A DNA stretch of 64,000 bases from Deferribacterales bacterium (GTDB lineage: Bacteria; Chrysiogenota; Deferribacteres; Deferribacterales; Geovibrionaceae), in the NCBI GenBank assembly GCA_050251945.1, contig JBFWLW010000003.1, positions 64,001 through 128,000 on the forward strand, written 5' to 3'. A model generated the notes under the pieces. That model saw only the letters and a list, made by a program, of their open reading frames with translations. It did not search any database and was not told the origin of the DNA. Below are positions 1 through 64,000 of this stretch, piece after piece. The first letter of the stretch is position 1. Every line of letters starts with the position of its first letter. Made by a program: the position numbers and the translations under genes.

Positions 1-665
1 CTCGGCAGTTCCGTAACAAGCCTTCCGCACCTGTTCGCCATTACCGCAGGCACGCCAAGTACACGCGAATATAATGGAACAAGCCTTTTCAGCATATCGC
101 AAAAAACTCTTATATCTCTTTTGGTGAAAGGGAACTTCGCCTGACTGTATGCGGCGGCGCTTGGCTGCAGAACGATATCCACCCCATTGTCATAAAAATC
201 TTTCAGGCGGTCATAAAAAAGATTTTCGCCGCAAATGCCGATGCCGATACGACCTAAAGGCGTGTCTATTATGTGGGAGTTATCTTCATTTTTAAAAAGA
301 TATGCCTCAACAGAGATCGGCGGACTCTTCTTAACTGTTCCGGCGATGTTTCCGTCCGGCTGAAACAGGTAAAACTTATTAAAGATGTCGCATCCTGAAA
401 GTTCTATTATTGTCGTTCCGAGGTACACCCCGTACCTTTTTGCCATAGCTCCAAGTTTCGACACGGTTTCCCCGTTTTCCTTCTCTGCAAAATCCCATAT
501 CTTTTCCGTAAGGTTATAACCGGAGACCGCAAGTTCCGGAAAAAGTATCAGCTGTGCGCCACTTTCGGACGCCTTGACAGCAAAAGATTCCATCTTCGCA
601 AGATTACCGCTGACATCGCCGAAAACACTGTCCGTCTGAACAGCACAAACCTTTATCTGTTTCAT
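1..665 (-). CDS. Carbon-nitrogen hydrolase (nitrilase/amidase) family protein, 3' end outside window
   Basis: Not in the ORF track. Manual translation from the ATG at 665 (ATGA overlap with the upstream stop): MKQIKVCAVQTDSVFGDVSGNLAKM...LILFPELAVSGY...VKK...GRIGIGICGEN...VMANRCG. This shows the Glu-Lys-Cys triad motifs. Confidence 0.9.
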   Translation of the reverse strand, partial: MKQIKVCAVQTDSVFGDVSGNLAKMESFAVKASESGAQLILFPELAVSGYNLTEKIWDFAEKENGETVSKLGAMAKRYGVYLGTTIIELSGCDIFNKFYLFQPDGNIAGTVKKSPPISVEAYLFKNEDNSHIIDTPLGRIGIGICGENLFYDRLKDFYDNGVDIVLQPSAAAYSQAKFPFTKRDIRVFCDMLKRLVPLYSRVLGVPAVMANRCGRLVTELP

Positions 666-3130
666 ATTATCCTCTTAACTGTTCCGTTCCAGCCGTCAAC
701 GAACAGTATTTCGCCGCTCTTTATTATATCTGTAGCCCTTTTTATGTTCATAATCGCCGGAATACCGTATTCTCGAGCCACGATAGCGCCGTGGGAAATG
801 AATCCGCCCGTTTCAAGCACCAAAGCCGCTGCATCCACAAACAAAGGTGTCCATGAAGGGTCTGTGGACGGCGCAACAAGCACTCCGCCGCTCTTCATAG
901 AGCCGCCCTCTGCCGGATGGAGGATCACACACGCCTCGCCTGTGGCTCTGCCGCAGGAAACGCTCATCCCATTCATTTCACTGCCGTCTGTCTCTGTCTC
1001 AGGCACATCGTACCCGCCCTCAACATAAACATCATCCGTCTGTAGCGTTTTCTGGTATTCGTAAAGCGTCCGTCTGTCCGCTGTAAGATTTTTCACCCAC
1101 TCTCTGCCGCCATTTAAGAGGATATCCGACATCTCTTCAAACGTGAGAAACCAGACATCATCGGCATCCGCAAGAACGCCATCCGCCGCAAGTCTTCTGC
1201 CGGATTCGAGCACCACACGCCTCATAACAGCGCTGAAACGGGCAAATACCGACTTCGCCATCTCTCTGTTTGCGCCGTCTTCGCCAGCCTGTTTCACCAT
1301 CTTCTTTATGATACCGTGCAGATAAAAAGGCACTTTTTCCCTGACAATCGCCCATGCCTCTTCCGAATTATTCTTCATGGGTTTTGGCGGGTTCTTTGCA
1401 TACTGCTGAACCATGTCCATAATGAACGATGCGTCTTCTGAAAATCTGGGGTTATACATATCAACTTCATAAACCCCTCTGTGTCCGTAATCCCGGAGCA
1501 TCTCAGCGAATTTCTGATCGAACTCCGTGGTTTCAAATACCTCCGCCAGCTCTTTTATACGCTGACCGAACTCAGCCGAAGTGATTCCGCCCAGACCCGC
1601 CAGAAGCGCCGATGTGAGCTGAAGTCCCTGACCTTTGCAGAATTTCTCCAGCATCGGAACAAGTGTAACAAAAACAGAACCGCTGGATGTGAGAAGCACA
1701 GTAATTTCGTTGTGCTTTTCCAGCATCACGCCAATCTCCCATGCCGTATCCACAAGTTTCCGCTTAACCATTCCGCTGAAATCCAAGTTTATTAGTCTGT
1801 CCGCATCCGCAACCGCCGAGGCGAATATCTCTTTAGAATTCTTCCGAGCTTTTTTCAGTGTGTTATAAAATTTCAGATTCCTTTTGAAACGGAGTAATTT
1901 TTTACCGAAACCTTCGTTTACAGGCAGTTTTATCTGCCCGTGGTGTCCGCCTATGAAAATATTATACATTTCCGGCTTAAACCCGAACGAGTCATAGCAC
2001 TCCCACTGGAGCACCGACACGTCAAAGTATGCTCTGCCGTTGATAAGCTTTGTCTTTCGCGTACTTTTATCCGGCTTATATCCTGTACATTCAATCTGCG
2101 CGTTAAGTATCGTATCTATGCTGGTACTGCATGTGCTCCAGTTCATCGGCGTCTGCACCATAGGGAGCGAATCGCGAAGATTGGCGTTACTCCACATGGC
2201 AGGCTGTGCAGTAATCTCCGGATAGCTGTATCTGTTCATCGCCGTCACCGGACGCGTCTGCACTATGTAAAACCTGCCGACGGAAAGCACCCACTCTATA
2301 TCCTGATGGACTGCCGAACCGCCGATGCGGCTGAAAATCTTTGAAACGATGCCGGAAAGTTCCAGCACCTGTTCCCTGTTCAGCACAAAGCTGTCAGAGG
2401 CTGACTCTTCCGATACCGTCCCGCCATCAGGATTAAAAACCGTCCTGACACCTTTTGAACCTTTGATGAATTCCACATCTCTTCCGCCGGTAACGATGTA
2501 TTCGTCCGGCTCGCAAACGCCAGAAACAACTGATTCGCCCAGCCCGAAGTTGGCGGAGATTATCTGCCTGTCCTCTCTGCCCGTGACAGGGTCACAGGAA
2601 AAGACAACACCTGCCGCATCTGCCGCAACAGTCTTCATCACAACAACAGCGATACCTATGTCAAAATCGGAAAAACCCATTTTATCTCTGTAGGTCACTG
2701 CTCTTCTGCTCCAAACGGACGCATAGCACATTTTGACTGCTGAAAGCACGTTTTCAATACCGGAAACATTCAGAAATGAATCGTGTATGCCGGCAAACGA
2801 TGCTCCGGCGGAATCCTCTGCGCTGACAGACGACCTCACGGCAAGGCTGACCATGCCGCCTGTATATTTTTCAGATGCGGCGGCAAGCGTCTCTTTGAAA
2901 CTATCAGGAAAATCTCCTGCGGTTATAAGCTTCTGAGCCGTATCTCTGTCCATTTTATCCCGCAATCCGTTGTGGTCGATGAACATTTCATATGCAGCAG
3001 CGGATATGACAAATCCGTCCGGAATATCTATGCCATATCTGCGAAGTCTGCCCAGATTAAAGCCCTTACCACCCGAAAATTCCGCTCCGGCGGTATATGC
3101 CTCTTCATATGAAAGAATAAATTCAGACAT
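662..3130 (-). CDS. PEP-utilizing dikinase with rifampin-phosphotransferase-like architecture (ATP-grasp, central substrate domain, C-terminal phospho-His swivel)
   Basis: N-terminal GGKG..L, AVRSS..EDS..ASFAG and DIEW...Q.RP motifs; C-terminal TDPSWTPLF...ETGGFISHGAIVAREYGIPA. Confidence 0.85.
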   Translation of the reverse strand: MSEFILSYEEAYTAGAEFSGGKGFNLGRLRRYGIDIPDGFVISAAAYEMFIDHNGLRDKMDRDTAQKLITAGDFPDSFKETLAAASEKYTGGMVSLAVRSSVSAEDSAGASFAGIHDSFLNVSGIENVLSAVKMCYASVWSRRAVTYRDKMGFSDFDIGIAVVVMKTVAADAAGVVFSCDPVTGREDRQIISANFGLGESVVSGVCEPDEYIVTGGRDVEFIKGSKGVRTVFNPDGGTVSEESASDSFVLNREQVLELSGIVSKIFSRIGGSAVHQDIEWVLSVGRFYIVQTRPVTAMNRYSYPEITAQPAMWSNANLRDSLPMVQTPMNWSTCSTSIDTILNAQIECTGYKPDKSTRKTKLINGRAYFDVSVLQWECYDSFGFKPEMYNIFIGGHHGQIKLPVNEGFGKKLLRFKRNLKFYNTLKKARKNSKEIFASAVADADRLINLDFSGMVKRKLVDTAWEIGVMLEKHNEITVLLTSSGSVFVTLVPMLEKFCKGQGLQLTSALLAGLGGITSAEFGQRIKELAEVFETTEFDQKFAEMLRDYGHRGVYEVDMYNPRFSEDASFIMDMVQQYAKNPPKPMKNNSEEAWAIVREKVPFYLHGIIKKMVKQAGEDGANREMAKSVFARFSAVMRRVVLESGRRLAADGVLADADDVWFLTFEEMSDILLNGGREWVKNLTADRRTLYEYQKTLQTDDVYVEGGYDVPETETDGSEMNGMSVSCGRATGEACVILHPAEGGSMKSGGVLVAPSTDPSWTPLFVDAAALVLETGGFISHGAIVAREYGIPAIMNIKRATDIIKSGEILFVDGWNGTVKRII

Positions 3131-3716
3131 CCGACGCCCCCGAAAGAAACAGCTCTATCATCCTGTCCAGCTCTGCGTAAAGGTCGTCACCATCGTTTTT
3201 CAGCCAGCGCATGATGACGTTACGATAGAACGATTCCATATAGTCCACCAGCTCCTCTGAGCTGAAATCGCCTCTCAGTTCGCCATTTTCTATCCCTGCC
3301 TGCATTACCTTCTGAAGGTTCTGATGAAACCCGCTGCGATTTTCAGGCTCCATGCTGCCGTTCGTAATGTTTTGAAGCCTGTATGAAAGATAGATGGCAA
3401 GAATGTCTTTGTGCGAAACCTGCCAGTCAGCAACCACATAATAAAGTTTTTTTAGTTTTTCCTTAACGGGCATTTCACCCACAGCAAGTTCTTCCACATG
3501 TGCCCGCATGTCAACAGAGCACTGACGGAAATATCCTGCAACAACCGCCTCTTTAACGGGAAAATAGTTATACAATGTGCCCTTTGCCACGTCCGCCGTG
3601 CTGGCTATCTGCTCCATTGACACACTGTCAAAGCCATACTCATAAATAAGCTTCATACCTACGCTGATTATGTGCCTTCTGGTCTCTTCTTTTTTTCTTT
3701 CGCGTCTTCCTTCCAT
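3123..3716 (-). CDS. TetR/AcrR family transcriptional regulator
   Basis: GFDSVSMEQIASTADVAKGTLYNYFPVKE helix-turn-helix. Confidence 0.95.
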   Translation of the reverse strand: MEGRRERKKEETRRHIISVGMKLIYEYGFDSVSMEQIASTADVAKGTLYNYFPVKEAVVAGYFRQCSVDMRAHVEELAVGEMPVKEKLKKLYYVVADWQVSHKDILAIYLSYRLQNITNGSMEPENRSGFHQNLQKVMQAGIENGELRGDFSSEELVDYMESFYRNVIMRWLKNDGDDLYAELDRMIELFLSGASDV

Positions 3717-3755
3717 TTTTATTCCTATACGATGAATAATTTTATACGACGTTCA

Positions 3756-3784
3756 ATATTATTATAATTCAGAACCTATGTCAA
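3756..3784 (-). promoter_or_regulatory. Sigma70-type promoter of the tetR operon
   Basis: Minus strand TTGACA-17nt-TAATAT. Confidence 0.65.
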
Positions 3785-3946
3785 TCATCTCTTTTCGGTG
3801 TTAAATAGTGCTATACATGTTTTAAGCTCTCCATACTTAACGTGCAGAATCAGCTACATTTGTCATAAATATCCGTATCTTTTAATGTATTGAGATTTTC
3901 AATGATTAATGTTAAGTTTAACGCAGTCAAATGAAGGAGGTTTTAT

Positions 3947-5287
3947 TTGGAACAGTTTGAGAACATCCTAAATATCATCGGAGGCTTTATCTGGGGCGTT
4001 CCGCTCCTTGTGCTTCTGGTTGGAACAGGCATCTACCTTACATTAAATCTTCGTTTTCTTCAGTTTACTAAACTTTTCTATGCTCTTTGGCTTGCACTTG
4101 TTAAACGTAAAGAGTACGACGACGAACCCGGCGACATCACGCACTTTCAGGCACTCATGACGGCAATGTCCGCAACTGTCGGCACAGGCAACATCGCAGG
4201 TGTTGCCACGGCGATAGCTTTGGGCGGTCCCGGCGCAATGTTCTGGATGTGGGTGACAGGTCTTGTGGGCATGGCGACAAAATACGCGGAAGCGGTTCTT
4301 GCCGTTAAATACCGCGAAGTTGACGAAAACGGCAATATGAGCGGCGGTCCCATGTATTACATTTCAAACGGTCTCGGCTGGAAATGGATGGGCGCGCTGT
4401 TCGCAGTGTTCGCTGTTGTAGCCTCTTTCGGGATAGGAAACATGGTTCAGGCAAACTCCGTTGCCGACGCTCTTCGCTCAACATTCAACGTCCCGACCTA
4501 TGCAACGGGTCTTGTGCTGATGGCATTCACCGCTCTGGTTGTCCTTGGCGGTATCAAATCCATCGGCAGGGTCACAAGTATTCTCGTACCTATCATGATA
4601 ATCTTTTATGTAATAAGCGCACTTATCATACTTGTTATGTTCGCGGACAAGATACCCGCGGCATTCGCACTTATTTTTGCAGAGGCGTTCACCCCCACGG
4701 CGGCATCAGGCGGCTTCGCTGGGGCAAGCGTTATGATGGCTATCCGTATGGGTGTTGCCAGAGGAGTGTTCTCCAACGAATCCGGTCTGGGCAGTGCGCC
4801 CATCGCGGCGGCGGCAGCTCAGACAAAGCACCCCGTTTCGCAGGCGCTGGTCTCCATGACTCAAACGTTCATCGACACACTGATAGTCTGTACAATGACA
4901 GGTCTTGTGCTTATCTGCACAGGCGCATGGGATATAGGCAAAAACGGAGCTGATCTTACAAACCACGCTTTCTCACTCGGATTTTCCGCGGGTCCGGTAG
5001 TGGTTGCCATAAGCCTTGCACTGTTCGCATATTCCACCATACTCGGCTGGTGCTATTACGGTGAAAAGTCCATGGAATATCTGTTCGGCGTGAAATCCAT
5101 TACACCTTACAGAATAATTTTCATCCTCTTCATCGGCGTCGGCGCCATGGCAAAACTGAACATCGTCTGGCTGCTTTCGGACATTTTCAACGGGCTGATG
5201 GCTCTGCCCAACCTTATAGGTCTTCTGGGTCTCTCTTCCGTTGTCTTTGCGGAAACGAAAGACTATTTTGCCAATTTAAAAAAATAA
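3947..5287 (+). CDS. alsT: Sodium:alanine/glycine symporter (AGCS family)
   Basis: [47 protein letters not shown] and [11 protein letters not shown] motifs; AAGGAGG RBS before the TTG start. Confidence 0.93.
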
Positions 5288-5302
5288 TTTACTGATAAAT
5301 AT

Positions 5303-5331
5303 GGCGGTCAGCCTTTCTGACCGCCTTTTTT
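5303..5331 (+). terminator. Rho-independent terminator
   Basis: GGCGGTCAG/CTGACCGCC stem followed by a T-tract. Confidence 0.85.
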
Positions 5332-5347
5332 CGTTCTAAATCATTAC

Positions 5348-5406
5348 TGATATTCAATTTCAGCTTAGAAAAAACGTTGACTTTTTGTGTTCGCAGTGCT
5401 TAACAT
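5348..5406 (+). promoter_or_regulatory. Fur-like box and putative promoter of the fez-like operon
   Basis: TGATATT-C-AATTTCA (5348-5362; 11/14 to the 7-1-7 consensus TGATAAT-N-ATTATCA); TTGACT (5377)-18nt-TAACAT (5401). Confidence 0.5.
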
Positions 5407-5478
5407 TGAATAAGCGTTCGGGTTGACACATTAACAAATCTGCTCCCTTTCGGGCTTAGGGCGCACAGGACGGTTAGT

Positions 5479-7626
5479 GTGTTAAAGATTGCTCATTCCG
5501 CCCCCGACAGGGTAAGGCTTAAATATCCCATTCTCAGACAAGAGCAAAGTCTTTGCTCATCCATAATCAGCGTCCTTTCATCGAAACAGGGCATATCATC
5601 AGTGCGGTGCAACAGAAAATGCGCAAGCCTTATCGTTGCGTACGATGCTTCTGTCCTCTCCGTTTCGGATATCGTCAACGCAGTTTCAGGCATAAAACCC
5701 GTTAAACTGGTACCGGCCGAATCCGTAAAGGCAGACTGTGCGTGTTCCGATGCGAAGGACGGGCTGGCTCTTCTCAACAAAAAAACCGAGTTTGCCGCGC
5801 TCACCGCGATGACAGGCGCTTCGTTCATTTCAAAGCGGTTGTTCGGACGCGTCCTTTCTCAGGCTGTGTTCAGCCCCATGTGGTTCTTTACGGCATTCTT
5901 CGCGGCACCCCTTGTTTACACCGCCGTATCGAAAACACTGAAAGACAAAAAGATCGGACTGGACGCGTTTCTCGGAGCCGGCGTCGGCGCGGCACTTCTG
6001 ACAGGCGAAACCATGACAGCCCTTGAAATCCTCTGGGTGAACAGCGGCGCGGAACTCATGCAGGAACACATCACCGAAAAATCCCGCGCATCCATAAAAA
6101 ATATTCTGGACGTGACCGCAAAAACAGCCTTCGTTCTTATCAACGGGCGGGAGCTTGAGGTTCCCGTGGAAAAGGTTGAACAGGGCGCAACGGTAATTGT
6201 CCGCACCGGAGAAAAGATATCGGTGGACGGTGAGATTATCCGCGGCGAGGCGATGGTGAACGAAGCTCCCATAAACGGGCGTCAGGAACTGATCCACAAA
6301 ATAAAATCCGAAGGGGTTTATGCCGGAACTTACGTTCAGGACGGACTCATATACATCCGCGCGGACAGAGTCGGCGACAGCACATATCTTGCGCGCATAC
6401 TGCAGGCGGTGGAAACATCACTGGAGAACAAAGCGCCTATTGAGCTTGAAGCGGATAAACTCGCCAAAAAACTGGTGGGACTTGGATTCATCATGACCGC
6501 CGGAACCTTCCTGCTGACACGCAGTCTGTCCAGAACACTTTCGGTCATGCTCGTTATGACCTGTCCCTGTGCGACTGCACTGGCGGCATCGTCCGCAGTG
6601 AGCGCATCCATAGGCAATGCGGCTTCCAAGGGAGTTCTCATCAAAGGCGGCCGCTATCTTGAGGACGCTGGCGAACAGGAATCATTCTGTTTTGACAAAA
6701 CTGGAACCATAACCACAGACATGCCTGAGGTCATAGACATCTATCCGCTGAAAGGCTGGTCGGAACAGGATCTTCTCATGAGGGCATACGCTGCGGAACT
6801 GCACAACCGTCACCCCATGGCGGCGGCAATACGCAAAAAGGCGGAACAGCTCTGTCTGGAAAAACCCGACCACGCGGTATGCGAAACCATTCTGGGCATG
6901 GGCGTTGCGGCGGACACCGCAGAAGGCACCGTGTGCGTGGGCAACAGAAAACTTATGGACAGGTTCAGCATAAAAACAGGCACAGTGAAAAAACGTGCCG
7001 AAAAATGGGCGGAAGAGGGCAAAAGCGTCCTTTATGTTGCGGAAGACAGCAGACTGCTGGGGATAATCTCCATCCGCACCAGAGACAAAGAGGGCGTTGC
7101 AGAAATGATACAGACACTGCGCAAAGACGGCGTAAAAAATCTCATAATGGTAACGGGCGACGAAAGGCAGTCTGCGGAACCGCTGGCACTGCGTCTGGGT
7201 TTTGACGAATGTCACTATTCCGTTCTGCCGCAGGACAAGGCGGACATCATCCGCAATATACAAAAGGATCACAAGGTCGCAATGATAGGCGACGGCATCA
7301 ACGACGTTCTGGCGCTGGCACAGTCAGATCTGGGCATCGCCATGGGCGTGGCAGGTTCCGACGTTGCCGTTGAAGCGGCAGACATAGCTCTGGTGGACGA
7401 CGATCTGAACAAGATAATCTTCCTGCGTCAGCTCAGTAAAAAAACAAAAACGATAATACATCAGAATTTTTCCCTGGCAACATCAACCAACATCGCAGGC
7501 GCCATCCTCGGCGCTGTGGGCATACTGAACCCGGTTATGGCGGGGCTTCTGCACATAGCCCACACAGGCGGCATTATGGCGAACTCATCCCGGCTTATGA
7601 ACTATGACGGAGAAACAAATGATTGA
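5479..7626 (+). CDS. P1B-type ATPase, second ATPase of a ferrosome-type cluster (FezH-like)
   Basis: TCPC, DKTGT, HP, VTGD and GDGIND motifs; C-terminal HIAHT; N-terminal HSAPDRVRLK HMA-like domain. Confidence 0.88.
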   Translation: MLKIAHSAPDRVRLKYPILRQEQSLCSSIISVLSSKQGISSVRCNRKCASLIVAYDASVLSVSDIVNAVSGIKPVKLVPAESVKADCACSDAKDGLALLNKKTEFAALTAMTGASFISKRLFGRVLSQAVFSPMWFFTAFFAAPLVYTAVSKTLKDKKIGLDAFLGAGVGAALLTGETMTALEILWVNSGAELMQEHITEKSRASIKNILDVTAKTAFVLINGRELEVPVEKVEQGATVIVRTGEKISVDGEIIRGEAMVNEAPINGRQELIHKIKSEGVYAGTYVQDGLIYIRADRVGDSTYLARILQAVETSLENKAPIELEADKLAKKLVGLGFIMTAGTFLLTRSLSRTLSVMLVMTCPCATALAASSAVSASIGNAASKGVLIKGGRYLEDAGEQESFCFDKTGTITTDMPEVIDIYPLKGWSEQDLLMRAYAAELHNRHPMAAAIRKKAEQLCLEKPDHAVCETILGMGVAADTAEGTVCVGNRKLMDRFSIKTGTVKKRAEKWAEEGKSVLYVAEDSRLLGIISIRTRDKEGVAEMIQTLRKDGVKNLIMVTGDERQSAEPLALRLGFDECHYSVLPQDKADIIRNIQKDHKVAMIGDGINDVLALAQSDLGIAMGVAGSDVAVEAADIALVDDDLNKIIFLRQLSKKTKTIIHQNFSLATSTNIAGAILGAVGILNPVMAGLLHIAHTGGIMANSSRLMNYDGETND

Positions 7627-7915
7627 GGAACTTCTTGCAGTAAAAAAATATGTCTCGGTGGTACATCACGTCGAAGGGCGAATCAGACTTAAGATCGACC
7701 CCGCAATTATGAAAGACCCGGTCAGCAAGAGACTGGAAGAGATAAGCGCGTCCATACCGGGCGTGCTGGATAAGCGTATCAACATGCTGGCGCGTTCCGT
7801 TGTTCTGCGGTACGACCCCGCGGTTATACATCCGGTGGACATGGCGGCGCTTTTCGGGACATCCGACAGCGAAAGTCTGGCAATACTTAAAAAGTACGAA
7901 GATTTTATAAGTTAA
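7604..7915 (+). CDS. HMA-like (Cys-less) small domain protein, fez-associated
   Basis: HHVEGRIRLK...IPGVLDKRINMLARSVVLRYDP, similar to the N-terminal domains of both ATPases. Confidence 0.8.
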   Translation: MTEKQMIEELLAVKKYVSVVHHVEGRIRLKIDPAIMKDPVSKRLEEISASIPGVLDKRINMLARSVVLRYDPAVIHPVDMAALFGTSDSESLAILKKYEDFIS

Positions 7916-8004
7916 TGAGATAGCTTCGTTGCTTACACTCCTCGCGAAGACCGTAATTTATCCGTCTCTGCGAGGAAGCGTTCAGGCTGACGCGGCAGTC
8001 TCAT
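7915..8004. repeat. REP-like inverted doublet forming a long hairpin
   Basis: ATGAGA...CCTCGCGAAGAC...GTCTCTGCGAGG...TCTCAT; same family as the copies near 13.5, 27.9, 35.7 and 52.8 kb. Confidence 0.75.
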
Positions 8005-8044
8005 CTCACTGATCAGAATCAAAAAAATATAAAAGGAGGGTTTT

Positions 8045-8620
8045 GTGGAAAACAAAGAAACAAACGAAACACAGTCCGGAAACCCTGAACAGGAAACGCC
8101 TGAACAGGCACAACAGGGCTTCGGACAGGAAGCTCAGGGACAGTATATGGGTGGACCGGAAATGCAGAACCCATATATGGCAGGTCCTCAGATGCAGCAG
8201 CCGTTCATGGGCAATCCATACATGTATAACCCGTATATGTATCCGCCCCCCGGTTATCCGCCGATGCAGGGCTATGCACCCTATCCGCCGTTCCCGCCGT
8301 ATATGCCGCCTTATCCGCCGCAATACGGTTTTCAGCCTGCACCGCCCCAGCCTCTCAATGAGGAACATTGCGGACACCATCAGCAGGAAGACCCGATGAA
8401 CGGCATAATGGGCATGTTCGGACAGATGATAGAGGGCAACCCCCAGCTTTCTGAGGTCAGCAGGATGGTTAACGCCACAGGCAGCGACTTCATCAAGGGT
8501 CTGGTGATGGGCGCAGGACTGGCGATGCTTTTAAGCAGTGAATCGGTGCGTTCGGCACTGAGCGATATTCTCGGCAAAACAGTAAGCATGTTCACAGAGG
8601 ATTCGGAGGAACAGATATGA
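8045..8620 (+). CDS. Pro/Tyr/Gln/Met-rich low-complexity protein with a C-terminal GxxxG membrane segment, fez-associated
   Basis: Strong AAAGGAGG RBS before GTG; YMGGPEMQNP-type repeats; HCGHH; FIKGLVMGAGLAMLL; ATGA overlap with the next gene. Confidence 0.85.
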   Translation: MENKETNETQSGNPEQETPEQAQQGFGQEAQGQYMGGPEMQNPYMAGPQMQQPFMGNPYMYNPYMYPPPGYPPMQGYAPYPPFPPYMPPYPPQYGFQPAPPQPLNEEHCGHHQQEDPMNGIMGMFGQMIEGNPQLSEVSRMVNATGSDFIKGLVMGAGLAMLLSSESVRSALSDILGKTVSMFTEDSEEQI

Positions 8621-8943
8621 GTAAACATATAGGATCATCAATCGGCAGGGCAACGGTATCCGGCGCTCTGGCAGGCGCGGTCATCGGCGGCGCGGTGTCT
8701 GCGGCAAAGCAGACGAAAGATTACAAAGCGGGCAGGATAACAAAAGAAGAAGCAGCAGAAAACGTGGTTAAAGAAGCTGCCGGAACAGGTATCGCCACAG
8801 CGGCGGGCGTTGCCGCGGCAAGCATGTTCGGCTTCGGGATATTCATGTCCCTCATAGCCTTCACCGCAGCGTCCGCAGGCGCGAAATATCTTTGGGATTC
8901 ATCAGTTAAACCGTCAAATACAGCAACAGTTAAGGAGAGCTAA
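8617..8943 (+). CDS. Small Gly/Ala-rich GxxxG membrane protein, fez-associated
   Basis: GALAGAVIGG and GTGIATAAG helices; operonic overlap. Confidence 0.8.
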   Translation: MSKHIGSSIGRATVSGALAGAVIGGAVSAAKQTKDYKAGRITKEEAAENVVKEAAGTGIATAAGVAAASMFGFGIFMSLIAFTAASAGAKYLWDSSVKPSNTATVKES

Positions 8944-8945
8944 TC

Positions 8946-9263
8946 ATGGAACAGCAAAAAGCACCCGAAGCAGGACAGGGACAACAGCAGCAGCATTACT
9001 ACGCACCCCAGTATGCACAGCAGGCATACTATCCCCAGCAGCACACAGCCGCAAGCCATCTTAAAGAGTGGTTCAACTTCCGCGAGCCGTCATATGTCAA
9101 AGGTTTTGTTATCGGCGCAGGCGTTGCACTTGTTCTCACAAACCCCGCAGTTAAAAAAGCCATCGTAAAAGGCGTTGTAAAACTCTGGGGCGGTCTGCAG
9201 GGCGGAGTTGAAGAGCTGAAAGAGCAGATAAGAGACGTTCAGGCGGAGATGGGCGGAGAGTAA
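8946..9263 (+). CDS. Small GxxxG membrane protein with Q/Y-rich N-terminus and coiled-coil tail (FezA-like)
   Basis: QQQQHYYAPQYAQQAYYPQQH, YVKGFVIGAGVALVL, GVEELKEQIRDVQAEM; AAGGAG RBS. Confidence 0.8.
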   Translation: MEQQKAPEAGQGQQQQHYYAPQYAQQAYYPQQHTAASHLKEWFNFREPSYVKGFVIGAGVALVLTNPAVKKAIVKGVVKLWGGLQGGVEELKEQIRDVQAEMGGE

Positions 9264-9264
9264 T

Positions 9265-9462
9265 ATGCCGGAGGAAAAAAGAATAAGCCCCATGCAGAAA
9301 AAACGCAGATACGCCAAGTATGCCATGACGGCGGCACTGGGAGTTCTCGTTGTGTCGGGGTTTCAGAAGGGTAAATCTGCAAGACAGCTCCACGTTGCCA
9401 CAGGCGCGGCGCTGGTTGGTCTGGCGATATACCATACATCCCTCTACAAAAACAGGTCATGA
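9265..9462 (+). CDS. Small 2-TM membrane protein, fez-associated
   Basis: 65 aa with two hydrophobic segments and LHVATG..L....YH; fills the operon gap with an ATGA overlap. Confidence 0.7.
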   Translation: MPEEKRISPMQKKRRYAKYAMTAALGVLVVSGFQKGKSARQLHVATGAALVGLAIYHTSLYKNRS

Positions 9463-11561
9463 CGAAGAAAAAACACTATCCTACGGGATTTGAAAGCGTG
9501 AGCATAGCTCACAAAACTGACAGCAGAATTCGTCTTAAGGCGGGGGTGCTCGGCAACCCCGCCCTTGACTGTACACTTCTGGAATCCACTCTGGAGTGTA
9601 TAAACGGCGTAACAGCAGTCCGCGTCAATCAGCGCGCCAATACCCTTGTGGTGGAACACGAAAAGGGCAGAGAAATAACCGAACCGCTCCTTTCCACACT
9701 GCAGACCTTTTCCCATGCCGTCTTTCAGGCGGAAGAGGAACTTGTGGACTCCCCCGACCTGATAAACGTCTATTGGGCGGGTTCCATGTGGCTTTCAAAG
9801 CTGGTTCTGCCGCAGTGGTTCCGTACGCCGCTGACATTTGCGGGCGCGGCTCCCGTTCTTCTGAAAGGGATAGACACCCTTGTAAACGACGGTCTGAAGG
9901 TTGAAGTTCTTGATGCGGCAGTTGTGTCCATGCTCCTTATGCGCAGGGATTACTTCACAGCCGGTTCCATCACTTTTCTGCTGAACCTCGGACATTATCT
10001 TGAGGCATCAACCCAGTACAAATCCGACAGAATGCTGAAAAGCCTCATAAAACCGGACGTCGAGTACGTCTGGATTCTGGACGGACAAACCGAAAAAAAG
10101 GTACCCATCGGCGAAGTGCTTGTTGGAAGCCACGTCATCATAGGCGCAGGGGAGATGATACCCGTAGACGGTATCGTAAAAGGCGGCGAAGGGCTTATCA
10201 ATCAGGCATCCGTAACAGGCGAAAGCCTCCCCGTTACAGCGGGATACAACAGTGAGGTGTATGCCGGAACTGTTGTTGCGGAAGGGAAACTCATAATCGA
10301 AGCGCGGAAGGTGGGCGCTGAAACCACCACCGCCAGAATCGCAAAATTCATCAGTAATTCACTTAAAAACCGTTCCAACACAGAGGTGCAGGCTTTTAAA
10401 ATTGCCGACAGGATGGTTCCTGTCACCTTCGGCATAGGGCTTGGCACTCTCCTGCTCACGCGGGATTTCCGCAGGGCATCGTCGGTGCTTTCAGTTGACT
10501 ACTCATGTGCGCTGAAACTGGTCACACCCACAGCAATAAAATCCAGCATGTACTGCGCCGCATCCGAAGGCATCTTCATAAAGGGCGCGCAGTCTCTTGA
10601 AAACATGGCGAAGATCGACACTATAATATTCGACAAGACAGGAACGCTGACTAAAGGAACCCTTGAGGTGTCGGATATCTTAAGTTTTTCGGATATGGAT
10701 GAGCGGGAAATCCTGAGAACCGCCGCCAGTGCCGAAGAACATTACAGTCACCCCATTGCGGCGGCTGTCGTTAAAGAAGCTGAAAAAAAGAACATTTCCC
10801 TTGAGGAAACAGGGGAAGTGGACTTCATCATAGCCCACGGCGTTTCGGCGTACGTCGGCAAAAAACACGTTCTGGCAGGAAGCAGACACTTCATCCATGA
10901 AGATGAACACATCGACTGCTCTCTTGCGGACGACACAGCGGATAAACTGCGTAAAACGGGCAAAAGTATCCTGTATGTGGCATGCGACGGCGTGCTTGCA
11001 GGCATCATAGCCCTTAAAGACGTACCGAGAAACGAATCAGCACAGGTCATCAAAGACCTGAAAAAGCGGGGCATAGACCGCGTTGTCATGCTGACAGGCG
11101 ACCACAGGGATACGGCGAATCACATAGCCAAAGAACTGGGCATCAAAGAAGTATATTTTGAGATGAAGCCTGAAGACAAACTGGACGTTGTGAACAAATT
11201 TAAATCGGAAGGGCGCAGGATAGCCTTTGTAGGCGACGGGGTGAACGACGCTCCGGCTCTGCTCTCCGCTCACGTCGGCATCAGCATGCCCGAAGGCGCA
11301 GACCTTGCGCGGGAAACATCCGACGTTATCCTTCTGCGCAACGACCTGCGGGGTATACTCACAGCGCGCATCACCGCGGAACGCACCATGAAGGTCATAA
11401 AAAGGGTATCCGTTGCAAACATCGGCATCAACACAGTTACGGTGCTTCTGTCCGTTATGGGACGCATCAGCCCGCTGCAATCCGCCGTTATGCACAACGG
11501 AACAACCCTTGGAACACTGCTTTATGCTCTGAGCCTTTCCCAGAGCGGGAGAACACAATGA
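9459..11561 (+). CDS. fezB: P1B-6-type ATPase, ferrosome transporter FezB-like
   Basis: VDYSCALKL in place of CPC, C-terminal HNGTT (HNxxT), TGES, DKTGT and GDGVND; N-terminal R-rich HKTDSRIRLK. Confidence 0.85.
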   Translation: MTKKKHYPTGFESVSIAHKTDSRIRLKAGVLGNPALDCTLLESTLECINGVTAVRVNQRANTLVVEHEKGREITEPLLSTLQTFSHAVFQAEEELVDSPDLINVYWAGSMWLSKLVLPQWFRTPLTFAGAAPVLLKGIDTLVNDGLKVEVLDAAVVSMLLMRRDYFTAGSITFLLNLGHYLEASTQYKSDRMLKSLIKPDVEYVWILDGQTEKKVPIGEVLVGSHVIIGAGEMIPVDGIVKGGEGLINQASVTGESLPVTAGYNSEVYAGTVVAEGKLIIEARKVGAETTTARIAKFISNSLKNRSNTEVQAFKIADRMVPVTFGIGLGTLLLTRDFRRASSVLSVDYSCALKLVTPTAIKSSMYCAASEGIFIKGAQSLENMAKIDTIIFDKTGTLTKGTLEVSDILSFSDMDEREILRTAASAEEHYSHPIAAAVVKEAEKKNISLEETGEVDFIIAHGVSAYVGKKHVLAGSRHFIHEDEHIDCSLADDTADKLRKTGKSILYVACDGVLAGIIALKDVPRNESAQVIKDLKKRGIDRVVMLTGDHRDTANHIAKELGIKEVYFEMKPEDKLDVVNKFKSEGRRIAFVGDGVNDAPALLSAHVGISMPEGADLARETSDVILLRNDLRGILTARITAERTMKVIKRVSVANIGINTVTVLLSVMGRISPLQSAVMHNGTTLGTLLYALSLSQSGRTQ

Positions 11562-12244
11562 AACTGTCCGATGCAAAAAGCGGAGGCTTTTATAAAGTTA
11601 TGTCCGTGAAAGACGCCGAACTCGCCCGCAGGCTGGGTGCATACGGCATATTTGCGGGAACCATCGTTTCAAAGGTTGGCAGAGGCGACATAGAACTGGC
11701 AACGCTGAAAATATCCGTGAACGAAGTTACGAAGGCACTCAGCGGATCGCTGGCGAGGCATCTCTTCTATAAATCGCCATCTGGCGAAAAACGCAGCATC
11801 TATGAACATGAAACAGGTCTGGATTTCACCGTGGTTGTCCCGAAAACCGCGGCTAGTGATATGACAAAACTCGGTATAAAAGGCGGGGACACTATACAGG
11901 TTATAAAGAAGCTTCCGCATATGGAATACATCACCCTCGTCGGACACAAAACAAGATGCCGTCTTTCGGAAGCACACGCAGCATGTATTCTGGGCGACGG
12001 AAAACAGTTCTCTTTCGCATCAAAAAACAAGGATTTCATAGTCGACGAACTTTTGAGTCAGGAGACCTATGGTCAGGTCATGTCCGTTAACGGCATACAG
12101 AAAGGCACGCAGCTGACCCTTGAGGGTATCGAAACGGGGAAATCCGTCCATCTGGACGACTATCCCGACATGGTCATATGCACGGCGCAGGGGCTTAGGG
12201 TGTTCATATCCGAAAGCACTGCTGAAAAAATAAACGCCGAATAA
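11558..12244 (+). CDS. Multi-FeoA (SH3-like) domain protein
   Basis: KLSDAKSG...RRLGAYGIFAGTIV, KLGIKGGDTIQV and NGIQKGTQL...ISESTAEKI FeoA-like segments. Confidence 0.65.
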   Translation: MKLSDAKSGGFYKVMSVKDAELARRLGAYGIFAGTIVSKVGRGDIELATLKISVNEVTKALSGSLARHLFYKSPSGEKRSIYEHETGLDFTVVVPKTAASDMTKLGIKGGDTIQVIKKLPHMEYITLVGHKTRCRLSEAHAACILGDGKQFSFASKNKDFIVDELLSQETYGQVMSVNGIQKGTQLTLEGIETGKSVHLDDYPDMVICTAQGLRVFISESTAEKINAE

Positions 12245-12268
12245 ATTTTTCCCTTGAAATCAATGCGG

Positions 12269-12287
12269 GATAATGATATTCATTATC
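12269..12287. promoter_or_regulatory. Fur box
   Basis: GATAATGATATTCATTATC, 18/19 to the classical GATAATGATAATCATTATC; TTGAAA -35-like hexamer at 12254. Confidence 0.85.
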
Positions 12288-12345
12288 AACATTGCCCGTT
12301 TGGCATTTTAACGGGGTGCCCGAGCGGGCTTTCGGCACTATTTTC
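12288..12345 (+). ncRNA. Candidate Fur-repressed small RNA
   Basis: Directly follows the Fur box. Hairpin CCCGTT/AACGGG, then GGTGCC(C)GA/TCGGCACT followed by ATTTT. The next CDS starts ~190 nt further on. Confidence 0.4.
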
Positions 12346-12534
12346 CACGATTGTCAACCCAACGCTAACTGGACGAAATCTCCGATTTCAGACCATCGCA
12401 GAATGCCTTAAGCCCGTACCCCGACCACAATGTAATTATATGATTTTCTAAATATATCTCAAACGTTTTCTTTGAACTTGCGGTCACATCACTTCACACC
12501 GATATTAGTTAAACCAGCCGTACGGAGGTTAACT

Positions 12535-12969
12535 ATGAAAGATACTATCAAAGCCGGAACAACTGCAGAAATTGAATTAACCGTGAATGAAAATAAGACG
12601 GTTCCGAATCTCTATCCGGAATCAAATCTTTTCTCAACCATGCCAAGGGTTTTTGCGACCGGCTATATGGTGGGCTTTCTGGAATGGGCATGTATGGAAG
12701 CGCTGGCGCCCCATCTGGACGTGGGTGAACAGAGCGTCGGCACCAATGTGAACGTGACCCACTGCGCCGCGACTCCCGTGGGCATGAAGGTTCGCGCAAA
12801 AGCCGTATGCACCGGAGTGGACGGACAGAAGACGTCGTGGGAAGTGGAAGCATGGGACGAAAAGGAACTGATCGGAAAAGGAACCCACGAGCGCTTCACC
12901 ATAAATACAGACAGATTCAACATCAAGATGGCAAAAAAGTCCAACCCGCTGCTCAGGCTTAACTGCTGA
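12535..12969 (+). CDS. Hotdog-fold thioesterase (FlK/fluoroacetyl-CoA thioesterase-like)
   Basis: VFATGYMVGFLEWAC...SVGTNVNVTHCAATPVG...IGKGTHER; GGAGG RBS places the start at 12535. Confidence 0.88.
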   Translation: MKDTIKAGTTAEIELTVNENKTVPNLYPESNLFSTMPRVFATGYMVGFLEWACMEALAPHLDVGEQSVGTNVNVTHCAATPVGMKVRAKAVCTGVDGQKTSWEVEAWDEKELIGKGTHERFTINTDRFNIKMAKKSNPLLRLNC

Positions 12970-13051
12970 GATTCGCTGTTGACTATGGCGGCTTTTTTCA
13001 TTATCTTAATCACAGATAACGCATGTCTCTAATATCTTAAAGGGTGAAAAC

Positions 13052-13423
13052 ATGATAAACGACACATTTAAAGAGGTTTTAAAGAACGAAGGAGTGGTTT
13101 CCATAGTAACATGGGGAAAGGGCGAAGCAAACGTTGTAAACACATGGAACTCATACGTTGTACTTACGGGCGACAACAGACTTCTTATACCGGCGGCGGG
13201 AATGACAAGCACAGAGGGAGACCTTGCCGTTAACGGCAGAGTAAAACTCACACTGGGCAGCAAAAACGTTCAGGGGCTTTTCGGCATGGGTACGGGATTC
13301 AGAGTGGAAGGAACAGCGAAGCTGGTTTCGGAAGGTGCCGAATACGAAATGATGCAGGCGAAATATCCGTTTCAAAGGAAGATGCTGGAAATAACACCTG
13401 AACTGGTTAAACAGACGGTATAG
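13052..13423 (+). CDS. FMN-binding split-barrel protein (Desulfovibrio FMN-bp/PNPOx-like)
   Basis: EVLKNEGVVSIVTW...NTWNSY...LIPAAGM...LTLGSK.V.G..GTGF. Confidence 0.85.
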   Translation: MINDTFKEVLKNEGVVSIVTWGKGEANVVNTWNSYVVLTGDNRLLIPAAGMTSTEGDLAVNGRVKLTLGSKNVQGLFGMGTGFRVEGTAKLVSEGAEYEMMQAKYPFQRKMLEITPELVKQTV

Positions 13424-13453
13424 AAAAAGGTACCTTGCGGCAGTGAGAATTCT

Positions 13454-13593
13454 CGAACTGATGACAACGTCAGGAAAATGCGAGATCGCGTCGTCGCGTG
13501 CGCTCCTCGCGAAGATAAAAACCTTCTCTGCGAGGGTTTGAACCCGAAGCAGTCTTAATGCGAGCTGTGTAAATTTAGTTTGTCAACAACCTG
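13454..13593. mobile_element. MITE-like element (~140 bp) containing a REP doublet
   Basis: Near-identical inverted copy of 27845-27985; ends ACTGATGACAA ... TTTGTCAACAACCTG; abuts a terminator hairpin. Confidence 0.75.
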
Positions 13594-13620
13594 AGACCTC
13601 CCGTCAGCGGGAGGTCTTTC
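13594..13620. terminator. Terminator hairpin between convergent genes
   Basis: AGACCTCCCG/CGGGAGGTCT stem followed by TT; overlaps the Rrf2 stop codon. Confidence 0.6.
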
Positions 13621-14101
13621 TATGCTTAAACCATTCCTCGGTATCTTTTATCTGCTGCGGATCAAGCTTTTTATGCCGTTCATCATTCAGCCATCCTATT
13701 GTTTTTGAGCGCAGATGATCGCGCATCTTCTCTTCCGCCTCAAGCATTACCGTTTTTATGATACATGGTTTTTTGCAGTAAGCATCCGGAAGATTGTTTT
13801 TGTCTACAATGGCGCTGTGCTGGCGTATCTCACAGCACTGAAACAGCGGTGTTTCGCCCTCTATCGCCTGCACAACGTCCCAGAATGTTATTTCTTCCGG
13901 AGCGCGGGTAAGCTCATAGCCGCCGTTTACCCCCGGAATTGACCGCACAATCCCTGATTTACGCAATTTTGTAAGCATTTTTGAAAGATAGGTCTCTGAA
14001 ACACCCTGATATGCGGCAAGTTCCCTCACCCCGACAGGTCTGTCGCGCCCTATGAAGCAGAGACAGTGTAAAGCGTATTCAACTCCCACGGAAAACTGCA
14101 T
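13604..14101 (-). CDS. Rrf2 family transcriptional regulator
   Basis: VEYALHCL...SETYLSKMLTKLRKSGIVRSIPGVNGGYEL...ITFWDVVQAIEG; several C-terminal Cys. Confidence 0.93.
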   Translation of the reverse strand: MQFSVGVEYALHCLCFIGRDRPVGVRELAAYQGVSETYLSKMLTKLRKSGIVRSIPGVNGGYELTRAPEEITFWDVVQAIEGETPLFQCCEIRQHSAIVDKNNLPDAYCKKPCIIKTVMLEAEEKMRDHLRSKTIGWLNDERHKKLDPQQIKDTEEWFKHRKTSR

Positions 14102-14110
14102 AACACTACC

Positions 14111-14542
14111 TCAGTCGGCCTTCTGCCATACCTGAGTACGGTAAAAAGGTCCGAGATATCCCCTCAGCTCCAGTTTTTTCCCGCTCTCAATCACTTTTAT
14201 GCGCGCCTTGTACACTTTCCCGTTTTTGGGATCCAGTATATTTCCACCTTCCCAGACATCGCTTTCGCTGCCGTTTTGTTTAAGTCCGCGTATGATATTT
14301 AGTCCGGCAATGGGTTTGCCTTTTCTGTCATCGCTGCAAGCCCCGCAGAGGGCGTCTTTCTTAACATTGGGGTCGAGCAATTTTTCTATGCTGCCGCTGA
14401 GAATCCCGCTGTTTTCAGTTATTCTTACAAGGGACTTCTCTTTGCCTGTTTTATCGTCGATCGTCTTCCAGAGACCGACAGGTGTCGCTGCAAATGACAG
14501 AGCGGGAAGCAGCATCAGAGCAAAAACTTTTTTTCTTATCAT
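14111..14542 (-). CDS. DUF2147 family secreted protein
   Basis: Signal peptide; PVGLWKTIDD...WEGGNILDPKNGKVY...LELRGY.G...RTQVW. Confidence 0.88.
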   Translation of the reverse strand: MIRKKVFALMLLPALSFAATPVGLWKTIDDKTGKEKSLVRITENSGILSGSIEKLLDPNVKKDALCGACSDDRKGKPIAGLNIIRGLKQNGSESDVWEGGNILDPKNGKVYKARIKVIESGKKLELRGYLGPFYRTQVWQKAD

Positions 14543-14583
14543 AAACTACCTTCATTGATCGCTCCGCCATATTAACCCCGCTC

Positions 14584-16932
14584 TCAGGTTTCGTCAATCT
14601 GGCTTTTGCTGAGGAACTTCTCCGCATATCGCATGTATACTTTTTCTCTGATGAAGATTTCGTACACATCTTTATCAATATGCCCGTCTTTTTTCATAGA
14701 TTCCATTATCTTCAGCGACTCTGAAAGTGTTTTCGCTTTTTTGTACGGTCTGTCGGAAGCTGTCAGAGCTTCAAAAATATCAGCAACTGCAATTATTTTC
14801 GCAGGAATCGGAATCTCATCCGATTTAAGCCCTCTCGGATACCCGTTTCCTGTCATCGTTTCGTGGTGTCCGCCCGCATATTCCGGCACACGATCAAGCT
14901 CGCTCGGCAGTTTTATTCCGGTAAGCATCTTTATGGTCATTATAATATGTTCGTTTATCTTATAGCGTTCCTCTTCCGTGAGAGTCCCCCGCCTTACGGA
15001 CAGGTTATAAAGCTCTCCTATGTTGTATGCATATTCCGGTACTGTCACATTGAACCCGAAACTCTCGTATTCATCTTTGTCAATGGCGCTTTCTCTGGGT
15101 ATCAGATGGTCTTTTCTATCACTCAGCAATTTCTCTTCTGCCGGAACGGGAACCTGTTCAATATCTTTCAGTCTCAGCTCTTCTGCAATGCTGAGTCCTT
15201 TTCTGTCGCAAAAATATCTCGTCCATGTTCTCTGAGCAATTGCGTTAAGCCTGAGGATATCTTCATCACTCATAAACTCCCCGCCTATATTGCATTTTGC
15301 TATAAAATCAAAATCATCGTAAAGCTGTTTCCGACGCTCAGTAAGTTCAGTTTCAAGTTCCTGCCTCTTTTCAGGATACTCTGTCAGCTTTTCGTAATAT
15401 TCTATTATGTCATCTCTGTATAACACCTCAAAACGGGTGCGTATCTCGTGTATTCTGTTATAAATTGTTTCCAGCTTCGTAGCTTTATCAACGACATATT
15501 CCGGAGTTGTCACCTTTCCGCAATCGTGCAGCCACGAGGCTATCTTAAATTCGCGCCAGTCCGATTCCGTACGCAGATTGAGCTGCCCGGCAAGACCGCC
15601 GCCTTTTTCATCAATGGTTTCAGCGAGCATAACGGCAAGTTGCGGCACTCTCTCACAGTGTTCGCCGGTATATCTGGATTTGGCATCAATAGCTCCTGCC
15701 ATTATCTTTATGAACGAGTCGATAAGATCCCTTTCCGCCTTTTCATGTCTTTTTATAGAAACCGACATATTGACCATAGAATCTGAAAGACTGTAAAATT
15801 CGCTGACAACGGTCGCAATATGCTTAACACTATCATATTTGTTCTCCGCAACAGCATCTGTCATAAGCTTTAACCTGTTTATCGGGTTAATGAACAGCTT
15901 TTTAAGTATATAAAGAACGGGGAAATATGTTATCCCGATGATAAGAAGTGAAATCAGCAGAGTCGTTAACATCGTTGCCTTTATCTCGTCAAGGATGACG
16001 CTCCTTTTAACAAAAGATGCGATATACCAATCCTTCCCGATATACGACGGAAGTTTTTCCACGAAATATTCATAGGTCTGACCGCCGCCTTTTTCGCTTC
16101 CGGCGAGTCTGCCGACGGCAACTGAGTCAAACGCAGCGGAATATACCGGATTTTTCAGGCTCTTCAGCTTGATTATCTCTTTTCTGTCGTTCATTCCGGC
16201 AATATCAAAAGAGGCTGCTATGACATCAGTATCTTTTGAGAAAAGAATGATATCTCCATTGATACTGCCTGCCTTCTCTTTAAGCAGCGACGAAAGGGAA
16301 CCCAGAGAAAAATCTGCCGCCGCGACCCTTGTCTTTTTTCCGTCTTCACTGTATGAGGCGACAGAGAGCGTTATCCCCAGTTTACTTGTGGAAGCGAACA
16401 CATACGGGTCTGACCAGCTTATTGTTTTTCCGGCATCTTCGTACCACTGCCTCGTTCTGGGGTCATATTCTGCAGCAACCGCCTCTTCCGAGACAGTTGC
16501 ATATCCGGAGTCCTTATAATAATAGACATCCTGAGGTTTTTCTTCGGTGCGGTCAATTATGCGCACGGCGAGCTTCGGCGAGCGTCTTGCCTGCAAAAAA
16601 GTACCTTCATCATCAGTAATAAAGATACTTGATATATGGCTGCCGTCCATCATCTGTTCCCATAGAATTTTAAGCAGAATATCCCTGTTCTCTGTAAAAG
16701 GTTTTTCCGAGCCGACTGTCAGCAATATTGAAAGGTCGGTGGAAACTGACTGCAAACTTTCCGCCATTGCCAGAGTAATGTTTCTGTTTGACTCGTTGAT
16801 CTTGTCTTCGGTTATCTCGTACGCCTGCTTCATCCCTCTGAGAAAAAAGTTGCCCATAAGAAACAGCGAAAGAATAAGGGTAAGCCCGGCGAAAAGAGAG
16901 AGGATACTGAATGTGAAGGTATATTTTTTCAT
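14584..16932 (-). CDS. Membrane HD-GYP phosphodiesterase with Cache sensor and HAMP-like linker
   Basis: Two TMs around YDPRTRQWY (dCache); HCERV, LHDCGK, HHETMTGNGYPRGL and ADIFEALTASDRPYK motifs. Confidence 0.92.
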   Translation of the reverse strand: MKKYTFTFSILSLFAGLTLILSLFLMGNFFLRGMKQAYEITEDKINESNRNITLAMAESLQSVSTDLSILLTVGSEKPFTENRDILLKILWEQMMDGSHISSIFITDDEGTFLQARRSPKLAVRIIDRTEEKPQDVYYYKDSGYATVSEEAVAAEYDPRTRQWYEDAGKTISWSDPYVFASTSKLGITLSVASYSEDGKKTRVAAADFSLGSLSSLLKEKAGSINGDIILFSKDTDVIAASFDIAGMNDRKEIIKLKSLKNPVYSAAFDSVAVGRLAGSEKGGGQTYEYFVEKLPSYIGKDWYIASFVKRSVILDEIKATMLTTLLISLLIIGITYFPVLYILKKLFINPINRLKLMTDAVAENKYDSVKHIATVVSEFYSLSDSMVNMSVSIKRHEKAERDLIDSFIKIMAGAIDAKSRYTGEHCERVPQLAVMLAETIDEKGGGLAGQLNLRTESDWREFKIASWLHDCGKVTTPEYVVDKATKLETIYNRIHEIRTRFEVLYRDDIIEYYEKLTEYPEKRQELETELTERRKQLYDDFDFIAKCNIGGEFMSDEDILRLNAIAQRTWTRYFCDRKGLSIAEELRLKDIEQVPVPAEEKLLSDRKDHLIPRESAIDKDEYESFGFNVTVPEYAYNIGELYNLSVRRGTLTEEERYKINEHIIMTIKMLTGIKLPSELDRVPEYAGGHHETMTGNGYPRGLKSDEIPIPAKIIAVADIFEALTASDRPYKKAKTLSESLKIMESMKKDGHIDKDVYEIFIREKVYMRYAEKFLSKSQIDET

Positions 16933-16994
16933 ACTTCTAAACCTTCACATATTTTAGCATAATATTTTCAGAAACATAATAAATAAACATAATT

Positions 16995-17140
16995 AACGGA
17001 AAAGGGAGTTCGCCATGCAAATGTACCCCATACACTGCATGGAAAACTCCCGTATCCAACGATAACCAAGAGGTCCCTGATCTTTGGTATTTATGTCGGC
17101 TGTCTGCAAGCGTTATATCGTTGCATATATAACGCTTTCT
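16995..17140 (-). ncRNA. Candidate structured 5' leader/attenuator or sRNA upstream of the HD-GYP gene
   Basis: Three consecutive hairpins (17108-17137, 17056-17099, 17004-17051), the last followed by U4 on the minus strand; TTGACC at 17175-17170. Confidence 0.4.
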
Positions 17141-17278
17141 AATAATCTTCTAATTTACAATAAGTAAAGGGTCAAGAAGTATTTTTGGTCAAAAAACGAA
17201 AAAACAGCGGTTACGTTTAAAACATGCTGGAAATAAAATAAAAAAATTTATTATGCAATCACGGGCAAATAACATGAG

Positions 17279-17310
17279 CGGACAGAGGCAACAGAACCTC
17301 TGTCCGTTTT
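17279..17310. terminator. Terminator-like hairpin
   Basis: CGGACAGAGG/CCTCTGTCCG 10-bp stem; the T4 tract is on the + side. Confidence 0.55.
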
Positions 17311-17317
17311 ATTACAA

Positions 17318-17719
17318 TTAATGCGTATGAACTCCTGCAATTATCTCCGTGAGTGCGTCGGCTGTTATAACCCCGTAATTCTGTGCGCCGACCTTTCCGT
17401 CGGCATCGACAATAACATATCCCGCTGATGCAGCCATATTATAAGCTTCAGCGGATTTGATATTTTCGTTGAGGTCAAAGGTCTTAAGCACAACCTTTGT
17501 AGGAGCTTTAACGTTAAATATACCTGCCGCTTCCTCTGCGGATTTCGCCTGAGATCCGTCTGTCACAAACTGCACGACCGGTATCATACCAGACTTTTTC
17601 TGTTCGGATATGAAGCGGTTCACGGGCATTCTGGATTCAACAACGTAAGGCCATGTGCTGACAAGAACCATGGCGACGATAAACACAATAAACACCGGAA
17701 TCATCTTTTTGTTCATCAT
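17318..17719 (-). CDS. Hypothetical protein with N-terminal membrane anchor
   Basis: GGAGAG RBS before MMNKKMIPVFIVFIVAMVLV; the soluble part may be a Cys-less thioredoxin-like fold (weak). Confidence 0.7.
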   Translation of the reverse strand: MMNKKMIPVFIVFIVAMVLVSTWPYVVESRMPVNRFISEQKKSGMIPVVQFVTDGSQAKSAEEAAGIFNVKAPTKVVLKTFDLNENIKSAEAYNMAASAGYVIVDADGKVGAQNYGVITADALTEIIAGVHTH

Positions 17720-17992
17720 AACTCTCCGAATAAATTGATTGGCAGGCGGAATACAAAAGTATCCGCAACCCTGCGGTCTGTAAAAAACGACCTCTTTATG
17801 CCATGAAAAGTTCATAATAACATGAAAATGCTGTAAAGCGCCACATTATCGGTTGAAGCCTCAATCAAACAATGCTAGCATTTGTCTCTACTGTGCATAT
17901 ATTGGAGGCATAAAATCCGAAAAACACGGATTTTATGAAATACGCATAGGCAGGCACGGGATTTCGTGTCTTCCGCAATAATCTGGTGAAAA

Positions 17993-19003
17993 ATGATTAG
18001 TTATCTGCTGACAGACAGCCGGATAAAAGAAGCCAGAGAACTGCTGATTGATTCAGGTCTTGAATTTGACCCTAATTTCGACATCTTTCTCGGATATTTT
18101 GAGGCAGGAAAGCTTATCGCCGTGGGAGCGAGGCACAGGAATGTCCTGAAAATGGTAGCTGTCGTTTCAGAACACAGAGACACCGGAATTTTTGCCGAGA
18201 TGATCAGCGCTCTGGTCAAAGACGCATATCAGGCTGGATACGAACACACCTTTGTATTCACAAAGCCTGAGTATTCGCAAAGCTTCCAATATCTGAACTT
18301 CAGGTCGCTGGCGCAAACCGATGACGTCGCCGTTCTGGAATACGGATACAGTATTCAGGATTATCTGAACAAATGGAAAAGCATCGTCCGAACAGGGGAA
18401 AACAGCGGGATAGTGATGAACTGCAACCCGTTCACCTTCGGACACCGCTATCTTATAGAAACCGCAGCCGCACAATCGGAAAACGTTTATGTCTTCGTTG
18501 TGGAAGAGGATTCATCTCTCATTCCGTTCAGGGTGCGCCTCGAACTCGTCAAAAAAGGCACCGAAGACCTCGGAAACGTCCATGTGCTTTCAACAGGACC
18601 CTACGCTGTGAGCCGTATAACATTTCCGTCCTACTTCCTTAAAGATGCCGAAAAGGTTACACAGCAGCAGCTTAAGCTTGATCTGTCCATTTTCTGCGGA
18701 CACATTGCCCCTGCGTTCGGCATCAAAAAGCGCTTCGCCGGACAGGAACCTGTGTGCAGACTGACGGCGATGTACAACGACGCGATGAGAAAAACTCTGC
18801 CCGGATACGGCATTGAATTCGTCGAAATTGAACGCAAGACCGCCGGAGGGCGCATCATAAGCGCATCGTCGGTGCGGGAGATGCTTCTCGGCGGAGATAC
18901 TGAAAAATTGCGGGAAATGGTTCCCGAGGCTACATATAAATATCTGACAGAAAACACGGGCGTGCTTGCCAGCAAGAACGCGACCCCTGTTCTCAACTCA
19001 TAG
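17993..19003 (+). CDS. citC: [Citrate (pro-3S)-lyase] ligase
   Basis: IVMNCNPFTFGHRYL, VSRITFPSYFLK, RFAGQEP and IISASSVR motifs. Confidence 0.95.
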   Translation: MISYLLTDSRIKEARELLIDSGLEFDPNFDIFLGYFEAGKLIAVGARHRNVLKMVAVVSEHRDTGIFAEMISALVKDAYQAGYEHTFVFTKPEYSQSFQYLNFRSLAQTDDVAVLEYGYSIQDYLNKWKSIVRTGENSGIVMNCNPFTFGHRYLIETAAAQSENVYVFVVEEDSSLIPFRVRLELVKKGTEDLGNVHVLSTGPYAVSRITFPSYFLKDAEKVTQQQLKLDLSIFCGHIAPAFGIKKRFAGQEPVCRLTAMYNDAMRKTLPGYGIEFVEIERKTAGGRIISASSVREMLLGGDTEKLREMVPEATYKYLTENTGVLASKNATPVLNS

Positions 19004-19010
19004 GTGCTTT

Positions 19011-19274
19011 ATGAAGATAATTAAAAAGGCGCAGGCAGGGACAATGCAGTCCAGCGACCTGATGGTGTTCACGGAGCCTTCGGACGGTCTTGAGATCGTC
19101 ATAGACTCAACAGTTGCAAAGCAGTACGGACACCTTATCCGCGCAAAGGTGGAAGAGGTGCTTGATCGTATGGAGGTCACACACGGAACCATACGTATAA
19201 AAGACAGAGGCGCTCTGGACTACGCCATCGACGCAAGGGTGCAGACGGCGGTTCTGCGCTCGCAGGAGGCATGA
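19011..19274 (+). CDS. citD: Citrate lyase acyl carrier protein (gamma subunit)
   Basis: MKIIKKAQAGTMQSSD (prosthetic-group Ser) ... DRGALD..I.AR; start set at ATG 19011. Confidence 0.93.
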   Translation: MKIIKKAQAGTMQSSDLMVFTEPSDGLEIVIDSTVAKQYGHLIRAKVEEVLDRMEVTHGTIRIKDRGALDYAIDARVQTAVLRSQEA

Positions 19275-19275
19275 C

Positions 19276-19743
19276 ATGCAGGGATTGTGGTACAAAGAGG
19301 CAAAGACCGACCGCAGTTTCATGGTTAAGATACTGCCCGGCGAATCCATCGTCGAAAAACTCACAGACGCTGTCAAAGAACTGGATATACAGCACTGCGT
19401 GATAGTTTCGGCCGTGGGTTCCGTGACAGACGTTAAGTTCCGCGGCATAAAAACCGGCGCAAAACTGCCAATCACAAAACCCAGAATGACCATCCACGAA
19501 ATAGAGTATCCCATGGAGCTTCTTGGACTGAACGGAAATATCTTTCCCGATGAGAACGGCGAACCCGACTGCCACCTTCACATACAGATGTCCCGCTCGT
19601 CCGGAGAGGTTCTCGGCGGTCACCTTTTCAACGCAAAGGTGTTCGCTTCATGCGAGATAATGATAACCGAGCTTTCCGCAATGGGCATTGAGCGCCACGT
19701 TTCAAAATCTGCGGGAACACCCACCATCTTCATAGAGGAATGA
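19276..19743 (+). CDS. PPC/DUF296 domain protein
   Basis: ILPGESIVEKL...SAVGS...E.L.LNGNI...HLHIQMS...VLGGHL....V...EI. Confidence 0.85.
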   Translation: MQGLWYKEAKTDRSFMVKILPGESIVEKLTDAVKELDIQHCVIVSAVGSVTDVKFRGIKTGAKLPITKPRMTIHEIEYPMELLGLNGNIFPDENGEPDCHLHIQMSRSSGEVLGGHLFNAKVFASCEIMITELSAMGIERHVSKSAGTPTIFIEE

Positions 19744-19744
19744 C

Positions 19745-20668
19745 ATGGAAGAAACATTATCAATAAGAAGGTCTCTGCTGTATGTACCGGGCAACATGCC
19801 CTCCATGCTCCAGAACATACCGATATTCAACTGCGACGCCGTTTTCATAGACCTTGAGGACGCAGTTCCCATGAACGAAAAAGACGCAGCGCGTCTGCTT
19901 GTGACTTCATTTATCCAGTCATATAAGAATCGTAACAAAGAGGTGTTCTTCCGTATGAACGCGTTGGACACAGAGTGGGGATACGACGACCTTCTCGCCG
20001 TGCTTCCGGCATTGCCCGACGGCGTGCGTCTGCCCAAAGCGGACACACCGGAGATCGTCGAAAGGCTTGACACCTTTCTTACAGAATGTGAGGAGAATCT
20101 GGGACTTGAGATAGGCAGATTCAAAATAATCCCCTCAATAGAAAGCGCGCTGGGAGTTATAAACTGTATCAAAACTGCAAGATGCTCCTCACGGGTCATA
20201 GCTCTTGCATTCGGAGCGGAGGATTACACCACCAGCATGGGCATCGAACGTACGAAAACCGGCGAAGAGCTGTTTCAGGCGCGCAACCGCGTCGTATGGG
20301 CGGCAAAAGCGGCGGGAATACAGGCTATTGACACCATATTCGCCGACGTTTCCGATGAGGAGAGCTTCACGCGCGAGGTCAGGCTTATAAAGGGTCTGGG
20401 CTTCACGGGCAAATCACTCATCAACCCCAGACAGATAGATATAGTCCATAAAATATTTGCACCCAGCAAAGACGAAATAGACTACGCGCTTGAGATAATC
20501 GAAGCCATAAAACTTGCACGCGGGATGGGTACCGGCGTTATCTCTCTCCGAGGCAAAATGATAGACGCGCCCATTGTTAAGCGTGCCGCAAGGGTGATAC
20601 GCACCGCGTCTTCCCTTGGACTTATAGACATAGAGATCAGCGACGAGGTGATACATGGTACAAAATAG
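19745..20668 (+). CDS. citE: Citrate lyase beta subunit (citryl-ACP lyase)
   Basis: RRSLLYVPGN, DLEDAV, FGAEDY, LGFTGKSLINPRQI and GKMIDAP motifs. Confidence 0.95.
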   Translation: MEETLSIRRSLLYVPGNMPSMLQNIPIFNCDAVFIDLEDAVPMNEKDAARLLVTSFIQSYKNRNKEVFFRMNALDTEWGYDDLLAVLPALPDGVRLPKADTPEIVERLDTFLTECEENLGLEIGRFKIIPSIESALGVINCIKTARCSSRVIALAFGAEDYTTSMGIERTKTGEELFQARNRVVWAAKAAGIQAIDTIFADVSDEESFTREVRLIKGLGFTGKSLINPRQIDIVHKIFAPSKDEIDYALEIIEAIKLARGMGTGVISLRGKMIDAPIVKRAARVIRTASSLGLIDIEISDEVIHGTK

Positions 20669-22193
20669 TCTGGGACGTTTTATTCCCGAAATATACAACG
20701 GCAAAAAACGCATCCCGTATAAATCACCAAATACCATAATACCCGTCGGGCGGGAATATGCGCGCCCTGTTAAGTCTTTCCGCCCGGGCGATAAAAAACT
20801 CCTCGGCTCACTGCGCGAGGCTATAATCGCTTCCGGTTTGAAAGACGGAATGACAATATCCACCCACCACCACCTCCGCAACGGCGATTTTCTTCTGAAC
20901 GCCATCGTAAAGGAACTGGACGAACTGGGCATCGGAAATATCACCATCGCGTCAAGCTCAATCCACCCCGTACATGCGGAACTGATTCCCTATATCCGCA
21001 AAGGGGTGATAACCAGTTTTGAATGCGGCGTAAACGGTCTCATCGGAGAACTTGCCACCAAAGGAGAACTGGACATCCCCATCATCGTGCGCAGCCACGG
21101 CGGACGCGCCCGCTCCATGATGACAGGCGAGGTACAGGTGGACGTGGCGTTCATAGCGGCACCATGCTGCGACGAATACGGAAACATGAACGGATATTAC
21201 GGAAAATCAGCATGCGGAAGCCTCGGCTATTCCCATGTGGATGCGCGCTACGCCGACAAGGTTGTGGCAGTGACCGATAACCTCGTTCAGCACCCCGTCA
21301 GCCCCATTGCAATAGCTCAGACATGTGTGGACTACGTCGTTGCCGTTGAATCACTCGGCGATCCCGCAAAGATAGTCTCCACCACCACAAAAGTAACAAA
21401 AGACCCCATCGGGCTTATGATAGCTAAGAATACCGCGGACGTCATAGACGCTTCCGGACTTCTGAGAGACGGATTTTCATTCCAGACTGGTGCAGGCGGA
21501 ACGTCACTCGCAGTGGCAGAGAATGTCAGACGCAAGATGCTTGAGAAAAATATCAAAGGCTCTTTCGGATCCGGCGGCATAACGGGATATTTTGTCGAGA
21601 TGCTTAAAGAGGGGCTTTTCCACACCCTTATGGACGTGCAGTGTTTCGATCTGAACGCGGTGCAGTCCATCGGCGAAAACTTCAACCATCAGGAAATAAG
21701 CGCCGACCTCTATGCAAATCCATTCAACATGGGCTCCATAGTGAATATGCTTGACGTGGTGATACTTGGCGCAACAGAAATAGACGTTAATTTCAACGTG
21801 AACGTAAACACCGAATCCAACGGATACCTCCTCCACAACACAGGCGGACACACAGACACCGCGGCGGGTGCGAAGCTCTCCATTATAGTGGCGCCCTCCA
21901 TACGCGGCAGGCTGCCCATAATCATGGACGACGTTATAACAGTTACAACACCCGGCGAAAACATCGACATAATCGTCACTGAGCGGGGCATTGCCGTTAA
22001 CGAGAAGCACCCCGAACTTAAAAAAGAACTTCTGAAAGCGAAGCTGCCTGTCAAGAACATACAAGACATCAAAAAGGAGATAACCGACATAACCGGAATC
22101 CCCAGACCCGTGCAGTTCACCGACGAGATAGCGGCACTTATCGAATACAGGGACGGAAGCATTATAGATGCAGTACACAGAGTTAAAGAATAG
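20655..22193 (+). CDS. citF: Citrate lyase alpha subunit (citrate:acetyl-ACP transferase)
   Basis: GLKDGMTISTHHHLRNGD, RSHGGRAR, CGSLGY and FQTGAGGTSLAV motifs. Confidence 0.95.
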   Translation: MVQNSLGRFIPEIYNGKKRIPYKSPNTIIPVGREYARPVKSFRPGDKKLLGSLREAIIASGLKDGMTISTHHHLRNGDFLLNAIVKELDELGIGNITIASSSIHPVHAELIPYIRKGVITSFECGVNGLIGELATKGELDIPIIVRSHGGRARSMMTGEVQVDVAFIAAPCCDEYGNMNGYYGKSACGSLGYSHVDARYADKVVAVTDNLVQHPVSPIAIAQTCVDYVVAVESLGDPAKIVSTTTKVTKDPIGLMIAKNTADVIDASGLLRDGFSFQTGAGGTSLAVAENVRRKMLEKNIKGSFGSGGITGYFVEMLKEGLFHTLMDVQCFDLNAVQSIGENFNHQEISADLYANPFNMGSIVNMLDVVILGATEIDVNFNVNVNTESNGYLLHNTGGHTDTAAGAKLSIIVAPSIRGRLPIIMDDVITVTTPGENIDIIVTERGIAVNEKHPELKKELLKAKLPVKNIQDIKKEITDITGIPRPVQFTDEIAALIEYRDGSIIDAVHRVKE

Positions 22194-22689
22194 CATACTT
22201 AAAGCACGCCAGCAGAGGTGGGACAATCTAATGCATCTCACCCACACCTGCAAAAGCGGGTGTATAGTCACAATCGCAGGCAACGCCCCCGGCGCAATGA
22301 AAGATTCGCCTGCACTGCGCAAGCTGATAGCATACGCGGAAAAGGCTATGGTCAACAATGCGAAGGCGCTGACAATCGGTTCATACGGTGACGCGGCTGG
22401 CTATATAGTTTTCATGCGCACACAGATGAAAATGCAGGATGCAAAAACAACGGCGGTCTCCATCGAATCGAAACACGAATGGAACAGACTGCTGGACATA
22501 GATATTTACGGCAAAGGCGGCTCATCCGCAGACAGAAGGTCAATGGGGCTTGCGCCCCGCAGGTGCCTTCTGTGCGGCGAACCTGCCGCCGATTGCATAA
22601 GGACGCAAAGACATGATTATTGCGACATTTTCGCAGAAACGGAACGTCTTCTTAAAGGATTTCACAGGTTTTGCTCAGGCACTGACTGA
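22168..22689 (+). CDS. citX: Apo-citrate lyase phosphoribosyl-dephospho-CoA transferase
   Basis: L.AR..R, N.PG..K and RLLDID...R..G..PRRCLLCG..A..C.R..RH motifs. Confidence 0.88.
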   Translation: MQYTELKNSILKARQQRWDNLMHLTHTCKSGCIVTIAGNAPGAMKDSPALRKLIAYAEKAMVNNAKALTIGSYGDAAGYIVFMRTQMKMQDAKTTAVSIESKHEWNRLLDIDIYGKGGSSADRRSMGLAPRRCLLCGEPAADCIRTQRHDYCDIFAETERLLKGFHRFCSGTD

Positions 22690-23395
22690 CGGCGCCATAC
22701 AGGAACTTCTGCTCACGCCGAAACCCGGACTGGTGGACAGAGCCGACAGCGGTTCACACCCCGACCTGAGCTTTGAGATAATGGAGAAATCCGTGAACCT
22801 TCTGCCTGCCTATTATCAGGAACTCGGCGACTGCTGCCTGTCTGGCGGGCAGACATCACAACTGCGCACGGTGGCGCTTGCCGCAGAAAAGAGGATGCTC
22901 GACGCATGCGGAAGCAACACCCACAAGGGCTACATATTTCTGAGCGGGCTTGCACTCCTTGCGCATATCATGTACGAAGACGTGCGCACAGGCATAAAAG
23001 AGCTTTCTGCGGAATTCTTCAAAGGATATCTGCCTGATTCAAACGGATCTGAAGCGCGCAGGATGTACGGCACAGGCGGCATCATTAAAGAATGTATGAA
23101 CGGTCTTCCATCGGTGTTTGAAGCTGGCATACCGGCTCTCTCCGTTAGTCCCCATTACGCTCTCGCCTGCATCATGGAGCGTTCCGAGGATTCCACAAGC
23201 CTGCACAGATGCGGTCAGAGCGGACTGGAAACAGTGCATCGTGACGGAAAAACTCTCAAATCCCTCATTGAAAACGGGCAAAAAACAGAACAATGGCTCG
23301 ATTCCCGCAACGAATACTATAAAAGAATGAATCTCACTATGGGCGGATGCGCTGATCTTCTCGCGCTCTCCTTCGCTTTAATAAAAATTATCTGA
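22613..23395 (+). CDS. citG: Triphosphoribosyl-dephospho-CoA synthase
   Basis: ELLLTPKPGLVD..DSGSHPD, NTHKG and NLTMGGCADLL motifs; exact start uncertain. Confidence 0.9.
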   Translation: MIIATFSQKRNVFLKDFTGFAQALTDGAIQELLLTPKPGLVDRADSGSHPDLSFEIMEKSVNLLPAYYQELGDCCLSGGQTSQLRTVALAAEKRMLDACGSNTHKGYIFLSGLALLAHIMYEDVRTGIKELSAEFFKGYLPDSNGSEARRMYGTGGIIKECMNGLPSVFEAGIPALSVSPHYALACIMERSEDSTSLHRCGQSGLETVHRDGKTLKSLIENGQKTEQWLDSRNEYYKRMNLTMGGCADLLALSFALIKII

Positions 23396-23453
23396 TAATA
23401 TCTCTATTCCGCTATGTTTTCCTTTTTTTCCGCACCGGCATGACCTATACTAT

Positions 23454-23472
23454 GATTATGATAATAATTACA
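23454..23472. promoter_or_regulatory. Fur/PerR-like box upstream of the encapsulin operon
   Basis: GATTATGATAATAATTACA, 15/19 to the Fur consensus, abutting the AGGAGG RBS. Confidence 0.5.
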
Positions 23473-23482
23473 GGAGGTACAT

Positions 23483-23836
23483 ATGCCTGATTTCGGGAAT
23501 TCGTTCAGCGGACTGCAAAACGACAGAAAACTGACAGACAAAGAACTTATCAGAGCGATAAGGTTCATGGTTGCCGCAGAGTATGAGGCTATCCAGCTTT
23601 ACGAGCAGCTTGCGGAATCCACAGACAACAAGCTGGCTCAGCAGGTACTCTTGGACATTGCGGATGAGGAAAAAGTGCATGCAGGTGAATTTCTGAGGCT
23701 GCTTAAAGCTTTGGCACCGGATGAAGAAGGCTTTTATCAGCAGGGTTATGCAGAGGTTGAAGAAGAATTTTTATCAGGTTCTGCGGAAACAGACCCTAAA
23801 GACGGCGGTCTGGGAATCGGAAGCCTGAAGAAATAA
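23483..23836 (+). CDS. Encapsulin cargo: ferritin-like/rubrerythrin-fold protein with targeting peptide
   Basis: AEYEAIQLY...DIADEEKVHAGEF diiron motifs; C-terminal DGGLGIGSLKK cargo-loading peptide. Confidence 0.92.
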   Translation: MPDFGNSFSGLQNDRKLTDKELIRAIRFMVAAEYEAIQLYEQLAESTDNKLAQQVLLDIADEEKVHAGEFLRLLKALAPDEEGFYQQGYAEVEEEFLSGSAETDPKDGGLGIGSLKK

Positions 23837-23846
23837 GGAGAGATTT

Positions 23847-24641
23847 ATGAATTTCTTAAGAAAGGAATTCGCTCCTATAAGCGAAGAAGCATGGAAAGAG
23901 ATAAACAGACAGGCAAAAGACACTCTTATGGCTAACCTGTCTTCAAGAAAATTTGTAGATGTTGACGGACCCAAAGGGCTGGATTTTTCAGCAGTAAGCC
24001 TTGGAAGGCTGTTCCTGCCGAAAGCGCAGAAAGGAGCCGTTAAATACGGCATCAGCACTATCCTGCCGTTGATTGAGATAAGAACCCCGTTTTCCCTCGG
24101 GCTTTGGGAACTGGACAACATAGAGAGAGGCGCAAAGGACATTAACCTCGACCCGCTGACAGAAGCCGCAAAACAGACGGCGACTTTTGAAGAAACGGCT
24201 GTTTATCACGGATTCAAAGAGGGCGGGATATCAGGGATTAACCAACTTAATGTTCAGAAGGTTGCAATCTCACTTGATAAGGACAGCGTTACAGACGCGG
24301 TTACGGAAGCTTTGGCGATGATGCGCAAAGAAGGCGTGGCAGGCGGCGCAAACCTTGTGGTCAATCAGGAACTCTGGAAGTTCCTTGCGCACGTGTTTCC
24401 CGGCGGCACGCTGGGCGATACAATTAAAAACCAGATAGGCGGTTCCATTATCTATTCCGGTTTCGTTGACGGAGCGGTGCTCGTTTCCGCACGCGGAGGC
24501 GATGCAGAGCTTACGGTGGGACAGGATTTTGCCATCGGGTACACAAGCCACGATTCAGATAACATCAATCTGTTCGTGACCGAATCTTTCACTTTCAGGG
24601 TAGTCAACCCTGAAGGTTTTATCAGATTTGCAATTCAATAG
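23847..24641 (+). CDS. Family 1 encapsulin shell protein (Linocin M18/HK97 fold)
   Basis: MNFLRKEFAPISEEAWKEI...RKFVDVDGPKG...ELDNIERGAKD...GQDFAIGY...ESFTFRV; 264 aa. Confidence 0.95.
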   Translation: MNFLRKEFAPISEEAWKEINRQAKDTLMANLSSRKFVDVDGPKGLDFSAVSLGRLFLPKAQKGAVKYGISTILPLIEIRTPFSLGLWELDNIERGAKDINLDPLTEAAKQTATFEETAVYHGFKEGGISGINQLNVQKVAISLDKDSVTDAVTEALAMMRKEGVAGGANLVVNQELWKFLAHVFPGGTLGDTIKNQIGGSIIYSGFVDGAVLVSARGGDAELTVGQDFAIGYTSHDSDNINLFVTESFTFRVVNPEGFIRFAIQ

Positions 24642-24647
24642 AAAAAT

Positions 24648-24685
24648 AAGACTGCCGCGCCGCAATGACGCGGCGGTCTTTTTTT
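24648..24685. terminator. Bidirectional terminator
   Basis: AAGACTGCCGCG/CGCGGCGGTCTT stem with a T-tract on the right and an A-tract on the left, between convergent genes. Confidence 0.8.
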
Positions 24686-24696
24686 AATTCTGAAAC

Positions 24697-26607
24697 TTAT
24701 CTTATCTTAAATTGATTTATCGTACTTAAAAGCTCTTCCGCACTGTTATGCACCTGCCTTGCGAAGTCGGACACCTCGGCAAGTTCCGTGCTGTTCTCTT
24801 CGGCAATGCGGTTTATCTTCTCAACGTTTCTGGCTATCTCCGTTGTGGTGGCAGCCTGTTCTTCCGCTGCGGAAGCTATCTGGTTTATCATGTCTGTGGT
24901 GACGGACGTCTGCTCCATGATAAGCACGATGGATTTGCCGGCGGAATCGGCGGATTTCGTTCCTTCCTCAACCTGACCCACGCCGCTTTCAACCTTAACA
25001 ACCGCGCTTTTGGATTCGTTCTGGAGCATGGTTATCATATCGGATATCTCTTTTGTGGCGGACTGTGTGCGCTCGGCAAGCTTACGCACCTCGTCGGCAA
25101 CAACCGCGAAACCGCGTCCCGCCTCTCCGGCTCTCGCCGCTTCTATCGCCGCGTTGAGCGCCAGCAGGTTGGTCTGATCCGCAATATCGTTGATAACGTT
25201 TATGATATCCCCTATCTGAGAGGAAGATGCACCCAGTCTGGATATAACTTCCGAGGATTCCCTGACGTTCTTCGCTATCTGCTGCATCTTGGTAACCGTA
25301 TCCATAACGGAAGTTTTGCTGACCTGTGCGCTTGAAATTGTGGCGTTCGCCTGAACGGAAGTTTCGTTTGCGCTTTCGGCTATCTGACCGATGGTCTGGT
25401 TCATCTCTTCAACAGCCGTTGCAAGGCTGTTGGTCTCGTCTGTCTGGCTGCGCATACCGCCCGATATCTTGCCCACTGTGGTGGACAGTTCGGAGATATT
25501 CCCCGTCATATCGTTGGCAAGCTGAGCCACGGATTCCACTATGTTTTTCATGCGTCCGATGAATTTATTGAAAAGTTTTGCAACCTCTCCAAGCTCGTCG
25601 CTTCGGGACTGATCCAGCGTTTTCGTGAGATCCGCCTCGCCCTCCGCAATATGCCTGAGTCTGTCGATGAGATTGTCGATGGGTTTGAGCTGTCTTGTGA
25701 CAAGGATATAGAACAGGATGATACCTATAATCACAGGGATCAGCGATATCATTATCAGACTGTAGGCCTGCTTCCTTATCGGTGCGAATACAGTATCCTT
25801 GTCAACCATCATATAAGAAACCCAATTGAGTGATGGTATCTTTGTAAATGCAAGAAGCATATCCTTTCCGTCAACGGAACATTGTATTATGCCGCTCTCC
25901 TCGGATGCTATCCCGGTCATTACACCGGAAAGGGAGGGATCAAGCTCCGATATGTTCTTTTTAAGAACAAGTCCGCTGTCATCGTGAATGAGTATCTTTC
26001 CGTTGTTGTCTGTAACGAAAGGTCTGCCCGCCGTTCCCGCGCCGATATTCATAACTTTCTCTATTATGGATTTAAGAGGGATATCGGAACCAAGAACGCC
26101 GGAAAATCCGCCGTCTGCGTTGACCTGCTGAACTATCGAAACAACAAGCCCTCCGGTGATCATGTCTATATAGGGTTCGGTGAACTGAACGCCTCTGTTG
26201 TCTCTGGCAAGCTGATACCATGGTCTGGCTCTGGGGTCATAGTCGTCCGGAAGCTGAACCGGTTTCGACGGCCAGAATTTTCCGTCAACGTCCCCTCCGA
26301 AGTAAACAAGGTCGAATGCATTTGCATCCGCCACAAGTGCATAGTCCACTGTGTTCGCATCTGGATCGTCGTTGAAAGCGGCTCCTTTGGATTCAAGCCT
26401 TCTTGTTTCCGCCGAGATCGCATTCTTCTTTGCATCAGCCCAAAGGTCGATGAGAGAGGAGATCTCTCTGCTGGTATCCACCTGCTGATTTTCAATCATA
26501 TGGGTGGCGATGGTCTGGGTGTAGAAATAGGAACGGGCAACAAGGGTCGTCACGATGGCGAGAAACACAGCCAGTGCCGTGACAATAATTTTAAATTTCA
26601 AGCTCAT
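24697..26607 (-). CDS. Methyl-accepting chemotaxis protein with dCache sensor
   Basis: [51 protein letters not shown]; start at MSLKF after a GGAGAG RBS. Confidence 0.95.
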
Positions 26608-26816
26608 AAATCTCTCCGGTGCGCGCGGCAAAAGATGCCGTATGCTTATAAGTCATTCCGCATTAAAAAGAAGACATTCTGTTGGTAAAAAAATAATAAT
26701 TAAATAAACAACCATGTATTACAATATTTTGATAAATATCATATCTAGCAGAGGGTTATAATAACATAGCCTATTTTGGATGTCAAACGGACATAATTAA
26801 TAATCATACGTTTAAA

Positions 26817-27386
26817 TCAGGAAAGTTCCGTGTATCTGAAACAGTCCTCCAAATGGTCGTTAACAAGACCTGTCGCCTGCATATGCGCATATATTATAGT
26901 GGTTCCGACGAAAGTCATTCCGCGTTTTTTCAGATCTTTTGCAAGGGCGTCGGATTCGGGTGTGGAAGCAGGAATTTCGGAAAGGCTTTTCCATCTGTTC
27001 TGTTTCGGCTTTCCGTCTACAAACCGCCAGACGTAAGCATCAAAACTCCCGAACTCCTCCTGTATCTTAAGGAATGCCAGCGCATTTTTCCTTGCGGCGA
27101 AAACTTTGAGTCTGTTGCGGATAATATCCGGATTCAGCAGAAGCGCCTCAAGTTCATCATCGGTCATGGCGGCAACCGCCTTCGGATCAAAGTTTTTGAA
27201 CGCTTTGCGGTATCCGTCGCGTTTTTTGAGAATGGTCTCCCAGCTAAGCCCCGCCTGTGCGCCTTCCAGTATCAGAAACTCAAAATGCGTCCTGTCGTCG
27301 CGAACAGGTACGCCCCACTCCTCGTCATGATACTTTTCGTAAAAATCCTTTCCTTTGCACCAGCCACAGCGAATCTTGTCAGACAT
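26817..27386 (-). CDS. tag: DNA-3-methyladenine glycosylase I
   Basis: RCGW...YHDEEWG...FEFLILEGAQAGLSW...IIRNRLK...GLVNDHLEDC. Confidence 0.95.
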   Translation of the reverse strand: MSDKIRCGWCKGKDFYEKYHDEEWGVPVRDDRTHFEFLILEGAQAGLSWETILKKRDGYRKAFKNFDPKAVAAMTDDELEALLLNPDIIRNRLKVFAARKNALAFLKIQEEFGSFDAYVWRFVDGKPKQNRWKSLSEIPASTPESDALAKDLKKRGMTFVGTTIIYAHMQATGLVNDHLEDCFRYTELS

Positions 27387-27399
27387 ACTGTTCTCCTTA

Positions 27400-27798
27400 T
27401 TATTCTGCCCCGGCAGCCGCCGACCGTTCTTCCATCTCCGCCGTCATGGTCTTAAGCGAAACGATATACGCCGTGACGCCTATGCCAACAACAAGCAGCA
27501 TCGCCGCCACATGCACGTTTCGCACAACAAGTGCGGAAAGGGTCAGTGAACCCCAGAGAAAGAGCACGGCACGAATCTTCATATCTTTTCGCACAGCGCG
27601 GTATTTCATATACGAACCGATATAGGCACCGAATATTTTATGATTTATCAGCCAGTTGTTCAATCTTCCGGAGCTTCTGACATAGCAGAACGAAGCGAGA
27701 AGAAGGAAAGGAGTGGTGGGCAGAACAGGTACGAATACCCCGACAAGACCCAAAACCGTGAAAACTGAGCCGAAAAAGACAAGAAAACCTTTTTTCAA
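27400..27798 (-). CDS. ybaN: YbaN/DUF454 family inner-membrane protein
   Basis: LGLVGVFVPVLPTTPFLLLASFCYVRSS.RL..WL..H..FG.Y. Confidence 0.9.
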   Translation of the reverse strand: MKKGFLVFFGSVFTVLGLVGVFVPVLPTTPFLLLASFCYVRSSGRLNNWLINHKIFGAYIGSYMKYRAVRKDMKIRAVLFLWGSLTLSALVVRNVHVAAMLLVVGIGVTAYIVSLKTMTAEMEERSAAAGAE

Positions 27799-27844
27799 AC
27801 GAAAACTCCCGAAAACAAATAAAAGGGGCGGGCAAACCGCCCCT

Positions 27845-27985
27845 CAGGTTGTTGACAAACTAAATTTGCACAGACTCACATTAGACTGCTTCGGGTTAAA
27901 ACCCTCGCAGAGAAGTTTTTTTGTCTTCGCGAGGAGCGCATGCAACGACGCGATCCCGCATTTTCCTGACTTTGTCATCAGTCTG
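27845..27985. mobile_element. MITE-like element flanked by a duplicated terminator
   Basis: Imperfect TIRs CAGGTTGTTGACAAA / TTTGTCATCAGTCTG (12/15); 19-bp direct repeat GGGCGGGCAAACCGCCCCT at 27826-27844 and 27988-28006. Confidence 0.8.
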
Positions 27986-28027
27986 AAGGGCGGGCAAACC
28001 GCCCCTGAAAATTATATCATAGGAACA

Positions 28028-29491
28028 TCACTTCACTTTATCAAGTGAAATCCCCATTGCTTCTGCAACACCTTTGCCGTATGCAGGGTCGGCCTTGAGA
28101 CAGTTGCCGATATGTCTTATTTTCACCATTTCCGGCGCATCGCCCATGGCGCGCGCGGTGTTCCAGAAAAGCACCTTCTGCTGTGCAGGGGACATCAGAC
28201 GGAAGAGCATACCCGGCTGGGTGTAGTAATCGTCGTCGTCCTCGCGGAAGTCATACTGGAAAGCTGCACCGTCAAGCTCAAGCGGCGGCTCTTTTATCTG
28301 CCACTGATCCTTCCATTCGCCATAGCTGTTTGGTTCGTATGCCAGAGTTGAACCCTGATTTCCGTCAACACGCATCTGCCCGTCCCTGTGGTAGCTGTGG
28401 AAGGGACAGCGCGGCTTATTTACAGGAATCTGATGATGGTTCACGCCAAGTCTGTAGCGCTGTGTATCCCCGTATGAAAACAGCCTTCCCTGAAGCATCC
28501 TGTCAGGTGAAAAGCTTATGCCCGGCACGATATTGGCAGGGTTGAAAGCTGCCTGTTCCACATCCTGAAAGTAGTTCTCAGGATTCTGGTTCAGCTCGAA
28601 ATAACCTACTTCCATAAGCGGAAAATCTTTTTTATACCATACTTTTGTAAGATCGAACGGATTATAGGGCATCTTCTGCGCCTGTTCCTCTGTCATAAGC
28701 TGAACGTACATCTTCCATCTGGGATAGTCACCCTTGTCAATGCTTTCCAGCAGGTCGCGCTGGTTGCTCTCGCGGCATTTGCCTATGACCTTTTCCGCCT
28801 CTTCATCCGTTAGATTTTCAATGCCCTGCTGTGAAACGAAATGAAATTTAACCCACGTACGCACGTTGTCCGCGCTGATAAAGCTGAAAGTGTGGCTTCC
28901 GAAACCGTGCATATGTCTGTATGAGCGCGGTATCCCCCTTTCGCTCATGGTTATAGTAACCTGATGGAGCGCTTCGGGGAGAGATGTCCAAAAGTCCCAG
29001 TTGTTCTTTGCACTGCGAAGGTTTGTTCTCGGGTCACGCTTTACGGCATGATTAAGGTCGGGAAATTTCAACGGATCGCGCAGAAAGAAAACGGGGGTAT
29101 TGTTGCCGACAAGGTCCCAGTTGCCCTCCTCGGTATAAAATTTCATGGCGAAACCGCGTATGTCTCTCTCCGCATCCGCAGCACCCCGCTCGCCTGCTAC
29201 TGTTGAAAAGCGGACGAACATGTCCGTTTTCTTACCTATGTCGGAAAACATCTTCGCCTTTGTATATTTCGTTATGTCGTTTGTGACCGTGAAAGTTCCG
29301 AAGGCGCCGGAACCCTTTGCGTGCATCCTCCTTTCGGGGATGACCTCTCTGTCGAAATGCGCCAGCTTTTCAAGAAACCATATGTCCTGAAGAAGCATGG
29401 GACCTCTTTTTCCTGCCTGCACAACGTTCTGATTATCCGCAACGGGAACACCCGCCGCGGTGGTCAGATGTTTTTCATTCTTCTTATCCAT
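28028..29491 (-). CDS. katA: Monofunctional heme catalase (small subunit)
   Basis: [27 protein letters not shown] and [14 protein letters not shown] motifs. Confidence 0.97.
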
Positions 29492-29552
29492 AGTTTTTGC
29501 CTCCTGCCTGCCGGTTTTCCTGAACGTTCATAAAAAACCTGCATCTCCTATT

Positions 29553-29567
29553 TTATAATAATTATTT
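29553..29567. promoter_or_regulatory. PerR-like box upstream of katA
   Basis: TTATAATAATTATTT, 13/15 to TTATAATNATTATAA. Confidence 0.6.
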
Positions 29568-29771
29568 TCCACTTGCAAATTATAACAACAAACTTCTTGA
29601 GAAAATTTTTATTAAAAAACTCTTTATATTTTTTACAAATATTACATTCAGTTAACGGAAATGGTAAAAAGACCTTTTTTATATGTATTTCCGTGTTAAA
29701 AAGGCTTTATTCAAATGACAGGCGCAACTTTTTTTGATATATTGGAGCATCCTCATTATCGGAGTTCAAAC

Positions 29772-30131
29772 GTGAAAATACTTGTCGTAGACGATTCAGG
29801 CTTTGCCCGCAGAGCGCTCATAAAACTACTCAACGAACAGCTTGAAGGCTGGCAGATAATTGACACCGGCGACGGGAAGCAGGCTGTTCCGCTTTTTAAA
29901 CAGCATAAACCTGATCTTGTATTTCTCGACCTGACAATGCCGGAGGTACGCGGCGAAGAGATACTTGAAGAAATACGCTCATTTGATAAAGAATCAAAAA
30001 TAATAGTGGTTTCCGCCGATATTCAGCTTAAAACCCGTGCAAACGTTATTGCCCTCGGCGCAAACTATATGGTGAACAAACCCATAAACGCCGAAAAGAT
30101 TGCACAGGCATTGACAACCGTCATGTGCTGA
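29772..30131 (+). CDS. Single-domain response regulator (CheY-like)
   Basis: KILVVDDS...PDLVFLDLTMP...VSAD...KP; GTG start after GGAG. Confidence 0.92.
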   Translation: MKILVVDDSGFARRALIKLLNEQLEGWQIIDTGDGKQAVPLFKQHKPDLVFLDLTMPEVRGEEILEEIRSFDKESKIIVVSADIQLKTRANVIALGANYMVNKPINAEKIAQALTTVMC

Positions 30132-30150
30132 TGCAAACCGAGGTCATAAA

Positions 30151-30774
30151 ATGAACCACCTGACGGAAATTCAAACGGAAGCGATGATAGAGCTTTTCAA
30201 CATAGCGTACGGAATGGCAACATCGCTGATTTCAGACTCCATCGGAATGCATTCGACCATGTACGTTCCTGAAATGGAGATAGTCAGCATTGACGAATTT
30301 ACTAACGTCGCCTATAACTCCATCGACAAGGGAAAAGGCTATTTTATAGTGTCACAGGTGTTTCTGAACTACCTTGAAGGCGAATCCGTAATGCTGATGA
30401 GCACGCGCTCCGCAAAGGCGCTTACCGAGTGCTACGCAAAAATGGACGACAGTCTTAATCCGGAAGACCCTGACGATGTGAAAAGCTGTACCCTTGAAAT
30501 AACCAACATAGTGTCGTCTGCTCTCCTTGGCAGGATAGCCGATCTGACAAACACCGAAATATATTTCCAGCCGCCGGAGATCCGTATTTTCGACCATACG
30601 AAGCTGGCGGAAATGAACCGGAATCAGGAATTCACACAGGTTATCGTTATTAAGATAATCATTGACGTGGATTCCACAGAGATTAAAGGAAACATGTATA
30701 TTCTGCTGAAAGAGGACTCTTTCGGCAAATTTAAACAGGCGCTCGACTACTTTATAGAGAGCTACTCCGGATAA
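30151..30774 (+). CDS. CheC-like phosphatase
   Basis: Two ExxN motifs (ELFNIAYG, EITNIVSS) and FQPPEI. Confidence 0.8.
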   Translation: MNHLTEIQTEAMIELFNIAYGMATSLISDSIGMHSTMYVPEMEIVSIDEFTNVAYNSIDKGKGYFIVSQVFLNYLEGESVMLMSTRSAKALTECYAKMDDSLNPEDPDDVKSCTLEITNIVSSALLGRIADLTNTEIYFQPPEIRIFDHTKLAEMNRNQEFTQVIVIKIIIDVDSTEIKGNMYILLKEDSFGKFKQALDYFIESYSG

Positions 30775-30777
30775 TTT

Positions 30778-33135
30778 TTGATGATATCCCTCAACTACCT
30801 CGATCACATCCTGAACGGCGCAATGGTTCTGGATGAAAATTTGATCGTCCACTATTTCAATCATTGGCTCGAAATCCAGACCGGTATAAAAAAAAGCGAA
30901 GTCGAAGGAAAACCCATTACAGATAACTTCCCTGACGTTAACGCAAACATGCTGAAACGAAAAATGCGTCAGGTGTTCACGCTTAACACTCCGGCATTTA
31001 TAAACGCAGAAGCTGAAAAATATATCATAAAGATACCTAACAGAAAACTCACCGGAAGCCTGTTTCCCTATATGTTACAGGATGGCGTTATAACATCCTA
31101 TGACAAGGAGAAAAAACAGGTTCTCTGTATGGTCTACGACCAGACGTCCCTGTTTGAGACCAGAGCAAACCTTGAGATAAGCGCTGCAAAACTGGCAGAA
31201 CAGCACGTTCTGCTGCAGAACACCATGGACTTTCAGACGAATATAATATTCGTTATGAACGAAAAACGGGTAATCAACTGGAACTACAGCTTTCTCGAAC
31301 TTTTCGGCTATGACATTGTGGACAGGATAAATTCAGGTTCAGCAGACCTTATGAGCTTCATAACCCACGACAGCTATCTGACGACTAAGGAAACGAGCTT
31401 CTACAGCTTTATCCGCACAAGTCTCGAATCTGACATAACCAACAGAATAACCGTGTTCGACCGCAGCGGAAAAGAGCGCACGTTTATTTTCAGCGCAAGA
31501 AAAATGCCTGAGCGCGAGAACTATATAATAGTCTCCATGACGGACATCACCCGCATAAAAAACAAGGAAAGGCTGCTTCAGGACATAAACAATGAACTGA
31601 GCCGCAAATATGACGAAAAGAACCTTGAGCTTAAAAAACTGAACTTTGAACTGAGCAGAAGCCGCGACCAGCTACAGCTTGCTCAGGAGGTCGCCAGATC
31701 AGGCAGTTTTGAATATTTCTGCTCAGACGGCAGCATAATAGTCAGTCAAGGCATGAAAACCATACTCGGCGACCCTGACTTTAAACCTGATACGGTTGAC
31801 GATATCCACAGATTCTTCCACGGATCACATGCAGAGGGCATAAAACAGCTCTGCAAAAAAACTATCGACATGGATGCAGGCAACTTCTCCGTCTTTTCAG
31901 AGATTGTGAGCATAAACGGGCGCAAAAAACCCGTAGGGATATATGGCAAGGTATTCGGCAACGACAAGGAGGGCAAGCGCCTTCTGGTCACCATGCAGGA
32001 TCTTACTGATATCCGCGAACTTGAGAAACAGGTCAAGGACAAGGAAAGACTGCTCGCGTCGCTGTTCGACATAGCCGACATCGGATTTGTTATTCTCGAC
32101 GCTGAGAGCAACATAATCCGCGTTAACAAGGAATTTGCAGACATGACAGGCTACGCCGAACTGGAGATACTCGGCAGAAAACTGGATTATTTCAACATCC
32201 TGTCCCACAAAAGCGACTATGAAAAATACGTCCGCACATCGTCCGGCTGTATCTCCGAAGTAGTGTTCAAAAACAGGAACGGCGAAAGCCGGTATGCTTA
32301 TATGAACGTCACGGTATATCCAGTTGATGACAGGACATCCTACAGCGTTTACGCCTTCACCGACATAACGGACCGCATTTCCATCCTCTCCGAGCAGAAG
32401 GATCAGGAACAGCTTCTTATACAGCAGTCCAGAATGGCGGCAATGGGCGAAATGATAGGTGTCATCGGTCACCAGTGGAAACAGCCGCTGAACGTGCTGA
32501 ACCTTGTGCTGGAAAACATCAGGGAATCTGTCGAAGGCGGACATGCCGACTTTAACGAAATAGAAAAACTGACCGATACCTGCATAGAGCAGATTAAATT
32601 CATGGCGGAGACCATAGAGGACTTCCGCAACTTTTTCAGTCACGACAAAACCCCGCGTCCTTTCGACCTTATAGGTACACTGAGCAACACCGTGCGGCTT
32701 CTCTCCCCTCTGTTCGGCGTGCGCGGCACACAGATAGACATCACAAACAACCTCTCACCAAGAGAGGCTGTGTATGGGGTGGCGAACGAGTTCCGCCACT
32801 GCATAATGAACATACTGTCCAACTCAAAGGATGCCATACAGCAGAGATGCAATGCGGACAGCGATTTCAATGGTCACGTGAACATAGATATTTCAGGGAA
32901 CAGCGAACGGCTGGTGGTAAAAATATCCGATAACGGCGGCGGCATACCCAAAAACGTGATAGAGCATATCTTTGACCCGTATTTCACCACTAAAGGGGAA
33001 AAAGGTACCGGAATCGGTATGTATATGGTAAAGCTGATTATCAGAAAGATGAACGGGGACATCACCGCCCACAACGTTGACGGCGGAGCCTGCATGACAA
33101 TAACCCTGCCCAAGATTCAGCCGAAGAAGAACTGA
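30778..33135 (+). CDS. Cytoplasmic multi-PAS sensor histidine kinase
   Basis: PAS segments; H-box IGHQWKQPLN; DNGGG and FDPYFTTKGEKGTGIGMY. Confidence 0.93.
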   Translation: MMISLNYLDHILNGAMVLDENLIVHYFNHWLEIQTGIKKSEVEGKPITDNFPDVNANMLKRKMRQVFTLNTPAFINAEAEKYIIKIPNRKLTGSLFPYMLQDGVITSYDKEKKQVLCMVYDQTSLFETRANLEISAAKLAEQHVLLQNTMDFQTNIIFVMNEKRVINWNYSFLELFGYDIVDRINSGSADLMSFITHDSYLTTKETSFYSFIRTSLESDITNRITVFDRSGKERTFIFSARKMPERENYIIVSMTDITRIKNKERLLQDINNELSRKYDEKNLELKKLNFELSRSRDQLQLAQEVARSGSFEYFCSDGSIIVSQGMKTILGDPDFKPDTVDDIHRFFHGSHAEGIKQLCKKTIDMDAGNFSVFSEIVSINGRKKPVGIYGKVFGNDKEGKRLLVTMQDLTDIRELEKQVKDKERLLASLFDIADIGFVILDAESNIIRVNKEFADMTGYAELEILGRKLDYFNILSHKSDYEKYVRTSSGCISEVVFKNRNGESRYAYMNVTVYPVDDRTSYSVYAFTDITDRISILSEQKDQEQLLIQQSRMAAMGEMIGVIGHQWKQPLNVLNLVLENIRESVEGGHADFNEIEKLTDTCIEQIKFMAETIEDFRNFFSHDKTPRPFDLIGTLSNTVRLLSPLFGVRGTQIDITNNLSPREAVYGVANEFRHCIMNILSNSKDAIQQRCNADSDFNGHVNIDISGNSERLVVKISDNGGGIPKNVIEHIFDPYFTTKGEKGTGIGMYMVKLIIRKMNGDITAHNVDGGACMTITLPKIQPKKN

Positions 33136-33761
33136 TGCTTAAGACAAATTCCTATAATCTGCTTATATTTCTGTCACTTGCCTGTGCGATCTCTCTCGTT
33201 TTTCTGGACATACCGGTTGCGGAATTCTTTAAATCACACGAGAATAAGGCATTCTTCAGATTCAGCACGGAGATAACTGAGCTTGGCAAGTCGGATATCT
33301 ATATCCCTCTGTCCCTTGCGGTATGGCTGATTTTCCGCAAACGCAATCCGCTGGTTGCAAAAATTGCGCTGTCAGTCTTCCTGACGGTGGTCATAGCGGG
33401 GCTTGCATCAAACCTTACGAAATTCTTTTTCGGGCGGAACAGACCTGTGATGCTGTACGATTTTGACACATACGGGTTCGAGTTCTTTCATACAAAATAC
33501 TATAAAACGTCCTTCCCGTCTGGACACACGACTGTCGCTGCGGCGCTTGGTTCCATGCTGGCGCTCCACTGGCGCAAACTGACAGTTCCTGCGGCAGTTT
33601 TCATAATACTTATGGCTGTGACAAGGCTTTCAACTCTGAATCATTTTCTGAGCGACACTCTGGCAGGGATGATACTGGGAATAGGGGTCAGCGTTCTGAT
33701 ATACGACAGGATGTTCAAAGATCGTAAAGGCGCGCAAACTTCTCTGTACAGTCCTCAATAA
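33135..33761 (+). CDS. PAP2 family membrane phosphatase
   Basis: KFFFGRNRP, SFPSGH and TRLSTLNHFLSD motifs. Confidence 0.92.
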   Translation: MLKTNSYNLLIFLSLACAISLVFLDIPVAEFFKSHENKAFFRFSTEITELGKSDIYIPLSLAVWLIFRKRNPLVAKIALSVFLTVVIAGLASNLTKFFFGRNRPVMLYDFDTYGFEFFHTKYYKTSFPSGHTTVAAALGSMLALHWRKLTVPAAVFIILMAVTRLSTLNHFLSDTLAGMILGIGVSVLIYDRMFKDRKGAQTSLYSPQ

Positions 33762-34305
33762 CGTACCTGTCGCGCTCCGGCGACGGCATGGGCAATATGC
33801 CGAGAAGAACAGGCCAGAAGAGCGCCTCTTTCACCATACCCAGATACTGCTGTGCGGCGAGAGGTATATCGTTTATGGGTTTTCCGGTGGATTGAAGATA
33901 GTCTCCCACCGAATTCAGCAGCGAGCGTATACCGTTCTCCGAATAGACGGTCTTAAGCTCCGGAAAACGACCCGATTCGCCCATTACCAGACGAAGCAGT
34001 TTTGTGAAGCGTTCGCTCCTGAGCATCAGAAGGCATTTCGCAGCATAGTCCGCAAGATCGCGTTTTATGTCGGCTCCTTCGCTGTAAACCATCTCCGGCA
34101 CTCCGAACTCTGTCCAGATATCCTTCACTATCTCCGAAAAAAGCTGTTCTTTCGACGGAAAATGGTTGTAAACCGTGCGCTTTGAAACACCGGCCATTGA
34201 GGCTATTGCGTCCATGCTGACGTTCCCGTATCCGCTGTCCAGAAACAGTTTTGAAGCAGCCCGCACAACTGCCGATCTCTTCCTTTGGCTGAAACTCTCT
34301 TCCAA
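33715..34305 (-). CDS. TetR/AcrR family regulator
   Basis: GYGNVSMDAIASMAGVSKRTVYNHFPSKEQLF. Confidence 0.95.
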   Translation of the reverse strand: MEESFSQRKRSAVVRAASKLFLDSGYGNVSMDAIASMAGVSKRTVYNHFPSKEQLFSEIVKDIWTEFGVPEMVYSEGADIKRDLADYAAKCLLMLRSERFTKLLRLVMGESGRFPELKTVYSENGIRSLLNSVGDYLQSTGKPINDIPLAAQQYLGMVKEALFWPVLLGILPMPSPERDRYVIEDCTEKFARLYDL

Positions 34306-34364
34306 TTTGCTCTCCTTCCGGTGCCGATTATACTCATCAGTTTACATAATTACAATAAATTGTG

Positions 34365-34407
34365 TTGACTTTCCCCGCAACAGATATAAACTACACCGTA
34401 TAGTTTA
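34365..34407 (+). promoter_or_regulatory. Promoter and TetR-type operator for the aldo/keto reductase
   Basis: TTGACT-16nt-TAAACT overlapped by the palindrome TAAACTA-N7-TAGTTTA (34387-34407), between the divergent tetR and akr genes. Confidence 0.65.
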
Positions 34408-34424
34408 CTTTTACGGAGGACGAT

Positions 34425-35405
34425 ATGGAAAAGAGACAGCTTGGCAAACTGACAGTTTCCGCCATGGGGCTCGGGTGCATGGGCATGAGCGAATTCTATG
34501 GTCAGACTGACGACGATGAATCTATAAAGGTCATACATGCGGCGCTCGATAGCGGCATCACAATGCTTGACACGGCGGACATGTACGGCATAGGACATAA
34601 TGAAGAACTGGTGGGCAGAGCCGTTAAAGGACGCAGGGACAGCGTCATTATAGCCACTAAATTCGGAATCGTCCGCGAAAAGGGCAAATATGAACGCACT
34701 ATCTGCGGAACGCCGGAATACGTCCGCTCCGCATGCGAAGCCAGCCTGAAACGCCTCGGCATCGACACAATTGACCTTTACTACCAGCACAGGAAAGACC
34801 CGAACGTTGCCATTGAAGAGACTGTTGGGGCAATGGCGGAGCTTGTTAAAGAGGGTAAGGTCAGAAATCTCGGACTTTCCGAATGCAGTGCGGAAACACT
34901 CCGCCGCGCCTCGAAAGTCCACACCATAACAGCCCTGCAAACGGAATATTCACTGTGGACGCGCGACATAGAAACGGAGATACTTCCGGCATGCCGCGAA
35001 CTCGGCATTGGTCTGGTGGCATACAGTCCGCTTGGACGGGGATTTCTCACTGGTGCGCTGTCCGCACCTGACAACCTCGACGAAAAGGATTTCCGCAGAT
35101 TAAGCCCCAGATTCAGCGGGGACAACCTGAAAGAGAACGCAAAAATAGTAGACGAGCTTTCGGAAATATCGAAAAAAATCGGATGCACTAACGCACAGCT
35201 TGCTCTGGCTTGGGTTTTGTCAAAAGGCAGAGACATTGTGCCGATACCCGGAACAAAACGTATAAAATATCTTAACGACAACCTTGAAGCGTGCAATATA
35301 AGGCTTTCGGCAGAAAATATTGCCGCGATAGAGCGCATCGTTTCACCGGAAAGAGTGAAAGGGGCGCGATATCCGGAAGAGGGCATGAAAGGACTTAACG
35401 GATAA
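34425..35405 (+). CDS. Aldo/keto reductase
   Basis: [36 protein letters not shown] and PIPGTK motifs. Confidence 0.96.
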
Positions 35406-35429
35406 CACACGGCGGGCAGAGAGTCAGCT

Positions 35430-35833
35430 CAGACCGATGACAAACTGGATCTTACGTTCCTTAATCCCCCTTTAGAAAAGGGGGATTTTGGTTAAACATC
35501 AATCAAATCCACCCCAACCCTCCTTTTTCAGCAAGCTAGGAACACTAACCGCGGGTTGAATGAGTCTGCATTCAATTAATCGTCGAATAGAAACATTTGC
35601 AAAAATAAAGCAAATGTTTTGCTATAGGAGGGAGAAAATGGAAATTATGACTTTATCAACAACCTACAGATTCATACAAAACAATTAGACTGCTTCGGGC
35701 TAAAGCCCTCGCAGAGACAGGTTTTTCTTTCCGTCTTTGCGAGCACTAGCCGAAGGCTGAATGAGTCCACTTTAAACTATTTGTCGAATAAAGCGAAGCA
35801 ATCCAGTCTTTTCTCCTCTTTATCATCAGTCCG
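35430..35833. mobile_element. Two tandem MITE-like elements carrying REP hairpins and nested 45-47 bp insertions
   Basis: CAGACCGATGACAAA...TTTATCAACAACCT (35430-35665) and CAGATT...TTTATCATCAGTCCG (35667-35833); flanked by GGCGGGCAGA at 35411 and 35834. Confidence 0.7.
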
Positions 35834-35857
35834 GGCGGGCAGAAATGTCCGCTTTTT

Positions 35858-38404
35858 TTATCTGCAGACGCCGCACGACAGAGCCGGAATTTCTATAATA
35901 AATTCAACACCTCCGTTCAGATTGCGGAAGGTAAGTCTGCCTTTGAAATGTTCCTTGACTATCAGCTTGCTCATATAAAGTCCTATACCGGTTCCCTGTT
36001 CCGGCCCCTTGGTAGTGAAATACGGGTCGAACACCTTCTCTGCGATATCATCCGCTATACCTCCGGCGTTGTCGGACACATATACCCTGAGGACGCAGTC
36101 TTTGCAGGTCACTTTTATGTTTATAAACGGACTGCTGACACCTGAATTAAAAAATGCATCCTTGCTGTTTGTTATCAGATTCAGCATCACCTGCGAAAAC
36201 TCGTTTGCAACACCGAAAATTTTTGCGTCGCGCTCTTTTTCAACGGCAACTCCTATGTTGTTGGCAAAAAGCTGCTGCCTGACCAGTCCGATGACCATAT
36301 CAATCTGTTCCGAAGCGGAGAATTCAACTCTCTCCTTATCTGTGCGGAAGAAATTGCGGAAATCGTCAATGGTGCTGGACATAAAAAGTATCTGTTTCAT
36401 GCACATCTCGACGAATTCATCCATCACCTCGCCGTTAAGCGTATCGAAATCATATTCTTCCTGTATATTCTGAACCATCAGCGACATGACGTTAAGGGGC
36501 TGTCTCCACTGGTGGGCTATGGCTCCTATCATCTCGCCCATGGCGGCAAGCCTGCCCTGCTGCATGAAAAGCCGCTCCTGTTCCATTCGTTTTTTCGTTT
36601 CAAGCGCCACTTTTGACTCAAGGTCGGTGTTCATATCCAGAAGTTTATCCTCGGCAAGCTTGCGTTCGGTCACGTCTGTCATCACCCACAGGGAATAGGG
36701 TTCGACTTCCTTCTCCTCGATAAGTTTTCCTGAAACCTCCACCCATGCGAGACTTCCGTCCTGTTTGCGGAACTGTGTCCTTGCCTTTGCATATCCGCTC
36801 TTTCTGAGAACCTCCTCGGAATCTATAAACCTGCCGAAATCGGTAAAATGGTTTTCGTCGGGATGTATCACCATTGTGGATTTTCCGATTATCTCGTCAG
36901 TCCCGTACCCGAACATTTCCAGAAAGGCGTTGTTCACCCACTCAAACCGCCTGTTTTTGACCTGTATTATCGCGACCAGCGAATTCTCGAGTATTGCCGA
37001 CTGGCGCAGGTTAAGCGCAAGCAGTTCCGCCTCTGCGCTTTTTCTGCGGGTGATATCTTCAACTATCATTATAATAAACATGGGTGTATCGCTCTTATCT
37101 CTAAGGATGGAGGCGGTTATCTCGACCCATATTATGTCCGAATCCTTGCGGACTATGCGTCTCTCTGTGACGTAGGTGTCTATGCTTCCGCTGACCAGCC
37201 CCGACACACAGCCCGCACTGCTCACCGCGTCATCAGGATGGGCTATGTCAAGCATGGTTCTTTTCCGCAGTTCGTCCCTGCTGTAGCCCGATATCCTGCT
37301 GAAACACGAGTTAGCCTTTATAAACCTGCCGTCCAGAGTTGTCATGACGATTCCCACCGCAGCCTGTTCAAAGGTACGCCGGTAGCGCTCCTCGCTCTCA
37401 TAGAATTTCTGAGACATCTGTTCCGCCATCTCGAACGCCTTGCTTCTCGTCTTAAGCAGGATATATATAAGCAGAGAAAGAAGCAGTCCTGTGACACCGC
37501 CGCCGATAAGGATAAGCAGCGGTTTGTCCATATCGAATTTTTCAAAGAACGCATCCCCTGCCTGAAATTTCAGATACCATGTTCTGCCGTACATTTTAAG
37601 AGGAACGGTTTCTGAAAGCCTCGGCACTCCCGACGTTTTAGTTTCAAACATCAGATTCCCGTCTGCTATGGAGCTGTCATATATCTGAAGCGACACGCCT
37701 TTGGCATAGCTTCCGAAAATTCCTTTCATCAAATCGTTCACCCGGAACGGTGCAGAGATATATCCGTAAAGCCTGTCGTTTCTGAAAACCGGCATCGCCA
37801 TAAGTATGCCTGACGGTGCCTTTTCCGTGACAGTCTCCTGTTTCAGAACCATCTTGCCGGAAACGGCGGTCTTGCCAACCTCTTTAGCGCGTTTCAGCAT
37901 AGCCGCACGCACAGGCTCGCTTGCTAGATCGAAACCCATAACCCTCATGTTCGGGATATTTTCGGGAAACATCATCATCACAACTATATATTCTTCTTTA
38001 TCTGAAACCGGATGCACGCTGTAATCGGGAACACCGGATGCCTTCCCTTCTTTTATATGCTCCGCCAGCTCGTCTTTGCGCACAAGCTTTGCAAAACCCA
38101 TCGCCTGAATACCGGGGTAAAGCCTGTCCAGCTCCAGCGACTTCACATAGCTCATCCACATCTGTCTTGTAACTTTGTCGCCGTTAGCCTTAAAAAGCCC
38201 TTCGCCGCCGCGCAGAACCTGTTCGTAGGTACCCATACGCACGGATATTGCGCTGCTCATTTCGTTCACATGCATTTCAAAAGTGTTGTTGATATTTTTC
38301 TGAAGTGAATCGACAGCCGATTCATACAGCATAATAGATAGCGCAATGGTAAAAACGAAAACAGCCGTAGGAATAAAGCCGCTCAGGGACCTTAACCTGT
38401 CCAT
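35858..38404 (-). CDS. CHASE-PAS-PAS sensor histidine kinase
   Basis: CHASE (YPGIQAMGF...MGFDLASEPVR), two PAS domains, IAHQWRQPLN and FDPYFTTK...GTGIGLY. Confidence 0.94.
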   Translation of the reverse strand: MDRLRSLSGFIPTAVFVFTIALSIMLYESAVDSLQKNINNTFEMHVNEMSSAISVRMGTYEQVLRGGEGLFKANGDKVTRQMWMSYVKSLELDRLYPGIQAMGFAKLVRKDELAEHIKEGKASGVPDYSVHPVSDKEEYIVVMMMFPENIPNMRVMGFDLASEPVRAAMLKRAKEVGKTAVSGKMVLKQETVTEKAPSGILMAMPVFRNDRLYGYISAPFRVNDLMKGIFGSYAKGVSLQIYDSSIADGNLMFETKTSGVPRLSETVPLKMYGRTWYLKFQAGDAFFEKFDMDKPLLILIGGGVTGLLLSLLIYILLKTRSKAFEMAEQMSQKFYESEERYRRTFEQAAVGIVMTTLDGRFIKANSCFSRISGYSRDELRKRTMLDIAHPDDAVSSAGCVSGLVSGSIDTYVTERRIVRKDSDIIWVEITASILRDKSDTPMFIIMIVEDITRRKSAEAELLALNLRQSAILENSLVAIIQVKNRRFEWVNNAFLEMFGYGTDEIIGKSTMVIHPDENHFTDFGRFIDSEEVLRKSGYAKARTQFRKQDGSLAWVEVSGKLIEEKEVEPYSLWVMTDVTERKLAEDKLLDMNTDLESKVALETKKRMEQERLFMQQGRLAAMGEMIGAIAHQWRQPLNVMSLMVQNIQEEYDFDTLNGEVMDEFVEMCMKQILFMSSTIDDFRNFFRTDKERVEFSASEQIDMVIGLVRQQLFANNIGVAVEKERDAKIFGVANEFSQVMLNLITNSKDAFFNSGVSSPFINIKVTCKDCVLRVYVSDNAGGIADDIAEKVFDPYFTTKGPEQGTGIGLYMSKLIVKEHFKGRLTFRNLNGGVEFIIEIPALSCGVCR

Positions 38405-38502
38405 TACATACCCCGCACGGATAACAATTGATTATATTTTAATCATAACATAAATATTACAATTTACCACGCTTTCAGAATATTTTCGGACAGAATGTGA
38501 AC

Positions 38503-38528
38503 AAAAGCCGGCGGGGCAGCCCCGCCGG
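38503..38528 (-). terminator. Rho-independent terminator
   Basis: CCGGCGGGG/CCCCGCCGG stem with an A-tract on the + strand left side. Confidence 0.8.
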
Positions 38529-38537
38529 ATAGATGTA

Positions 38538-38942
38538 TTATGCGTAGGTATCTACGGATGTGAGACCGGAAAGAAGCGCCTCTTCGGTGCTTGTACCGGA
38601 AAGCTTAAGCTGATTGATGATAGATGATGATGCAGAAGATGTTTCGTCGGTGTCGTCCGTTTCCTCAGTTGATGACTGCTTATCCGCTTCATATGCGGCA
38701 AGCTCGTCCTGACTTATCTGTCCGTCCCCGTTTGCATCGTATTTGTCAAATTCGGATTTGCTGACGGAAGAACTGCCAATTTTATAAGAAGATGTTGTCG
38801 ATATGGAGACCTTGTCCATATCCGTCTTTTTGACCGCTGTGTCGTCGCTCTGCTTTTTGGCTGATTGATCCTGACCTTTTATGCTCATGTTGTTCGCGGT
38901 CAGATCCGTGTAGGATACTGAATAGTTCGTAGAGATACTCAT
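38538..38942 (-). CDS. Small acidic Ser/Thr-rich EF-hand protein
   Basis: DANGDGQISQDE EF-hand loop; GGAGG RBS; C-terminus SVDTYA. Confidence 0.8.
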   Translation of the reverse strand: MSISTNYSVSYTDLTANNMSIKGQDQSAKKQSDDTAVKKTDMDKVSISTTSSYKIGSSSVSKSEFDKYDANGDGQISQDELAAYEADKQSSTEETDDTDETSSASSSIINQLKLSGTSTEEALLSGLTSVDTYA

Positions 38943-39229
38943 AACTTCCTCCCTGGTGGATAGATGTTCGATGTCTCTTATATCGCCGGCAGGAGGAAAA
39001 ATATAAATTCATTTAAAATAGACAATGTGTTCTGAATGTGTGCGAAATGCGTTCGCAAACTGTTGAAGAATACGGAATAATGGAGATGTCCTCATATTTT
39101 GCACACAGAAAACCGCATATGGCGCCTCAATAAAACACATTTTCCACACAAATGCACTCAGACAAAATATGCGCGGATCAAACAGCCATACTAATCTCTA
39201 GTGCCATATTATCGTTCAGCCAAAGAAAC

Positions 39230-39589
39230 TTACGCATAGTTGTTGTAATAATAACCGTAAGGAGCATATCCGGCGGGAACAGCAGGCGCCGTATAATATC
39301 CCGGAACAGGTGAATATGCAGAGGCGTTATTCTGATCTTTATATACAGAAAACTCTGACACACTCATCACACCGTCTTTGTTACTGTCATATGCGTTGAA
39401 TTTGCCCATCGTATCTGAACTCACAGAGGATTTATATGCGGGAGCCTGAGAGGCTGAAGAGGTCTGATCACTCTGAGCCGATGAGGTCTGCCCCTGCACT
39501 GCTGTCTGATTTCTGCTCTGCAGGTTGGATGTGTCCAGTCGATTTGTCGAATTATAATATTCGGGTGAATTTGCAGGTGTAACTATCAT
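39230..39589 (-). CDS. Small Ser/Gln-rich EF-hand protein with Tyr/Pro-rich tail
   Basis: DSNKDGVMSVSE loop; AGGAGG RBS; C-terminus AYSPVPGYYTAPAVPAGYAPYGYYYNNYA. Confidence 0.75.
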   Translation of the reverse strand: MIVTPANSPEYYNSTNRLDTSNLQSRNQTAVQGQTSSAQSDQTSSASQAPAYKSSVSSDTMGKFNAYDSNKDGVMSVSEFSVYKDQNNASAYSPVPGYYTAPAVPAGYAPYGYYYNNYA

Positions 39590-39844
39590 GAGATTGCCTC
39601 CTGATCATCTTCTCTGACTTTCTAATCGCATGAAACGCAATCTTCATAAGTTTCAACTAAACAGTCATTTAAACAACTTCTTAAACAGACCACTGCATTT
39701 TTTGCGTTTATTAACAATGCATTATCCAATAATCGACATGCCTTGGTAAAAAATCCAGCATTTATACGCAATTGAAACATGAAACTAACATAATTATCTG
39801 GTGTAGTAGTATCGTACAAAAGTGTGCAATTAAAGGAGAGCAAT

Positions 39845-40231
39845 ATGATATCTGCCGGATGTTTCAGACAGTACACAAGTCTTGTTCTGATTCTATTTAT
39901 AATGTTTATGTCCGGTCCGACCCACGTCGCCCACGCCGCAATGATAGGTTATGAAACGGGTAATTCTGAAATGGCGGCAGAGCAGGCGAGACAGACAGTT
40001 GACGCCTTCGTGGCGAGAGAGGATGTGAAGAGCGCGCTCGTTAAAATGGGCATCGACCCTGCGGAAGCATCCGACAGGATTAAAGCTCTTTCTGACAGCG
40101 AAGCAATCGCCGCGGCACAGCATATCGACAGCGCGCCTGCAGGCGGTGAAGGCATTATAACCATCATCGCAGGACTGCTTGTTCTGATAATCGCGGCAAT
40201 ACTGAATCTGACCAAAGCCATACTGTCGTGA
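39845..40231 (+). CDS. PA2779-family protein, paralog 1
   Basis: Signal peptide (AHA-AMIG), REDVKSALVKMGIDP.EA..RI.ALSD.E, then PAGG and a C-terminal TM; start after GGAGAG. Confidence 0.82.
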   Translation: MISAGCFRQYTSLVLILFIMFMSGPTHVAHAAMIGYETGNSEMAAEQARQTVDAFVAREDVKSALVKMGIDPAEASDRIKALSDSEAIAAAQHIDSAPAGGEGIITIIAGLLVLIIAAILNLTKAILS

Positions 40232-40329
40232 ATATTCACTTTAATTGTTTTTTATAACTCCTATAATAGTCTCTCTGGAAAAAACAGTTCCGGAACATAT
40301 AATATAGTAATCAATTGAAGGAGTGACCT

Positions 40330-40743
40330 ATGAATATGTTAAGGAGACAGAGCAGAACTATCGGGCTTCTGCTGATATTCAGCCTTATGTTCCTCGCAGG
40401 TCCCGTTCACAACGCACAGGCGGCAATGATAGGCGCTCAGACGGTCATCGACACCGCAAAAGCGGAAAAAGCGAAGACTCAGATAAACGCTTTCCTCGCC
40501 CGTGAGGACGTGCAGAACTCACTGACATCCATGGGGATTTCACCGGACGAAGCTGTGAAAAGAGCGCAGTCTCTTTCCGACAGCGAGGCAATAGCCTTTG
40601 CAGATAATATGGATAAGGCTCCTGCGGGCGGCAGCGGACTCGGGGTTGTTGTCGGCGCGGCACTGTTCGTGTTCATCGTTCTGCTGATAACCGATATCCT
40701 CGGTTTCACAAAAGTGTTCAGCTTTACAAAAGCCGCAAGATGA
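40330..40743 (+). CDS. PA2779-family protein, paralog 2
   Basis: AQA-AMIG, REDVQNSLTSMGISP, PAGGSGLGVVVGAALFVFIVLLITDILGFTKVF. Confidence 0.85.
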   Translation: MNMLRRQSRTIGLLLIFSLMFLAGPVHNAQAAMIGAQTVIDTAKAEKAKTQINAFLAREDVQNSLTSMGISPDEAVKRAQSLSDSEAIAFADNMDKAPAGGSGLGVVVGAALFVFIVLLITDILGFTKVFSFTKAAR

Positions 40744-41645
40744 TAAAACAGCTTTTACTGCCTCTTTGTCTGTTTATACTCATGACAGGGTGCGCGGCAA
40801 AGGTTTCATCAAGATGGGACAGCGTGATATCCGAACAACGGGACGTTGCGCTGTCCGTCCCTTTTTACGCCCAGAAAGACTATTACTGCGGTCCGGCATC
40901 TCTTGCCATGATGCTAGAACAGAGCGGAATAAAGGCAAACCCTGACGAGCTTGCGAAAAAGGTCTTCACCCCTTCCAAAAAAGGATCGTTCAAGGAGGAC
41001 ATGCTCACAGGCGCGCGCAGAAGCGGGCGTATTCCCTACCCCGTCACCTCTCCTTCAGAGCTTTACGCTTCGCTGCGTGAGGGCAAACCCGTTCTCGTAT
41101 TTATGAATCTGGGGCTTGATTTCTATCCGGTATGGCACTACGCCGTCGTAACAGGTATTGGTGAAGGTTATCTTCTGCTCCATTCAGGTGTTACGCCGAA
41201 TGAAAAATTCAAAACCGCAACGTTCGACAAGGTATGGGCAAGGGGAGACTACTGGGGCTTCATACTCCTGCGCCCCGGCGAGATACTGAACGACGCAGAT
41301 CCGGTAAAACTTGCTGACGCGGCATTCGCATATTCGCTCACCGATGCTCAGGGAGCCATAAAAACCCTTTCCGAAGCATCCGAAGTTTTCGACAGCAAAC
41401 CGCTGATGTTCGCATACGGAAGCGTGCTTTACTCCGCCGATAAAAAAACGGAGGCGATAGACGTTTTCCGCACCATTACCGAAAAATATCCTGACGACGG
41501 TGACGGCTGGAACAATCTTGCTCATATTCTTAACGAAACAGGACTCAGAAAACTTGCCGTTTACGCCGCTGAAAAGGCGGTATCCATAGGCGGAAAGAAC
41601 CTCTCCGTTTACGAAGAAACTCTTAAATCTGTTCAAACGCCTTGA
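40740..41645 (+). CDS. PA2778-family C39-like cysteine peptidase lipoprotein with TPR
   Basis: Lipobox MTGC; VPFYAQKDYYCGPASLAMML; WHYAVVTG; C-terminal WNNLA TPR-like helices. Confidence 0.87.
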   Translation: MIKQLLLPLCLFILMTGCAAKVSSRWDSVISEQRDVALSVPFYAQKDYYCGPASLAMMLEQSGIKANPDELAKKVFTPSKKGSFKEDMLTGARRSGRIPYPVTSPSELYASLREGKPVLVFMNLGLDFYPVWHYAVVTGIGEGYLLLHSGVTPNEKFKTATFDKVWARGDYWGFILLRPGEILNDADPVKLADAAFAYSLTDAQGAIKTLSEASEVFDSKPLMFAYGSVLYSADKKTEAIDVFRTITEKYPDDGDGWNNLAHILNETGLRKLAVYAAEKAVSIGGKNLSVYEETLKSVQTP

Positions 41646-41696
41646 TTTTATCCCGCTATAATATAAACTATGCTGACTAACTCAAACGGAGTAATT

Positions 41697-42623
41697 ATGC
41701 GAACCGTATTCATGGGTACGCCCGAAATGGCTGTGCCGACGCTTAAAGCACTTTTGGAAAATGATATAGAAGTCGCTCTGGTCATAACACAGACCGACAA
41801 ACCCAAAGGCAGAGGGAACCAGATGCAGTCGCCCCCTGTTAAGGAATATGCAGACGCTCAGGGCATTGAGGTCATCCAGCCGAAAAGCCTTAAAAATAAC
41901 GAAGATGTGCTTGAAAAGCTGAAAAGCATAGCGCCGGATTTCATAGTTGTTGCCGCATACGGCAAAATCCTGCCTCAATCCGTTCTTGACGTGCCGAAAA
42001 AAGCACCCGTCAACGTGCATTTTTCTTTACTCCCGAAGTACAGAGGCGCGGCTCCGGTGAACTGGGCTGTAATAAACGGAGAGGACGAAACAGGTGTCGC
42101 CACCATGCTTATGGATGCCGGACTTGACACAGGCGACATACTGCTTGTCGAAAAGACGCCCATCGGGAAAAAGGACTCCGTGATGATAGCTGAAGAGCTT
42201 GCTGAAACAGGCGCTAAACTTCTCATCAGAACCTTAAAAGAGTTCGATGGCATCACACCGGTCAAACAGAACGATGCAGACATGACGTATGCCCCCATGA
42301 TGAAAAAAGAGGACGGACACATCAAATGGGCGGAAAAGACGGCGAAAGAGATAGAATGTATGATACGCGGCTTTGTGCCGTGGCCTGCCGCATATACGTT
42401 TCTTGACGGTAAAATGTTCAAACTTTTTGCCGCTGAAATTGTCAGTATAGAGAATAATATTGAACCCGGGACAATATTCGATGTCACTAAGAAAAGTTTC
42501 TGTGTCAGATGCGCAAAAGACGCGCTTATGGTAACGGAGCTTCAGCCCGAGGGCAAAAAGAGAATGCCTGCCGTGAGTTTTCTGGCAGGTGCAAAGCTTG
42601 CGGGCGGAGAAAAGTTTGAATAA
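41697..42623 (+). CDS. fmt: Methionyl-tRNA formyltransferase
   Basis: VFMGTPE, VVAAYGKILP, NVHFSLLPKYRGAAP and GLDTGD motifs. Confidence 0.97.
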   Translation: MRTVFMGTPEMAVPTLKALLENDIEVALVITQTDKPKGRGNQMQSPPVKEYADAQGIEVIQPKSLKNNEDVLEKLKSIAPDFIVVAAYGKILPQSVLDVPKKAPVNVHFSLLPKYRGAAPVNWAVINGEDETGVATMLMDAGLDTGDILLVEKTPIGKKDSVMIAEELAETGAKLLIRTLKEFDGITPVKQNDADMTYAPMMKKEDGHIKWAEKTAKEIECMIRGFVPWPAAYTFLDGKMFKLFAAEIVSIENNIEPGTIFDVTKKSFCVRCAKDALMVTELQPEGKKRMPAVSFLAGAKLAGGEKFE

Positions 42624-43389
42624 ACGAATGTCAAAAGACAGAGCGATATTCATGGCTCTGTTCTTTCTCTGCGGATGTGTGATATTCGGCGCCGGACTTG
42701 TGGTCTGGTTCCTCATGATGCTGGGCGCGGCTACCATCTCAAAGCTCGCCGCAGACGTCATAACGGCACTGTTCGTAATCTTCGCATTCTCAGTAACCAT
42801 ATTCACCCTTATATTTGCATATACTGCGCTGACAGGCAGAGACCTGAACATGGCGAAGGGGCTGCGGAGAATAGCAACAAGGCTCACACTGCCCTTTATG
42901 CTGCGTGTGGCGAAACACGCGAACATTGACAGGGACATGCTGGTGCGCGCCTTCGTAAACATAAACAACGACATGGTGCGCGGAATTATAAAACGGCGGA
43001 AGATAGAGAAACTGCTCATCCTTCTGCCGCACTGCATACAGCTTGATTGCTGTGAACTTAAACTGACAAAGGACATAACAAAATGCACAGGCTGTGGAAG
43101 ATGTGATGTAAAAGAGCTTGTTAATATAGCAGACAGGCATAATATATCTATAAACATAGCCACGGGAGGTACCGTGGCGAGAAAGATAGTTAAGGAGACG
43201 CGCCCCGACCTCATTCTTGCCGTGGCGTGCGAACGGGATCTTTTAAGCGGAATACAGGACACATACCCGCTTCCGGTACTTGGTTTCTGCAACCGGAGAC
43301 CAAACGGCGAGTGCATAAGCACCCGGATAGACACCCGCATGATAGAGGATGAAATAAATAACATATATAATATCAAGGAGGCAATATGA
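42616..43389 (+). CDS. DUF116 family membrane protein
   Basis: LLPHCIQ..C...CTGCGRC...ATGGTVAR...AVACERDL..G...C; start TTG 42616 or ATG 42628. Confidence 0.85.
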
Positions 43390-44252
43390 ACACCCTTAAG
43401 ACTGTTCTGCTCATGACTGTGCTGATGGTCTTCTTCGTGTTTGTGGGAGGACTTATCGGCGGCAAAACCGGAATGTACGTTGCATTCGGTATCGCTTTTG
43501 CGATGAACATCTTCTCATACTGGTTCAGCAGTTCCATCGTACTTAAGATGTACGGAGCGAAAGAAGTTACGGAGGCTGAATATCCGGCTCTTCACCGTCT
43601 TGTGCGCAACCTCGCCACAAGAGGCAATATCCCTATGCCCAAAGTTTGCGTTATGCAGAGCGCAACCCCCAACGCATTCGCAACAGGCAGAAACCCCCAG
43701 CACGCGGTAGTGGCTGTCACAACCGCCATTATGGGAATACTTTCGGAAGACGAGCTTGAAGGCGTTCTCGCCCACGAGCTGGCACACATAAACGGACGCG
43801 ACATCCTCATCGGGACAGTTGCGGCAACCATGGCGGGAGCTATTATGATGCTCGCCGACATGGCGCGCTGGGCTGCCATTTTCGGCGGCGGACACAGCAG
43901 CGACGACGAAAACAACAGCAACCCGCTGGGTATGGTGGGCATGATAGTCGTATCTATACTCGCACCGCTGGCGGCAACAATGATTCAGATGGCGATATCC
44001 CGCTCAAGGGAATACAGAGCCGACGAAGAGGGCGCACGCCTCTGCGGAAGACCCCTTTCTCTGGCATCAGCTCTGGACAAAATATCAAAGGGCGTCGCAT
44101 TCCATCCTATGGAGGAAGCAAAACCCGCCACTGCTCACATGATGATAATGAACCCCTTTTCCGCAGGCGGCATGCTCAACCTTTTCTCTACACACCCGCC
44201 CGTTGAGGAGCGCATTAAAAGGCTCCGTGAACAGGCAAGAGGAATGCGTTAA
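43386..44252 (+). CDS. htpX: Zinc metalloprotease HtpX (M48)
   Basis: [27 protein letters not shown] and FSTHPP motifs. Confidence 0.96.
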
Positions 44253-45382
44253 TGGCGGACAGGTTCCGTTACAGGCTTTTCGACATACTGAGATCCTACT
44301 ATCAGGGCGGTCTGAAAGAGGATTATTTTCAGGATTCAACAGAAAAAAGACTGTACCGTAAAATATATTTCGAGACTTTCAGACATCTCGGCTTCATAGA
44401 AAGGGCGCTTGGAAAACTCTATTCCCGCCCGCCGGAAGAGGATGTCCGCGCCGCACTCGCATTGGGTGCATGTCAGATAATGTTCATGGATGACATACCC
44501 GAATATGCCGCCGTGAACGAGAGCGTTTCCATGGTGCCTAAACAAAAGCGAAGCTTTGTCAACGCAGTGCTTCGCAATCTGGCAAGGCAAAAGGGAACTC
44601 TCATGAAAGACTACTCCATACGTCAGGATTTTCCTGACTGGTTTGTAAAAAAATGGGAAAAACGTCTGGGGACGGAACTCGATGCGTTTCTGACTGATTT
44701 GAACACCAAGCCGTCATTTTACAGCGTCGATCCCGTCTCCATGACTATTGAAAAAACAGCAGGCGAAGCGGAAGGACACATAATGGATCTCGCATCTTTC
44801 AGCGTTGCCAGACTGGCAGGCGACATACAGCCTTTGTCTGTTCTGGACTGCTGTGCAGCTCCCGGCGGCAAAACCTTCGTTCTTTCCCACACCTATCCCG
44901 ATGCCAGAGTTTTTGCGGTTGAAAAGAACAGAAAAAGATACGAACAGCTTAAATCAGCCATGGCGGAATATAAAAATGTCGACTGCATCTGTGCCGATAT
45001 CCTTGAACTGGATACGGAGGCGGAGTTTGACCTTGTTCTGCTGGATGCACCCTGCACGTCGCTCGGCACCATTAAGCGCCATCCGGAAGTGCGCTGGCTC
45101 AGAACTCAGAAAGATATTGACGAATGCGCACGCAGACAAAAAGAAATGCTTGAAAAAGCAGTGAAATTTACAGGAAAAGGCAGTACACTGATTTATTCGG
45201 TCTGCTCTCTGGAACCGGAGGAAACAACCGGAATAATCGAAAAGTTTCTGAAAGAACATCCTGATTTTTCGGCTGCCGCTCCAGTATGCGACGAAAAATT
45301 TGCGGACGGGAACTACTTCGTTTCATTGCCTTTTAAAAGCGATGCAGACGGATTTTTCGCCGCAGTTCTGAAAAAGAAATGA
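44252..45382 (+). CDS. rsmB: 16S rRNA m5C methyltransferase RsmB/Sun-like (NusB-like N-terminus)
   Basis: IPEYAAVNESV...FVNAVLR; DCCAAPGGKT; DAPCTSLG; YSVCSL. Confidence 0.85.
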   Translation: MADRFRYRLFDILRSYYQGGLKEDYFQDSTEKRLYRKIYFETFRHLGFIERALGKLYSRPPEEDVRAALALGACQIMFMDDIPEYAAVNESVSMVPKQKRSFVNAVLRNLARQKGTLMKDYSIRQDFPDWFVKKWEKRLGTELDAFLTDLNTKPSFYSVDPVSMTIEKTAGEAEGHIMDLASFSVARLAGDIQPLSVLDCCAAPGGKTFVLSHTYPDARVFAVEKNRKRYEQLKSAMAEYKNVDCICADILELDTEAEFDLVLLDAPCTSLGTIKRHPEVRWLRTQKDIDECARRQKEMLEKAVKFTGKGSTLIYSVCSLEPEETTGIIEKFLKEHPDFSAAAPVCDEKFADGNYFVSLPFKSDADGFFAAVLKKK

Positions 45383-45392
45383 GGTCTTTTGC

Positions 45393-46523
45393 TTGTTTGA
45401 AACAATATTGATACAACTGGGTGCCTTTTCTGTAAATGTGTCCATATCAATAGCGCAGCTATTCCTTAGTCTGTTGATAATATTTTCGGCAGTAAAGCTG
45501 TATAAAACAAGAGATTTCTCTCAACTGACCACGCTCCATGCAAAATTTTTTATGCTTATGGTTGCCGTTGAACTGACCGCAGCTTTTGCAGGCATAGACC
45601 CGAAAAGATCTCTGTGCGAAGTTGCATCAACGTGGACGTATCTTTATCTTTTTGCGATACTTATCCTGTTCAACGGCAGCAACATGAACAGAGTTATTTA
45701 CGCATTCTTTCTCGGAAGCATACTGAACGCTTTATCGGGCATATACGATGTCTTTGTAACCGGCATGGAACGTGCCATCGGCTATTACACCCATGCGCTC
45801 ACATACGGAAATGCGGCGGCTGTTGTTTTTATCTGCGGTCTGGGACTTCTTGTATTCGTCAGACATCAGCCAAAAAAGCTGCGTATTCTCACTGTAGCCG
45901 CGACTGTGCTTGCGGCATATGCGCTTTTTCTGTCGGGAAGCCGCGGCCCTATGCTCTCCGCCATGGTGACAACGGCAATAATTTGCATCTGCCAATATAA
46001 AACGAAAGCGGTTGTTGCGGTTTCGGCACTCGTGGTTATTGCAGCTGGCGTTATATATTTCAGCCAGCCGCTGCAAAATAAGCTTTTTACCGACAGAGAG
46101 GATCCGGCAGGCACCTCGTCTTCAGTCAAAACAAGAATAGTGCTTTGGAAAACCGCCATAAAAGGCATCTCCGAACGACCAGTATTCGGTTTCGGCAAAG
46201 GCAGCTTCACAGCATATGCCAAGAAGAATATAAACGTACCCGTTATAAGCACCGCTCATGCACACAACTCATACCTCCATTACGCTTTTTCCAACGGTCT
46301 CGTTGGACTGGCACTCCTCTTCGGTTTCATAATAAGCCTTTTCAGATATATATATCTGCGTTCTAAAGAATATCCACCTGCGAAAGCCGCTATTTTCATC
46401 TTCATTGTCTTCCTTCTGGAAGGGCTGACAGAGAATAATTTCGGCGATTCCGAAGTGGTGATGCTCACCATGCTTCTGCTTGCCGCCCTCACAACCCCCG
46501 CCAGACTCTATAAAAACCTTTGA
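45393..46523 (+). CDS. O-antigen ligase (WaaL/Wzy_C) family membrane protein
   Basis: Multiple TMs; LSGSRG, R..LW...RPVFGFG and HAHNSYL motifs. Confidence 0.88.
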   Translation: MFETILIQLGAFSVNVSISIAQLFLSLLIIFSAVKLYKTRDFSQLTTLHAKFFMLMVAVELTAAFAGIDPKRSLCEVASTWTYLYLFAILILFNGSNMNRVIYAFFLGSILNALSGIYDVFVTGMERAIGYYTHALTYGNAAAVVFICGLGLLVFVRHQPKKLRILTVAATVLAAYALFLSGSRGPMLSAMVTTAIICICQYKTKAVVAVSALVVIAAGVIYFSQPLQNKLFTDREDPAGTSSSVKTRIVLWKTAIKGISERPVFGFGKGSFTAYAKKNINVPVISTAHAHNSYLHYAFSNGLVGLALLFGFIISLFRYIYLRSKEYPPAKAAIFIFIVFLLEGLTENNFGDSEVVMLTMLLLAALTTPARLYKNL

Positions 46524-46555
46524 CAAACACTGTTTTTGCGTATAACCTAACAAAA

Positions 46556-46660
46556 CTTATCCAGAGTAGCGGAGGGAAAGGGCCCTGTGAAGCTACAGCA
46601 GCCGGTCGGAATAATAAGCCGATGTCTGGTGCTAATTCCTACCGATGAAGGAAAGATAAG
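46556..46660 (+). ncRNA. SAM-I (S-box) riboswitch aptamer
   Basis: CTTATCCAGAGTAGCGGAGGGA..GGCCCTGTGAAGC..CAGCAGCC...GGTGCTAATTCC...GAAAGATAAG directly upstream of metY; TTGACA promoter at 46520. Confidence 0.95.
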
Positions 46661-46680
46661 CATATATGTATAACAAGCAT

Positions 46681-46715
46681 AAGCCTCTTTCCCATACGGG
46701 AACAGAGGCTTTTTT
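46681..46715 (+). terminator. SAM riboswitch expression-platform terminator
   Basis: AAGCCTCT.TTCCC/GGGAA.AGAGGCTT stem with a T-tract. Confidence 0.88.
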
Positions 46716-46731
46716 GATATCCGGAGGAAAC

Positions 46732-48012
46732 ATGAGCAAGCAGAGATTTGAAACAATCGCCATCCACGGGGGCTACAGACCCGATGAGAAAACAGGAGCC
46801 ACACAGGTTCCCATCTACCTTTCAAACGCTTACGAGTTTAAAGACGCACAGCACGCAGCAGACCTTTTCGACCTGAACGTCGGAGGGCACATCTACACCC
46901 GTCTTTCAAACCCTACGGTGGAAGTTCTCGAAAACCGCATCGCAATGCTTGAGGGCGGTTCCGCCGCTGTCGCAGCGTCAGCGGGTCAATTCGCAACATA
47001 CATGGTCATAACAGCTCTCGCAGAACAGGGCGATAACATCGTGGCATCCGCAAAACTTTACGGCGGAACATACAACCTTTTTACGCAGACCTTCCGCAAA
47101 CTCGGCATAGAGATACGCATGGTTGATCAGGACGATGTGAATGCATTCGACGCGGCTGTTGACGCAAAAACGAAGGGTATCTATATAGAATCCGTCAGCA
47201 ACCCCGGAAGCGACATACCCGATATAGAAAAAATCGCCGAAGTTGCCAAAAAGCACAGAGTTCCGCTCATAGTGGACAACACATATACAACCCCATATCT
47301 TTTCAAACCGCTGGAACACGGCGCAAATATCGTTCTGCACTCCATGACCAAGTTCATAGGCGGACACGGCGCAGCAATGGGCGGCATAGCTGTTGACGGC
47401 GGAAACTTCGACTGGTTTGCCAGCGGCAGATTCCCCTCTTTCACAGAACCCGATCCCAGCTACCACGGAGCAATATACGCGGAGAAATTCGGAAACATGG
47501 CGCTTGCAGTTAAAATGCGCGCACAGGTACTGCGCGACGTCGGCGGATGTCTTTCCCCCATGAACGCGTTCCTGATTATGAACGGTCTTGAAACTCTGCA
47601 CCTGCGTATGCCCCGCCACTGCGAAAATGCAAAAAAACTCGCCGAGTGGCTGCTTAAAAACGATAAGGTGGCATGGGTAAACTACCCAGACCTTGCGGAC
47701 AACAAAAACTATCAGGCTGTAAAAAAATATATGCCGAAAGGTTCCGGAGCAATGATGTCATTCGGACTGAAAGGCGGTCTGGATGCTGGCAGAAACTTCA
47801 TCGAAAACGTGAAGATAGCCATCCACGCAACAAACCTCGGCGACGCACGAACCATTGTGACACATCCGGCAAGCACGACACACCGTCAGCTTTCAACAGA
47901 GCAGCGGGTGAAGGCGGGAATACCCGACGAGCTTATCCGCGTTGCAGTGGGAATAGAGAATATCGACGATATTATCGAAGACTTCGATCAGGCTATGAAG
48001 GCGGTTAAATGA
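46732..48012 (+). CDS. metY: O-acetylhomoserine sulfhydrylase
   Basis: IYTRLSNPT, VDNT, HSMTKFIGGHG (PLP Lys) and NLGDARTIVTHPASTTH motifs; GGAGG RBS. Confidence 0.95.
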   Translation: MSKQRFETIAIHGGYRPDEKTGATQVPIYLSNAYEFKDAQHAADLFDLNVGGHIYTRLSNPTVEVLENRIAMLEGGSAAVAASAGQFATYMVITALAEQGDNIVASAKLYGGTYNLFTQTFRKLGIEIRMVDQDDVNAFDAAVDAKTKGIYIESVSNPGSDIPDIEKIAEVAKKHRVPLIVDNTYTTPYLFKPLEHGANIVLHSMTKFIGGHGAAMGGIAVDGGNFDWFASGRFPSFTEPDPSYHGAIYAEKFGNMALAVKMRAQVLRDVGGCLSPMNAFLIMNGLETLHLRMPRHCENAKKLAEWLLKNDKVAWVNYPDLADNKNYQAVKKYMPKGSGAMMSFGLKGGLDAGRNFIENVKIAIHATNLGDARTIVTHPASTTHRQLSTEQRVKAGIPDELIRVAVGIENIDDIIEDFDQAMKAVK

Positions 48013-49124
48013 CAGATAAAGGTTCTGTTGGGGTCGTTAAGACCAAATACTTTACATTTAAAGACGAATTCTTTTTCGAGAGCGGCAGGGTCATCTCATC
48101 CGTCACTGTCGCCTATGAAACATACGGGAAACTGAACGATGCGAAGGATAACGCTATCCTCGTGTGCCATGCCCTGACAGGCTCCGCACATGCCGCAGGT
48201 TACAACCGCGCAGACGAACAGAGACCAGGATGGTGGGATTCCATGATAGGTTCGGGAAAGGCCTTCGACACTGACAAGTATTTTGTCATCTGCTCGAACT
48301 TTCTCGGCTCCTGCTTCGGAACAACAGGTCCGTCGTCCGTGGATCCGTCCACCGGCAAACGATACGGACTGAGATTCCCCGTGGTCACTATCAAAGATAT
48401 GGTGCATCTGCAAAAGAAACTTATCGACCATCTCGGAATAAAACAGCTCTTCTGCGTTGCAGGCGGCTCAATGGGCGGCATGCAGGCTCTTGAATGGGGT
48501 GCGACTTATCCGGACAGCGTTAAAAGCATAATTCCCATAGCCACAGGCGCATCCATCATCCCGATGTCCATTGCGTTCAACGCAATAGCAAAATTCGCTA
48601 TTATGAAAGATCCGCGCTGGAACGGCGGCGACTATTACGACAGCGAAATACCCGTTGACGGGCTTGCCATCGCACGCATGGCGGGACACATAACATATCT
48701 GTCCGACCCCGCGTTCCACAACAAATTCGGCAGGCGCTACGCCAACTTTGAAGGTATTTACGACTTCAAAGGTATGTTCGAGGTGGAGAACTACCTCAGA
48801 TACAACGGATACAAGTTCACGGAGACGTTCGATGCGAACACATACCTTTATGTGCTCAAGACCATGGACATCTTCGACCTGTCGTACGGCAGGGGCAATC
48901 TTGAGGAGGCACTTTCGCTGATAAAGGCGAAATCACTTTTCATGACATTCACATCCGACTTTCTGTTCCCGTCGTATCAGACCGAAGAGATTGTGGGAAT
49001 ACTGAAAAAACTTGGAAAGGATACAAACTGGGAAAACATCACGTCCGACTACGGTCATGACGCGTTCCTCCTTGAGTTCGAGGTTCAGACACAGCTTATA
49101 AACGATTTCCTGAACAGGGTCTGA
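48009..49124 (+). CDS. metX: Homoserine O-acetyltransferase
   Basis: NAILVCHALTG, GGSMGGMQ, FDANTY and GHDAFL motifs. Confidence 0.95.
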   Translation: MTDKGSVGVVKTKYFTFKDEFFFESGRVISSVTVAYETYGKLNDAKDNAILVCHALTGSAHAAGYNRADEQRPGWWDSMIGSGKAFDTDKYFVICSNFLGSCFGTTGPSSVDPSTGKRYGLRFPVVTIKDMVHLQKKLIDHLGIKQLFCVAGGSMGGMQALEWGATYPDSVKSIIPIATGASIIPMSIAFNAIAKFAIMKDPRWNGGDYYDSEIPVDGLAIARMAGHITYLSDPAFHNKFGRRYANFEGIYDFKGMFEVENYLRYNGYKFTETFDANTYLYVLKTMDIFDLSYGRGNLEEALSLIKAKSLFMTFTSDFLFPSYQTEEIVGILKKLGKDTNWENITSDYGHDAFLLEFEVQTQLINDFLNRV

Positions 49125-49125
49125 C

Positions 49126-49842
49126 ATGGGTTTTGATTCCAGCGCCGCAAACTATCTGAACAGCAGCGACCACCGCACAGGTTCCGATCTGGAATATCTT
49201 GCGGAAAAGCTGGCCGGCGTTAAGTTCGGACGGATGCTGGACGTCGCCTGCGCCGCCGGACATTTTGCAAATTTTCTTTCTGCCGATATCAGGATAGTCA
49301 CCGACCTGAGTTTCAATATGCTGAAAAAAGCGAACGAAGCTTTCGGACTTTCACTTGGAGCTGTATCAGCGGCGGAATTTCTGCCGTTCCAAAACGAATC
49401 GTTCGACCTTGTCGGCTGCCGCATCGCCATGCACCACTTCAGAAATCCATGCATGTTCATGGGCGAGGCATTTCGCGTACTGAAACAGGGCGGCACGTTT
49501 ATATTGATTGATTCAGTCGTAAACGAAGGCGACGAACACCTGAACCGCATAGAGCTTCTGCGCGACGAAACACATAAAAAGAGCCATCCGGCGGAAAACA
49601 TAACAGCCATGGCGGAATGTGAGGGTTTCAGGACAAAAGAGACAGTCATTCTGCATAAACGGCACGATTTCGCAGAGTGGGCAAACAGACTGCACCCTTC
49701 GGACGAGCTTTTCGGCAAAATAGAAACAGCGTTCCTTGAGCTTCCCGACGAATACAGACTGCGGTATCATGTGGAAACTGAAAACGGGCGCATGAAAGCA
49801 TATACAGATAAAAAAGGATTATTTATTTTCCAAAAGCCTTGA
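49126..49842 (+). CDS. Class I SAM-dependent methyltransferase (YafE/YcgJ-like)
   Basis: YLNSSDHRTGSDL, LDVACAAGH, AEFLPF..ESFDLV.CRIAMHHF and RVLKQGG motifs. Confidence 0.85.
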   Translation: MGFDSSAANYLNSSDHRTGSDLEYLAEKLAGVKFGRMLDVACAAGHFANFLSADIRIVTDLSFNMLKKANEAFGLSLGAVSAAEFLPFQNESFDLVGCRIAMHHFRNPCMFMGEAFRVLKQGGTFILIDSVVNEGDEHLNRIELLRDETHKKSHPAENITAMAECEGFRTKETVILHKRHDFAEWANRLHPSDELFGKIETAFLELPDEYRLRYHVETENGRMKAYTDKKGLFIFQKP

Positions 49843-49896
49843 CCCCAAGGTTGCCAACTTACATATTAGAAGTTGACAACCACGAGGAGTCTCCAA

Positions 49897-50928
49897 ATGA
49901 AACGCAGCAATACCGGCGAAATAAAAAACTTTATAATTGAAAATCTACGGGAACACCCGAAAGATATAGCTGCCTTCACGGCAGTATATTTCGGCATATC
50001 AAGACAGGCTGTCTTAAAACACATAAATGCCATGATTGAATCAGGACAGATAGTAAGCAAAGGGGAAAAGAACAAAAGAGTCTACAGCCTGAATACTATT
50101 ATACGCGAATTTAAGTACGATCTGCCCGGCATTAGCGAATCGGATTTATTCAATAATGATATTCTCCCTTTAATCAAAACTTATTCAAAAAGTGTTTTCC
50201 ATAAAACTCAATACTGTTTTACAGAAATGGTAAACAATGCCAACGACCATTCGGAGGGCAGCAAACTCAGGATTTTCGTTATTATTGACTCTTTTTCTTT
50301 GACCATCGGCATAAAAGACAACGGCATCGGTATATTCCGTAAAATTTCAAAAGCCCTCAATCTGACGAATGAACAATATGCCATTTTAGAACTTGCCAAA
50401 GGAAAATTTACCACGGACAAAAAACATCACAGCGGAGCAGGTATCTTTTTCACTTCAAAGCTGTCCGATTATTTTTCGATACAGTCATATAACGTTCATT
50501 TCATACACGACGATAGCGATGAAAAGCATTGCGACCTTATAAGAGAAAATGAAAATTCTGATGGTACGACAATAATGTTTACAATATATTTCGACTCAAA
50601 AATAAATTATGCAGAAATTTTTAACCAATATGCTGATGATGATTTTGGTTTCACAAAAACAGCTGTGGAAGTCGGACTCTTGCGAGTAGGCGAAGAAAAC
50701 CTTGTCTCCCGCTCACAGGCAAAGCGTCTTCTGACAAGATTTGAACAGTTTAAACATATTTTACTTGATTTTAAAAACTTGGACATGATAGGACAGGCGT
50801 TCGCGGATGAAATCTTTCGCGTATTTCAGAATGAACACCCAAATATCACCTTTGAAACCACAAATACAACTAAAGAGGTTGACATGATGATAAAACGGGC
50901 TAGAAATAAAAGGGATGAAACGTTTTAA
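49897..50928 (+). CDS. HTH - HATPase (GHKL) - STAS-like DUF4325 fusion protein
   Basis: FGISRQAV HTH; EMVNNANDHS, DNGIGI and HSGAGIF GHKL boxes; LVSRSQAK...LDF....IGQAFADEIFRVF. Confidence 0.8.
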   Translation: MKRSNTGEIKNFIIENLREHPKDIAAFTAVYFGISRQAVLKHINAMIESGQIVSKGEKNKRVYSLNTIIREFKYDLPGISESDLFNNDILPLIKTYSKSVFHKTQYCFTEMVNNANDHSEGSKLRIFVIIDSFSLTIGIKDNGIGIFRKISKALNLTNEQYAILELAKGKFTTDKKHHSGAGIFFTSKLSDYFSIQSYNVHFIHDDSDEKHCDLIRENENSDGTTIMFTIYFDSKINYAEIFNQYADDDFGFTKTAVEVGLLRVGEENLVSRSQAKRLLTRFEQFKHILLDFKNLDMIGQAFADEIFRVFQNEHPNITFETTNTTKEVDMMIKRARNKRDETF

Positions 50929-52708
50929 GTTTAAAAGATTGACACTGCCGGTAATCGGCAGATGGTTCATACTCGGTTCTGTTGTGGGTGTTGTGGCGGG
51001 TCTCGCCTCAATAGCTCTCTTTTTTATGATACAGATTTGCGAGTATTATTTTCTGGACGTCGCTGTTGGCTGGCCCGTTGGAGAAACATCCGGCGAACCT
51101 TCGCTTTTCGGTCACTCCGGAAAAGAATTCAACAGGTGGCTTCTGCTCATAGTTCCGGCGCTCGGCGGACTTGTCAGCGGAATCATCGTCTACCTCTTCG
51201 CACCAGAGGCGCAGGGTGCGGGTACAAACACAGCTATCGAAGCAATACACCAGAAGCGGGGCAACATCCGCTGGCAGGTTCCCATTGTCAAAATATTCAC
51301 CAGTGCAATAACAATAGGTACCGGCGGCTCAGGCGGCCGGGAAGGTCCTATATCACATATCGGCGCTGGTTTCGCGTCTTTCCTCAGCAATATGTTAAGC
51401 CTTACGGACAGAGAAAAAAGAATACTGACAGCGGCAGGCATGGGCGCAGGCGTGGGTGCGATATTCCGTTCACCCCTCGCAGGTGCGATCTTCGCCGCGG
51501 AAGTGCTTTATTCATCTTCCGATATGGAATATGAAGCTCTTCTGCCGTCCGCAATAACATCTATCATAGCATATTCTGTATTTTGCAGTGTTTTCGGCTG
51601 GGAACCTCTGTTCGCAGCTCACGATTTTACTTTCAGAAACCCCGCAGAGCTTATCGGCTACACTATTCTGGGCTTCACATGCGCACTTTTCGGCTGGTTC
51701 TTTGTAAAAGTGTACAAAAAATCCGCTGATTTCTTCAAAAAAATACCCGTAAAACCATATTTAAAGCCAATGATAGGCGGTTTCCTCACAGGCTGTATTG
51801 CCGTTGCAATTCCGCAGGTGCTTTCAGGCGGCTATGCGCAGATTGACCACGCGATGTCCAATAACCTCGGACTTCTCTTCCTTGTACTGTTCATATTCGC
51901 TAAGATATTCGCCACCTCTTTTACCATAGGTTCAGGCGGTTCGGCAGGTTCGTTCGGTCCGTCAATGGTAATCGGCGCGTGTGTCGGCGGCATGGTGGGC
52001 GTCAGCCTTAATGAGCTTTTTCCTTCAATTGCGCCCGAACCGGGAGCATTTGCCGTTGTTGGTATGGCAGGATTTTTCTGCGGTATTGCAAACACCCCCC
52101 TCTCATCAATTATTATGGTGAGTGAAATGACGGGGAACTATCATCTGCTGGTTCCTTCAATGTGGGTCACGACTCTTTCGTTCCTCCTGCTTCGCAAAAC
52201 CAACCTTTACTATAATCAGGTACCCCAAAGAAGCGACTCACCCGCGCATAAAGGCGAGTTCTTCCTTCAGGTTCTTCAGGATATCAAGGTCAGGAATATA
52301 ATGCGTCCCGACCCCATAACCATTCCTGAAACAATGAAATTCAGCGACGTGGTTCACTTTATCTCTAAAACAAAACACAACAACTTTCCTGTTCTTAGAG
52401 AGGACGGCACTTTCGTTGGCATACTTCTTTTCGAGGAGCTGCGCGAATTCGTTTTTGACGAAGGACTGGAAGAAATTGTTGTAGCGGGGGAAGTCTGCGA
52501 CAAAGACCTCCCGTATGTTTTTCCTGAAACAACCCTTGCAGATGCAATTGACAGCATAGGTTTCAAGAACGTGGAACTTCTGCCTGTTCTTGATCCGGCA
52601 GACAATCAGAAACTGCTGGGGATAATCACCCGCAGAGACATAATAACCACATACAACAAGATGATACGCCGCAGACAGATTGCAGAACGCGAGAAAGATG
52701 ACTTTTAA
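50915..52708 (+). CDS. ClC family chloride channel/antiporter with CBS pair
   Basis: GGSGGREGP, FRSPLAGAIFAAE, GGSAGSFGP and EMTGNY motifs; C-terminal CBS domains. Confidence 0.94.
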   Translation: MKRFKFKRLTLPVIGRWFILGSVVGVVAGLASIALFFMIQICEYYFLDVAVGWPVGETSGEPSLFGHSGKEFNRWLLLIVPALGGLVSGIIVYLFAPEAQGAGTNTAIEAIHQKRGNIRWQVPIVKIFTSAITIGTGGSGGREGPISHIGAGFASFLSNMLSLTDREKRILTAAGMGAGVGAIFRSPLAGAIFAAEVLYSSSDMEYEALLPSAITSIIAYSVFCSVFGWEPLFAAHDFTFRNPAELIGYTILGFTCALFGWFFVKVYKKSADFFKKIPVKPYLKPMIGGFLTGCIAVAIPQVLSGGYAQIDHAMSNNLGLLFLVLFIFAKIFATSFTIGSGGSAGSFGPSMVIGACVGGMVGVSLNELFPSIAPEPGAFAVVGMAGFFCGIANTPLSSIIMVSEMTGNYHLLVPSMWVTTLSFLLLRKTNLYYNQVPQRSDSPAHKGEFFLQVLQDIKVRNIMRPDPITIPETMKFSDVVHFISKTKHNNFPVLREDGTFVGILLFEELREFVFDEGLEEIVVAGEVCDKDLPYVFPETTLADAIDSIGFKNVELLPVLDPADNQKLLGIITRRDIITTYNKMIRRRQIAEREKDDF

Positions 52709-52710
52709 GT

Positions 52711-53040
52711 ATATATAAAATGACTTCCTGTCATTTCAGAGCATATATCGTAATAATCTGCGCATATTGAAAGATGAGACTGCTTCACCCTTGCAGGGTT
52801 CGCAGAGACGAGCGAGAAAGAAACGTCTTCGCGAGAAGCACTAGCCGAAGGCTGAAAACATTTGCCTATTTTTGCAAATGTTTCTGTACCGAGCTTGCTG
52901 AAATGAGTCCACTTTAAACTATTTGTCGAATAAAGCGACGAAGCGATCTCGTAATTCTAATACGCAACTAACTATATAACATGCTCTATATCAACGACTC
53001 TTCCCTGGGGCTTTATAAGCATATATAAAATGACTTCCTG
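52711..53040. mobile_element. Composite REP/MITE-like insertion bracketed by 20-bp direct repeats
   Basis: ATATATAAAATGACTTCCTG at 52711-52730 and 53021-53040; inner AGAGCAT/ATGCTCT inverted ends; REP doublet with nested insertions. Confidence 0.7.
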
Positions 53041-53071
53041 ACAAACAAATAAAATTTTCACTTCTTTTTTC

Positions 53072-53098
53072 TAAAGTTATGTCTTAATATGACGATAC
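53072..53098 (+). promoter_or_regulatory. Sigma28 (FliA)-like promoter
   Basis: TAAA(GTT)-N15-GACGATAC versus consensus TAAA-N15-GCCGATAA. Confidence 0.6.
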
Positions 53099-53151
53099 GA
53101 TAAATGCAAGGATGCGCAATTCCACACAGGGATGTTCCAACAGGTGCGTCC

Positions 53152-53400
53152 ATGTCAAGAGTTATAGGCGGTTCCGCCTCAAACGAAGCATACACGCGTA
53201 TGCTGGAAGAACAAAGACAGAAAAATACCGAAAAAATATATCAGGATTATCACCAGAGCGAACGCATACGTTCATACAACGATGATGCCACTTATCGTCA
53301 GGTGACGCGGACGGATTCCGTTGAAAGCCAGCAGCAGGACAGCTCGCGCAAAGAGAGGAGATTCGGAGAACCCGGGTACAATCTCGATGTATACGCATAG
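53152..53400 (+). CDS. Small hydrophilic protein with C-terminal GYNLDVYA motif
   Basis: ORF downstream of the sigma28-like promoter; start MSRVIGG after AGGTG. Confidence 0.65.
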   Translation: MSRVIGGSASNEAYTRMLEEQRQKNTEKIYQDYHQSERIRSYNDDATYRQVTRTDSVESQQQDSSRKERRFGEPGYNLDVYA

Positions 53401-53459
53401 CGGATATATAATATATTGTACATAGACCTGCCCTATGCTATCATTACGGCGGAGACACA

Positions 53460-54563
53460 ATGTACAGATATTTTCTGATATCCTTTATTTCAACTGCCAT
53501 TTTTCTGGCAGGATGCAGCAGAGAACCAGACAAAACAACTGTCGGTTTCATAAATACCCTTTCAGGCAGATATTCCGAAATGGGACAGGACTCTATGAAA
53601 GGTGTTATGCTGGCGCTCTCAGACTCCGGAATGGAGGACAAAATAAACCTTGATATTCAGGACGACTCCGGAACTCCCGCGGAGGGGGTCGCCGCTCTGT
53701 CGCGTCTTTCCGATAACGGCATAAAATATGTAATAGGTCCGGGACTCAGCAACGTTGCACAGGCAACAGTTCCACTTCTAAAAAGCCGCGGCATGTATAT
53801 GTTAAGCCCCACGGTCAGCACTTCCGAACTGGCAGGCAAACATGACAACTTCGTAAGAATAATCCCATACAACAGCAAAGAACAGTCACAGCGTATCACA
53901 GGATATATTGTCCGTAAGCTTAACGTCAAAAACACCGTAATACTGTACGACAACAGAAACAGCTCCTATTCCACGGACATAGTACGCAAGGTCACTTCGT
54001 CGTTCATGGAACAGGGATGCAACGTAAGAGACATACGCGCTTTCAATCCGGAATCAGGCGAAAGCATGCATCAGCTCATTGAAAAAGATAAACAGAATCC
54101 GCCCGACATGTACTATATAGTGGGATCACCGCTGGATACTGCGCTCATTATCTGGCAGATAAAAAAAGCAGGCTACAGCTCCAAAATTGCTATACGTGCA
54201 TGGGCGGCAGGCAACGAATTCATGAGATTCGGCGGCAGTGCCGTCGACGGCGCATACCTGTTCGACTACTATGTTGACAAGAAGTCCAAAGAATACATAG
54301 CCTTCCGTGAAAGATACACAGCGCGGTTCAATGAAGAACCTTCATGGATGAGTGTGAACGGATACGAAGCGGGGCAGATAATGTTCCGCTCGCTCAGCGA
54401 TGTCAAAAACGGCAAACCATTCTGTAAATCCATTATCGAAAATGCAAGGAAGGTACACCTTTTTAAAGGACTTACAATAAACGAATTCGGAGATGCACAG
54501 CTTCCGGTCAGCGCATTTATCATTAAAAACGGCAATGTTGAAAGGCTGGGGGGGACGGAATGA
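53460..54563 (+). CDS. Periplasmic binding protein type 1 (LivK-like) lipoprotein
   Basis: Lipobox LAGC; LSGRYSEMG...DDSGTP...VIGP..S...LSPT. Confidence 0.88.
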   Translation: MYRYFLISFISTAIFLAGCSREPDKTTVGFINTLSGRYSEMGQDSMKGVMLALSDSGMEDKINLDIQDDSGTPAEGVAALSRLSDNGIKYVIGPGLSNVAQATVPLLKSRGMYMLSPTVSTSELAGKHDNFVRIIPYNSKEQSQRITGYIVRKLNVKNTVILYDNRNSSYSTDIVRKVTSSFMEQGCNVRDIRAFNPESGESMHQLIEKDKQNPPDMYYIVGSPLDTALIIWQIKKAGYSSKIAIRAWAAGNEFMRFGGSAVDGAYLFDYYVDKKSKEYIAFRERYTARFNEEPSWMSVNGYEAGQIMFRSLSDVKNGKPFCKSIIENARKVHLFKGLTINEFGDAQLPVSAFIIKNGNVERLGGTE

Positions 54564-57241
54564 AAAGGAACCCGACGCTCAGCAGGATGTTTGTTGTATC
54601 ATTTTTGTTCTTCCTCATGCTTCCGCTTGCTGCCGTCGTCACCGTTTTCCTTGTAAACTCATACGACTCTCAGGACGAAAATGTCAAAAACAGACTCAAC
54701 ATCGTCGCATCATCTCTCAACGACAGAATAAACGATAGACTTGATAATCCGTACAGATTCCTTGAGTCGGTGGCGGAAATGGCAGGAAAATACGGTCAGA
54801 CCGACGAACATCTCGACACAATGCTCTCTTCAGGCATAAAAAGCTTTAAGATATTTGAAGCAATATACATTCTCGACAGCGAAGGAAAGATATCGCTGTT
54901 TGATTCATCTTATTACAAAAGTTACGACAGAAGCGATTTCATTGGCATCCCGCTGCCTGAGATATCCTACAAAACGAGTGTGGACAACAAATGGAGCCGT
55001 GCGGTCACATCGCCGCTGTCAAATAATACGGTAGTAAGGGCTGTGGTCGCTTTCGACAACGGTTATGTTGTGGGAGATATCAGCACGGAATTCATAAGCG
55101 ATCTGCTTGCGGAATCCGTACAGGACAACAGCACTCAGATAACCATAACCGCGGCAGACGGTCAGGTAATCGCCTCTTCAGTGAAAAATATGACGGGCAA
55201 CCTTTCAAAGCACCCGCTGATGTCACTTGCGGGCAGTTTTGAGCACACTATGCTCAATTATCATTTCGGAAAGGACGAGCGCGTCGGAACCATAAAAACG
55301 GTTCGCACACCGGGGTGGCTCCTGCTTTACGAACAGACAGCGTCCGCCGCATATATCTATTTCACTCAGATACTTCTGATGAACGTCGGTTCCGCCGCCG
55401 TTCTCATCGGCTTTTCAATATTCATTCTGTTCTTCATCCGCGCAAAAGTTATCGTCCCGATGCGTATGCTCACCGAGCGAAGCGAAATGATAGCGCAGGG
55501 AACGTTTTTGCAGTTCAGGGATTCGGAAAAAGGCGTATTCAAGGAGCTTAGAACCCTTTACGACAGCTTTGAAAAAATGATGATAACCATTAACAAACGG
55601 GAAAAGGAACTTAAAGACAAAGAAGAATATCTTCGTTCGGTCTTTGATTCCACAACGACTACAGGTATTCTCATCATATCCACCGACGCGGAACCTATAA
55701 TCATGGATGCGAACGTCGGAGCGCAGATAATATTCGGATATAAGCTTTCCGAAATGCTGGGTCTTCCTCCGGCGGGGCTCATAAAGGCTTTGGGTGACGA
55801 GCTTGCGGACATGTGCAGTGAGAGCCGCAGAACCGACGCAATGGTCACAAAACAGCTGGAGATGGTCAAAAAGAACGGAATGCTTTTCCCCGTTCTGTGT
55901 TCGGTCTATCCGCTGTTCGGATCCAACGGCAACATTATGGGCTTCATATGCGTCTGCATTGACATAACCGAGATAACCCGGGTGCAAAACGAGCTTGAAA
56001 GCGAAAAGGAACGCCTTGACGTTACATTGAGAAGTATCGGAGAAGGTGTCGTTGCGGCGGATAAATTCGGACGCATCACCCTTGTGAACAGCAGTGCCGA
56101 GAACATCCTCGGACAAAAATACAGATTCATTCTCGGACACAACATAAACGAAGTGATACAGGTGTATGACTATGAAACGGGAAAATCGCTCACCGAAAGG
56201 ATAACCGATCTTTCACCGAAGTCTAACCGCACATTCCGCGCCAACATGGTCACCAAAGACGCGGGAGTTATCACAGTATTCATAACCTCTTCCGCCATGA
56301 CAAACAACAAGGGCGATATAATAGGTTCGGTCTATGTTTTCAGAGACATCACCGACCGTATGAAGATGGAACAGGAACTGATAAACCGTAAAAAGATGCT
56401 TGAAGACATAAACAAAAGCCTCGAAAAACGGGTTCAGGTGGAAACGGAAAAACGCAGAAAGAATGAACAGATGCTCTTTGAGCAGGCAAAGTTCGCCGCC
56501 ATGGGGCAGATGATAAGCGCCATAGCACACCAGTGGCGGCAGCCTCTGAACGCTCTTGCGCTGTATGTGCAGGATATCGAGGATGCATACGAAACCGGCG
56601 AAGTCGACAGACCGTATCTTATGAATTTCTCTTCAAACGCCATGAGGCTTATAGACCACATGTCCGCAACCATAGACGATTTCCGCAACTTCTTCCACTC
56701 CGCAAACTCAACGGAAAGGGTGGACATTCCGTCTGTTATACTTGAATCCATGTCGCTGGTAACAACCCAGTTCAGAAGCCAGATGATAAACTATAAAGTG
56801 ATCATACGCGACAACGGGAAAGAACAGATATTCGAGAACAAACTGCCCGATGCCTATGAACCGATAAACGACATAAAGCTGACCATCTTCTCAAGCGAGC
56901 TTAAACAGGTTATGCTGAATATTTATCAGAACGCGCGTGACGCCATAATCGAACACAGAAAAAACACAGGTGAAAAGATAGGCAACATAGTCACCACTTT
57001 GACCTACAAATCGGACAGGCTTAAGATAGAGATAGAGAACGACGGCGGCAATATACCGGAGGAAACCCTCGGGCGCATATTCGACCCGTATTTCACAACA
57101 AAAGCGGAAGGCGAGGGAACCGGAATAGGTCTTTACATGTCTAAAATAATTATTGAAGACCATATGGACGGACTGCTCGTTGCACAAAATACCAAAAACG
57201 GAGCGCTCTTCTCCATTACGCTCACTTACGATAATAAATGA
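54560..57241 (+). CDS. Cache-HAMP-PAS-PAS sensor histidine kinase
   Basis: Two TMs, PAS domains, IAHQWRQPLN and FDPYFTTK..GEGTGIGLY. Confidence 0.93.
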   Translation: MKRNPTLSRMFVVSFLFFLMLPLAAVVTVFLVNSYDSQDENVKNRLNIVASSLNDRINDRLDNPYRFLESVAEMAGKYGQTDEHLDTMLSSGIKSFKIFEAIYILDSEGKISLFDSSYYKSYDRSDFIGIPLPEISYKTSVDNKWSRAVTSPLSNNTVVRAVVAFDNGYVVGDISTEFISDLLAESVQDNSTQITITAADGQVIASSVKNMTGNLSKHPLMSLAGSFEHTMLNYHFGKDERVGTIKTVRTPGWLLLYEQTASAAYIYFTQILLMNVGSAAVLIGFSIFILFFIRAKVIVPMRMLTERSEMIAQGTFLQFRDSEKGVFKELRTLYDSFEKMMITINKREKELKDKEEYLRSVFDSTTTTGILIISTDAEPIIMDANVGAQIIFGYKLSEMLGLPPAGLIKALGDELADMCSESRRTDAMVTKQLEMVKKNGMLFPVLCSVYPLFGSNGNIMGFICVCIDITEITRVQNELESEKERLDVTLRSIGEGVVAADKFGRITLVNSSAENILGQKYRFILGHNINEVIQVYDYETGKSLTERITDLSPKSNRTFRANMVTKDAGVITVFITSSAMTNNKGDIIGSVYVFRDITDRMKMEQELINRKKMLEDINKSLEKRVQVETEKRRKNEQMLFEQAKFAAMGQMISAIAHQWRQPLNALALYVQDIEDAYETGEVDRPYLMNFSSNAMRLIDHMSATIDDFRNFFHSANSTERVDIPSVILESMSLVTTQFRSQMINYKVIIRDNGKEQIFENKLPDAYEPINDIKLTIFSSELKQVMLNIYQNARDAIIEHRKNTGEKIGNIVTTLTYKSDRLKIEIENDGGNIPEETLGRIFDPYFTTKAEGEGTGIGLYMSKIIIEDHMDGLLVAQNTKNGALFSITLTYDNK

Positions 57242-57308
57242 TTACCACCGCTTGTATTATAACAATAATTGTGATAACTTCATAACATACGGATAAGAAA
57301 GGCAGATT

Positions 57309-58547
57309 ATGGGACTGATATACATTGACGACTTAAAGCCGGGGATGAAGCTGGAACATGATCTCATATGTCCTAACGGTCGTTTTCTCCTCAGTTCCGG
57401 CTCCATACTGGAAGAAAAACACATACGGATAGCCCGCTCATGGGGCATTACCGAAGCTCACGTTGTCGGTCTGGACAGGGAAACCCTTAATCTGGAAGCT
57501 CAGGCGGGGTTCAGCGAAGAGACCATAACTTCGGTCGACGCCTATATGGAGCAGCTGTACAGGTTTGCAGATACAGCGGTTCCTGCCATGGGTGAAATAT
57601 ACAGAATAAACAAGCTGATCCTGTGCCGCCTTGTGGAGGCGAAAGGAGCGGAAGCCCTGCCGAAACCTCCGGCAATGGAAGAATCAAGACTGCCGAAAGG
57701 CTTTGTTAAAGGCTCTGTCACTGCCGATTCCATTGTGGAAAAAGAGGTCGGGCTGGCATCCTTTCCCGACGTTTACTACAAGATAAAAGACGTTCTTTCA
57801 AACCCGACCAGCTCCGCATCGCACATGGCGGATGTGGTTGAAAAAGATACAAGCCTCTCCGCAAAACTTCTTAAAATAGTCAACAGCGCATTCTACAGCT
57901 TTCCGTCACGCATAGACTCGATCCGACGCGCAATCACCATCATCGGTACAAAAGAACTCGGAACCCTCGCGGTCGGCATATCCGCCATTGAAGCATTCAA
58001 GGGCATCCCCATGGAATTCACCAATATGAGAAAATTCTGGCGGCACTCCATAGCATGCGGAGTTTTCGCAAGGCTCCTCGGGACGCACATCGACGAGGTT
58101 TCCACAGAACGCCTTTTCGTATCCGGACTTATGCACGACATCGGCAGACTGGTGATTTTCCGCACCCTGCCGGAAGAATCCGCTTACACTCTGTTTCTCT
58201 CTTACAAACTGCATAAACCGCTGGCAGACATCGAATATGAAGTGCTGGGGTTCGACCATGCAGACGTTGGCGGAGCGCTCCTTGAAAAATGGAAATTTCC
58301 GACCCAACTGGTGAAAAACGTCCGTTTCCACCACAGCGTCAAAAACATACATATCGAAGCATCAATAACCTCCGCCGCAGACTGCATGGCAATTGCCTTC
58401 GGCTCGCCGGTAACGAGTTCCTACATCGTGCCTTCCATATCGAAAGACGTATGGGATGCTCTTGGTATTTCAACATCTGTCATAACAAACGTTGTGACAC
58501 AATCCGAGCGCCAGATCGACGAGATCGAAGACGCTTTTTTCGGGTGA
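57309..58547 (+). CDS. HDOD domain protein
   Basis: LASFPDVY...DTSLSAKLLKIVNSAFY...FWRHS...GLMHDIGRL...GFDHADVG..LL..W.FP. Confidence 0.92.
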   Translation: MGLIYIDDLKPGMKLEHDLICPNGRFLLSSGSILEEKHIRIARSWGITEAHVVGLDRETLNLEAQAGFSEETITSVDAYMEQLYRFADTAVPAMGEIYRINKLILCRLVEAKGAEALPKPPAMEESRLPKGFVKGSVTADSIVEKEVGLASFPDVYYKIKDVLSNPTSSASHMADVVEKDTSLSAKLLKIVNSAFYSFPSRIDSIRRAITIIGTKELGTLAVGISAIEAFKGIPMEFTNMRKFWRHSIACGVFARLLGTHIDEVSTERLFVSGLMHDIGRLVIFRTLPEESAYTLFLSYKLHKPLADIEYEVLGFDHADVGGALLEKWKFPTQLVKNVRFHHSVKNIHIEASITSAADCMAIAFGSPVTSSYIVPSISKDVWDALGISTSVITNVVTQSERQIDEIEDAFFG

Positions 58548-58550
58548 CAT

Positions 58551-60101
58551 ATGACTGAAAAAGATCATATGGACTATATCGAAGCCAAAGCTGAATACCT
58601 GCAAAACGAAAAGAACACCACCATAAAGGTTCTTGAAGCCATATGTTCCGTCCGCAATCTTAACACCAGCCTGAACAAGCTGGACAATCACGAGATAATC
58701 CTTGAAAACGCATTTAACAAACTTCTGGCTCTTGTAAGGCTTAAAAACGGCGGATTCTTCCTTGTGGATGAGCATTCGAGCAACTTCACGCCTACGCGCT
58801 TCTTTCCCGAAGAGGATAAGGAACTGCTGCTTGCAGAAACAGATAAACTGATCATAGACGGCACTTTTGCCATGGCTGTGAAGTCGGGCAAGACCACTAT
58901 AATAAAAAGCAAAACACTGAACTCACATATTCTGCTTCACTCGGTTTCAACAATATCCCGTACACGTGGGCTTTTCATCGGGCAGCTTAACACTCCGAAA
59001 GAGGAGATACCCGACGCTGTTTTTTACCTTATCACCATCCTTATGAACGAAACAGCGCATCAGCTCGAAAGCTTTGAACTTTACAACAGAAACAAAGAGA
59101 CCAACAGGATGCTTTCCGAAAGCGTTAAAAAACTGGAAGGCTCCGAACAGCAGCTTAAAAATTTCAACGAAAAGCTTGAAGCGGAAGTATACAACCGCAC
59201 AAAAGAGCTTAAAGCGACCAACGATCTTCTTGAAAACGAGATCAGTGAGCGCAAAAAAATAGAAAAACTGCTTGTTCAGCAGAAAAAAGCGTTACAGGAA
59301 CTCAACGAAACCCTTGAGAACAGGGTGGTCATTGAAACCGAAAACCGCAGAAAGAGCGAACGCATACTCCACGAACAGAGTAAGCTGGCGGCAATGGGAC
59401 AGATGATGAAGGCTGTGTCCCACCAGTGGCGACAACCACTGAACGCCCTCGGCATGATAATTCAGGATATGGTCGACGAACACGACGAAAAGGGAATATC
59501 CGCCGAATATCTGCAGGACAGCGTGAACAAATGCCTCAAGCTGGTCATGCACATGTCCTCCACCATCGACGATTTCAGCGCACTTGTGCGCAGCGACACC
59601 GAAAAGGACAGCTTTAACCTTGCAACAGCCATTCAGGAGGTCATCTCACTCGTTGAGGTACAGTATAACAGACTGGGCATCTTCCTCGAATCGGAGATAT
59701 CCGGGGAATGCAGCGCATACGGAACACCTCCGCGCGTTTTTGTGCGCGGCGACAGCGGAATGTTTAAACAGATAATCATGAATCTGCTGGCAAACTCCAA
59801 AGATGCCATACTCCCCAGACTGGAAAGCGGCAGATCCGAAAAGGGACTTATAAGAATATCTCTCAAATGTGACGAACAGAGAGCCGTGGTCGATATTGAA
59901 GATAACGGCGGCGGCATCCCCGAAGATATAATAGACAGGGTTTTTGAACCCTATTTCACCACAAAAATACATGACAAAGGCACCGGAATCGGGCTTTACA
60001 TCTCCCGTCTGGTGATTCAGGAACACATGCAGGGGGAAATAACAGCCGGAAACAGCATGAACGGCGCAGTTCTCACTCTGCACATACCTCTCTCCTCCTG
60101 A
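58551..60101 (+). CDS. Cytoplasmic sensor histidine kinase with GAF-like N-terminus
   Basis: VSHQWRQPLN, DNGGGIP and FEPYFTTK...GTGIGLY motifs. Confidence 0.92.
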   Translation: MTEKDHMDYIEAKAEYLQNEKNTTIKVLEAICSVRNLNTSLNKLDNHEIILENAFNKLLALVRLKNGGFFLVDEHSSNFTPTRFFPEEDKELLLAETDKLIIDGTFAMAVKSGKTTIIKSKTLNSHILLHSVSTISRTRGLFIGQLNTPKEEIPDAVFYLITILMNETAHQLESFELYNRNKETNRMLSESVKKLEGSEQQLKNFNEKLEAEVYNRTKELKATNDLLENEISERKKIEKLLVQQKKALQELNETLENRVVIETENRRKSERILHEQSKLAAMGQMMKAVSHQWRQPLNALGMIIQDMVDEHDEKGISAEYLQDSVNKCLKLVMHMSSTIDDFSALVRSDTEKDSFNLATAIQEVISLVEVQYNRLGIFLESEISGECSAYGTPPRVFVRGDSGMFKQIIMNLLANSKDAILPRLESGRSEKGLIRISLKCDEQRAVVDIEDNGGGIPEDIIDRVFEPYFTTKIHDKGTGIGLYISRLVIQEHMQGEITAGNSMNGAVLTLHIPLSS

Positions 60102-60115
60102 AAAAGGAGTAACAT

Positions 60116-63100
60116 ATGTCCGACAGGTTCAAGCTGGCGGTGGTCTCCAGCGATCCGAAGGGACTGATAGGCGGCAGTCAGGTACCTTTCGACCTCTTCC
60201 TGCCGAAAGACATCAGCAAAATACGATCCGCGCAATATGACCTTGTCCTCATTGACACCCGCCCCGGACATGAACCCCCTTCTCAAAAAAATATCGCAGA
60301 AAACCTTTCCGGCATAAATATCATGTTTTTATCCGCAAAGTTCGATATCCAGAAACAATTGCGGGAGAAAGAGCTTGCCCTGCGCAAGATACTCGACGCA
60401 TCTCAGGATATCGTTATCATGCTGGACAAACAGGCGAATATACTGGACTGCAACACACGGTTCCTCATCGAAATGGAAACAGACAGAAGTAAGATAGCGG
60501 GATTCTGCCTTTGGGATATTCTGCGCAGACAGGACAGTGAAATCCTTAAAAATGAATTTGCTAAAGCGGTCAGGAGCAAGCGCACGGCACACACAGAGGC
60601 AAAGCTTTTCGGCGGGATATACGAAACAGGGGCAAGCCCCATAATAGAAGACGGCGAAATATCCAGTCTGGTGCTTTTCGCAAGGGATGTCACAGCGAAG
60701 CGGCAGTCTGAAATGTTCGCAGGGATGAACGAAAAACGCAACCGGTCCCTTGCCGTTCTCGGGCAGATGTATGAAGCGGAATTCGAGGATATTCTCGACT
60801 ATGCACTGGACAGCGCAGCCGAACAGACGGAAAGCAAAGAAGGCTCAATCAGCATAATGGACAAGAAAGCAGGCGGACTGCGCCTTGTCGTCTCCCTGAC
60901 AGAGAAAGGCAAAACAGTTTATTCGGCTCAACAGCCCGTTTTCATCAGAAACAAGGAGATGGAAGGGCTTGAAGAAGTATTGAGATATAACGAACCCTAC
61001 ATAGGCACGGACGGAACGAACACGATGGTCATCCCGTTGATGGCACAGGGCGGCGTAAGCCTTATCCTTTCACTCAGCGGGAAACAGACGCCTTATAACA
61101 TAAACGAGGCAATAGGTCTTGTCCACTTCATGGAAAGCGTCTGGAGACTTAAAGAAAGAAAAGAGGCGGAAGAGGAGATAAACCGTCTTAACACAGAGCT
61201 TGAAAAAAAGGTGGAAGAACGCACATCACAGCTTCGTACCAGCGAAAACAGATTCCGCGTGGCTTTTGAATCCTCCGCTAACGGCATGGCGATAATTTCC
61301 CTTACGGGGGAGCTGATACAGGTCAACCGCGCGATGGCTTCAATGCTAGGCTACACACAGAGCGAAATGAACGGCAGGTTCTTCACCGATTTTCTCCACT
61401 CGGACTACGCCGAAACAGCGATGGCTCTTATGCACGACCTGATCAGCGGCGAAAAAAGTCACTACTCGGTCGTTAAAAAATATATTCACAAAGAAGGCAG
61501 ACTTATTATAGTTTCCGTCAGCGCGGCACTGGCATACGACGAAAATGACGTTCCGCTGTATCTCATCGCACAGCTGGTGGACATAACCGAGGCGGAGCGC
61601 ACAAAGACTGAACGTGACAGAATATTTGAACACAGCCGCGACATAATCTGCATTGCGGATTTCAGCGGAAACTTCCGCTATGTCAACCGTGCGTTTGAAG
61701 ACCTCATCGGCATCCCTGCCGAACGCATCACAGGCAGAAAATTCACAGACGTCTTTTCGCGGGAAGAGGCTTGCAGAGCCTCTGACTTCATAGAGAGACT
61801 GGCGAACGGCGAAAACCTCTCCGATTACGAGAGCAAACACGCCTCCGCAGGCAACGAACCTGTCTGGCTCTCGTGGTACGCCACAGCCGACAGAGAGAAC
61901 AGGCTCATATATGCCATAGCCAGAAACATCACCGACAGAAAAAAATACGAGGACGCGCTTAAACAGTCAAAAGAAAAAGCGGAAAAAGCCGACATGGCAA
62001 AGAGCGAGTTCCTCGCAAACATGAGCCACGAGATACGCACGCCGCTGAACGCCGTCATAGGTTTCAGCGAGCTTCTGGAAGCGCGTGTTAAAGACGACAA
62101 AGCGAGATCGTACATAAAATCAATAAAAACCAGCGGGCGCGCACTGCTGAACCTGATAAACGACATACTGGACATATCAAAACTGGAAGCTCATGCGGCA
62201 CGCATAAGCACTTCGCCTGCAAACATAAAACACCTCGTTAACGATACGGTGAGCATCTTCTCCCTGAAATCGGTGACAAAGGGGGTAACCATCACCAGCA
62301 GCGTTGACAAACTGGTTCCGGATGCACTCATAATAGATGCTGCGAGGATGCGCCAGATACTTCTGAATCTGGTGGGAAACGCTGTCAAGTTCACCGAAAA
62401 AGGCTTTGTAAACATCAACGTCACCTGCTCACCCGTGACGGATGGCAGAACCAACCTGCGGATAGTCGTTGCTGATTCCGGCATCGGCATACCGGAAAGC
62501 GATTTCAAGACCATTTTTGAGCCTTTCCGCCAGAGAAACGACCACAACATCAACCGCTACGGAGGCACCGGACTGGGGCTTTCCATATCGCTCAAGCTGG
62601 CGCAGATGATGGGCGGCACAATATCCGTCACCAGCGAAGTGGGAAAAGGTTCCGGTTTCACGGTAGACCTGCCCGGCATATTTACGGCGGAATACGCCTT
62701 CACAGAGCAGAACGACATTCCCGACATTACCTTTAAACCCGCAAGGATTCTTATAGTAGACGACGACGAAATGAGCAGAAATATACTGCGGGAAATGTAC
62801 GAAAGATGCGGTGTAACCGTTCTTGAAGCTCAGAACGGAAACGCAGCGGCACTGATCGCGGAAGAAATAGTCCCGTCGCTGATCATAATGGACATCAGAA
62901 TGCCCGATATGGACGGTTTTGAAACTGCAAAACGGTTGAAAAGCAATAATAAAACAAAAAAAATACCAATGATAGCCCTTACCGCCGCACACGACGAAAC
63001 CAACAGAGACGGAATTTTTAACGATTTTCTCATGAAACCTGCTGATTTTGCCCACCTCATGCAGGTTTCCGCAAAATACCTGCCCGTTGAGGCGGGAAAA

Positions 63101-63397
63101 ACCGTAAAAGAGAAACCGTCTCATGACGCGGAATCGGTGGACATGGTAGAGGAACTGTTTGCAAACAAAAAAGAAACACAGGTTATTATAGATAATTTCA
63201 GGAAAAATATCACCGTTATTGATCTCAATTTTGCGCAGGAGATATCGCAAATGCTCCTTTCGGAAGGGAAAAAATTGAAAAATAACGCTATAATTGAATT
63301 GTCGGATTATCTTAAAACTTGTATAGATAATATGGAAATCGGCAAAATAAAAAAACTTTTCAGGCAAATACATGAAAAGGTGAAAGAGAGTCAATGA
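60116..63397 (+). CDS. Hybrid PAS/GAF histidine kinase-response regulator
   Basis: FLANMSHEIRTPLNAV, NLVGNAVKFT and GGTGLGL motifs; receiver VDDD...MDIRMP...KP. Confidence 0.95.
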   Translation: MSDRFKLAVVSSDPKGLIGGSQVPFDLFLPKDISKIRSAQYDLVLIDTRPGHEPPSQKNIAENLSGINIMFLSAKFDIQKQLREKELALRKILDASQDIVIMLDKQANILDCNTRFLIEMETDRSKIAGFCLWDILRRQDSEILKNEFAKAVRSKRTAHTEAKLFGGIYETGASPIIEDGEISSLVLFARDVTAKRQSEMFAGMNEKRNRSLAVLGQMYEAEFEDILDYALDSAAEQTESKEGSISIMDKKAGGLRLVVSLTEKGKTVYSAQQPVFIRNKEMEGLEEVLRYNEPYIGTDGTNTMVIPLMAQGGVSLILSLSGKQTPYNINEAIGLVHFMESVWRLKERKEAEEEINRLNTELEKKVEERTSQLRTSENRFRVAFESSANGMAIISLTGELIQVNRAMASMLGYTQSEMNGRFFTDFLHSDYAETAMALMHDLISGEKSHYSVVKKYIHKEGRLIIVSVSAALAYDENDVPLYLIAQLVDITEAERTKTERDRIFEHSRDIICIADFSGNFRYVNRAFEDLIGIPAERITGRKFTDVFSREEACRASDFIERLANGENLSDYESKHASAGNEPVWLSWYATADRENRLIYAIARNITDRKKYEDALKQSKEKAEKADMAKSEFLANMSHEIRTPLNAVIGFSELLEARVKDDKARSYIKSIKTSGRALLNLINDILDISKLEAHAARISTSPANIKHLVNDTVSIFSLKSVTKGVTITSSVDKLVPDALIIDAARMRQILLNLVGNAVKFTEKGFVNINVTCSPVTDGRTNLRIVVADSGIGIPESDFKTIFEPFRQRNDHNINRYGGTGLGLSISLKLAQMMGGTISVTSEVGKGSGFTVDLPGIFTAEYAFTEQNDIPDITFKPARILIVDDDEMSRNILREMYERCGVTVLEAQNGNAAALIAEEIVPSLIIMDIRMPDMDGFETAKRLKSNNKTKKIPMIALTAAHDETNRDGIFNDFLMKPADFAHLMQVSAKYLPVEAGKTVKEKPSHDAESVDMVEELFANKKETQVIIDNFRKNITVIDLNFAQEISQMLLSEGKKLKNNAIIELSDYLKTCIDNMEIGKIKKLFRQIHEKVKESQ

Positions 63398-64000
63398 GCG
63401 CTGAAACAAAATACAACAAAACGCTTATACTGATTGTGGACGACAACCCGCAAAATCTGAAAGTATTGGGCAACATACTGAGAGAAAACACAAAATACGG
63501 GCTGGCATTTGCCATGAACGGATTCGAGGCGCTTGAATTCATAAGCACCACAAAGCCGGACATGGTGCTTCTCGACGTTATGATGCCTGACATGGACGGA
63601 TATGAGGTGTGCCGACAGCTCAAAAACGTCCCAGATACCGAAAACATACCGGTTATTTTCATAACTGCGAAAACAGAAGCCGAAGACGCCGTTATGGGTT
63701 TTGAAGCGGGCGGCGTGGACTATATATCAAAACCATTCCACGAGCAGGAACTTCTGATGCGAATCCGCACACATCTCGACCTGAAACTTTCCAGAGATAT
63801 GCTTGAGGACAAGAACAAGGAACTCCAGCAGGCCTACGAAACCATAGAAAAACTTGCTCTCACCGACTCGCTGACAGGGCTTGCGAACCGCAGAAGCATT
63901 TTAAACCAGATGCTTGTGGAGGTTTCCCGCTGTGACCGCAACGGAGGATATTTTTCGCTGATAATGTGCGACATCGACTTTTTTAAAAAAGTGAACGACA
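63394..64000 (+). CDS. Response regulator-diguanylate cyclase (REC-GGDEF), truncated by window end
   Basis: Manual translation: MSAETKYNKTLILIVDDNPQNL...LLDVMMP...KPF...ALTDSLTGLANRR...MCDIDFFKKVND. Confidence 0.92.
   Translation, partial: MSAETKYNKTLILIVDDNPQNLKVLGNILRENTKYGLAFAMNGFEALEFISTTKPDMVLLDVMMPDMDGYEVCRQLKNVPDTENIPVIFITAKTEAEDAVMGFEAGGVDYISKPFHEQELLMRIRTHLDLKLSRDMLEDKNKELQQAYETIEKLALTDSLTGLANRRSILNQMLVEVSRCDRNGGYFSLIMCDIDFFKKVND

Follow-up and report, generated by a model that had tools for sequence, protein, structure and literature searches.

The eight genes at positions 5479 to 12244 of the window analysed here (64,000 nucleotides from an anaerobic bacterium of the Deferribacterales) raise the question of whether they encode an iron-storing compartment or a set of metal exporters. 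Most P1B ATPases act at the cytoplasmic membrane in efflux or detoxification. A preliminary description of this DNA had read the region as a ferrosome (fez)-type cluster, and the same reading is favored by FezB motifs, tree position and accessory genes that fit the fez categories of Grant & Komeili (bioRxiv 10.1101/2020.01.10.902569). We consider it likely that the region is a complete fez cluster of the large two-pump type, predicted to build iron-storing membrane vesicles in the cytoplasm.

Results

Gene order and cluster type

Eight open reading frames (ORFs) were confirmed between 5479 and 12244, all on the + strand. They are co-directional and mostly overlapping, as had been described, with overlaps of 23, 4, 4 and 4 nt, gaps of 1 and 2 nt and a single gap of 129 nt. 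All eight ORFs keep their order in four Deferribacterota relatives (G006, G003, G011 and G010), which indicates that the small ORFs are genes and not chance ORFs, and the order is identical in three Desulfobacterota loci (L116, L117 and L119). FezB (at least 67% identity) and the MamC-like gene discussed below were found in the identical 11 of 41 genomes, and two relatives that can be cultured, Seleniivibrio woodruffii and Denitrovibrio acetiphilus, have all eight genes. Gene content and order, the DYSCA/HNGTT signatures detailed below and the eight-gene arrangement across two phyla were all directly observed.

Fez clusters as described by Grant & Komeili comprise two to ten genes encoding GxxxG proteins, R-rich soluble and membrane proteins and a FeoA-domain protein, with FezH present in the larger ones (bioRxiv 10.1101/2020.01.10.902569). 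The window cluster shares with the larger FezB and FezH clusters of that preprint a D[Y/F]SCA/HNxxT FezB, soluble R-rich, hydrophobic GxxxG and FeoA proteins and an anaerobic host, but differs from them in having no DUF4405 or DUF2202 member: none of the eight cluster proteins showed a Pfam match to either family at E values up to 0.1. According to the preprint, both are conserved but optional fez members that are absent from some described clusters. The expanded cluster with extra low-complexity parts that was proposed earlier is nothing particular to this organism: FezH, R-rich, GxxxG and FeoA proteins are already covered by the preprint's account. Since the eight-gene order recurs in Deferribacterota relatives and in Desulfobacterota, the cluster is a member of a known fez type and no novel variant. 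Deferribacterota are not named as a host in the passages of the preprint consulted here, a literature search on ferrosome and Deferribacter together returned no paper, and a look for RNA runs gave no entry.

The FezB-type ATPase

Both large ORFs match the heavy-metal ATPase family TIGR01525 (E 1e-138 and 2e-145), in line with the two P1B ATPases reported before. The second encodes a protein of 700 residues (9459..11561) which carries DYSCA at residues 347-351, 41 residues N-terminal of DKTGT (392), and HNGTT at 679-683. FezB, or P1B-6, ATPases are defined by D[Y/F]SCA in the fourth and HNxxT in the last transmembrane (TM) helix; further traits are an N-terminal RxR or RxRxR, no classical CxxC metal-binding domain and six TM helices instead of eight (Grant & Komeili, bioRxiv 10.1101/2020.01.10.902569). 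In the window protein, the R-rich motif is RIRLK (23-27), CxxC is absent across the entire protein, and the match to Pfam HMA_2 stays under the cut-off (E 6e-6, 26.8 bits). The hydropathy scan applied to the cluster proteins is crude and unfit for counting TM helices. D347 with the following Y-S-C as well as H679, N680 and T683 are invariant in an alignment of 11 homologs. The shared motif H-x4-R-[IV]-R-L-K, previously noted in both ATPases and the HMA-like protein, was found in all three (RVRLK at 11 in the first ATPase, RIRLK at 26 in the HMA-like protein and RIRLK at 23 in FezB).

For phylogenetic placement, 101 P-type ATPase ORFs from the collected loci were reduced to 97 rows by removing one P2-type protein, two fragments and one sequence containing X, and a maximum likelihood tree was calculated with a quick method and SH-aLRT support. 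The window FezB falls into a clade of 22 rows (SH-aLRT 84, or 97 counting one long-branch row) that consists of all 20 rows with D[YF]SCA+HNxxT together with 2 that have DYAC+HNxxT. The 69 CPC, CPH, CPD or CPG rows all lie outside this clade, and the four other P1B ATPases of the genome are placed among them. The tree sets the protein beside DYSCA/HNxxT ATPases and apart from CPC-type rows, in a sample of ORFs from the collected loci with none from the four species whose FezB has been studied experimentally, Desulfovibrio magneticus (DMR_28330), Shewanella putrefaciens, Rhodopseudomonas palustris (RPA2333) and C. difficile; a scan of genome contigs by generic P-type motifs returned none of these four. 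The closest named FezB-type proteins of Proteobacteria and Firmicutes share only 35-41% identity with the window protein. The predicted FezB-type assignment of 9459-11561, made earlier from DYSCA plus HNxxT, holds on the basis of the published motif definition and the grouping with other motif-bearing proteins.

Alternatively, both pumps could serve metal efflux or detoxification at the cytoplasmic membrane, exporting Fe(II) or a soft metal with the small proteins as accessory factors and without any organelle. Both pumps score far over the cut-off of TIGR01525, a generic heavy-metal ATPase family, among solved structures CopA and a Cd/Co pump are the nearest to them, and the first pump has a CPC motif, all of which would fit efflux. 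We nevertheless regard this alternative as unlikely: the DYSCA/HNxxT pump type is required for ferrosomes in three species, the four other P1B ATPases of the genome group with ordinary CPC exporters, and in two phyla the pumps keep a fixed order with four small membrane proteins, among them a member of the organelle-membrane family MamC.

The FezH-like ATPase

The first ATPase (715 residues, 5479..7626) has an N-terminal HMA_2/R-rich region with RVRLK at 11-15, followed by CPC (362-364), DKTGT (406), QNF..A..N and HIAHTGG (692). Its CPC and HxxHTxG TM motifs are strictly conserved among 9 orthologs and unlike those of every row of a known motif class in the 97-row tree, in which FezH-like pumps form the sister clade to the FezB clade (SH-aLRT 97). 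Grant & Komeili (bioRxiv 10.1101/2020.01.10.902569) describe FezH as an uncharacterised pump with distinct metal-binding sites, found in larger fez clusters. CPC 362, HIAHTGG 692 and the sister-clade position fit this FezH, judged by described features alone, and we refer to the predicted pump as FezH-like.

A CPC site is typical of soft-metal exporters, and a cargo other than iron is possible for this pump. The compartment might then hold something other than, or in addition to, iron, with the FezH-like pump loading Mn, Co or Zn into a mixed-metal store or detoxification vesicle. The strictly conserved but unclassified TM motifs, the distinct metal-binding sites ascribed to FezH in the preprint and the lack of Cys in the HMA_2 protein could be taken in this sense. 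FeoA domains and Fur boxes (a FeoA domain within the cluster and a Fur box at 12269-12287) indicate iron, however, and FezB stands beside FezH in every eight-gene cluster, so that we consider such a compartment quite improbable compared with the ferrosome assignment.

A MamC-family protein within the cluster

A two-helix membrane protein of 108 residues is encoded at 8617..8943, with GALAG/GAVIG in helix 1, an acidic loop, helix 2 and KYLWD at 90-94. It matches the NCBIfam MamC profile NF038051 over positions 13-93 of 97 (E 6e-17, 61.7 bits). NF038051 is an equivalog with a curated cut-off of 100 bits, and the 108-residue protein was rejected as MamC proper on this score. Its orthologs reach 45-68.5 bits (E 1e-11 to 5e-19), and all six homologs obtained by word search carry the label PF26373, a family that Pfam 38.1 calls MamC. 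A profile built from the MamC-like proteins of fez clusters retrieved 274 representatives at E <=0.001. From the best 150 of these, 149 (P0121 was omitted) were scanned with NF038051 together with the window protein; all 150 scanned proteins matched, and 9 of the 149 passed the cut-off. The alignment to the above-cut-off MamC proteins is free of gaps in the core, at 22-37% identity. The predicted protein is, by these comparisons, a member of the MamC family, homologous over the whole two-helix core. It resembles MamC (Mms13; NF038051, PF26373) in length class, in having two helices rich in A and G with a charged loop, and in its K-Y-x-W-D end; unlike MamC, it stays below the equivalog cut-off and is encoded in a fez cluster. 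No other NF038051 or MamC-family match was found in this genome.

MamC-family proteins occur in 15 of 401 Desulfobacterota genomes. Ten of the 15 genes have a FezB-type gene no more than about 1.1 kb away on the same strand, and three further ones have a P1B ATPase of 32-34% identity within about 1.4 kb. FezB matches in the 401 genomes form two groups, one nearest to the window protein (43-47% identity, 11 genomes, a MamC-like gene in 10 of 11) and one at 37-41% identity (12 genomes, a MamC-like gene in 1 of 12).

The match of NF038051 to the window protein and to four orthologs could suggest a remnant or simplified magnetosome-type system. This seems extremely improbable, given that the score of 61.7 bits is under the MamC cut-off, that it is the sole such match of the genome, that the remaining cluster genes match no magnetosome family and that the protein travels with FezB rather than with mam genes in two phyla.

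Further small proteins and the FeoA protein

The other small genes of the fez cluster include one for a soluble HMA_2 protein of 103 residues (7604..7915), whose orthologs begin at the Met encoded at 7619. RIRLK is found at 26-30, and the match to Pfam HMA_2 (E 1e-6, 28.9 bits) is slightly below the cut-off of 30; within this limit the earlier description of a Cys-less HMA-like protein is accurate, as the protein has no Cys and no TM segment. Related ORFs are present in the fez loci L008 and L014.

GxxxG helices had been assigned to three of the four small membrane proteins, and each motif indeed lies in a hydrophobic helix (GLVMG 152, GALAG/GAVIG 16-24 in the MamC-family protein and GFVIG 53) and is conserved in orthologs. 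The 191-residue protein (8045..8620) combines a P/Q/G/M/Y-rich low-complexity N-terminus, variable among orthologs, with a conserved C-terminus that contains the GxxxG helix. The 105-residue protein (8946..9263) has a Q/Y-rich N-terminus, a GxxxG helix and a conserved charged C-terminal helix; the C-termini of the two proteins are paralogous. Homologs of the 105-residue protein are encoded immediately 5' of FezB in Rhodobacter capsulatus (E 7e-14), a betaproteobacterial MAG (5e-10) and Collinsella (3e-4). The fourth protein (65 residues, 9265..9462) shows two moderately hydrophobic helices without GxxxG and no Pfam family at cut-off; its His43 and His57 are invariant in 8 orthologs from two phyla.

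The last gene encodes a soluble protein of 228 residues (11558..12244), earlier called a FeoA-repeat protein. By sequence, this is borne out for domain 1 (PF04023, 42.9 bits, E 5e-11, gathering cut-off 23 bits), while domain 2 remains below the cut-off (20.3 bits) and the third domain gave no sequence match to FeoA; hhalign comparisons between the thirds were weak (E 0.009-0.09). The predicted structure (pLDDT 89.7) repeats a beta-alpha-beta-beta-beta-alpha-beta pattern three times, suggesting that two FeoA-like units follow the FeoA domain, and FeoA chains match the model with Z of about 9-10 over 70 residues in a whole-model comparison.

Fur-like boxes and a candidate regulatory RNA

The Fur-box consensus GATAATGATAATCATTATC stems from work in E. 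coli and B. subtilis. Fur-like boxes had been reported on both sides of the cluster; the one behind it stands, while the upstream one is at chance level by itself, yet conserved in two relatives. Upstream, a 19-mer at 5343-5361 agrees with the consensus at 13/19 positions, and a weak 7-1-7 site TGATATTCAATTTCA (5348..5362, + strand) deviates from TGATAATNATTATCA at 3 positions; with that many mismatches, chance alone would give 3.5 matches per window. This Fur-like site is conserved in G006 and G003 and lies directly 5' of the -35 of a promoter-like site, TTGACT-18-TAACAT (5377..5406, + strand). The consensus scan for promoters gave 10 sites against 6.9 expected, so the site is weak by itself, although its -35 is conserved in relatives. 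It is located 3' of a terminator-like hairpin (5303-5325) belonging to the symporter gene upstream.

The downstream box GATAATGATATTCATTATC (12269..12287, + strand) matches the E. coli/B. subtilis consensus at 18/19 positions (0.01 expected by chance) and is conserved at the equal position with 2 mismatches in G006, G003 and G011. It overlaps a conserved promoter-like sequence, TTGAAA-17-TGaTATTCA, which faces away from the fez operon. This strong predicted Fur box is situated behind the operon and before a conserved non-coding element, and not in operator position for the operon.

The element (114 nt, 12313..12426, + strand) is structured, with a minimum free energy z of -4.4 and an architecture common to three diverged copies, and it is conserved although the genes 3' of it differ between genomes. 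Among 68 genomes of the phylum, 7 have one copy each, always behind fez, and these are restricted to one genus and one further species. No Rfam family was matched and no intrinsic terminator of the element was seen. The fez leader contains a 15-mer, GCGTTCGGGTTGACA (5414..5428, + strand), to which the element loop UGUCAACCCAACGC (12352-12365) is complementary. Across the 3.07 Mb genome this sequence has exact matches at these two sites only, and the 15-mer is conserved in G006, G003 and G011. The element is probably an RNA gene, and it is possibly iron-regulated.

RyhB of E. coli is a Fur-repressed small RNA. The candidate would resemble such RNAs as a short structured transcript, predicted to arise from a promoter that a Fur box overlaps and to pair with an iron-storage mRNA through an exposed loop, but it has no sequence relation to RyhB. 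Upon a drop in iron, Fur would leave 12269-12287 and the 114-nt RNA would be made, and its exposed loop might then pair with the fez mRNA, at the unique 15-nt site of its 5' end, and set the amount of organelle machinery. That the fez operon is under its own Fur-repressed RNA in a RyhB-like circuit, and that a MamC-family protein sits in the organelle membrane, is a joint proposal that we put forward as speculative, being possible rather than probable. Iron control of fez would probably be both direct and indirect, through the weak Fur-like site at the 5' side and the strong Fur box at the 3' side driving the 114-nt RNA. Fur mutants of C. difficile are described as making ferrosomes constitutively.

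Discussion

By homology, we infer that the organism would build ferrosomes. The proposed steps are modelled on the fez systems that have been studied, namely those of D. magneticus, S. putrefaciens, R. palustris and C. difficile. With ATP as its energy source, FezB would import cytoplasmic Fe(II) into the vesicle, in which the iron would form a precipitate with phosphate, and the FezH-like CPC pump may be a second transporter of the vesicle membrane. Four small proteins would be located in this membrane and shape it: the MamC-family hairpin protein, the 65-residue two-helix protein and both low-complexity GxxxG proteins. The Cys-less HMA_2 protein, which has the RxRxK motif in common with both pumps, and the triple FeoA-like protein could regulate the pumps or serve them as adaptors from the cytoplasmic side.

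Among known systems, a six-gene fez operon is necessary in S. putrefaciens and R. palustris, and the S. putrefaciens operon is sufficient in E. coli, as stated by Grant & Komeili (bioRxiv 10.1101/2020.01.10.902569). This operon resembles the window cluster in its GxxxG and two-helix proteins before FezB and its HMA-like R-rich protein, but has one pump instead of two, no FeoA protein and a FezB that is 37-41% identical. In the related R. capsulatus locus L014, the ORF adjoining FezB on the 5' side is the homolog of the 105-residue protein (E 7e-14), and the two-helix ORF preceding it shows a weak alignment to the MamC-like profile (hhalign E 5e-6, probability 86%). FezB-type proteins of R. capsulatus and Amorphus have DYAC as TM4 motif compared with DYSCA in the window. 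The fezABC genes of Desulfovibrio magneticus RS-1 and the fez genes of Clostridioides difficile are described as minimal clusters, unlike that of the window; they give FezB-dependent iron-phosphate vesicles tied to the iron-starvation response.

In conclusion, our analysis extends ferrosome-type clusters to the Deferribacterota, and the large two-pump form is open to study in Seleniivibrio woodruffii and Denitrovibrio acetiphilus. The eight-gene set, whose order is fixed across two phyla, lends itself as a well-defined unit to heterologous expression. The MamC-family member provides a testable link between two bacterial iron organelles; if it does reside in the ferrosome membrane, ferrosomes and magnetosomes would have a building block in common. 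The Fur-boxed RNA element and its unique match in the fez leader suggest one specific, hypothetical way in which iron status could reach the operon; if true, a membrane-bounded iron store would have a RyhB-like circuit of its own. The basic picture of fez clusters is unchanged by the present findings. The cluster likely lets its host store iron in small membrane vesicles.

Results and discussion

The cluster consists of eight forward-strand open reading frames (5479-12244). These encode, in order, a P1B ATPase of 715 aa (ATPase 1, FezH-like, 5479-7626), an HMA_2-like protein of 103 aa (7604-7915), a low-complexity protein with a GxxxG helix (191 aa, 8045-8620), a MamC-family two-helix protein (108 aa, 8617-8943), another low-complexity protein with a GxxxG helix (105 aa, 8946-9263), a small two-helix protein (65 aa, 9265-9462), a second P1B ATPase of 700 aa (ATPase 2, FezB-type, 9459-11561) and a FeoA-like protein of 228 aa (11558-12244). 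Neighboring genes are joined by four overlaps (23, 4, 4 and 4 nt), two gaps of 1-2 nt and one gap of 129 nt. Using tblastn and ORF matching, all eight proteins were recovered on one strand and in unchanged order from four relatives of the same family (G006, G003, G011 and G010); the eight ORFs are real genes. Across these relatives, the C-terminal helices of the small cluster proteins are well conserved and their P/Q/Y/M-rich N-termini differ in both length and sequence. On its 5' side the cluster is bordered by a sodium:alanine symporter gene (3947-5287) with a terminator-like hairpin behind it (5303-5325), and on its 3' side by a thioesterase-like gene (12535-12969). An Rrf2-family regulator gene is located 1.4 kb 3' of the cluster on the opposite strand (13604-14101, minus strand) and a catalase gene farther downstream (28028-29491, minus strand). 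Further, 11 kb from the cluster there is a second system for storing iron, where the gene of a 117-aa ferritin-like protein whose C-terminus reads GGLGIGSLKK (23483-23836) precedes that of an encapsulin shell protein (23847-24641; Linocin_M18 E 5e-81). Fur-like matches of the 7-1-7 layout are found just 5' of the ferritin-like gene (23453-23473).

ATPase 2 carries an N-terminal RIRLK motif, DYSCA at residues 347-351 and HNGTT at 679-683, while CxxC is absent. According to a preprint on fez clusters, D[Y/F]SCA together with HNxxT defines the P1B-6 subgroup including FezB, and FezB and its related pumps typically carry an RxR motif (Grant and Komeili, bioRxiv 10.1101/2020.01.10.902569). ATPase 2 is most similar to proteins of Seleniivibrio woodruffii (88% identity) and of Denitrovibrio acetiphilus (72%), two species in which the same eight genes are present; the genome accordingly belongs to a Deferribacterota near Seleniivibrio. 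For phylogenetic placement, 101 P-type ATPase ORFs were taken from the extracted loci and four were removed (one P2-type, two fragments and one containing X), yielding 97 rows. The background is a mixed P1B ATPase sample from a contig scan with a FezB alignment and generic P-type motifs, with model ferrosome species absent among the matches listed. ATPase 2 falls into a clade of 22 rows comprising all 20 D[YF]SCA plus HNxxT rows and two DYAC plus HNxxT rows, with an SH-aLRT support of 84, or 97 when one long-branch row is included. The FezB placement expected from the preliminary description is thus borne out with respect to the D[YF]SCA plus HNxxT rows, in a tree whose 97 rows include no experimentally studied FezB. 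ATPase 1 and its four orthologs form the sister clade of the FezB clade (support 97); its motifs RVRLK, CPC at 362 and HIAHTGG at 692 are kept in nine orthologs from two phyla. The four other P1B ATPases of the genome group with ordinary CPC pumps in the same tree. A search for a solved FezB-type structure found none, the nearest being CopA.

The proposed RxRxK-type motif common to both ATPases and the HMA-like protein could be confirmed (RVRLK in ATPase 1, RIRLK in the other two), as could the lack of cysteines in the latter. This soluble 103-aa protein contains no Cys and carries its RIRLK within an HMA_2-like fold scoring just below the Pfam cut-off. The HMA_2 protein of Rhodobacter capsulatus is without two clear helices. 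The 191-aa and 105-aa proteins have a C-terminal GxxxG helix in common, and homologs of the latter are encoded directly 5' of FezB in R. capsulatus (E 7e-14), a betaproteobacterial MAG (5e-10) and Collinsella (about 3e-4). The N-terminus of the betaproteobacterial homolog is likewise long and rich in M/G/H/Q. GxxxG proteins with low-complexity tails are thus normal in fez clusters, and the extra low-complexity components of the preliminary description are not particular to this genome. The 65-aa protein has two helices with His43 and His57 invariant in eight orthologs; an assignment to DUF423 or DUF4079 was rejected, the Pfam matches being weak and under the cut-offs. In case of the 228-aa protein, initially described as a FeoA-repeat protein, domain 1 is clear (E 5e-11), domain 2 remains below the cut-off (20.3 bits versus 23) and the third unit has no sequence match to FeoA. 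The predicted structure (pLDDT 89.7) repeats the FeoA-like order of strands and helices three times. It resembles FeoA and the SH3-like domain of DtxR-type regulators with Z of about 10 over 70 residues, and Foldseek used by itself found nothing for the model at an E of 0.001 or lower.

The 108-aa protein matches the NCBIfam MamC model (NF038051) with an E of 6e-17 over 81 of 97 profile positions, its 61.7 bits not reaching the cut-off of 100; the match of its four orthologs is likewise below cut-off. PF26373, which is named MamC in Pfam 38.1, was found on all six homologs obtained by word search. When 1.84 billion representatives were searched with a profile of the fez-cluster proteins, 274 of them matched at an E of 0.001 or lower. 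We scanned 149 of the best 150 of these 274 (P0121 omitted) together with the window's 108-aa protein, and NF038051 matched all 150, the cut-off being passed by 9 of the 149. Alignment with the cut-off-passing type has no gaps through helix 1, the charged loop, helix 2 and the K-Y-x-W-D end. Judged from the NF038051 matches, the below-cut-off score and this gap-free alignment, the 108-aa protein is a true relative of MamC, not MamC itself. No other MamC-family match was found genome-wide.

The MamC-like gene and a FezB of at least 67% identity occur in the same 11 of 41 genomes, the former always just 5' of the latter. Fifteen of 401 Desulfobacterota genomes carry the MamC-like gene. In ten of them a FezB-type gene is no more than about 1.1 kb away, in three others the distance to a P1B ATPase with 32-34% identity is at most about 1.4 kb, one has the ATPase on another contig and one has no ATPase match at the threshold. 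Among 23 Desulfobacterota genomes with FezB-type genes, it is present in 10 of the 11 whose FezB is nearest the window's (43-47% identity) and in 1 of the remaining 12. The MamC-like protein travels with fez. We found no published statement tying MamC to ferrosomes in a search that did not extend to the 2022 Nature ferrosome paper, and the words 'ferrosome' and 'FezB' are absent from the accessible part of a Chem Rev review. A two-helix ORF 5' of the GxxxG protein in the R. capsulatus fez locus (L014:9345-9698, plus strand) aligns weakly to the MamC-like profile (hhalign E 5e-6, probability 86%) and is without an NCBIfam MamC match. Six-gene fez operons may contain a very distant member of the MamC-like family.

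Desulfobacterota loci were further scored with HMMs of the eight cluster families. Three of them (L116, L117 and L119) have the complete set of eight families in unchanged order, whereas L118 has seven of them and L120, cut by a contig end, has five. Locus L121 (G140:C3:249000-262000) has a window-type FezB as well as the FeoA-like and 65-aa types, and FezH-like and MamC-like genes were not found within 13 kb. The window cluster is therefore one instance of a widespread fixed unit. The large two-pump type has already been described and the window's gene order recurs in L116, L117 and L119; the variant, on whose novelty the preliminary description had taken no position, is not new.

Of the Fur-like boxes said to flank the cluster, the downstream one is strong: it agrees with the consensus at 18 of 19 positions (12269-12287; 0.01 expected by chance), is the sole near-consensus box in the window and begins 25 nt past the last cluster stop codon. 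G006, G003 and G011 retain it in the corresponding position, with 2 mismatches. The upstream site (5348-5362) is weak by itself, yet conserved. In our reading, the downstream box overlaps a conserved promoter-like TTGAAA-17-TGaTATTCA that would point away from the operon. Next follows a non-coding element of 114-116 nt (12313-12426 in the window), which is kept although the downstream genes vary, namely a thioesterase gene in the window and G006, a flavodoxin gene in G003 and a ThrE-type exporter gene in G011. The G003 flavodoxin is of the long-chain type (L100:725-1246, minus strand, Pfam E 7e-24) and lies about 410 nt past the Fur-boxed element; flavodoxin is the classic replacement for ferredoxin at low iron. 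An Rfam search of 12150-12650 in E-value mode returned only a chance snoR26 match below cut-off, leaving the element without an Rfam family. Its fold has a z of -4.4, and the diverged G003 and G011 copies independently give the window's outer architecture. Among 68 genomes of the phylum, a covariance model located the element in 7, as a single copy each time and always directly behind fez.

A conserved, mostly unpaired stretch of the element, UGUCAACCCAACGC (12352-12365), is, apart from a one-base bulge, complementary to GCGTTCGGGTTGACA in the fez leader (5414-5428). No further exact match occurs in the 3.07 Mb genome, and the two sites are inverted and bracket the fez cluster. The inverted pair, about 6.9 kb apart, is also the sole exact pair in the congeners G002, G004, G005 and G006 and is present with one changed base in the congener G003. 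No exact copy of the 14/15-mer was found in four family members with fez and without the element (g3 genomes), no match near the fez cluster of G010, and none in G001, which is without fez. We also considered whether the entire leader might be the 114-nt element in inverted form and dropped this idea, as only 27-32 of 54 aligned columns agree outside the 15-mer core. Predicted loop-leader duplexes reach -24 to -29 kcal/mol in four genomes, values attained by at most 4 of 500 mononucleotide shuffles. In our reading, the element is possibly a Fur-repressed RNA that would pair with fez mRNA, with any effect in either direction; alternatively, element and leader may both be bound by a single DNA-binding protein or may be remnants of inverted repeats.

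In conclusion, the preliminary description was largely right: motifs (DYSCA and HNGTT), tree position and accessory genes uphold its identification of a fez cluster, and the evidence supports a Deferribacterota member of the described large two-pump fez type. We infer that this organism forms ferrosomes. Added to this picture are a fixed eight-gene unit, a MamC-family component and a putative Fur-boxed RNA element with a counterpart in the fez leader.
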